Program-made: the position numbers and the translations under genes | Shown here: positions 1 through 39,731 of the stretch, one piece after another | Layout of the letters: each line of letters begins with the position of its first letter | Position numbering within the stretch: the first letter of the stretch is position 1 | DNA from: an uncultured Acidobacteriota bacterium | GTDB taxonomy: Bacteria; Acidobacteriota; JAQAZP01 | Direction: 5' to 3' | Length of the DNA: 39,731 nt | Assembly: GCA_963836075.1 (NCBI GenBank) | Contig: CAWIIB010000005.1 | Span: 1-39,731, forward strand | Notes under the pieces: model-generated | Seen by the model: only the letters and a program-made list of their open reading frames with translations | What the model was told of the DNA's origin: nothing | The model's database searches: none

Positions 1-282
1 TTTGCTGTTCTTACCCAAACAGCAGGGTATTCAGTTGTTTGAGCGATACTATCACGAGTGAATTCTGACGTGAACTCGCGTCAGATTGCGCCGGGCAGCA
101 GTACTGTACCTACGGCATGCCCGGGGCGTTTATTCCCTCCGCGCTCAAGGAGAGTTGCCCTTCTCACTCTCCTCTCACGGTTCATCCATTACCCTTATCC
201 TGACGTTGGAATTGTTGTCATCGGGATCTCTTCCTGAATGACGGGATGATTTCTGAATTTCATCAAGAGTGAAAGGAGCATC

Positions 283-1112
283 ATGAACAAGAGAAACAGC
301 CTGAATATCATGGTCCTGCTGCTGAGCGTTTTTGTCCTGCTTCCGGCCACGGCCGTAGCGAGTGAACTGTTCCTCGAAGCGGACCTCACCGACCAGGAAA
401 TCGACATGATCACCGAGGGCGCCGAAGGGGGGGAGATCCCCTTCAGTGTTGCCGAGCTCTACTTCGAATTGAACGATACGGACGGCGATCTCGGGATTCA
501 CGGCCTGATCGATGGCGAGCCCTGGAAGTGGATCGAGATCGAGAGCCCGGACGGCCGCCGCAAGATGAAGGTTTCGGCGCACAAGAGCCTCCGGCGGCAC
601 GGCCTGACCGAGCTGTTCTTCGAGAGTGCCGAGCCGGCCTTCGATGAACTTCCGCCGGAGTGTTCTTTCATCGATTCCCTGAGGGTGTGTGGGAAGTGGA
701 AGGCCGGTCCGTTGAAGGTGACGAACTGGTGGGTGAAAGTTACCTCAGCCATGTGATCCCGGCCGGCCCTGACGGGATCGAGGCCAACGGCATGGAACTG
801 CCCGGAGACTGCGACGAGGATCCGGTCCCGGTGGTGGCGGCCCCGGTCACCTTGACCTGGGATCCTGTCCTGACGCATCACGAAGAACTAGGCAACGAAG
901 GCGAAGTGGTGGCCGTGGGGTATGAGGTGGTGGCTGAAATCGAGGAGGCCGGCAGCAAGATTACCGTGTTGCTGCCGGGCGACGTGACCGAGTACACGCT
1001 GTCCGAGGATTTCACCAGCATGGGCGCTGAGGTCAAGGTGGAAATACTGGTCTATGCCGATAGCGGGAACCGGTCCGCCACCGAGACATGTTTCGAAATC
1101 GAGGAGAAGTAA
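283..1112 (+). CDS. Secreted acidic hypothetical protein with a probable C-terminal beta-sandwich (Fn3-like); one frameshift near 660
   Basis: AAGGAG RBS before ATG 283; Sec signal peptide MNKRNSLNIMVLLLSVFVLLPATAVA. ORF 283..756 (to ...FFESAEPAFDELPPE) joins ORF 660..1112 (FFHRFPEGVWEVEG...), with the same acidic composition in both halves. Confidence 0.7.
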
Positions 1113-1118
1113 AGGCGG

Positions 1119-1142
1119 GCGGCCGGGCGAAAGCCCGGTCGC
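1119..1142. terminator. GC-rich hairpin with GAAA tetraloop between convergent genes
   Basis: GCGGCCGGGC-GAAA-GCCCGGTCGC just after the stop at 1112; no strong U-tract. Confidence 0.55.
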
Positions 1143-1157
1143 CACAGCTCGATGCAA

Positions 1158-1850
1158 TCACGGCCGGATCATTCCCCGAGGGCGGGCGGGCCTTCTCATG
1201 CCGCACTCTCCTACCCCAACTGCAGCAGCTTTCGTGAGTTGACCGCCATCCCTCATTTGTCTGGCCACCCGGTGCCCTCCGCCTTCGACCCGCTTCAGGA
1301 CCACGTTGGGAATCCCGCGCAAGCGGTCGGCGTGGCGTTGGTCCCGGGTGTTGCCGGGGTCGTAGTAGATCGTGATGTCGGACGACCCGTCGTAGTCCTC
1401 TGCCAGCAACCGGCCCAGATCCAGGTAGGGATTGGCGGTGCCGGTGAGCCGGTGCAGCGTCGCCAATTGATCCTGGAAGCGGGAATCGCCGGGATGAAGA
1501 AGACGGGTCTGCGGTCCGAAGGCGTGAATCTGGGTGGCACCGATAAAGGTGCCGAAAAGGATGGCGGCGTAGGCCCCGGCGGAAGCGCCGAGACAGATGA
1601 CGCGCTCGGGTTCAGCTTCTTCCACCAGGTCGAGCAGGTGGAGGCCGATATCTTCGGCACAGTCCCCCACGCCGGGAATCCCGGCCAGGTACCAGAGCCG
1701 GTGCGGATCGCGTAGAAATATCTTGCTCGCCGTGATCCGCTTCAGGACACCCGGAAACTCGAATTGTGGTTTTTCATACTTGCCGCCCAGTCCCAGACCG
1801 GCAAAGACGATGAGCAGGGAATCATGGGAAGGATCCAGGTCGACAGCCAC
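1158..1850 (-). CDS. Alpha/beta-hydrolase-fold protein; true ends uncertain (ATG at 1911 and a stop near 1211 are possible if indels are present)
   Basis: Nucleophile elbow GASAG (G-x-S-x-G) followed by AYAAILFG, and a C-terminal GGGH as candidate catalytic His. Confidence 0.65.
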   Translation of the reverse strand: MAVDLDPSHDSLLIVFAGLGLGGKYEKPQFEFPGVLKRITASKIFLRDPHRLWYLAGIPGVGDCAEDIGLHLLDLVEEAEPERVICLGASAGAYAAILFGTFIGATQIHAFGPQTRLLHPGDSRFQDQLATLHRLTGTANPYLDLGRLLAEDYDGSSDITIYYDPGNTRDQRHADRLRGIPNVVLKRVEGGGHRVARQMRDGGQLTKAAAVGVGECGMRRPARPRGMIRP

Positions 1851-2149
1851 ATCAGGGATGTCGAGTCTGCTCTTGTCTTCCCGGTCAGGGACCCTGGGGC
1901 GGTCCGGTCATGATCTTATCCTGCTCAGTGGAAACGCTGATAATCGATAGATATTATATACTATTCACTTCTGGTTGTCTGTAACGGACGTTTTTTGTGA
2001 CAGCCGGACACCGTGGCCTTCCATTGCACATTCCGAGAAGGGACTGACTGGTTATTCCCTTCAAAAACCCTTATATTGATGGAATAAGTTATGTGAATGT
2101 GCGGTTTTCGCGGTCGAAGCCCACCTGACCCACCTGATAAGGATTCATC

Positions 2150-4099
2150 ATGAAACACGATTCCCCACAGCCATTCTTCCCTCGCTGGGCCCGGATCTGG
2201 GCGCTCACCTGGGCCATGACCAGCGGATTCCTCTCGCTGTTGTGGCTCGTCCTGCGCAGCGGTTTGAAGCCCAGCCGTTTCACCTACCCCTGCCAGCAGG
2301 CGGCCTTCTCGGCGGCCTGGCTCGCCTTTGGCGGTCCGCTGGTGGCGACGATGATCTCTGCACGGCGCCGTCTTTCCGCCGGCCTTCGTACGCCGGTAGG
2401 AGCGACCCTGGCCATTGTCGGCCTGCTGGCCACCGCCGGGATCTGGGGCTACACCTCGTATGCCGAATCGTATGACGGTGTGCCGTTCAGCCCGCCGCGG
2501 GGCTACCGGGCCCAGATCTTCCAGGTCACCGAGTGCCCCCAGGCGCCGGTGGGTGACCGCTTCCTCGGGGTGGAATACCTGCTCAACCTGATGGGCAGCG
2601 AGGGGCTGAAGTTCTACCAGTCAGCCACCCAGTCGCTGATATCAGGGCCCGGCGGGATCGTCGCCGCCGACGATGTGGTGGTGATCAAGATCAATTACCA
2701 GTGGGACGAGCGGGGCGGGACGAACACCGACGTGCTGAGCGGAGTGATCAGGCGCATCGTCGACCATCCCGACGGTTTCACCGGCGAGATCGTGGTCTGC
2801 GAGAACTCGCAGTTCAACTCGATCAACGGGTTCGACAGGGCATACAACAATGCCGAGACCCATTCCCGCTCACCCCACGACGTGGTGGTTTCCTTCCAGG
2901 GGCTGGGGTTCAACGTCTCGCATTTTGACTGGACCGTGACCCGCTACACCTCGGTGGACGAGTTCTCCGATGGCGATTACAGCGACGGCTACGTGGTCTA
3001 TGCCTACAACTCCGGTCTGGGCGGTCGGGTCTCGTACCCAAAGTTCACATCCGATGACGGAACGTATATCAGCCTGCGCGACGGGATCTGGAACGGCAGC
3101 AGCTATGACCGTGGGAAACTGAAGTTCATCAACCTGCCGGTGCTGAAGTCGCACCACGCCACGTACGGCGCCACCGCCTGTGTCAAGCACTACATGGGTG
3201 TGGTGACCGACGGGTTGAGCACCAACTCTCACAGCGCCATCGGCAACGGGATGATGGGGGCCCTGATGGGGGAGATCCAGGCGGCCGACCTGAACATCCT
3301 CGACTGCATCTGGATCCACGCCAATCCCTACGACGGACCGTGGACCGAATACACCGAAGCCACCCGGCGGGACATCCTGCTGGCCTCCACCGATCCGGTG
3401 GCCACCGACATCTGGGCGGTGAAGAACATCCTCATCCCGGCCTTCATCGCCAACGGCTACTCGGCGCCCTGGCCCTATCCCAGCGCCGACCCGGACAACC
3501 CGAGCAGCGAGTTCCGGGAGTACCTCGACAATTCCCTGAGCTACATGCTCAGTGCCGGCATCGTGGCCACCAACGACCTGGGGATGATCGACACCTTCAC
3601 CTGGAGCGGAACTTCGGACAGTGACGGGGACGGCATCCCCGATGGCCCCGACAACTGTCCCGATATTCCGAACCCCAATCAGGAGGATGCGGACCAGAAC
3701 GGTGTGGGCGATGCCTGCGACACCGCTTCCGGAACGGTGGCGGCCTCCATGAGCTGTCTGCCCGACGAGGGGATCCTGCCCTTCACCACCACCATTTCAG
3801 TGGAGATGGCCAACCTGTACAGCGGGCAGTCCCGCCGTCTGGCCGGGAGGATCGACCTCGACCTGGCCAGCGGGCAGCAGTACAGCAGCTGGCGGGCCGG
3901 CTGGAGCAACATCAGCCCCTCCAGCAGCTACTTCACCAGCTGGGGCCAGAGCATCCCCGCCCTGGGCTCGTTGGCCGGTGTGAATACATTCACCCTTCTG
4001 GCCCGGGACGTCACCCCGGCGCCCTACAACCAGCCGCCCTATCCGGCTGCCGGCGACCAGGCCAGCGATGGCTGCACGGTGACGGGCATTCTTCCCTGA
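2150..4099 (+). CDS. Exported or membrane-anchored DUF362-domain protein with a thrombospondin type-3 repeat and an unknown C-terminal domain
   Basis: Intact 649-aa ORF. N-terminal hydrophobic segments with KPSRFTYPCQQAA; DUF362-type motifs VVIKIN, INLPVLKSHH, GATACVKHYMG and DPVATD; TSP3 repeat DSDGDGIPDGPDNCP...DADQNGVGDACD at about 3617-3721. Confidence 0.8.
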   Translation: MKHDSPQPFFPRWARIWALTWAMTSGFLSLLWLVLRSGLKPSRFTYPCQQAAFSAAWLAFGGPLVATMISARRRLSAGLRTPVGATLAIVGLLATAGIWGYTSYAESYDGVPFSPPRGYRAQIFQVTECPQAPVGDRFLGVEYLLNLMGSEGLKFYQSATQSLISGPGGIVAADDVVVIKINYQWDERGGTNTDVLSGVIRRIVDHPDGFTGEIVVCENSQFNSINGFDRAYNNAETHSRSPHDVVVSFQGLGFNVSHFDWTVTRYTSVDEFSDGDYSDGYVVYAYNSGLGGRVSYPKFTSDDGTYISLRDGIWNGSSYDRGKLKFINLPVLKSHHATYGATACVKHYMGVVTDGLSTNSHSAIGNGMMGALMGEIQAADLNILDCIWIHANPYDGPWTEYTEATRRDILLASTDPVATDIWAVKNILIPAFIANGYSAPWPYPSADPDNPSSEFREYLDNSLSYMLSAGIVATNDLGMIDTFTWSGTSDSDGDGIPDGPDNCPDIPNPNQEDADQNGVGDACDTASGTVAASMSCLPDEGILPFTTTISVEMANLYSGQSRRLAGRIDLDLASGQQYSSWRAGWSNISPSSSYFTSWGQSIPALGSLAGVNTFTLLARDVTPAPYNQPPYPAAGDQASDGCTVTGILP

Positions 4100-4107
4100 T
4101 GATTCCA

Positions 4108-4150
4108 GCGGCGGTCCGGGGATTCTCCCCGGGCCGCCGTCTTCATTCCT
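4108..4150 (+). terminator. Intrinsic terminator-like hairpin
   Basis: GCGGCGGTCCGGGGA-TTC-TCCCCGGGCCGCCGT followed by pyrimidine-rich CTTCATTCCT, 8 nt after the stop at 4099. Confidence 0.65.
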
Positions 4151-4283
4151 CTCCGCAGGTCTGATAATATGATATGTCGTGGCCGCTGATGGTCCACCTT
4201 TATTCGGTGTGCCCTTCAGCGGCCTGTTTCATTTCCCTGTCCAAACGTATTGATTGCCTCAGCGATACTCCGGAGGCTTTACC

Positions 4284-5852
4284 TTGATCAACCGCTCACG
4301 TCGAACCTGTGACCCGTGCCGCCTGGCTGGTGATCCTGGCCACGGTGGTGGTGCGCGTGGTGGGGCTGCTCAAGGAAGTGGTGGTGGCCGGCAGCTTCGG
4401 TGTGGGGCCGGCCATGGATGCCTTCAACGTGGCCATCGCCATCCCCTACCTGCTGGCCGGGGTGGTGGTGCCGGCCATCTCCGGCGCCGTGGTGCCGCTG
4501 GCAGCGGCGGCCGAGCTGAGGTGGGGCAGGGGCACTGAGCGGACCAGGCGGTTCTGGGGCACGCTGCTGCTGGTCACTTTTCTGATGCTGCTGGGGGCGG
4601 TGCTGCTGGCGGATCTCCTTTCCTTCGGCCTGGGCGGCCTCTTCCGCTGGCTGTCGAAGCTGATGGGCGGGTCGTTCGATGCCGACCTGCAGGTGCCGCT
4701 GATCCGCAGCCTGGTCTTTATCGTCACGCCGCTGGCCCTGCTTGCAGGGGCTGGCCAGCCTCGAGGCGAGCCTGTTCCACATCCGCAAGCGGTTTCTGCT
4801 GCCGGCCCTGGCCCCGATCTCCTTCTCCCTGGCCATGATCCTGCTGCTGGCGCTTCATCCGTCTCCCACCATCGTCCTCCTGGCCTGGGCCGCACTGGCG
4901 GGCAACGTGATCTGGACCCTGGCCCTGTTGCCATACTTCTGCGGCAATGCCCAGGCCGATGCTCAGGCCCGCCGGTGCGGACACACGGGACTTCCTTCGC
5001 ACCCTGCTGCCCCTGACCCTGGTGATGATCTTCGGCCAGTCGTCCGAGGCCCTGGGCTACTTCCTGGGGATCAGTGTCTCGGTGGGTGGGGCGGCGTCCC
5101 TGGGATATGCCCAGCGGCTGGTGGACATGCCGGTGCTGCTCTTCGGGGCGGCGCTCTCGGTGGCAGCCTTCCCCTACCTCTCGGACAGTGCCGCCGAAGG
5201 TGACCTGAAGCAGCTGTCCAACGATTTTCGCCGGGCCTTTGGCCAGGTAGCCCTGCTGCTGGCCCCGGTGACCGCTGCCTGGCTGGTGCTGGGCCGCCAG
5301 ATCCTCACCTCGGTCTACAAGCAGGGGGCCTTTGACGAAGCCGCCGTGACCCTGACCCTCGGCCCACTGTTCATGTTCGCCCTCGGCGGGACATTCAAGG
5401 CACTGAGCTTTACCCAGGGCAAGATGCTGATGGCTGTTCGGCGGTACAAGGCGATGCTCTTCTTCGGGGTCAGTGCCCTGGTGGTCAACTTCACCCTGGC
5501 CGTGCCCCTGGGCCGCCTGTTCGGCCCTTCCGGGCTGGCCGGCGCCGTCTCCTTCTCCTGGCTCTACGTGGTGATCGGCATCACCATTCTCTCCGCCCGG
5601 ATCCTCGCCCCGCACTTCCCGCTGCGCCCGCTGGTGGTCATCATTTCCCAGGCCGGGGCTGCCGCTGCGGGTGGGGGACTGGCCGCCGCGCTGCTGCTCT
5701 CTTTCGTGCCTCTGCAGACCGGCCTGGCCGGGTTCGGGCGCCTGGTTCTTGGCGGGCTGGTGCTGCTGGCGGTCTACCTCCTGCTCTGCCGCCTGTTCGG
5801 TGTTCGACTGAGTGACGTCGGTATTCTGCGCAATCAGGAACCCGCCGATTGA
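4284..5852 (+). CDS. murJ: MurJ/MviN-family lipid II flippase (about 3 frameshifts)
   Basis: GGAGG at 4272-4276 then TTG 4284. Fragments 4309, 4742 and 4947 give RVVGLLKEVVVAGSFGVGPAMDAFNVA, LGYAQRLVDMPVLLFG and YKQGAFD, all typical of MviN; multi-TM. Confidence 0.8.
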
Positions 5853-6000
5853 CCATCCTCACTGAACGGATCCGCTCCAGGTCTCGTATACAGGTACGGT
5901 TGCACGATATCTGGTCCCGATGCACAGCCGGCGGAGGACTGCTCCGCCGGCGGGACGATGAGGTGGCCTGCCGGAGGGGTGCTGACACGGGAGAGAGGAA

Positions 6001-6700
6001 ATGAGCGATAGAGCTGAGAAGACGGATGCGGCAAGGACACCACTGGTCCGGTTCTGGCACTCCTGGGGCAAGATGCTGCTGCATCACCCTGCTGCTGGTC
6101 ACCTCGTTTCGTTCGGCCGTGGCCGACTGGAACGACGTGCCCACCGGTTCGATGAAGCCCACCATCCTCGAGGGCGACCGGATCTTCGTCAACAAGCTGG
6201 CCTACGATCTCAAGATTCCGTTCACCATCCGACGGGTGGCCCGTTGGGGTGAGCCCCGGCGAGGTGAGTTGGTGGTCTTCTTCTCCCCGGTGGACGGCAC
6301 CCGGCTGGTCAAGCGGGTGGTGGGTGTGCCGGGTGACGTGGTCTCCATGCAGGGCCACCGGCTCTCGGTCAACGGCGAGGCGGCGTCCTACAGCCCGGTG
6401 GAGCAGGCCGGCCGGACCGATGGGAGGATTCTCCAATTCACCGAGACCCTGGCCGGTTCGAGCCGCACGGTGCAGTTCATTGCCGACAGGCCCTTGAATC
6501 ACTCCTTCCCCGAAATGACCCTGGCACCGGGGACCTACTTCATGATGGGGGACAATCGCTGCAACAGCGCCGACTCGAGATATTTCGGGGCGGTGGGGAT
6601 GGAACAGATTCTCGGCCGGGTCAGCACCGTGGTGCTTTCGCTGGACCATGAGGCCCACTACCGGCCACGCTGGGACCGGTTTTTCACCGGGATCGACTGA
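6001..6700 (+). CDS. lepB: Signal peptidase I (frameshift near 6075)
   Basis: Ser/Lys dyad boxes PTGSMKPTILEGDRIFVNK, LVKRVVG and GDNRCNSADSRYFG; purine-rich RBS before ATG 6001. Confidence 0.92.
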
Positions 6701-6897
6701 TCACGGGGGTTCAATTGTTAGTTGCAGATGGTTTCCGCGGTTCTGTCCAATCGACAATTTTTCGTAATCGCGGTTGCGAAATCGTAATGGGTTCGCCTGT
6801 CTACACCCCGGGTGCCGGTTGACCGGCACCCCCAGGCCATTGAATTAAATAATTGAAATAAAATGATTTGTCATGAACTGCTGTTGTCCTGTCGATA

Positions 6898-6913
6898 TGG
6901 TACGGCAGTTGCA
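6898..6913 (+). promoter_or_regulatory. Sigma54 (RpoN) -24/-12 promoter of the pilin gene
   Basis: TGGTACGGCAGTTGCA matches TGGCACG-N4-TTGCW with exact GG-N10-GC spacing, about 115 nt upstream of the pilin ATG, and follows an AT-rich IHF-like tract at 6839-6872. Confidence 0.8.
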
Positions 6914-7029
6914 GTTTTGTATGGCATCTCGACTCACGGCGCTGTGTGACCGATATCCGAATGCAGCGTCATTATGTGGTTTCAGGCGGGACCAGACGAC
7001 CATTCCCGTCAGCTTGCAGGAGGGCCGTC

Positions 7030-7464
7030 ATGAAGAGAGACAACCGGGGATTCACCCTAATCGAGCTGCTGATCGTAGTGGCGATCATCGGCATCATCGC
7101 GGCCATTGCGGTTCCCAACCTGCTCAACGCCATCCAGCGCGGCAAGCAGAAGCGGACCATGGCTGACATGAGGTCGCTGGGTACCGGCATGGGGACCTAC
7201 GAGATCGACTACAATCAGTATCCCTCTTCCCTCGCCGGCCTGGCGCCCGACTACCTGAAGAACCCGCCGCTGGCCGACGGCTGGACCACCGACTGGACCA
7301 CCACCTTCACCACCCAGGAATACACCATTGTCAGCCTGGGCAAGAACGGTACGGCGGACGGCGCGGGCAGCTACGGCGGCACCACCAGCACCTTCAACGC
7401 TGACATCGTTTACTCTTCCGGTTCCTTCATCCAGTATCCGGACGGAAAGCAGACCAACGGCTAG
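7030..7464 (+). CDS. Type IV pilin / GspG-like major pilin
   Basis: Class III signal MKRDNRG|FTLIELLIVVAIIGIIAAIAVP with Glu5; GspG-like DGW...Y.IVSLGKNG region; GGAGG RBS before ATG 7030. Confidence 0.9.
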   Translation: MKRDNRGFTLIELLIVVAIIGIIAAIAVPNLLNAIQRGKQKRTMADMRSLGTGMGTYEIDYNQYPSSLAGLAPDYLKNPPLADGWTTDWTTTFTTQEYTIVSLGKNGTADGAGSYGGTTSTFNADIVYSSGSFIQYPDGKQTNG

Positions 7465-7554
7465 GAAGATTGATCGTCGATTGGAGTTCGATTAGATATA
7501 GCGCTTGAGAAGGATTACTCACCGCAAGCGGGTTGAGGGGCAGGACCGCGGAAC

Positions 7555-8550
7555 CTACTCCCTGCCTCTCGCCCGCAAGGCGCGGATGATGTAGATCACA
7601 CCAGCCACCAGCAGACCGAGGGGAAGCAGGAGATTCTGAAACATGCTGCCCCCGCCTTCCACCACCAGGACGAAGATCCCCACCCCTGCCAGGGCCACCG
7701 CCGGGTAGCGGGCCCAGGTCAGTTTGTTCACCTCGTTGCTGATCAGGTAGAGATAGCCGAAGATGGCGGCCAATCCGAGGAAGAATGAAACAGGCGCGCC
7801 AGCGGTTCACCGATGTGGAATGTCTCATCCAGCTGGAGGACCATGGCCATGACGCACGAGTACTCCGCCGGGGATCACCGGCCACCAGATCCGCCGCCGC
7901 CTGAAGTGGATGAAGAGGAAGACCAGGCCGAGACAGAAGATAAAGACCATGGGGCCCACATCGCTGCTGGGGAAGAACTCTTCGGCGGTGAAGACCAGGG
8001 CCAGCAACCCCAGGGCCCCGGCCACGATCAGCGGCCAGATTCTCTGGCGGTTGATCAGGTGCACGGCGAGGAAGCTGATGGCCAGACCGAAGAGGATGAA
8101 CAGCGGTCCATCGGGGCTGCCGGGACACGATGCTCGAAACACGACTTCCAGGCCGCAGAAGCAGAGGATGCCGGCCAGGATGATCGGCCACCACCGGTTG
8201 TTGCTGGGCCGGAAGGCGAGCAGGGTGCCGAGGCCCACCCCAGAGGACCAGACCCCAGATGATTGCCGTGGGCTGAAAAACAGTCCCGGGCTGCACGGCA
8301 TGGATCAGCAATATGGCGGCCCAGATCAGAGAAGAATGCCGCCGGGATCCAGGCCCATCTCAGTGCTTGACTGAAACCGGGTGCCGGCGAGGAAGCCGAA
8401 GCCGGCCAGCAGGGCCAGGATCCCCCTGCTGAAGTGCGAGTCGAGGGAGTAGATGCCGAAGTTGGCGCCGAGAAAGATCAGACCGCTGACCAGCAGGGCA
8501 ATGCCGCCCAGCAGGAATATCAGGTCATTCTGTTGTTTGGCGCTGTTCAT
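7555..8550 (-). CDS. Polytopic membrane protein with internal W-P-I-I-x-G repeats (frameshifted)
   Basis: Fragments 8326..8550, 7825..8301 and 7555..7773 are all hydrophobic and collinear; recurring RWWPIILAGIL, RIWPLIVAGAL and RIWWPVIPGGVL. Confidence 0.65.
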
Positions 8551-8877
8551 TGGTCTCTCTCCAGCCACATGGCGTCAACCGAGGTGTATTCCCTGTTTCG
8601 CGCTATGTTACGGCCCGCGGCACTGAAAAGTTCCACGATCGGAGCCCCCTTTAGGGGAATGAGTTTCCGAAGGCGGAAACGCCGCACGATCTATGGTGAC
8701 CCGAAGGCTGCGCCGCGGTCAAGAGTATGCGGAACATGGGAGCGTTTCGTTGACCATCCTCCGGGTTTCAGCTATCCTTCTAAATGGAACCAGTTTCCTT
8801 TAAATACTGGTGCCCGGGGCGCTTTCCTGCCGTCCGGGGTACTGGTTCCAGTGGTCCGCGGACCAGGGGAGGATAGG

Positions 8878-9637
8878 GTGTATCAGCAGCAGCGAATCAG
8901 GTTCGGTTCCGGCGCGGGGATCACCCCGGCGGTGAAGGTTCTGCTCATCGCCAACGGCGTGGCGTTCTTTCTCCAGACGCTCGCCCCGGATTCTTTGTCC
9001 GCTGGTTCGCCCTTCAGCCCTACCTCGCCTGGAGCCGCTTCTAACATCTGGCAACTGGTCACCTACATGTTCCTCCATGGCGGGTTCATGCACATCCTGT
9101 TCAACATGTTCGCCCTCTGGATGTTCGGTTGTCAGATCGAGCGGCTCTTCGGCCAGAAACGGTTCTACACGTTTCTATTTTCTCACCGGGATTGCCGCCG
9201 GGCTGACCCATCTGATCTTCATGCCCAACTCCCTGGTCCCGGTGATCGGCGCTTCGGGGGCCACCTACGGCATCCTGCTGGCCTTTGCCCTCTACTTCCC
9301 CGATACCAAACTCTTCATCTTTCCCTTTGTCTTCACCCCGATCAAAGCCAAATACCTGGTGCTCATCGTCGGTGCCATCGCCTTTTTCGGTTCGGTCTCC
9401 GCCCCGGGCGGCGGAGGTGTCGCCCACCTGGCGCACCTCGGCGGGATGGTCTTCGCCTATTTCTATATCCGCCGGCTCCGCTTTCTCAACGACATCCACT
9501 ACCTGATCCAGCGGGTCCGGCAACGGTCCCTGAGGAAGAAGTACAAGGTCTATGAAGGCGGAAAGGGCGAGGACCGGACATCCGGCGGGTTCCCCCGACC
9601 CCCGAGGGGCGGGGACGACGATTTCACCGTGCACTGA
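8878..9637 (+). CDS. Rhomboid-family intramembrane serine protease (frameshifts)
   Basis: GGAGG then GTG 8878; WQLVTYMFLHGGFMHILFNM, catalytic GASG and AHLAHLGG. Confidence 0.9.
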
Positions 9638-9659
9638 TCTGAGACCGGGAGCGGATACC

Positions 9660-10623
9660 GTGCGGCAGGACCAGCCCCCGGCCAACCGTGAAAAGGTTTC
9701 GATCATCGGCGGCGGCCGGGTGGGGAAGACCCTCGGTTTCCTGCTGGCCCGCGCCGGCTACCACATTCGCGGGGTTTCCTGCCTGCGGCTCGCCGAGGCC
9801 GAGGACGCGGTGCGCTTCATCGGTGACGGCGCCCCCTTCGAAGACAATGCGGCAGTGGTGATGGACAGCCGGATCGTGCTGATCACCACCCCCGATGATG
9901 CCATCTCTCTGGTGGCCCGGGCGCTGGCCGAGACGCCGGTCTCCTGGAAGTCCCGGCTGGTGCTCCACTGCAGCGGGTTTCTCACCTCGGATGTGCTGCA
10001 GCCCCTGGCCCGTCAGGGCGCTGCCGTGGCCACCGCCCACCCCCTGCAGACCATCGCCAGCCCCCGCGAAGCGGTGAAGGCGATCCGCAACGGGTTCTTC
10101 TGCATCGAGGGGGATGAGGCGGCGTTGCCGGAGGTGGAGGCCATGGTGGACCACATCGGGTCGCGCTGCCTGAGCATCGACCCGCAGCACAAGGTGCTCT
10201 ACCATGCCGCGGCGGTGATGGCCTCCAACTACCTCGTCTCGCTCACCGGCCTCTGCGTCGACCTGATGGCTCAGGCCGGGGTGCCCCCGGAGCAGGGGCT
10301 GGAGGCGCTGATTCCCCTGGTCCAGGGGGCGCTGGACAACGTCAAGCGGCTGGGACACCAGCCGTTCGCTCACCGGCCCGATCTCCCGGGGGGATGTGGC
10401 CACGGTGCGCGGCCACCTGGAGGGATTGGCCCGCTGCGGCCAGCCCACTGATGCGGTGTACCGTTCGTTGGGACTGGCCACCCTCGAACTGGCCCTGGGC
10501 GGCCGCGGCGGCCCCTCTCTGGACCGGGCCTTCGAATTGCGCGAGGCGCTGAAAAGCGAACGATTCCGAGAGACGGTTTCGAATGATCGAACGACCACAG
10601 CTTCCCCCTGGAGGTTCACCTGA
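9660..10623 (+). CDS. Rossmann-like + DUF2520 oxidoreductase (PanG-like ketopantoate reductase candidate); frameshift near 10365
   Basis: IIGGGRVG, HCSG, HPLQT and YHAAAVMASN, with LTGPISRGD in the shifted frame. Confidence 0.85.
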
Positions 10624-12099
10624 TGCGCAAGATGATCACTCACGGCTGCCTCGTTCTCTTCTCTCTTCATCTCCTGCGGTCAGGGCGGCTCGGACCCGGG
10701 CGGTTCGGCGGGCGAGTCCACGGCCGGAGCCTCGCTGGAACTGGCCTCGGCCTCCGGACAACAGAGCGATACCGGCGGCTCCGCCTCTGACCGACTGGTT
10801 GCCGCGGCGGCCGCACAGGCCTCCCGGCGCACCGCGGTGGTGGAAGTGGTGGAACTGGTGGCCCCGGCGGTGGTCAACATCTCCACCGAACAACTGGTGG
10901 AGGTGAACCCCTTTCTCCGGCGGCGGACACCGAGCATCTTCGACTGGTTCGGCGAACCGGAGCGCAGCTACACCCGCAGCAGCCTCGGCTCGGGAGTGAT
11001 CATCGACGACCAGGGGCACGTGCTGACCAACCAGCATGTGATCCTCCAGGGCTCGCGGATCACCGTGGTGCTCTCCGACAAGCGGGAGTTCGAGGCCGAG
11101 CTGGTGGGCGCGGACCCGACCCTCGACCTGGCGGTGCTGAAGATCGACGCCGGCAAGCGCTGCCCTGCGTGCCCATGGGCACCTCCTCCGACCTGATGAT
11201 CGGCGAGACGGTGATCGCCATCGGCAACCCCTTCGGCCTCAACCACACCGTCACCACCGGCGTGGTCAGCGCCACCGGACCGGACCTGCGCGCCGAGGAC
11301 CGGGTCTACCGCGACTTCATCCAGACCGACGCCTCGATCAACCCCGGCAACAGCGGCGGGCCGCTGCTCAACATCAACGGGTCGCTGATCGGCATCAACA
11401 CCGCGATCTACGGCGGCAAGGCCCAGAACATCGGCTTCACCATCCCCATCGACCGGGCGCGGCGGATCGTCGACGACCTGATCCGTTTCGGGGCGGTGGT
11501 GCCGGCCTGGCTGGGGGTCGAGGTCCAGGACCTGAGCGGCAACCTCGCCGAGAGCTTCGATTTCCCCCTGCGCAGCGGGGCCCTGGTCTCCGAGGTGGTG
11601 GAGGACGGGCCGGCCGAGGCCGGCGGCCTGCAGCGGGGCGATATCATCACCGCCCTGGGCAGCGACAGCGTCCAGATCGGCGCGGGACTTCCGGGAGAGC
11701 CTCCGCGGCTACACCGCCGACGACGAGGTGCGGGTGACCTACTACCGCGGCGGGGACGAGAAGCAGGGCACGGTGCGCAGCACCGAGTTCCCTGCCGAGC
11801 AGGTGGACCGGGAACTGTGGCGCCGGGTGGGTTTCGAGGTGATCGAGATCACCCCGGCCCTGGCCCGCAGCTACAACCTGCCGGCCCAGGAGGGGGTGGC
11901 CATCCGCAGGGTCCGTGACAACAGTCCGGCCTACACCATCGGGCTCGACGGCGGTGACGTGCTGCTGCACATCGACGGCACGCAGATCGCCGGTCTGGAC
12001 GAACTGCACCAGGCCCTGGTGCCGGCCTTTGGCCGCGGTTCCTTCACCCTGATGGTGCAGCGGGGCAGGCACCGCTACCGGGGGGTGCTGGAGTTTTAG
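10623..12099 (+). CDS. HtrA/DegP-family serine protease with two PDZ domains, probable lipoprotein (frameshifts)
   Basis: Catalytic triad TNQHV, DLAVLKI and [16 protein letters not shown]; two PDZ-like segments. TGATG overlap with the upstream stop. Lipobox-like FISC (Cys at 10675) followed by a Gly/Ser linker in frame with the protease domain. Confidence 0.9.
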
Positions 12100-12104
12100 A
12101 CAGC

Positions 12105-12326
12105 ATGAGCATTTCTCCCGGACTGCTGACGGCATTGAAGCCGGTCCACCGCATGTCGCTGATCTCCTGGACGGTGATGACCCTACTGATCGTGGTGTTT
12201 GTCTTCCTCGTCTACACCAGCCTTTGGGAAACAGACCCGAGCCCGTCGGATACGATCTATCTCATCGTGCCGCTCAGTTTGATCTCTCTTTTTCTGACCT
12301 TGATTTCACTGGTTTTGAAATGGTAA
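12105..12326 (+). CDS. Small 2-TM hypothetical membrane protein
   Basis: 73-aa ORF with two hydrophobic helices immediately after the HtrA stop. Confidence 0.45.
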   Translation: MSISPGLLTALKPVHRMSLISWTVMTLLIVVFVFLVYTSLWETDPSPSDTIYLIVPLSLISLFLTLISLVLKW

Positions 12327-12677
12327 GTGACCTCGAACCGTCGAATACGCTTGAGAGTGGAGGATGCCGGAAAGACGACCCTCAACGCTGACGCCAATTT
12401 GTCCCCCGCGGATCTGCTGGCCGTGAAGCTTTACAGGATGTATCGTTTCCAGCGGTTCATCGCACTGACTCTGCACGTTGCCATCACACTCTATGGTGTG
12501 GTGCTTTCCTTCACCTATGGCCGCCCGTACCTCGTTCTTCCGTTTGCCACGCTTTCCCTGGTATTGAATGTGGTGTGGTTTCCGCGATACCGTGTTCTTG
12601 TGGCACAAATCATGAAGCACTGGGGTGTCGATGGTGCTGCACCCCCTTCCTGGTCCGGATGGCAGAAAGGCATCTGA
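12327..12677 (+). CDS. Small 2-TM hypothetical membrane protein
   Basis: 116-aa ORF abutting the previous stop (TAA-GTG); two hydrophobic segments with basic flanks. Confidence 0.45.
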   Translation: MTSNRRIRLRVEDAGKTTLNADANLSPADLLAVKLYRMYRFQRFIALTLHVAITLYGVVLSFTYGRPYLVLPFATLSLVLNVVWFPRYRVLVAQIMKHWGVDGAAPPSWSGWQKGI

Positions 12678-12725
12678 AAGGAAGAGGGACAGCCAGTGCA
12701 CATCTGATCAGCCGAGGAGTTGAAC

Positions 12726-13112
12726 ATGCCCTTCTCAATCAAAACATTTGAGAATCAAGACCTGACCGTCATCACTGCTACCGGGGATATCGTGCCAGGA
12801 GAGCCGCTGGAGACGATCAAGGCTTTTTACAGTGGCAAGCCGACAAAAGATGCGATCTGGGATTTCAGTACCGTGTACATGAGCCAGATGTCCACAGACG
12901 AGATTCATCTTATCCTGGAATTCGCACTGAAGAATATCCTGAAACGGCAGTACGGCAAGACGGCCCTGGTCGCCCCGGAAGACGACGATTTTGAGCTGGC
13001 CCGCATGACCAGCACCATGGGCGACCTGAAGGATGTCCCCTGGGACATACAGGCATTCAGAACTCTGGAAGAAGCGGCCCGGTGGCTGGGTGTAACCTAT
13101 CCTGAAGGGTAG
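12726..13112 (+). CDS. STAS/SEC14 (SpoIIAA-like) hypothetical protein
   Basis: GAGGAG RBS; pattern AIWDFS...KTALVAP...FELARM...FRTLEEAARWL typical of SpoIIAA-like small proteins. Confidence 0.7.
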   Translation: MPFSIKTFENQDLTVITATGDIVPGEPLETIKAFYSGKPTKDAIWDFSTVYMSQMSTDEIHLILEFALKNILKRQYGKTALVAPEDDDFELARMTSTMGDLKDVPWDIQAFRTLEEAARWLGVTYPEG

Positions 13113-13132
13113 CTGTGTCAGGAATCCTCCTC

Positions 13133-14596
13133 GTGAAAAGATGGCAACGATTTGCTGCTGGCCGTGTGCTATCCTTGGCGTCCTGGGCCTCGCCTACTGG
13201 AAATTCGCCATCCCGACCCACCGCGTTGAGGTCGACTCGGAACTGGTCATGATGGGAGACCTGGACGGTGATTACCGCTGGACAGCGGCTGACCTGGCCG
13301 TGCTCGACAGTCGTGATCCAGGACCCCTTTGCTGCTCCTGACACCACGGTATGGCTCCTTGATCTGAACCGCAACGGCATCATCGACGAAGAAGATCTCG
13401 ACATCGTCCGTACGTTGGTCGCTGCTGCCGGGAATCCGTACGATGCGGAAGATCGCGCGCGGAGCAATGGCCGGCTGTTTCCCCGGCCCCGTGAATTGTA
13501 TCGATACATCTCGCTGACCGAATACCGCTCCCGGCCTCTCTGGTCGCTGCCCGGTCCTCTCGCCGAAGATTCGGTGCTGGACTGGCTTGCCAGACCTTCA
13601 GCCACCGGTCTGCAGCCGGTACCTATGCCGACACGTTGTCGTACCGCTGTGTACAACGAGGCTGTTCGGTTCGACAGGGCCTGGAAAAAACGTCAGAAAG
13701 GGCTGCTGCCCATCGAACGGGAGTATGCGGAACGGAAGCTGGCGCGGGTCAGGCAACTCGTCGAAGAGGGGGAACAGTTTGAACTCCTGCTGGCCTTGAC
13801 CGAGCTGGTTGAGGATGCGGAGACGCTCACCGTGCTCCATCAGCCGGAGATCTCGCTTCAACTGCTGGCCTTTCGCGACCATCTGCGCGAGGTCCTGGGC
13901 TCGCCGCTTATCGGTGAATATACTTCGGGGACACAGGAGTGGCGTGCCGTCCTGGAGGCTGTTTCACGACACCTCGAGAACGACCTGGGGGTGACCTGTG
14001 ATCTCACCACATTGGGACCGCCCCGCAATATCACCGACCTCGAGAGCTACCTGCAGCGTGCGGAGTGGCAGTATTACAAGAGCACCACCCGGGAGGAGGA
14101 TTTCCGGGCGATCATCGGATACGCTCAGCACGATCCACGGTATCTTCGAGCGGCCTCGCGGACCAGTCGGAAGCACCAGGACCCCAACGTCGACAACCAC
14201 AATCTGCCCATGGTGCTGCTCTTCCGCGAGGCGCTGCGTATCATGGATGGCGACAAGAAGAGGGCGGTGGGATTGCTCGACGAGGCGATCCGCATCCCCT
14301 ACAGCTGGATCAAACTGATCCCGCCCGAGTCGCTCCCCGGTTCGCTGGCCCTGGACAACTTCCTCCTGCCCGGCAACAAGGAGGACGGTGCGGACAAGAG
14401 CCGGCACTGGAATGTCTTTGGCGGAATCTGCCTCTACAAGTCTCCGCAGGAAGCGCTGGACCTCGCGCTCAAGCGCGAGCTGAAGGATTTGCGGGATTCA
14501 GGCTATGCCGTCGAGGCCATGCGTGAATTCCTGCGGGACATGATCGCCAATCTGAACGGCATGTATCACGTGCTGACAGTGAATCCGGACTCTTAA
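13133..14596 (+). CDS. Membrane-anchored or secreted protein with paired EF-hand/dockerin-like Ca-binding loops and a helical C-terminal domain (N-terminal frameshifts)
   Basis: N-terminal hydrophobic AILGVLGLAYW; GDLDGDYRWTAADL and DLNRNGIIDEEDL loops; long open frame to 14596. Confidence 0.65.
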
Positions 14597-16028
14597 CCCT
14601 TGATCACCGCCAGCGGCACCAGGCGGGCCACCTTCATCGAGATTCCCGAGCGGTGGACCGCCTCCACCACGTCCTCCACGTCCTTGTAGGCTTCGGGCAT
14701 TTCTTCGGCCAGGGTGCCCTTGCCCTTGGCGCGGACGTGAATCCCCCGGTCCGACAGCTCGAAGGCGATGGCCCGGTCCCGGGCGGCTTTCCTGGCCCTG
14801 GTGCGGCTCATCACCCGTCCGGCGCCGTGGCAGGTGGAGCCGAAGGTGGTCTCCATCGCCTTTTGCGTGCCGGCCAGCACGTAGGAGCAGGAGCCCATGT
14901 CGCCGGGGATCAGCACCGGCTGGCCCACCGCCCGGTAGGCCGCGGGCACTTCCGGGTGGCCCGGCCCGAAGGCGCGGGTGGCGCCCTTGCGGTGCACCAC
15001 AGTGTCCGCTCCTTGCCCTCGAAGGTGTGGCGCTCCTTCTTGGCGATGTTGTGGCAGACGTCGTAGACCAGGCCCATCCCCAGGTCGCGGGGGCCGGCCT
15101 GGAAGACGCGCTCGAAGATCTCGCGGGTCAGGTGGCTCATCATCTGGCGGTTGGCAAAGGCGTAGTTGGCGGCGCAGGCCATGGCCGCGATGTAGTCTCT
15201 GCGCCTCCGGGAGCTGATCGGCGCGCAGGCCAGCTGGCGGTCGGGCAGGTCGCTTGCTGCTGCTGCGCACCAGCTGCTTGAGGTAGTCGTCGCAGACCTG
15301 GTAGCCGAGGCCCCGGGAGCCGGAGTGGATCATCACCGTGATCTGGCCTTCGCCGCAGGCCGAAGGCCGCGGCCGCGTGTCTCGTCGAAGATCTCGTCCA
15401 CCAGGCCCACCTCGAGGAAGTGGTTGCCCGAGCCGAGGGTGCCCAGCTGGTTCGGCCCCGCTCCAGGGCCCGCTTGCTCACCGCGTCCGGGTCGGCGCTC
15501 GGCCAGGCAGCCCCGCTCCTCCATGTGCTCCAGGTCGCTCTGCTCGCCGTAGCCGTTCTCCACCGCCCAGGCCGCGCCCTGGGCCAGCACCTTCGTGCTG
15601 GTCGGCGGGGGAGAGGCGGATGGCGCCGGTGGAGCCCACGCCGCAGGGAACCGTTGAACAGCGCGTCGGCCAGGGCCCTGATCCGCGGCTTCACCGTCTC
15701 GCAGGTCGAGCCTGGTGCGCAGCAGCCGCACGCCGCAGTTGATGTCGTAGCCCACGCCGCCCGGGGAGATGACCCCCTCGTCCAGGTCGAAGGCCGCCAC
15801 CCCGCCGATGGGAAAGCCGTAGCCCCAGTGGATGTCCGGCATGGCCAGGGAGTAGCCCACGATGCCCGGCAGCTGGGCCACGTTGGTCACCTGGTCCAGG
15901 GCCTGGTCCCTGCGGATCTGGTCCAGGGCCGATTCCCGGGCAAAGAAACGGGCCGGGACCCGCATTCGGCCCCGCTTGCCGATCTCCCAGGTGCACTCGC
16001 CGATTTTCTTGAATCCCATTCCGCTCAT
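14593..16028 (-). CDS. rtcB: RtcB-family RNA ligase (multiple frameshifts)
   Basis: MPDIHWGYGFPIGGV, GGVGYDINCGVRL, GTLGSGNHFLE, HSGSRGLG, HNIAK, HRKGATRA, PGDMG, HGAGR and EEMPEAYK. Confidence 0.95.
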
Positions 16029-16051
16029 CTTCCGTCCCTGCTCCCGCCGGT

Positions 16052-16486
16052 CTACACGTCAAAAAGGAGTGTCGCCTCCACCCATTGCCGGTGTCCCGGA
16101 TGCCCGACTGGTGGTAGGTTACCGCCTTGATTTCGCAGCCCGGAGTGTCGGCCCGGCGCATGATGCACTCGGCCCGCAGGCGCTGGCGGTCCAGCTGTTG
16201 AAAGGTGATGGCCTGGGGGACCAGGCCGCGGGTCTCGGCCTGGAAGTGCAGCTCACCCAGCCAGCGCACCAGCAGGTCGTCCGGATCCACGCCCTCCAGA
16301 TCCACATCGATCCGGGCGGCCAGGGTCTGCGCACCGTCCGACGACTCCTCGTCGGGGAACAGGGTCTCGGTCAGGGCCCGGGCCGCCTGCCGAAAGAGAC
16401 TCTCCAGGTCCGGGGCCCAGATACGGAACCGCAGGTCCGCCGGGTGGTCCACGCATTTCGTATCCGGCTTTCGGTATTTCGGTCAC
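16052..16486 (-). CDS. Archease (frameshifts near both ends)
   Basis: DHPADL, LVRWLGEL, EIKAVTYH and a terminal DV-stop; AAGGAG RBS before GTG 16486; directly upstream of rtcB. Confidence 0.88.
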
Positions 16487-16580
16487 GGTGCGGCTCCTTT
16501 GGCCCAAACGGTTCGCAAGCTGGTCATTTGAATAGTATTATTGTATAGGAGAATCCCCAGAGACAAGCGAGGACAAACCC

Positions 16581-19500
16581 CTGGCCGAGAAGACTCCCAG
16601 CAAAAAAGCCGAGAAATCCGGAAAGAAAAAGACGGGCCGGCGTTTTTCCCGTTTCGGCCTGGCCGCCAGACTGACGGCTGGCGTGGCGATTCTCCTTTTC
16701 ATCGTGGTGCTCTACCTGCTCCTCGGCCCTCCGGTGGACCGTGTCGCCACCAGTCTGCTCAGCGGCCTGGTGGAAAAGTATTTTGCCCCGGGTTCGGGGT
16801 TCCAGACCCTGGACCTCGACCTCCGTTCCGGTGAATTGCGGATCACCGGCATCTATCTCGAGGTGCCGCCGGCCCCCGCGGATCCCTCCGTTCCCGGCGG
16901 ACTTTCCGGTCCCTGTACGCTCTCCCTCGAATCGCTCCGTTTCGCCTTCGGCCCTTCGTTTGAACGGTGGACGACCTTCGGGGCCCAGCAACTGGACCTC
17001 GAGGGCCTGGACGTGTTGCTGGACCAGGACTCGCTGATGGCCTTTGTCCACGGCTTGCGCAGGGAGAAGAGACGAGAGCCGCGGGAGATTTCGATCAGCC
17101 TCCCCGGAGTCACTGTCCGCCGGAGCACCTTTCGCTATGGCCGCCGCGAGATCCCGCTGGACCTTGAGGTGGAGGATGTGCGTCTTTCGCTGGCCCCCAC
17201 CGACAGCACAAAGGTGATCGAGGGGGTGCTGCATTGCGGGCCCGGCCGTGGTGGACGCCAACGACTACCTCTTTCCGGTGGATTCCATGGTGGCCTCGCT
17301 GGCCATGGACCTGGGGGGGCTGCGGGTACGCCACCTGGAACTCATCTCACCGGCGGCCGACCTGACGGCCAACGGGGTCATCGGCTTCCGGCGCTACGGC
17401 GAGGTCCCCCGGCGTCTGGCCATCGATGGAGTCTGCCGGCTGGGCCGGATGGGCCGCTTCACCCGGCTGCCTTTCGACCTGGCCGGGATCTCGACGGTGG
17501 ACCTGGAGCTGAACGGCAAATGGGGCGAGCCGGATGATACCGGGCTCTGGACCCTGGCCGGCACGGTGACCGGGCAATACCGCCTGGATCGGGGACCTGC
17601 CGCTGGAGGATTACAACATCCTCGCCGAGGTGGGCAGCGCCGGGCTGACCGTGCACCGTTTCGATACCGGCCTCTTCGAGGGCCGCTGCCGCGGGGCCGG
17701 AAGCCTCACGCCGCTCAATACCCGGGGGGTGCTGGAGGCCACTCTGGAACTGGACAGGCTGGACCTGCCAGCGATCCAGCCCTGGCTCGGCCTGGGGGAG
17801 GAGTGGCCGGCGGGACTGGTCAGCGGCCAGGTGGCCGGGACGGTGCCGGTGCACAGCTGGACCGACCTGGTGGCCGCGGGGGACCTGGAGGTGGATCCCG
17901 GGGTGAGGAAGGATACCCTGCGCCTCATGGGCCCGCCCACCGTGCGCGGCCGGATCTCCTTCCACGCGTTCCAGCGGGACACTCCATCTCCAGGACAGTG
18001 CGTTCACCGTCGGTCAGACTGCCATCCAGCTGACCGGTCCGCTGAGCCTGGAGGGCGGCGACATCCGTCTCAACATCAGGCTGGCCGCCGAAGATCTGCG
18101 GCGAAGCAGGATTACACTGGAGCGGATCCTCGGTCCCCGCTATCCCCGGCACCGGGAAGGGGAGGACAGGGTGCCGCTGGCCATGGCCGGAATCCTTGAA
18201 CTGGATGCCACCCTGGTTCGGGAGGAGGGCAGGCCCTTCCAGTTTCGAGGGCTGGTTGCGGGGTGACAACATGCTGCTGGCCGGTTTCCAGCTGGGACGG
18301 ACCGATGGCCGTTTTCACCTCGACAACGAGCGCTTCGAATTGCGGGACATGGTGCTGGAGGGCGACGGGGTCAACGGCCGGGTGGACTACTTCGGTTGGC
18401 GAAACTGGGCCTGGACAAGGATGCCGCTGCGGGACCGGCCGAAGTGGCGGAAGTGGTGTCGGTGGAGGAAGCGGAGGAAACCCTGACCCTGGTTCTCAAG
18501 GAGCATGACCGGGGGCCCCGGCCGGACAGTCCGAAGGCCCGCTGGGCCCCCTCAACCCGCTGATCGGGCTGCGTTGCGACGTGGTCAACGTGCCCCTGGA
18601 CACGGTGAGCAGTATTCTGCCCATGCCGGCGCTCACCGGGGCTCCGGCGGATGGTGCAACTGGACCTCGACCGGGCCGACCCCTTCTCACCGCTGGCGGG
18701 CTGGGGGGTGGTGGAGAGTGACGGCTGGGACCTGGATCCCTGGTGTTTCGGCTTCACCCGGGCCGGCGTGGGAGTGGACGGGGACGGGGTCCGCTGGCAC
18801 GGTGAGATCAGGGGCAACGGGCGGATGACCATCTCGGGGTGGATCAAGCCCGGGTTCGAGGACGTTCACTTCCGCTGCAGCGGCCGTGCAGTGGAGTTCC
18901 CCGGTGCCTGCACCGTGCTGGTGGACGATGAGACCGGCGAGCCCTATTTCCGGGCTCCGCTCGACTTCACCGGCCAGGGGGCCTGGGAGGAGGACCGGTT
19001 CACGCCTGCGGGCCGGCTTTGACTACCCGTGGCTCGCTTCGGGGAGCAAACCTGCTGGGCCCTGGCCGGGCCAGCCTGGCCATGGACGGTGATATCTGGC
19101 GGTTGGAGCTGGAGCCGGAAACCGGGAGCGGTCTTATCCGGGGACTGCTGTTTGCCGACGGTCGAAGCTGGCCGCTCTGGCTGGCCGGCGAGCTCTCCTC
19201 GCTCCGCGTGCGGCAGTGCGAGGAGGACACCCTCGTGCCACGGCCCATCCCCGGCCAATGGGCCGAGTCACCGGTGGCCGGCCTGGCTGCGCGGGCCGGG
19301 GGCATTCGCCGAGCGGATGGTTCTCGGTGGACTGGTGGAGCAGTGCCTGGTCAGCACCTCGGAGAACTACCGTCTGGAGAGCCGTGGTGCCTTCCCCATC
19401 CTGATGGACCAGGGCGTGCGCAGCCTCAAACTGCCCCGGGCCAGCTTCCTCGGGCCGGCCGGGTCACAGATCAGCGCCGGCGGCCGGTCTGGCCTTCGAG

Positions 19501-20900
19501 GGCGCCGAACCGCCCACCGATATGCTGCTCCTCGGGTCTTTCGACCTCGATGGTCTCGGCTTCTCCCGGGAGGCGTTCCAGCTCAGCGGATCGGGGCTGG
19601 CCGAGTTGCGCATCGGCGGATACTATCCGTTGCTGACCCAGACCGGCCGGGTGGACCTGACCCAGGGCAAGCTGACCCTGCCCGAGATTCACTTCGCCTG
19701 CACCGGCATCGAGGCGGCCATCGCCCTCGAGCCGGACCGTCTGGACCTGCTGGATTTTGCCGGACGGATCGGTGGCGGGCCGGTGAGCGGCAGCGGCACC
19801 CTCCGTTTTGGCGAGGATTACGCCGCTGAGTCGTTCCGTTTCGAGGCCCGCGGCAGGGACATGGTTCTGGCATACCCGGAGAAGGTGAGCACCCTCTTTG
19901 ACGCCGACCTGGTGCTGGAGGGGGACCGGCAGAGTCACACCCTCACCGGCCGTGGCCTGATTCGCCGCACCGTTTACAGCGGGTCGGTCTTCGCTGAGGA
20001 GGAGGAAGCCGTTCCGGCGGCGGACCCGGGGGCAGCAGCGGATGTTGAGGACGACTGGTTGGGGCGGACGACTCTCGACCTGACGCTGGAGGCACCGGAC
20101 AATCTTTTCATCCGCAGCGAGGAGGGCACGGTGCAATTCACCGGCAGCCTCGAGGTGGGCCAGACATTTGCCGATCCACGGATTGCCGGCACGGTCACCT
20201 CGGTGCCCGGCGGGCGGTTCCTCTTCCGCGACATCGAGTACGACGTGGAGGAGGCGCGGGTCGATTTCGTCGATCCCACGGGTGTGCAGCCGGTGCTCTA
20301 CCTCAAGGCCTCCACCACCAGTGGATACCTACCTGATCACCCTGGTGGCGGACGGTCCCTTCGACGACCTGTCCTTCGAGGTCACTTCGGTGCCCCGGCT
20401 CAACGACCGGGATATCATTTCGCTGCTGGCCTTTGGCCGGCTCAGCTCCGAGCTGCCCGGCATCGAGGGGGCGACTCTGGCCGGTCAGGAGGTGACCTCC
20501 TACTTCACCGGCGGTTTCACCGGTGAGCTGCAGTCACGGCTCAAGGAGACCTTCGGCCTGACCCGTTTCGAGATTCAGCCGATGTTCCTCGAGGGCACCA
20601 CCGATCCCACGGCCCGTATCACCGTGGGCAAGGACCTCTCCGACGACCTCTTCTTCACCTACTCCACCAGCCTCACCTCCATCGAAGATACGCTGCTGCT
20701 GCTGCGCTACCGCATCGACGAGCGGTTGGCCGTCCTGGCCTCCCGGGAAGAGGACGGCTCCTACGGCGGTGATATCCAGTACCGTACCTCCATGAGTTTT
20801 GCCCAGGGCAAGGACAAGAGTCTCTGGGACAGTCTCCTGGGCCGGCCGGACGACTGGCGGTCCGCCGACGGAGAAGACGTAGGCCTGGCCGACGGCGTGT
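16581..20900 (+). CDS. TamB/AsmA-like (DUF490) region; N-terminal part of a probable TamB-Omp85 fusion (many frameshifts)
   Basis: Basic N-terminus plus single TM (VAILLFIVVLYLLL), then a long beta-rich G/L/D sequence. DUF490-like end: LDLTLEAPDNLFIRS, P.IAGTV, FVDPTGVQPVLYLKA, SVPRLNDRDIISLLAFG, ARITVGKDLSDDLFFTYS. Start uncertain (CTG 16581 after GAGGA, or GTG 16683). Confidence 0.8.
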
Positions 20901-23167
20901 CCCCAGCCGCTGGTGGGGACGATCCGTTTCGCCGACCCGGACCATCTTCCAAGGCAGGAAGGGACACTGGCCGGGAAATTGAAGATACGGACCGGGGAGA
21001 CCATGGATGCCAAACGGCTGGTGGATGACCAGGAACGGCTGACTTCCTATCTGATCAAGAAGGGCTTCCTGCGGTGCCGGGTGTCGGTGGACCGCCTGCC
21101 GCGGAAAGTGGGGGAGGGCGACCGTCCGGTAACCGACCTGGCTCTGGACCGTGACCGCCGGGCCGCGCTTCAAGGTGGATTACCGAGGCGGGCGTGTCCC
21201 CATGGGGCTCAAGGGCAAGATCCGCAAGCTCTGGTCCGGAGAGGCTTTTTTCGACGACAACCTGCGCCGGGCCAGGGAGATGCTGATCGGCCACTTCCGG
21301 AACAGGGGATTTCCCGACGTGGAGGTGTCGGTGGAACAACTGGCGCCCACGGATGACGGAGAGCCGACGGAGCTGGTTTTTGTCATGGACAAGGGGCCCG
21401 CGGCCCGTATCGGCGAGATCGAGGTCATGGGCAACCAGGCGCTCACCGCTCAACGGGTGACCGGCCTCCTGGAGGGTCAGCCGGACCAGGCCCAGCTGAA
21501 GATCCGGGGTCCTCTACGTGGAGGAACAGGTGGAGCAGGCCCTGGCCCGTGTACGTTCGGTGTACCGGGCCAAGGGATACAACGATGTCCGGCTGGATCA
21601 TCTCACCGGATCGCCGGCGTCAGGATCCTCCGGCGGCGGGGAGAAGACGGTTCCCCTGCGGATCACCATCACCGAGAGCGTGCGCGACGTGGTGCACCGG
21701 GTTCGGTTTGCCGGACTCAATGGCATCAACGAGATCGATGTCCGCAACCGCTTTCTCTACCGTGAGGGTGAGCCCTATGATGCCTCCCGCCGCAAGGCGG
21801 CCAAGGATGACCTGGTGCGTTACATCGACCAGGAGGGGTTCGTGGACGCCCGTTTGAAGATCGAGGTCAGCAAGCAGGAACCCGGTGATGACGGCGCGGT
21901 GCCCCACCTGATCACGGTGAGCGTGGAGGAGGGCCGGCGGCACCTGGTGGACCACTGGCGCTTCGCCGGCAATGTGCTCACGGACAACCGGGTCATCCGC
22001 CAGGAGATGGTGGTCCGGCCCGGAGAGCCGCTGAGCCGCTTCGGCATGCTGCAGAGCCAGCGCAATCTCTACCGCACCGGACTCTTCGACCAGGTGGTGA
22101 TCCGCCACGAGCCGCTGCCCGGTCCGCTGGACGGGCCCCTCCGGGTCCGCCTGGTGGTGGAGATGGAGGAACGGGACAATCTCCAGCTCACCGGCGGTGC
22201 GGGATACGACACAGAGGAGCTTCTGCGGGGATACCTGCAGTTCAACAACCTCAACTTCATGGGCGCCCGCCGGATCCTCGGCCTGCAGCTCAGGGGGTCC
22301 AGCAAACGCCAGCGGCTGCAGGTCACCGGCACGGAAACCCGCTTTCTCAACCGCAGCGACATGGAGGCCACGGTGGTGGCCTTTGCCGCCCAGGAAGTGG
22401 AGGAGAGTTATGACATCTCCCGGCTCAGCGCCTCCTTCCAGGTGGACTGGGATTACTCACCGCACTGGCGTTTCCTCTACGGCTACAATTTCGAGGCCAA
22501 CCGGCTGGACGAGGTGCGGGTGCTGGAGGACGTGGTGGAGAACCGTGAGGAAACATATCGAATTTCCCGGCTCAGACTGTCACCGATCTATGATGCCCGG
22601 CGACGATATCTTCAACCCCACCCGCGGGCTGTTCATGAGCGGTGAACTGGGAACAGCGCTCAAGGCACTGGGTTCGGAGGTGCAGTTCCTGCGCTCGCTG
22701 TTCAGCGGCAGTTACCACAAGCCGCTCTTTCAGCCGCACGGTCTGGTACTCCTCAGTGCGGCTTGGTCTGATGGGCTGGCCGGGGTCCAAGCAGTATATC
22801 CCGCTGTCCGAGCGGTTTTATGCCGGCGGTTCCAGCACCGTGCGCGGGTTCCCCTTCGACCGGCTGGGGCCGCTGGACCCCAAGATCCGGTCTGCCCCTG
22901 GGCGGCGAGGGGCTGGTCATCCTGAACCAGGAACTGCGTTTCCCGCTCTACGGTGATCTGGGGGCCACGGTCTTCGTCGACGTGGGAAACGTGTTCCCCA
23001 GGGTCAGTGACATGTTCAAGGACTTCGATCTGCGCAGCACCGCCGGGGTGGGTTTGCGGTACCGCACACCGGTGGGGCCGGTGCGCATGGAGTATGGCTG
23101 GATCCTGGGCCGCCAGGAGGGGGAAGGGGCAGGCGAGTTCTATCTCAGCATCGGCAATGCGTTCTAA
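20901..23167 (+). CDS. Omp85 (BamA/TamA-family) region with about 5 POTRA domains and a beta-barrel; C-terminal part of the probable fusion
   Basis: POTRA motifs (YLIKKGF, HFRNRGFPDVEV, YRAKGYNDV, FAGNVLTDNRVIRQEM, SQRNLYRTGLF); barrel ERFYAGGSSTVRGF, GVGLRYRTPVGPVRMEYG and terminal SIGNAF. No signal peptide of its own. Confidence 0.88.
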
Positions 23168-23302
23168 AGCGGCGGCAGGACCTCATCTGAGGCCCAATAG
23201 CGGCGTTGCGGGGCGATGAAACATGTTTCGCTTTGACAGCTGTAATCATCCACCGGGATAATGGAATAAAATGTCAGGAGAAGAAGTGGGGAAAAGAGGG
23301 AG

Positions 23303-24226
23303 ATGAAGAAGAGCGAGAAGGACACCGAATTCAAGGTCATTTTCCGGGGTGTGCGGGGCAGTCATGCGGTACCCGGCAGCGGAACGGTGAAGGTGGGCGG
23401 CAACACCTCGTGCGTCGAGGTCAGGGCCGCCGGCCGCATACTGATCATCGATGCCGGGACCGGGATCGTCGGTCTGGGTAAACAACTGGTGACGGAGCAG
23501 GCCGACCGCAATGACGGCGGCCTCGAATTGACCCTGCTGATTTCCCACACCCATCACGACCACACCCAGGGCTTCCCTTTCTTCAGGCCGCTCTACGATC
23601 CGCGGAGCACGATCCACATTTTTGGCCCGCGATACAATGGTGAGACCATGGAGGACGCCCTGACCCATGCCCTCCTCTCACCATACTTTCCGGTGCAGCT
23701 GGAAAGCCTCTCCGCCACGATCAATATCGGAAATCTGGACGGCGGAGAGATCATCTCCTGGGGCCGGGGAAGCGCCGGGCCTGAACTGCGTCAGCGCGCC
23801 TCCTCCGCCCGGGATCTTCCACGGGTGCGGGTGCTGCGCTGCCGCAACCATCCGGGCTGGGGCGTGCTGGCCTTCCGGGTGGAGTTGGGCGGACGCAGCC
23901 TGGTCTATGCCAGCGACATTGAGGGTACCGGGGGCAGGGATGGATCGCGTCTGGTCACCTTCTGCCGGGATTGCGACCTCCTGGTCCATGATGCCCAGTA
24001 TCTGCCCACTGAGTATGCCGGCCGGGACGGTGGACGGAAAGGGTATGGTCACAGCACGTTCGAGATGGCCTGCGACCTGGCGACCCGTGCCCGGGTCCAG
24101 CGCCTGATGCTCTACCACTTCAGCCCGGACCACGACGACCAACTGGTGACTCGCATGGAACGTGCTGCCAGGAGCCTCTTTCCCGGTGCCGGGGCGGCCC
24201 GCGAAGGCCAGGTGATCAGCCTCTGA
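23303..24226 (+). CDS. MBL-fold metallo-hydrolase (RNase Z / phosphodiesterase-like)
   Basis: Intact 307-aa ORF; GVRGS, GGNTSCVEV, DAGTG, SHTHHDH (HxHxDH), HDAQY, GHST and YHFSP. Confidence 0.9.
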   Translation: MKKSEKDTEFKVIFRGVRGSHAVPGSGTVKVGGNTSCVEVRAAGRILIIDAGTGIVGLGKQLVTEQADRNDGGLELTLLISHTHHDHTQGFPFFRPLYDPRSTIHIFGPRYNGETMEDALTHALLSPYFPVQLESLSATINIGNLDGGEIISWGRGSAGPELRQRASSARDLPRVRVLRCRNHPGWGVLAFRVELGGRSLVYASDIEGTGGRDGSRLVTFCRDCDLLVHDAQYLPTEYAGRDGGRKGYGHSTFEMACDLATRARVQRLMLYHFSPDHDDQLVTRMERAARSLFPGAGAAREGQVISL

Positions 24227-24234
24227 TCCCGCCC

Positions 24235-24342
24235 TGTTCATGTGTCGGGACGAGGGGTGAGAAGCCGTCTCCCGAGAGCTCGAAATGCGGTCCCACGGAA
24301 GATCGCTTCGTCGCCTGCGACCCCTGGATGATAATAATGACA
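24235..24342. repeat. Degenerate palindromic repeat, probably the same family as 27209-27303
   Basis: TGTTCAT...GAAGCCGTCTC...GAAGATCGCTTCGTCGC...AATGACA parallels TGTCATT...GAAGCAATCTC...GAGATTGCTTCG...GATTACA. Confidence 0.4.
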
Positions 24343-24483
24343 GTCTCTCTTCACCATTGCATATTGTGCCTTTATCGTTTTCATCGTCCCGCCGATAGGT
24401 ACAAGTGGTTGGTTTGATAGCGGCCATCTCCGGCTCGCCAGGCGGATTTTTGCGTGCCGGTTCTTGTATTTCTGGAGGAGCTG

Positions 24484-27138
24484 ATGATCCATCGATCCCG
24501 CCGCCGCAGCTCGTGGCTCATTGCCGGGCTGGTGAGCTTGTGGTTCCCGCTGGTCGTGATTGCCGGTGAACCCCTGGACGGAATGGGCGGGGAGGGCCGG
24601 GTCCGCCGGGCCTGCTCTGGGTGGACACGCACCACGAGGATGCATCGGTGAACCGCAAGCAGGTGGCGATCACTGCCGACGGGGAGTTTGTTTTCACCGG
24701 ATGGTGGATCAACAACGAACGGGTGCAGCTCTACCGGCGGGGTGAGACGAATAGCGTTGAGTGGCGAGCTGACATTCAGGGCACGGAGTGGTTCCTTCCC
24801 TGGAGAGCGACCGTGCGGGACGGAGCCTGGTCTGCGCCACCCGGGGCAACCACGCGGAGCTGCAGTCTCTTCTCTACCTCTGGGACAAAGCCTCCCCGAA
24901 ACCGGTCCACCAGATGCAATCCACCACCGGACCACTTGTGGGTTGACGCCGAAACCTGTGACGACGGGCGGTTCTTCTTTGGCCTGGCCCAGGGACCCTC
25001 ACCGGGCTTTATCGGGCGAGTGGTCTGTTACGATCGGGAATCAGGGGCGCTGCTCTGGTGGCACGAAATGAACGCCCAGGCCCTGGGTCTTGACTGCTCG
25101 GCGGACGGGATGCGCCTGGCCGCTGCCAGCCGGTGGGAGACGGTGGTGCTGGATACCGCCACCGGTCTGCCGCTGGACCTGGTGACCCATCCCGGCGGGG
25201 CCCAGGCCCTGCCGGCCCTGTCCGGTGACGGGACGCTGCTGGCCGTAGGCACCACCGACGGGCGACTGGCCCTGTACGGCTGGGACGGATCGTCCTATCT
25301 TGAGCGCTGGCAATACAGTTTTCCGGTTCTGGACGATCAGTCATTTGTCAGCTGTGTGGATATTTCGGATGACGGCAGCACGGTGGCTGCTGGAACTCTC
25401 GATTTCTTGACCGACAATATCTACGGCGGCAAGTTGCATGGTCTTCAACGCTTCGGCGCCGCTGCCCCTGTTCAGCAATACCGGTTTCGGTGACCAGGTA
25501 AACGAGGTTGAGTTGACGGCTGACGGACTACGGGTTGCGGCGGTCTCACATGGCCGGTTTGGCGACGGGGACGGTATGCTGATGGCGGTTTTCGACAGGG
25601 ACAGCGCCAGAACCGTGTTCAGCGTTTCGGACGAGGAGATCCAGGGCGTTGGCTCGGCTTACAGTGTTGCGCTCTCCGAAGACGGTTCGCTGGTGGCCTT
25701 CGGGGGGAAGGCCTGCCATGCCAGGGAGGAGGGTTCCGGCGGGTACGTGGCCATGGTCCGGCTCTCCACGGCCTTCCTCTCCTTCCTTGACGCCATGGGC
25801 GGGGAAACCGGGGAAATCCTGGTGGGCCTGGATCTGGGTCTCCTGCTGGAGGACCACATGGCGAATGCCGATCCCGGCATCAGAGACACCGTCGATGTGC
25901 GGGTGGTCAATACGGCCGCCGGGGACGAGGAACAGGCCACACTGTTGGAAACTGCGCCGGACAGCGGTCGCTTCAGGGGCACGCTGCCCACGGCCTTTTC
26001 TCCGTCCACCATGCCGGTGGCGGGGGACGGGCGTCTGGACTGCGGCAGCGGTGACCTGGTGCGGGCCGTCTACGTCGATGACAGCGTCCCCGCGAACCTC
26101 ATTCGGGCCGAAGCGCACACCCGCTGGCGCACCCAGATTGTCAGTGCTCCGGGCCCGCAACGGGACAACCCGGCCAGGGGTCGAATTTTTGATCCTTTTG
26201 GTCAGGCCGACCTGGCCGGAGAGATCGGAGCTTACGGGGACCTGGGGTTCGGAATGCGTGTTGCCCTGGGGGACATGGATGGTGACGGTATTGACGAAAT
26301 CGTCACCGGCCCGGGGCCCGGTCCGGAATACGGACCGGCCGTTCGGGTGGTGGACGCTGACGGAACCATTCTGACCGACCTGTCGTTCATGGCTTACGGC
26401 ACCTGGCGCTACGGAGTCAATGTGGCCTGCGGTGACGTGGACGGTGACGGCATCGACGAGATTATCACCGGTGCCGGGCCCGGCTCCATGTTCGGCCCCC
26501 ACGTCCGGGGGTGGAATGCCGATGGTGCGGACGCCAGCCCGATCCCGGGACTCAGCTTCCTGGCATACGGCACAAACCGCTTCGGGGTCAACGTGGCCTG
26601 TGGTGACGTGGACGGGGACGGTATCGACGAGATCATCACCGGTGCCGGTCCCGGCGCGGTATTCGGGTCCCCACGTCCGGGGGTGGAATCACGACGGCGG
26701 GTCCGGGGTGACGCCGATACCGGGTCTGAGCTTCCTGGCTTACGGCACGAACCGCTTCGGGGTCAACGTGGCCTGCGGTGACCTGGAGGGTGACGGGCAG
26801 GATGAGATCATCACCGGTCCGGGACCGGGAGACGTGTTCTCCTCCCACGTTCGGGCCTGGCGCCCGGACGTCGGTGGTGTCTCCCCGGTGCCCGGGGTGA
26901 GCTTCCTGGCCTATGGCCAGGACTACCGCTTTGGTGCACAGGTGGCGGCGGGAGACCTGGATCTCGACGGCATTGACGAGCTGGTCGCCGTGCCGGGTGC
27001 CGACCCCTGGCGCCCTGCCGAATCCGGGGCTTCAAGGCCACCGGGTGCGGCGTGCTGGAGCTGGACTACTGTGATTTCCTGGCTTTTGACGGCCAGGTAA
27101 CCGGGGGCGGGACCGTCGCCGCGGGAAGTTTGCGGTGA
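24484..27138 (+). CDS. Large secreted protein (~880 aa): WD40/PQQ-like beta-propeller, Ig-like domain and C-terminal FG-GAP (integrin-alpha-like) repeats; frameshifted
   Basis: GGAGGAG RBS and ATG 24484 with signal peptide; propeller blades (ALSGDGTLLAVG, VDISDDGSTVAAG, VALSEDGSLVAFG); LLETAPDSGRFRG Ig-like module; five GDxD/ExDGxDE repeats. Confidence 0.8.
26254..27000 (+). repeat. Intragenic tandem repeats (~160-175 nt period) encoding FG-GAP units
   Basis: Near-identical DNA units such as GGGGTCAACGTGGCCTG(C/T)GGTGAC...GAGATCATCACCGGT at about 26415, 26585 and 26760. Confidence 0.85.
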
Positions 27139-27208
27139 CTCTTGCCATTGCGAGCCACGACCCGCGGGGGACACGGGAACTAAGCGAAAGAAACCACTGC
27201 CCTCTCAC

Positions 27209-27303
27209 TGTCATTGCGAGGAGCCGGCAAAGACGGCGACGAAGCAATCTCAACGGCGCCATTTCCGCCTGAATGAGATTGCTTCGCTACGCTCGCGATT
27301 ACA
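27209..27303. repeat. Short palindromic element (REP/MITE-like, GTCATTGCGAG family)
   Basis: Outer arms TGTCATTGCGAG / CTCGCGATTACA and inner arms CGAAGCAATCTCA / TGAGATTGCTTCG; extra partial left end TGCCATTGCGAG at 27143-27154; lies between convergent genes. Confidence 0.75.
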
Positions 27304-27326
27304 CCGGGCGCCAGTCCCCATTGTTG

Positions 27327-28609
27327 TTACGACCGCCGCATCCAGCGCAGGATCTCCATCGGCCCGGGCCGTTTGCCATACATCAGTATCCCCACCCGGA
27401 AAATCTTGCCCGCCAGCCACATCATCCCCACGTTGGCGCCGATGAGCAGCACGATGGAGAGAGCGATTTGCCAGAAGGCCGGCATCACCGTATTGATCCG
27501 GATGAACATGATGAACGGAGTGAAGAAGGGAATCAGCGACACGATCTGTGCCGCCATCGACGTGGGGTTGTTGATGAAAAAGAAAGAGGTGAACGTTGGC
27601 AGCATGATCAGAATCAGGATCGGAAACTGCGCCTGCTGGGCCTCCTGGTCGGTGTTGCACACGGCTCCCACCGCGGCATAGAGCGTCGCGTAGAGAAAGT
27701 AGCCCAGGATGAAGAAGAGGAGCATGTAGCCGAACATCGCCGGCGAAAGCCCCTCGCAGCAGCGGCCCGAGGGTCTGCTGCGACAGCCGTAGATCAGGAA
27801 GGCCGCGCCGGAAATGGCGTAGACCACCATCTGGGTCAGGCCCACCAGGGCGATGCCGGTCACCTTGCCCACCATCAACTGGAAGGGGGTGACCGAGGAG
27901 AGCAGCACCTCGACGATGCGTGACGACTTCTCCTCGATGATCCCGCGCATGATGTTGACGCCCCAGAGGATGAACATCATGTAGAAGAGGAACATCAGGA
28001 GGTAGTTGACGCCAAAGCTGATCACCCGGGCCTCCTCGGATTTCTCCTCTTCCGCACCGGTCTTGGTCACCTCTACGACGCCCATCTCGACGTCCCGGGT
28101 CAGATGCCGCAGTTCGTCGCGGTCGAGACCCGAATCGCTGGCATCCAGCCGCAGGTCGAGGACCACTTTGTACAGTGCGTCATCCATCCGCTGTTGTTCG
28201 TTGAAACCGATATTGCGGGCGAAGTACTTGATGCCTCCTTCCTCGTCAAATCCCGGTTCACCACCAGGTAGGCGTCGAGGACTGCCGTCCAGCACCCGCT
28301 GGTTCAGAGCCTGGCGGGCGGCGGTGGGGCCCTCGTCCCCCGGGTCGATCATCTCCACCAGGTAGCGGGGCCGGTCATCGTCGAGGGTGTATCGGCCAGT
28401 GCCTTGTCCAGCGGCCCGGCAAACCCGCCGTGGAGGTCCACCAGGGCCAGGTTCTGCTGCACCGAGGGCGACAGCATCATCATCACCGTGGGCAGGCCCA
28501 TCAGCAGGGCCATCAGCACCGGGCCGAGAATCGTGAAAATGACGAAGCTCTTCTTCTTCACCCGGGTCAGGTATTCGCGTTTGAGGACGGCCAGTATCTT
28601 GTTCATCAC
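27327..28609 (-). CDS. ABC-2 type exporter permease (NatB/YhaP-like), frameshifted
   Basis: KREYLTRVKKKSF N-terminus; IIEEKSSRIVEVLLSSV, GKVTG, LYAAVGA, SLIPFFTP and AGKIFRVGILMYGK. Confidence 0.9.
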
Positions 28610-29512
28610 GCGGCCTCCTTTCCCACGATGTTGACGAAGATGTTGTGCAGGGTCGGCTCCATCACCTGGAAGCGCGTCAGCGCGATCCCGCTGGCCATGG
28701 CCCGATCGAGCAGTGCTTTCGACGCTACACCTTCGGCCAGGGTCACCTCGGCATAATTGCCGTAGCGGTCAACGCGTTCCACCAGGGCCTTGTCATCGAG
28801 GAACGGTGCGTCGCCGTCGAACTCCAGGGCGATGGTGTTGGTGCCGTAGCTGTGCTTCACATCGCTCAGCCGGCCGTCCAGCACCTTTTTGCCCTTGTTG
28901 ATCAGGCAGATGTATTCGCAGAGCTTCTCCACCTGCTCCATGATGTGGGTGGAGAAGACGATGGTTTTGCCCTGTTCGTGCTGCTCGAGAATGATCTCCT
29001 TGAGCATGTCGACATTCACCGGGTCCAGGCCCGAGAACGGCTCGTCGAGGATCAGCAGCTCCGGTTCGTGGATCAGTGCGGCGACGAACTGCACCTTCTG
29101 CTGCATCCCCTTGGACAGCTCCTCCACCTTCTTTTCCTTCCAGTCGCCCAGACCCAACCCGCTCCAGCCAGCTGTCGGTGCGCTCCTTGCCGACCCGGGC
29201 GCCGACGCCCTTGATCGACGCCAGGTAGTGCAGCACCTCGTTCACCTTCATCTTGGGGTAGAGCCCGCGCTCCTCCGGCAGGTAGCCGATCCGCTCCTTG
29301 AGCTGCTCGTTCATCCCCTCGCCCAGCACCTCGATCCGGCCCTGTGTCGGGGATGAGGATGTTCATCACCATCCGGATGGAGGTGGTCTTGCCGGCGCCG
29401 TTGGGCCCCAGCAGGCCGAAAACACTTCCCCGGGGCACCACCAGGTCGAGGCTGTCCACCGCCTTGTGCCCCTCGTAGGCCTTGGTTACCTGTCGATCCT
29501 GATTGCGTCCAT
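28606..29512 (-). CDS. ABC exporter ATP-binding protein (NatA/YhaQ-like), frameshifted
   Basis: Walker A GPNGAGKTT, GYLPEERGLY, signature LSKGMQQK, Walker B LILDEPFSGLD and STH; overlaps the permease start. Confidence 0.93.
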
Positions 29513-29669
29513 GTTGTTCACCTGTGCGTCGGTTGTTTCCGGGCGACACTCCGCCGGGTGCTCTTCAGGATATACGCATGCAAGGGTCCGAGGTTTCAGC
29601 ATGTACGGGCTTCGGCGGTCCCGGTCAGGGCCGCGCTGACCGGTGAGCCACTCTGAGTCGATGGTCGAC

Positions 29670-30298
29670 CTACTCCGTGCTGCCTGCGGCAGCGGCCACC
29701 AGGGCCTCCCTGAACTTGTCCACCTTGAACAGGTTGACCACCGCGTCGAGCAGGAGTCGCTGAGGCTTCGTGGTAGTTTTCGGCCTTCATCGAGCGGCCG
29801 AAACGCTTGGACTGCCGCCGGCCACGCCGGCCCAGAGGGTCTCCCCGCCGCTGACCACCTTGATCTTCAGCAGCACCTCGGCCTGGTAGACGTTCTCCTC
29901 GAGGCAGAAGAACTTCTTCACTTCGCCGGAGATGGTGACGTCGGCCCCCTCGTCGGCCACGTCGATGCCCAGGTCACCGATCACCGTCTTCATGTGCGTG
30001 GCCACGAATTCGGCCACGCTGTCGTGGTGGTCACCTTGAGGATCGTTCCCTTGTCCTCATCCTCGCGGTTTTCGCCGATCAGTTCGGGCTCCTCCCGGTT
30101 GTCCTCCAGCGCGCCCACCCCGAGGGTCAGGTCGTAGAGGCCGGTGAGGTCCACCGCGCCCACTTCCCCCATCTCGGTGGTCGGGCTCCAGACCAGCGGG
30201 ATGCCTTCGAGGCTCTTCTTCTTTTTGGCCAGCGCGTCATCGGCGGCCGCCATGGTGAAAACGACGAGGAGCAGCATCACGATCAGGCACTTTTTCAC
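29670..30298 (-). CDS. Secreted hypothetical protein, possibly YajG/LptE-like fold (frameshifted)
   Basis: GGAGG RBS; signal peptide MKKCLIVMLLLVVFTMAAADDALA; fragments join into ...DNRE.P.LIGEN...ISGEVKKFFCLE...RFGRSMKAENYHEA... Confidence 0.65.
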
Positions 30299-30548
30299 GG
30301 GGGCACCTCCATGGTGGTTTTCGTACAGCCCGCACGCACCGGTTAGGGCCGGGGCCCGGAGGTGCGTGCGGCTGACGGCTGTTTGTCTGTATCCGGAGTC
30401 GAAAACAGTATATCAAATCTGGAGATGATTGAATCAATTGACCAGCCCGCTTTTCCCGGCCGCTGCAAACAGGCTATGCTTGGGTCTGGGGGAACCGTAG
30501 CCGGGGTGCGGCAGGTTCACGGTGTTACGCAGGAGTGTGGAGGAGCAG

Positions 30549-31378
30549 GTGGTGGAGAAGGAATCCCGTACCCGTCAACCGGGCCCGGGCGGCCTGGACC
30601 TGGTGGGGTGTCCCAGAAAAAACGGTGTCTGGCGGCTGTCGGACGTCGGAGCCTTTCGCGGGCCCCAGGGACCGCTACCTGCGAGGTGCGCCAGCGCGAG
30701 GGCCGGCTGCTGGACGACGAGACGGTGCGCCGGTTGCCCGTGGTGCCGCCGGGCCACCCCCAGGCCGGGGAGTGGCGGGTCAGGGCCCGGTCGCTGGCCC
30801 GGCTGCAGACCTATCTCGATGCACACCGGGATCTGTCAGTGATCCTCGACGTGGGCTGCGGCAACGGCTGGATGGCGGCCCGGCTGGCCGAACCGGCCGG
30901 GTCGGCTGGTATACGGCCTCGACGTCAACGGGCATGAGCTGGAACAGGGCGCCCGGGTCTTCGGGGACAACCCGCGGCTGATATTTCTCTTCGCCGATGT
31001 GCTCGGTGACCAGGTTCCCGCGGGGCGGGATGGACCTGGTGCTGCTGGCCGGATCGGTGCAGTATTTCCCCGATCTTAACGGCATGCTGGTCCCCCGGTC
31101 TGCTCCGCCTGCTCCGGCCGGGCGGGGAGCTGCACATCATCGACAGTCCGTTTTACCACCGGGGGGAGGCGGAGCGGGCCAGGGCGCGGTCGCAGGACTA
31201 CTACCGCCGTCTCGGTTGCCCGGAGATGGCCGGTCACTACCATCACCATTGCTTCGAACAGCTGGAGCCGTTCGGCCCGCAACTGCTCCACGATCCGTCG
31301 CGGATTTTCTCACGGGTGCGGCGGAGAATTCCCGGCAGTGGAGAGTCGCCGTTTCCCTGGATCAGGATCAGAGCGTAG
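30549..31378 (+). CDS. Class I SAM-dependent methyltransferase (frameshifted)
   Basis: ILDVGCGNGW motif I, GLDVN, DLVLLAGSVQYFPD and LHIIDSPFY. Confidence 0.75.
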
Positions 31379-32057
31379 CCAGCGCTTCCACCGCCTCGTC
31401 GCTGCCGATGACCAGCAGGATGTCGCCGGGCAGGATCTTGCTCTCCGGCATGGGGACCTTGATCAGCCGTGCGCTCGGCTTGTTCTCATCCGACTCGCCC
31501 TTCTCCGATTCGGCGGGAGCGCCGGATGGCGGCCACGGTGATCCTGTGCTTTCGCCGGACGTCCAGTTCCTCGAGGGTCTTGTTGTGGAAGACTTTTGGC
31601 GCGGCCAACTGGGTCAGGCTGTAGCCCTCGGACAGGTCGAGGCGCTCCATGATCGAGGGCGCCAGCAGGCGGCTGCGCCACACTCGGCCGACTCCAGTTC
31701 GGGGTTGGCCACGCTGTCCGCGCCGATGCTGGTGAGGATTTTGGCGCGCGGTCGGTGGTGGCCCGGCTGATCACCTGCGGCACCCCCAGTTGCTTGAGCA
31801 CCACGGTGGTCAGCAGGTTGGCTTCGAAGGACGAGCCGATACCCACCACGGCCACGTCCACCTTGTGGATTCCCTGGGCCTCGCAGGGCGCTTTCGTCGG
31901 TGCTGTCGAGGCAGACGGCCAGGGTCACCGTGTCGCGGATCTCGTCCACCAGCGCCCTGTCCCGGTCCACGGCGATCACTTCGGCCCCGGCTTCGGCCAG
32001 CAGGGCGGAAAGCCGTTTGCCGAAGCGTCCCATCCCGATAACAGCGAATCGTTCCAT
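31368..32057 (-). CDS. ktrA: KtrA/TrkA-family potassium uptake regulatory subunit (RCK_N + RCK_C), frameshifted
   Basis: FAVIGMGRFG, VIAVDRD, DVAVVGIGSSFEAN, LKQLGVPQVISRA and a C-terminal ILPGDILLVIG. Confidence 0.85.
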
Positions 32058-32062
32058 CTGTC

Positions 32063-33911
32063 TCACCCGATGATCACGTGTTCAGTGGGGTAGCTGTAGT
32101 CGGCCGGCCGCAGCCGCGTGGTCAGTGCCAGGAGGATCGTCAGCGGCCCGATCCGGCCGGCGAACATCGCAGCCATGATGATCAATTTGGCCACGGGTGT
32201 CAAACCGGCGGTGATGCCGGTGGTCAGGCCCACCGTGCCGCAGGCGCTGCTGGCCTCGAAGAAGCAGGTCCACCGCCTGGGCGTCGGGCATGATAGCGGC
32301 CAGCGACAGGGTCACCGCGGCAACCAGCGACAGGTAGATCACCGCCAGGGCCACGATGCGGCGCACCAGTTCGGCGGAGATGCTGCGGTGGAACAGCTCG
32401 AACTCCTTTCGCCGGCGCATGGTGTTCCAGACGGCGAGCACCAGCATGGCCAGGGTGACGGTCTTCATCCCCCCGGCGGTGCTGGCCGGGCTGCCGCCCA
32501 CGATCATCAGCCCGCACATCAGCAGCTTGCCGGCCGGGGAGAGGGCGGCCATATCGATGGTGTTGAATCCGGCGGTGCGGGCGGTGACCGACTGGAACAG
32601 GCGCCTGGCCCAGGCCGATCCGGCTGCCGGCCAGCCATTCGAAGAGCCAGAGACCGCCGGCCCCCAGGGGGATCAGCAGGGCGGTGGCGGCCAGGGTCAC
32701 CCGGGTATGCAGGTTGAGCCGGGTGCGGGGGAGGTGGCGGCGGTCCAGCGGCACCGGCCGGCCCGGCCAGTGCCGGCGCCGGACCAGCGAGCGGATGGTC
32801 TGCCCGCAGTTGCGCAGCACCGGGAAGCCGATGCCGCCGAGGACGATCAGCGGGGCGAAGACACCGAGGACCTGCCAGTGGTCGTCCAGCGGCCGGACCC
32901 AGCCTTCGGCCGTGCCGTGCATCAGGCTGCCGCCGTAGAGCGAGAAGCCGGCGTTGCAGAAGGCGGAGACGCTGTGGAAGACGGACTGCCAGACGCGCAT
33001 CCAGGCGCGAGAGCGGCCGGCCCACGGCGTCCAGTGCCGCCGGAGAACATGGGGTAGAGCAGCAGCGCGCCCAGCGGCCTCCACGCGCCAGGGTGGTGAG
33101 CACCACGAAGGCGGCCACCCGGCCGATCTCGCCGAGGTTGTCGCGTGGCCACCATCTTGCCCAGGGTGTCCGAACCCTGCAGGGTCAGCCCGCGGCCCAC
33201 CAGCAGGGCGAACACCGTGCCGAAGAGCATGATCCCCAGTCCGCCGAACTGGATCAGGCATCAGGATTACCGCCTGGCCGAACGGTGTGAAATGGGTGCC
33301 GGTGTCCACCACAACCAGCCCGGTGACACAGGTGGCGCTCACCGAGGTGAACAGGGCGTCGCGGTAGCCCCAGTCGGGATAGAGGTCGCGGCTGCACGGC
33401 GGCGGGGAGCATCAGCAGGCCGGAGCCGGCCAGGGCCAGCAGGACGAAGCTGCCGATCAGCAGCCGCCGCGGGAGGGATGCCGCTGCCGGAGAGCCTGAG
33501 GTTGAGTTCCACCGCGCGGATCACCAGGGTGGCCAGAATGTAGACCTGGGTGGTCACCAGGTAGAGCATGCCGGCGTTGAGCGCGGTGCCGCGCAGTTCC
33601 AGCGCCGCGATGTAGATCAGCGGCACGGCGGCCAGCAGGGCGAAGTCGAGCCAGTGGTGCTTGAAATACCAGCGCCGGTCGCGGGCCAGCCAGAGCCGGG
33701 CCAGCCGGTCGACGGCAAAGAAGCCGACGATCATGCCTTCCAGCACATGGAGCGCCGATTGCGCAGTCCGGGGGTCAGCCGGAAACCCCCGTCGTCCACC
33801 ACCAGCACGGCCACGGCCAGCAGGCTGGTCAGGGCCAGCAGGATGTCCAGCGCAACGTTCGAGACGGGGAGAACGGGAACGGTTGCGCGGTAGCTGTTTC
33901 GGCTGCTTCAT
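32063..33911 (-). CDS. ktrB: KtrB/TrkH-family potassium transporter with an extra N-terminal membrane domain (many frameshifts)
   Basis: Pore-loop motifs SATCVTGLVVVDT, FHSVSAFCNAGFSL, FQSVTARTAGF, GGSPASTAGGMKT, SACGTVGL and MFAGRIGPLT. Confidence 0.88.
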
Positions 33912-34166
33912 GCCTTCTCAACCCGTGGCGCCGGGGCCGGCCTTTGTCCTCGATGATGGTGCCGTTGAAATGGGCGGATCGGTCACCATTATAGCCCGGT
34001 TGCCGTCATGCTGCACGGCGGTGCCGGCGGGGTGGGAACAGCGGCGACAGTTGTGACATAATAGGTGAAAATTCAGGATTTCCAATGGACGTTACCGAAA
34101 AGAGCTGCAGGAGACGACCTGTTCCCGGCCGGGGTGCAGGTTCCACGGGCCGACGAGGCAAAGCCG

Positions 34167-35330
34167 ATGAGAGACGATTTCCTGGTCTTCGGCAGCCCGA
34201 TCATCGAGCAGCCGGAGATCGACGAAGTGGTGGATTCGCTGAAATCCGGCTGGCTGGGCACCGGGCCCAAGGTCGCACCGGTTCGAGGAGATGTTCCGCG
34301 AGTACAAGGGCGTGCGGCCATGCCATGGCGGTCAACTCCTGCACGGCCGCCCTGCATCTGTCGATGATCGCCGTCGGGCATCGGGCCCGGCGACGAGGTG
34401 ATCCTGCCGCGCCATGACCTTCTGCGCCACGGTCAATGCGGTGCTCCACGCCGGCGGCGATGCCGGTCTTGGCCGACTGTCGACCGGGAGACGATGAACA
34501 TCGATCCGGACGACATCGAGCGGCAAGATCACCCCGCGGACCCGGGCCATCCTGCCGGTGCACTTCGCCGGCCGGCCCTGCGACATGGACGCGCATCATG
34601 GCCATCGCCGCAGAGCACGATCTGAAGGTGATCGAGGACTGCGCCCACGCCATCGAGGCCGAGTACCACGGGCGCAAGGTCGGCACCTTCGGCGACTTCG
34701 GGCTGCTTCAGCTTCTACGTGACCAAGAACGTGGTCACCGGCGAGGGGGGCATGGTGCTCACCGACAACGAGGAATATGCCGACCGGATCAAGATGCTGG
34801 CCCTGCACGGGATGAGCCAGCGACGCCTGGAAGCGGTTCAGCGACGAGGGGTACAAGCACTACCAGGTGGTCTATGCCGGCTTCAAGTACAACATGATGG
34901 ACCTCCAGGCGGCCATCGGCATCCACCAGCTGCCCCGGGTGGAGGACTACTGGCGGCGACGGCGGGAGATCTGGCAGCGCTACGACGAGGCCTTCGCCGA
35001 CCTGCCGCTGTTCACTCCCCACCCGCCGGAGCCGGAGACCCGCCACGCCTACCACCTCTACACCATCCTGCTCGACATCGACCGGATCGACCCTGACCCG
35101 CGACCGGTTTCTCGACGAGATGACCCGGCGGAAGATCGGCGTGGGGGTCCACTACCTCGGCCTGCACCTCCACCCCTATTACCGGGAGCGCTACGGCTAC
35201 AAGCCGGGAGACCTGCCGAACACCGAGTGGATCTCCGAACGGACCGTCTCGCTGCCCCTGTCGCCGAAACTGACCGCCCCGGGATGTGGACGACGTGGTC
35301 GAGGCGGTGCGGGACATCATGGCCGGATGA
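34167..35330 (+). CDS. DegT/DnrJ/EryC1/StrS-family PLP sugar aminotransferase (frameshifts)
   Basis: SGWLGTGPKV, AVNSCTAALHL, PVHFAG, IEDCAHA, SFYVTKNVVTGEGG (PLP Lys), GFKYNMMDLQAAIG and SLPLSP. Confidence 0.92.
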
Positions 35331-36290
35331 GGTCAAGGGATATGCGGGAAGCCCGCCGGCGGACGGCCGGCTAACGGAGGACAACAGGCATAATGGGGTC
35401 TGGCCTGGTTCATCCAGTGCTGCGGGCGGCGGAACGGGCGTATGTGGCCCGTTCCCGGCCCGTTGCGGCACCCCGGCTCTTCATCCTCGGGCTGCCCCGC
35501 TCGGGCACCACCCTGGTCTACCAGTATATCGTCCACCGCCTGAAGGTGGCCTACCTGACCAACGGCGTGGGCCGTTTCCCCTACGCCCCCTGTCTCACCA
35601 CCTGGTTCCAGACCCGGACCCACCGGCGCTATCGCTCCGACTTCTCCAGCAGCTTCGGCAAGGTGCATCGGCGCCATGGCCCCGCGGGAAGCAGGCGGGT
35701 TCTGGGGACGCTACTTCGATCCCGACCGCTACCAGTCTGCCGGCGGATATCCCGGCGGAGGCGGCGGACGAACTGCGGCGCACCGTGGCCTGCGTCCAGC
35801 GCATCCACGGCGGGCGGCCCTTTGTGAACAAGAACGTCAGGCACATGCAGAGGATCGGCGCCCTGGACGCTATCTTTGAAGGGGCGCTCTTTCTCGTGGT
35901 GTCCCGGCCGCCGGCTGATGTGGCGCTCTCCCTGCTCCGGGCGCGCTACCAGGTCCAGGACGATCCCCTCGTCCTGGTGGTCGGTTCGGCCGCCTGACGA
36001 CTATGACGCACTGCGCACGCTGCCCCCGGCGGGACAGGTTGCCGGCCAGCTCCGCTCCCTGGGGGAAGCGGCTGGATCCGACCTGGGCCGGCTGCCGGAA
36101 GGGCGGGTGCTCCGTCTCCGAATTCCAGCAGTTCTGTGCCGCCCCTGATTCGGTGGTGGACCTTCTGACCCCCGCGCTCGGACAGCTTCAGCTGTCCAAC
36201 CCGCCGGTGCCGGGCTTTCGACGATGCCGCGCCACCGTCCGCGGAATGCGGAGGAAGAAAGAACTGCTGGCCATGGTGGACCATGAGTGA
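35327..36290 (+). CDS. Sulfotransferase-family protein (frameshifts; start 35327 or 35393)
   Basis: 5'-PSB loop FILGLPRSGTTL, PREAGGFW, PFVNKN and 3'-PB-like VVSRPPADVALSL. Confidence 0.8.
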
Positions 36291-36987
36291 CGACCGACGG
36301 GAGTACTACCGCAAATACGGCCTGACCAACCCGGCGTGGAACGTGGTCCGGATCGCCGGGGCGCAGATCGAGGACCGGGTCAGGCGCCATTTTTCAGGGC
36401 GGCTGCTGGAGATCGGCTGCGGGGCCAAGGAGAAGGCGCTGCTGGTGGGGGACCGGGTGGATCTTCACCTGGGCCTGGATCATGCCCAGAGCCCCCACGA
36501 CCTGGGCCGAATCGATGTGCTGGCTTCGGCCTACGGCATCCCTTTTGTGGAGGCAAGTTTCGACTGCATTCTCTCCACCGCCGTTCTCGAGCACCTCGAG
36601 GAGCCGCAGGCGGCCCTGCGCGAGGCCTGCCGAGTGCTGCGGCCCGGAGGCTACGCCCTGTACACCGTGCCGTTCATCTGGCATGTCCACGAAGAGCCGC
36701 GGGACTTTTTCCGCTACACCAGCTCACGGAATCCGTCACTGTCTTCGAAGCCTGCGGTTTCGAGCATCGAGGAGATCACCCCGCTGGCCGGGTTCTGGAT
36801 CACCGCGGGCAGCGAATTCGGCTACTACCTGGAAACCGTCGCCAGGGGGCCCCTGCGTCCGGCGGTCCGGCCGGTGATCGCCGCGGTCAACATCGCCGCC
36901 CGGCTTCTCGACCGCGCCGACCGGCGGTGGAACCGTGAATTCTGGCGCTGGACCTGGATGTATCTGGTGGCCGCCCGGCGGGCGTAG
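36283..36987 (+). CDS. Class I SAM-dependent methyltransferase (type 11)
   Basis: LLEIGCG, SFDCILSTAVLEHLEEP, RVLRPGG and HEEPRDFFRYT. Confidence 0.85.
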   Translation: MSDDRREYYRKYGLTNPAWNVVRIAGAQIEDRVRRHFSGRLLEIGCGAKEKALLVGDRVDLHLGLDHAQSPHDLGRIDVLASAYGIPFVEASFDCILSTAVLEHLEEPQAALREACRVLRPGGYALYTVPFIWHVHEEPRDFFRYTSSRNPSLSSKPAVSSIEEITPLAGFWITAGSEFGYYLETVARGPLRPAVRPVIAAVNIAARLLDRADRRWNREFWRWTWMYLVAARRA

Positions 36988-37005
36988 CGGGAAAGGAACC
37001 TGATC

Positions 37006-38968
37006 ATGTGCGGTCTGGTGGGCTATTTTTCGCCGACGCGGACCCGGACCGACCTCGGCCCGCTGGCCGAGGCGGCGGCGCTGATCCGCCACCGCGGCCC
37101 CGATGACGAGGGATATGCAGCCTTCGACCTGGCCACCGGGGCCACCGGTCCTGGAGCGGCCCGATTCACCGCCGGGTGCGGGACCGGCTGCCGGAGCTGG
37201 GGCCCGCCACGGAGATGCCGCACAACCTGGCCCTCGGTTTCCGCCGCTTCTCCATCGTCGACCTGACGCCGGCCGGGCACCAGCCCTTCTGGAACCAGGC
37301 GAGACCTGTGTCTGACATTCAACGGCGAAATCTACAACTACGTGGAACTGCGGGAGGAACTGACTGCCGCCGGCCGCGTATTCCAGAACCCGCAGCGACA
37401 CCGAGGTGCTGCTGGCCGTTCTGGAGCACTGGGGCCCGGACGGACTGGAACGGCTCAACGGACCCTTTGCCCTGGCCCTGCTGGACACGGCACGCCAGCG
37501 GCTCCTTCTGGCCCGGGACCGGATCGGCAAGAGCCCGCTCTACTGGGCCGTCACCGGGGAGACGCTGTTCTGGGCCTCGGAGATCAAGAGCATCCTGCTG
37601 CTGGCCGGTCGGGAGACGTTCGGCATCAATCGCCAGGCGGTTCACGACTACCTCAAGCACGGCTGGCGCGATCTGGACCACGGCACCTTTTGGGAGGGCG
37701 TCCGCACCCTTGCCCCGGCCTGCTGGGTGGAACTGGACCTCCGGGCCGGCATCGACGGACGGACGCTGATCGACGGGGCAACGTCCTACTGGCGGGTTCC
37801 CGAACAGCGGCTGCAGCCGGGCGAGATCTCCTTCGACGAAGCGCGCCGCACGCTTCTTCGACCTGTTCAGCGACGCGGTCCGTCTCCGCCTGCGGGCCGA
37901 CGCTGACGTGGCCTTCGGCCTCAGCGGCGGTCTCGATTCCAGTTCCATCGTTTCGGTGGCGGCGTCCGGCGCGGCGCCCCGCTCCATCGCCACCTACACG
38001 GTGAAGTTCGACGACCCGGCGGTGGACGAGGAGCCCTTTGCCCGCCAGGTTCGCGACCGTTGGCCCGAGGCCGTGGACTACCATGTGTACCGCCCGGAAA
38101 ACAGTCGATTTCTGGGCCAGGGCCGACGACTTCGTCTGGTTGCAGGAGGAGCCTTTCCACTCGCCGAACCTCGAGTTGAACCAGGCTTACTACAGGCAGA
38201 TGCGGGCTGATGGGTTCCGGGTGCTCATCGGCGGCGCGGCGGGAGACGAACTGCTGGCCGGGTACCCGGAGTATTTCTACCCGCTGCTGGTCCACCAGCT
38301 GAAGCAGGGCCGCTGGCTGTCGCTGGCCGGCAACGTGGCCGGATACACCGAACAGTCGGTGGCCCGCACCGCGGCCGATGCCGCCGCCCAGCTCTGGCGG
38401 CGGGTCAGCGGGAGGAGCGGTGGCGCCTACCCCGGCGCCGACCTGGGACGCTACTACCGGGATGACCCCCGCCGCTTCAGTGTGCACGACATGGGGCCGC
38501 CGCGGAGTTTCAACGAGCGGATGATCGGCAACATGACCCAGTGGAAGATGAACTACTGGATGCGGTCGGGCAACAAGGCCACCATGGGCGTGCCCATCGA
38601 GCCCCGGGCACCGTTCCTCGACCACCGGCTGGTGGAGTTCGTCTTTACCTTGCCGCCGGAGTATCTGGTTCGCCGCGGGTGGCTGAAATACTTCTCCGCC
38701 GAAGCGCCGAACCGCTTCTGCCTCGAACGGTGGCCTGGCGGCGGAAGAAGACCGGCTTTCCCTTCAATGACCGTTCCTGGCTGACCGATGCGCGGCCGGT
38801 GGCCGAGGGGCACCTGCGTGCCGCCGCCGACAACCCGTTCATCGATCCATGTCGGTATTCGCCGACTATGACCGGCTGACCGGTGACCGCCCTGAATTCC
38901 TCTGGCGCTGCATCAGCCTCTGCCTCTGGTGGCGCCGGGTCATCCGCGGGGAGCCGTTGTCCGGATGA
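37006..38968 (+). CDS. asnB: AsnB-family glutamine-dependent amidotransferase of the glycan-locus type (frameshifts)
   Basis: N-terminal MCG, HRGPDDEG, RFSIVDL, FNGEIYNY, ARDRIGKSPLY, ASEIKS, LSGGLDSS, GDELLAGY and RAPFLDHRLVEF. Confidence 0.92.
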
Positions 38969-39731
38969 GTGATTCTCATACATCCTACGGTATGAGCGAG
39001 GATGGCATCCGCCGCCGGACCCTCCACGGCATCGGCTGGAGCGGGGCGCAGCAGGCCATGCAGCAGGGGCTGCAGTTTGCCTTCACCATCCTGCTGTCCG
39101 GCTGCTCACGCCGGCCGATTTCGGCCAGGTGGGCATGATCCTGGTCTTTGCCGGGTTTGCCCAGTTGTTCAGCGAGCTGGGTCTGGGGGCGGCGGTGGTC
39201 CAGCGCAAGGAATTGCGGCCCGAGCACCTCGACTCGGTGTTCTGGGCCAACATTGTCGCCGGGGCGGCGCTCACCGTTCTCTTTGCCTCTCTGGCCGGGC
39301 CCATCGCCTCGTTTTACGAGCTGCCGTCGCTGCGGCCGTTGACCCTGATCATCTCGCTGAACTTTTTCATCGGTTCCTTCCGGGTGGTGCAGTATTCCCT
39401 GCTCCAGCGCGCCATGGCCTTCCGCAAGCTGGCCCTGGTGGAGACGGCGGCGGTGCTTGTTTCCGGTGGCCTGGCCGTTGGCCTGGCCCTGGCCGGCTAC
39501 GGCATCTGGAGCCTGGTGATCCAGCTGCTGGCCCTCAGTTTTTGCGCGGCGGTGCTGCTCTGGGTGGTCGGCGACTGGCGGCCATCCTTCTCCTTCCGAT
39601 TCCGGGCGCTCCGCGAGCTCTTTGCCTTCAGTTTCAATCTGCTGGGATTCAGCCTCTTCGACTATGGCGGTCACCAGGGCCAGTTACCTGTTATCGGCAA
39701 GTTCATTGGTGCTCCGGCGCTGGGAATCTAC
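38965..39731 (+). CDS. Wzx/WzxC-type polysaccharide flippase (truncated by the window end; frameshift)
   Basis: ATGA overlap with the asnB stop; GIGWSG, LLTPADFG, FSELGLGAAVVQRKEL, LLQRAMAFRKLA and GYGIWSLV. Confidence 0.88.

Follow-up and report, generated by a model that had tools for sequence, protein, structure and literature searches.

The window, i.e., the whole stretch of DNA analysed (39,731 nucleotides from an uncultured Acidobacteriota bacterium), carries on its forward (+) strand, at positions 16581-23167, a TamB domain (PF04357) followed by five POTRA repeats and an Omp85 barrel, split across reading frames; all features given below lie on the same strand. Read as one fusion, the chain would be approx. 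2,190 residues long. At its beginning (16569-16583) stand a candidate ribosome-binding site, GAGGAC (16569-16574), and a candidate CTG start codon at 16581, both conserved in orthologues: the CTG with a preceding GAGGA(C/T) is kept in all four orthologues compared, among which only the C9 copy (on the main contig of the same genome) has a GTG further upstream. No ATG, GTG or TTG precedes the membrane helix in the window or in G001, a genome of the same genus. In the window, either the conserved CTG must presumably serve as the start or the start is damaged as well, which counts against the reading that we prefer. A Lys/Arg-rich beginning is followed in the translation by a 25-residue hydrophobic stretch (FGLAARLTAGVAILLFIVVLYLLLG, 16653-16727), a putative inner-membrane signal anchor with an equivalent helix in the C9 orthologue.

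The periplasm-spanning TamB body (16728-19761), predicted to form a beta-taco, is broken by frameshifts and was followed through successive frames by tblastn with the intact C9 protein; its pieces in the window gave no Pfam matches. TamB's C-terminal domain, DUF490 (PF04357, 19762-20800), is recognised by two Pfam matches, at 19762-20322 (frame 19405-20523, E = 2.5e-15, profile positions 5-209) and at 20318-20788 (frame 20084-21025, E = 2.3e-18, profile positions 217-379); with 57.1 and 67.1 bits, both pieces lie above the cut-off of 22.4, and the domain of the intact orthologue scores 130.4 bits (profile positions 3-379). Its last, aromatic-ended strand (...DIQYRTSMSF) is retained but internal, with no free C-terminus, as the linker and POTRA1 come after it. 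The polar linker between TamB and POTRA1 (20801-20911), which contains the junction frameshift, was delimited on the DNA and by three-frame comparison with C9, G001 and a further genome of the genus, G002; in the orthologue, the equivalent residues, 404-432 of a 1,182-residue part modelled with AF2, have low confidence. The POTRA repeats (PF07244, 20912-22252, mapped by tblastn and approximate to a few codons) are spread over three frames, with matches in the frames 20883-21353 and 21500-22642. An earlier note on this DNA had estimated about five of them, and the intact orthologue bears this out, having five Pfam stretches and, in its model, five beta-alpha-alpha-beta-beta units. The same note had described a VRGF-containing barrel ending in Phe, and the 16-stranded Omp85 barrel (PF01103, 22253-23167; matches in the frames 22101-22922 and 22772-23164) indeed reads STVRGFPFD and ends in SIGNAF and a stop at 23167. 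In structural comparison, the model of the orthologue matches full-length chains of E. coli BamA best (E = 1.9e-46).

At the junction, the TamB frame after ...DGSYGGDIQYRTSMSF stays open through AQGKDKSLWDSLLGRPDDWRSADGEDVGLADGVSP, as had been noticed from the sequence, and the POTRA sequence PQPLVGTIRFADPDHLP... resumes in the next frame. A TAG at 20880-20882, a GTG at 20913 and a single indel near 20900 had been claimed here; both codons are present, as is the CTG at 16581, and within GTGTCCCCAGCC, at approx. 20897-20903, the window carries a single base more than three intact orthologues. These orthologues are uninterrupted frames of 2,189 (C9), 2,199 (G001) and 2,190 codons (G002), whose identity to the window over the TamB end is 80-86%. 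In all three, the frame continues across the junction, and once corrected, the window agrees with them; with neither a stop after the DUF490 strand nor a signal peptide before POTRA1, these closest homologues side with the fusion proposed in the earlier note rather than with two genes. The pattern that it had named as contrary evidence, a stop plus a signal peptide, is true of split relatives in other lineages, but not of the window gene's own clade. The in-frame junction of the three closest orthologues led us to reject a programmed frameshift at this place. No independent contig from three sediment runs (in which only 5-15% of the sampled words occur) bridges 20880-20902, the nearest record starting at 20902, so that the join in the window's own organism rests on homology.

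The frameshifts of the window behave as assembly errors. A MAFFT pair alignment of the gene with its C9 orthologue has 26 gaps, 22 of which are not multiples of three; 15 gaps are single bases, 14 of them extra in the window. Other genes of the contig also switch frame, in keeping with the earlier remark that indels occur throughout it. The frame-breaking sites (within 17241-22885) lie at 17241, 17564-17577, 17975, 18241, 18403-18440, 18532, 18653, 19004, 19045, 19268, 19276, 19489, 20320, 20897, 21142, 21503, 22601, 22728 and 22885. Independent metagenome contigs, 95-99% alike, are without the window's extra bases at 17572, 17975, 18524, 18654, 20319, 21501 and 22885, and each of these seven sites falls at most 8 bases from a frame-breaking gap against C9. 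Indel counts by blastn at 80% identity, inflated by alignment noise and showing no homopolymer bias, were set aside for the MAFFT alignment and the contigs. Against C9, dN/dS equals 0.18 over 346 codons of the cleanly aligned DUF490 part, while values outside this part (0.31-0.43) were left out because of out-of-frame stretches inside long tblastn pieces.

In the intact C9 protein, Pfam places TamB at residues 1054-1397 and Omp85 at 1879-2181, together with five POTRA stretches. All PF04357 matches in the genome lie inside fusions, and no stand-alone TamB was found among them; the paralogue P0002 shows weak DUF748, YhdP and AsmA N-terminal matches. A separate canonical bamA, whose presence the earlier note had left as a question, is encoded elsewhere in the genome (800 aa, 488.3 bits with TIGR03303, profile positions 3-741). 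The fused Omp85 part scores 298.8 bits on this BamA model in the C9 copy, barely exceeding the cut-off of 297.15, and 366.6 bits in the paralogue (profile positions 90-741). It is no stand-alone protein with its own signal peptide, as BamA is, since neither a start nor a signal peptide stands before POTRA1. On the TamA model (NF047950) it reaches 96.9 bits against a cut-off of 625, with five POTRAs rather than three.

Judged from the sequences, the TamB-Omp85 fusion is real and common in Acidobacteriota: it is present in at least 35 of 151 sampled genomes with 22 family labels, a tally which takes in L079 and the three same-genus genomes. Single proteins with both PF04357 and PF01103, suspected earlier to exist in databases, were found in large numbers. 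The two families occur together in 36 of 40 long TamB-bearing frames from 36 genomes (35 frames after dropping the locus L056), all three Pfam families occur in 19 of 26 database matches, and among the best 150 matches in a library of 50%-identity clusters, 145 span the junction in one stretch and 112 representatives have at least 1,900 aa (106/112 ending in Phe). L056 (genome G111) was rejected as a fusion; its TamB tail, ...DFKLKQRF and a stop, lies in another frame, and its Omp85 part keeps a signal peptide. Where a source names the fused proteins, they are labelled BamA/YaeT or BamA/TamA, and this naming conceals the TamB half.

In 42 of 43 long frames, the match to the TamB domain model is in frame and stops no more than 8 positions short of the model's end. 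All of these 42 are fused, with an in-frame end of the TamB strand and, after it, a polar linker 13-51 residues long; in hydrophobicity, no 12-residue window of these linkers scores above 1.59. The split form was seen in 19 of 20 shorter loci examined, 14 of the 20 being tamB-then-omp85 pairs; the downstream Omp85 gene of these 14 has a hydrophobic, signal-peptide-like N-terminus (1.5-2.9), and in 8 of them the tamB stop shares one base with an ATG. The linker sits where the split relatives carry the stop codon, start codon and signal peptide. On the TamB tree, at least three changes between the fused and split states are required.

The best explanation overall, with a probability of roughly 0.85, is an intact single-chain TamB-Omp85 fusion. 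A real fused precursor might be cut in the linker by a periplasmic protease, so that the working machine would be an ordinary complex of two chains, TamB plus Omp85, and the fusion would then serve co-export and 1:1 stoichiometry only. In favour of this, the linker combines polarity with poor conservation and predicted disorder, which is typical of processing sites, and because the tree shows changes back and forth between fused and split forms, the two seem equivalent in function; however, no conserved cleavage motif was found in 42 linkers, and linkers of 13-20 residues beside a membrane-embedded strand would be poorly accessible to a protease, and we consider such cleavage unlikely. It is considerably more doubtful that the window copy is a true pseudogene, i.e., the decayed duplicate of a gene that is intact in C9, with biological frameshifts. 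The 22 frame-breaking gaps within one gene and the absent canonical start codon would fit decay, and with an identity of only 76-87% to the collinear segment of C9, the contig is a distinct copy. Against this, the extra bases are missing from the independent contigs at all seven sites, frameshifts affect many genes along the contig and not only this one, and dN/dS is as low as 0.18 where the frames are clean. A collinear block of approx. 40 kb at approx. 80% identity, in an assembly with a contamination of 4.61%, also fits a co-binned sister organism better than a duplication.

Two separate genes in the window's organism would require a real extra base at approx. 20897 and a start of its own for the Omp85 part. 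Split pairs do exist in the phylum, as described above, and the junction base is left uncovered by the independent contigs, but with the extra base TamB would continue through 76 out-of-frame codons, and the only start in the Omp85 frame upstream of POTRA1 is GTG 20913, which leaves no signal peptide. The nearest three orthologues are fused and the window linker is homologous to theirs on either side of the shift; we give two separate genes a very slim chance. The long fused frames of the relatives could also be artefacts of assembly or gene calling, e.g., chance read-through of neighbouring genes, and L056 is one such case; it is the only one of 43, the other 42 having an in-frame TamB end, short linkers and no hydrophobic segment, and many assemblies, from four data sources in all, contribute such fused frames. 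The probability of this last explanation is negligible.

For the single-chain fusion, the complex prediction of the TamB end with the barrel gave an ipSAE of 0.65, versus 0.01 for the best of three controls; in the calibration of the tool, 116 of the 157 solved complexes attained this mark, as did 2 of the 215 mismatched pairs. The prediction runs have at least 53% of contacts in common, and the pLDDT of the partner is 47-50, below 50 in one run or more, which leaves its fold uncertain. The predicted antiparallel pairing of residues 391-399 with 857-865 would bring the final strand of TamB onto strand 1 of the barrel, with the other contacts in the barrel lumen, although the prediction may reflect memory of the solved TamAB structures. 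To hypothesize, the N-terminal helix would act as the chain's inner-membrane anchor during export of the remainder, and the canonical BAM complex would insert the C-terminal barrel via its terminal beta-signal. The last DUF490 strands could then dock in the chain's own barrel, the final TamB strand and barrel strand 1 forming a hybrid barrel in cis, as in E. coli TamAB, and the linker would bring the chain back into the periplasm, to POTRA1. What counts against this arrangement is that the shortest linkers, of 13-20 residues, have to bridge the gap between the hybrid strand, at its periplasmic end, and POTRA1 in an arm of five POTRAs. The outcome would be a permanent covalent bridge, whose groove would move phospholipids to the outer membrane and which may additionally assist the assembly of barrel proteins. 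That the chain is a permanent, uncut single-chain bridge between two membranes, which has three or more origins in translationally coupled tamB-omp85 pairs and has fully replaced the two-protein TAM in some genera, is in our opinion an even bet.

The fusion bears on how TamB-type bridges hand off lipids or proteins to the outer membrane, and on whether the hybrid barrel is stable or transient. A repeated origin of the covalent fusion argues that constant association of TamB with Omp85 is compatible with function. If the permanent uncut bridge is true, TamB works without ever leaving its Omp85 partner, a constitutive hybrid barrel is favoured over cycling models, and BAM can insert a barrel tethered via approx. 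1,400 residues to the inner membrane. This poses a biogenesis problem, as the barrel has to fold in the outer membrane while its own N-terminus stays in the inner membrane. For structural biology, such a protein would offer a ready-made single-chain complex of fixed 1:1 stoichiometry.

The TAM of E. coli consists of two polypeptides, with tamA located upstream of tamB, whereas the acidobacterial fusion is one polypeptide in which TamB comes before Omp85 and the TamB C-terminus is internal. In comparison with E. coli TamA, the Omp85 part of the fusion has five POTRAs, scores as BamA and is without a signal peptide. Both systems share an aromatic residue at the end of the TamB strand and, in the barrel, the VRGF motif and a terminal Phe. 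The inner-membrane-anchored TamB of E. coli has DUF490, the last strand of which pairs with Omp85 strand 1 (PMC12800296; preprint 10.64898/2026.03.22.713439); the fusion likewise has DUF490, with a putative anchor and a predicted pairing of this kind, and the cryo-EM part of the former paper shows the strand in the geometry predicted for the fusion.

No paper describing a TamB-Omp85 fusion was found in the literature. For Acidobacteria, a 2015 study described in its main text TamB paired with a duplicated BamA-like Omp85 beside the canonical BamA, with extra POTRAs in some copies (PMC4494059). The phylum and the components are the same as here, but those are separate genes, BamA then TamB, while here they form one reading frame, and the words "fusion" and "fused" are absent from that main text. 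Text passages of a 2026 preprint list bacterial length classes of TamB only up to 1,650-1,700 aa, and TamB-length surveys of this kind may miss the fused class. In Borrelia burgdorferi (PMC5582053, PMC11361582, PMC13382580), TamB likewise works, in a hybrid complex, with a five-POTRA Omp85 of the BamA type and not with a three-POTRA TamA; the partner there is the cell's sole canonical BamA and the proteins are separate, whereas the fusion described here links TamB covalently to a second, dedicated Omp85, the canonical BamA being encoded elsewhere. The TamL-TamB system of Bacteroidota (PMC12045153) is similarly a lineage-specific variant of TamB's outer-membrane partner, but TamL is a separate lipoprotein and the fusion scores 70.6 on the TamL model against a cut-off of 400.

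The single-chain TamB-POTRA-Omp85 protein that the earlier note had read at window positions 16581-23167 (plus strand) is a real finding, and its interpretation as a fusion is supported. When relatives were searched with the junction-bearing frame of the window, uninterrupted open frames were found at three places: on C9, the large contig of the same genome (C9:2267510-2274079, 2,189 codons, 85% identity to the window over the TamB end), and in two genomes of the same genus, G001 (2,199 codons, 86%) and G002 (2,190 codons, 80%). Pfam assigns residues 1054-1397 of the C9 protein (P0001, 2,181 aa counted from GTG) to TamB and 1879-2181 to Omp85, and detects five POTRA stretches. Its Omp85 part passed the NCBI BamA equivalog model with 298.8 bits (cut-off 297.15) and stayed below the cut-offs of the TamA (96.9 vs 625) and TamL (70.6 vs 400) models. 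The second paralogue of the same genome, P0002 (2,176 aa, approx. 25-31% identical), has the same architecture and reaches 366.6 bits on the BamA model. The C9 gene is flanked by an oppositely oriented RtcB-family RNA ligase (571-2001 of its fetched locus L013, minus strand) and by a protein with weak RNase Z-like matches (9096-10025, plus strand), and no other envelope-biogenesis gene adjoins the fusion in these flanks.

In the window itself, the ORF scan found no long open frame on the plus strand of 16.5-23.2 kb (the longest has 375 codons), with all frames interrupted and stop-to-stop stretches of at most 381 codons. On this strand Pfam places the TamB (DUF490) halves at 19405-20523 and 20084-21025, in two different frames, the POTRA repeats at 20883-21353 and 21500-22642, and the Omp85 barrel at 22101-22922 and 22772-23164. 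The TAG at 20880-20882, the GTG at 20913, the polar stretch after ...YRTSMSF, and the barrel's VRGF motif and ...SIGNAF* terminus, which had all been described previously, are present in the sequence. Read literally, the TamB frame continues into unrelated sequence for 76 codons, and no usable start is left for the Omp85 frame. The three orthologues, aligned with the window, cross the junction in a single frame (...DGSYG.D.QYRT.MSFAQGK.K.LWDSL.GR...DG....P.VG.I.FA.P..LP...), and the one indel suspected near 20900 was located: compared with them, the window carries one extra base in GTGTCCCCAGCC (approx. 20897-20903), and it matches G001 in one frame 5' of this base and in the next frame 3' of it (...PLVGTIRFADPDHLP...). 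No contig from three public sediment metagenome runs spans 20880-20902. Upstream of the gene, circa 45 bases (AAACGGTTCGCAAGCTGGTCATTTGAATAGTATTATTGTA...) are near-identical in four orthologues that are otherwise approx. 80% alike (window 16476-16583; L013 2451-2558; L025; L026), and the sole start-like codon kept in all four is a CTG with GAGGA(C/T) before it. These features point to a conserved leader or promoter and to a start codon of non-canonical type.

The window is the whole of contig C5 (39.7 kb). It is collinear with C9:2,242,184-2,289,958 at 76-87% identity, which makes it a diverged second version of the region. The simplest reading is a co-binned contig from a sister organism, probably one of low coverage that was binned with the main genome; the bin contamination equals 4.61%. 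Against C9, the window gene has 26 gaps, 22 of which break the frame; 15 are single-base gaps, 14 of them extra bases in the window. Frame changes relative to intact C9 counterparts are also present in other C5 genes, one of which (656 codons, 88% identity) switches frame 4 times. Short, shallow contigs 95-99% alike from the three sediment runs (151-334 bases, depth 2-6) omit window bases at 17572, 17975, 18524 (two bases), 18654, 20319, 21501 and 22885, and all seven reported sites lie at most 8 bases from a frame-breaking gap versus C9. Over the 346 DUF490 codons with a clean frame, dN/dS versus C9 is 0.18. Elsewhere in the window, 26260-27030 matches several hundred places on C1, C9, C2 and C8 (66-77% identity), which makes it part of a very large family of paralogues here, and 3734-4100 is matched by a smaller family.

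Relatives were placed in Acidobacteriota, including Candidatus Polarisedimenticolia and Sulfotelmatobacter, and the Pfam scan gave TamB matches in 133 of 151 genomes of the phylum, a tally that includes the unpublished G025 and G048, which underlie no other result. All listed out-of-genus matches whose open frame reaches 1,855 codons or more were fetched, together with one of 1,761 codons (40 frames from 36 genomes), and PF04357 and PF01103 shared one frame in 36 of the 40, before removal of L056. Among the misses, L032 and L071 are long TamB-only frames, while L047 (G143) and L054 (G140) hold TamB and POTRA in one frame with no barrel and probably derive from fusions that assembly errors or contig ends have interrupted; the TamB domain of L054 is nearly identical to that of the fused L057. 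L056 (G111:C1:481200-494300), from a single-contig genome, looked like a fusion of 2,363 codons but was ruled out as an artefact: a frame change just before the TamB tail (minus strand, approx. 5980-6180) puts ...DFKLKQRF* in a different frame, and the downstream Omp85 has retained its signal peptide, so open-frame length alone can mislead. With L056 subtracted, and L079 (G041) and three same-genus genomes added, the fusion is present in at least 35 of the 151 genomes, under 22 family labels, among the matches listed.

All three Pfam families were found in 19 of 26 matches in a 5.8-billion-protein index (1,814-2,395 aa; NCBI, ENA, JGI and Logan), and the names of these proteins, where given, are YaeT or BamA/TamA. 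Among the top 150 matches in a library clustered at 50% identity, 145 align over the junction in one stretch, and 112 of the 150 have at least 1,900 aa, with 106 of these ending in Phe. The three families also occur together in five ESM Atlas clusters (67, 72, 198, 53 and 58 members), for which Acidobacteriota is the phylum most often recorded. Lengths vary: four fused frames of one family label (L036, L044, L048 and L058, from G069, G082, G055 and G040; 2,403-2,441 codons) have circa 600 residues from the TamB end to the barrel, i.e., room for about seven POTRAs, which resembles the seven-POTRA second BamA that PMC4494059 reports for Acidobacteria, and two short fused forms (L069 and L070, from G044 and G029; 1,855-1,871 codons) have circa 120 residues there, roughly one POTRA.

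For comparison with split forms, 20 shorter TamB loci were picked for family spread, not at random. One was itself fused, and an Omp85 gene adjoins tamB in the other 19 (14 downstream, 5 upstream). In the 14 downstream cases, TamB ends with an aromatic residue and a stop (...WEQRY*, ...RVRHTF*, ...RKRF*), the Omp85 gene has a signal-peptide-like N-terminus (top 12-residue hydrophobic window 1.5-2.9), and in 8 of them an ATG shares one base with the tamB stop. Forty-two fused frames keep this aromatic-ended strand in frame, and it is followed by a linker rich in Gly, Pro and charge (median approx. 20 residues, range 13-51) and then POTRA1; the most hydrophobic linker window is at most 1.59, with a median of -0.48 over all 43 frames (L056 included). 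Because the split pairs have a stop and a signal peptide where the fused frames run from strand to linker to POTRA1, the fusion looks like a coupled gene pair that lost its stop, with a spacer in place of the signal peptide. In a maximum-likelihood tree of the TamB C-domain (66 rows: 42 fused, 20 split, 4 unlabelled), 4 state changes are needed, of which well-supported branches force at least 3, and a single fused/split change is allowed by none of 200 bootstrap trees; as the tree is unrooted, gains and losses of the fusion are indistinguishable in it.

The AF2 model of P0001's C-terminal 1,182 residues (mean pLDDT 78.1, pTM 0.64) contains taco strands, two helices and six C-terminal TamB strands, then a linker of low confidence (404-432), five POTRAs and the barrel. 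In structural comparison it comes closest to full-length E. coli BamA chains (E 1.9e-46), with TamA at rank 50. With residues 250-403 (TamB C-domain) and 433-1182 (POTRA-barrel part) folded as two chains, the score was 0.65, versus 0.01 for the highest-scoring of 3 controls; at least 53% of contacts are common to the runs, with partner pLDDT of 47-50. The predicted pairing sets 391-399 antiparallel to 857-865, the first barrel strand, with the remaining contacts along the lumen. The E. coli TamAB hybrid barrel, as given in passages of PMC12800296, has this same geometry, and the score may therefore reflect recall of solved structures. In such a model, the antiparallel partner of barrel strand 1 would end at the periplasmic face, where the linker could start. 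The genome also encodes a canonical BamA (800 aa, 488.3 bits), which could insert the barrel of the fusion. All four PF04357 matches in the genome lie within fusions, as do the TamB matches of G001 (2/2) and G002 (2/2), so TAM function in the genus would rest on fused proteins.

No description of a natural TamB-Omp85 fusion was found by full-text literature search. The main text of Heinz et al. 2015 (PMC4494059) does not contain the words "fusion" or "fused", and the longest class of bacterial DUF490 lengths in the passages covered of a 2026 preprint is 1,650-1,700 aa. As far as our searches reach, the fusion is undescribed in print. Heinz et al. report that Acidobacteria have a second BamA of TamA-like type, which shares an operon with TamB. 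The fusion is a variant of a known system, present in databases under uninformative names.
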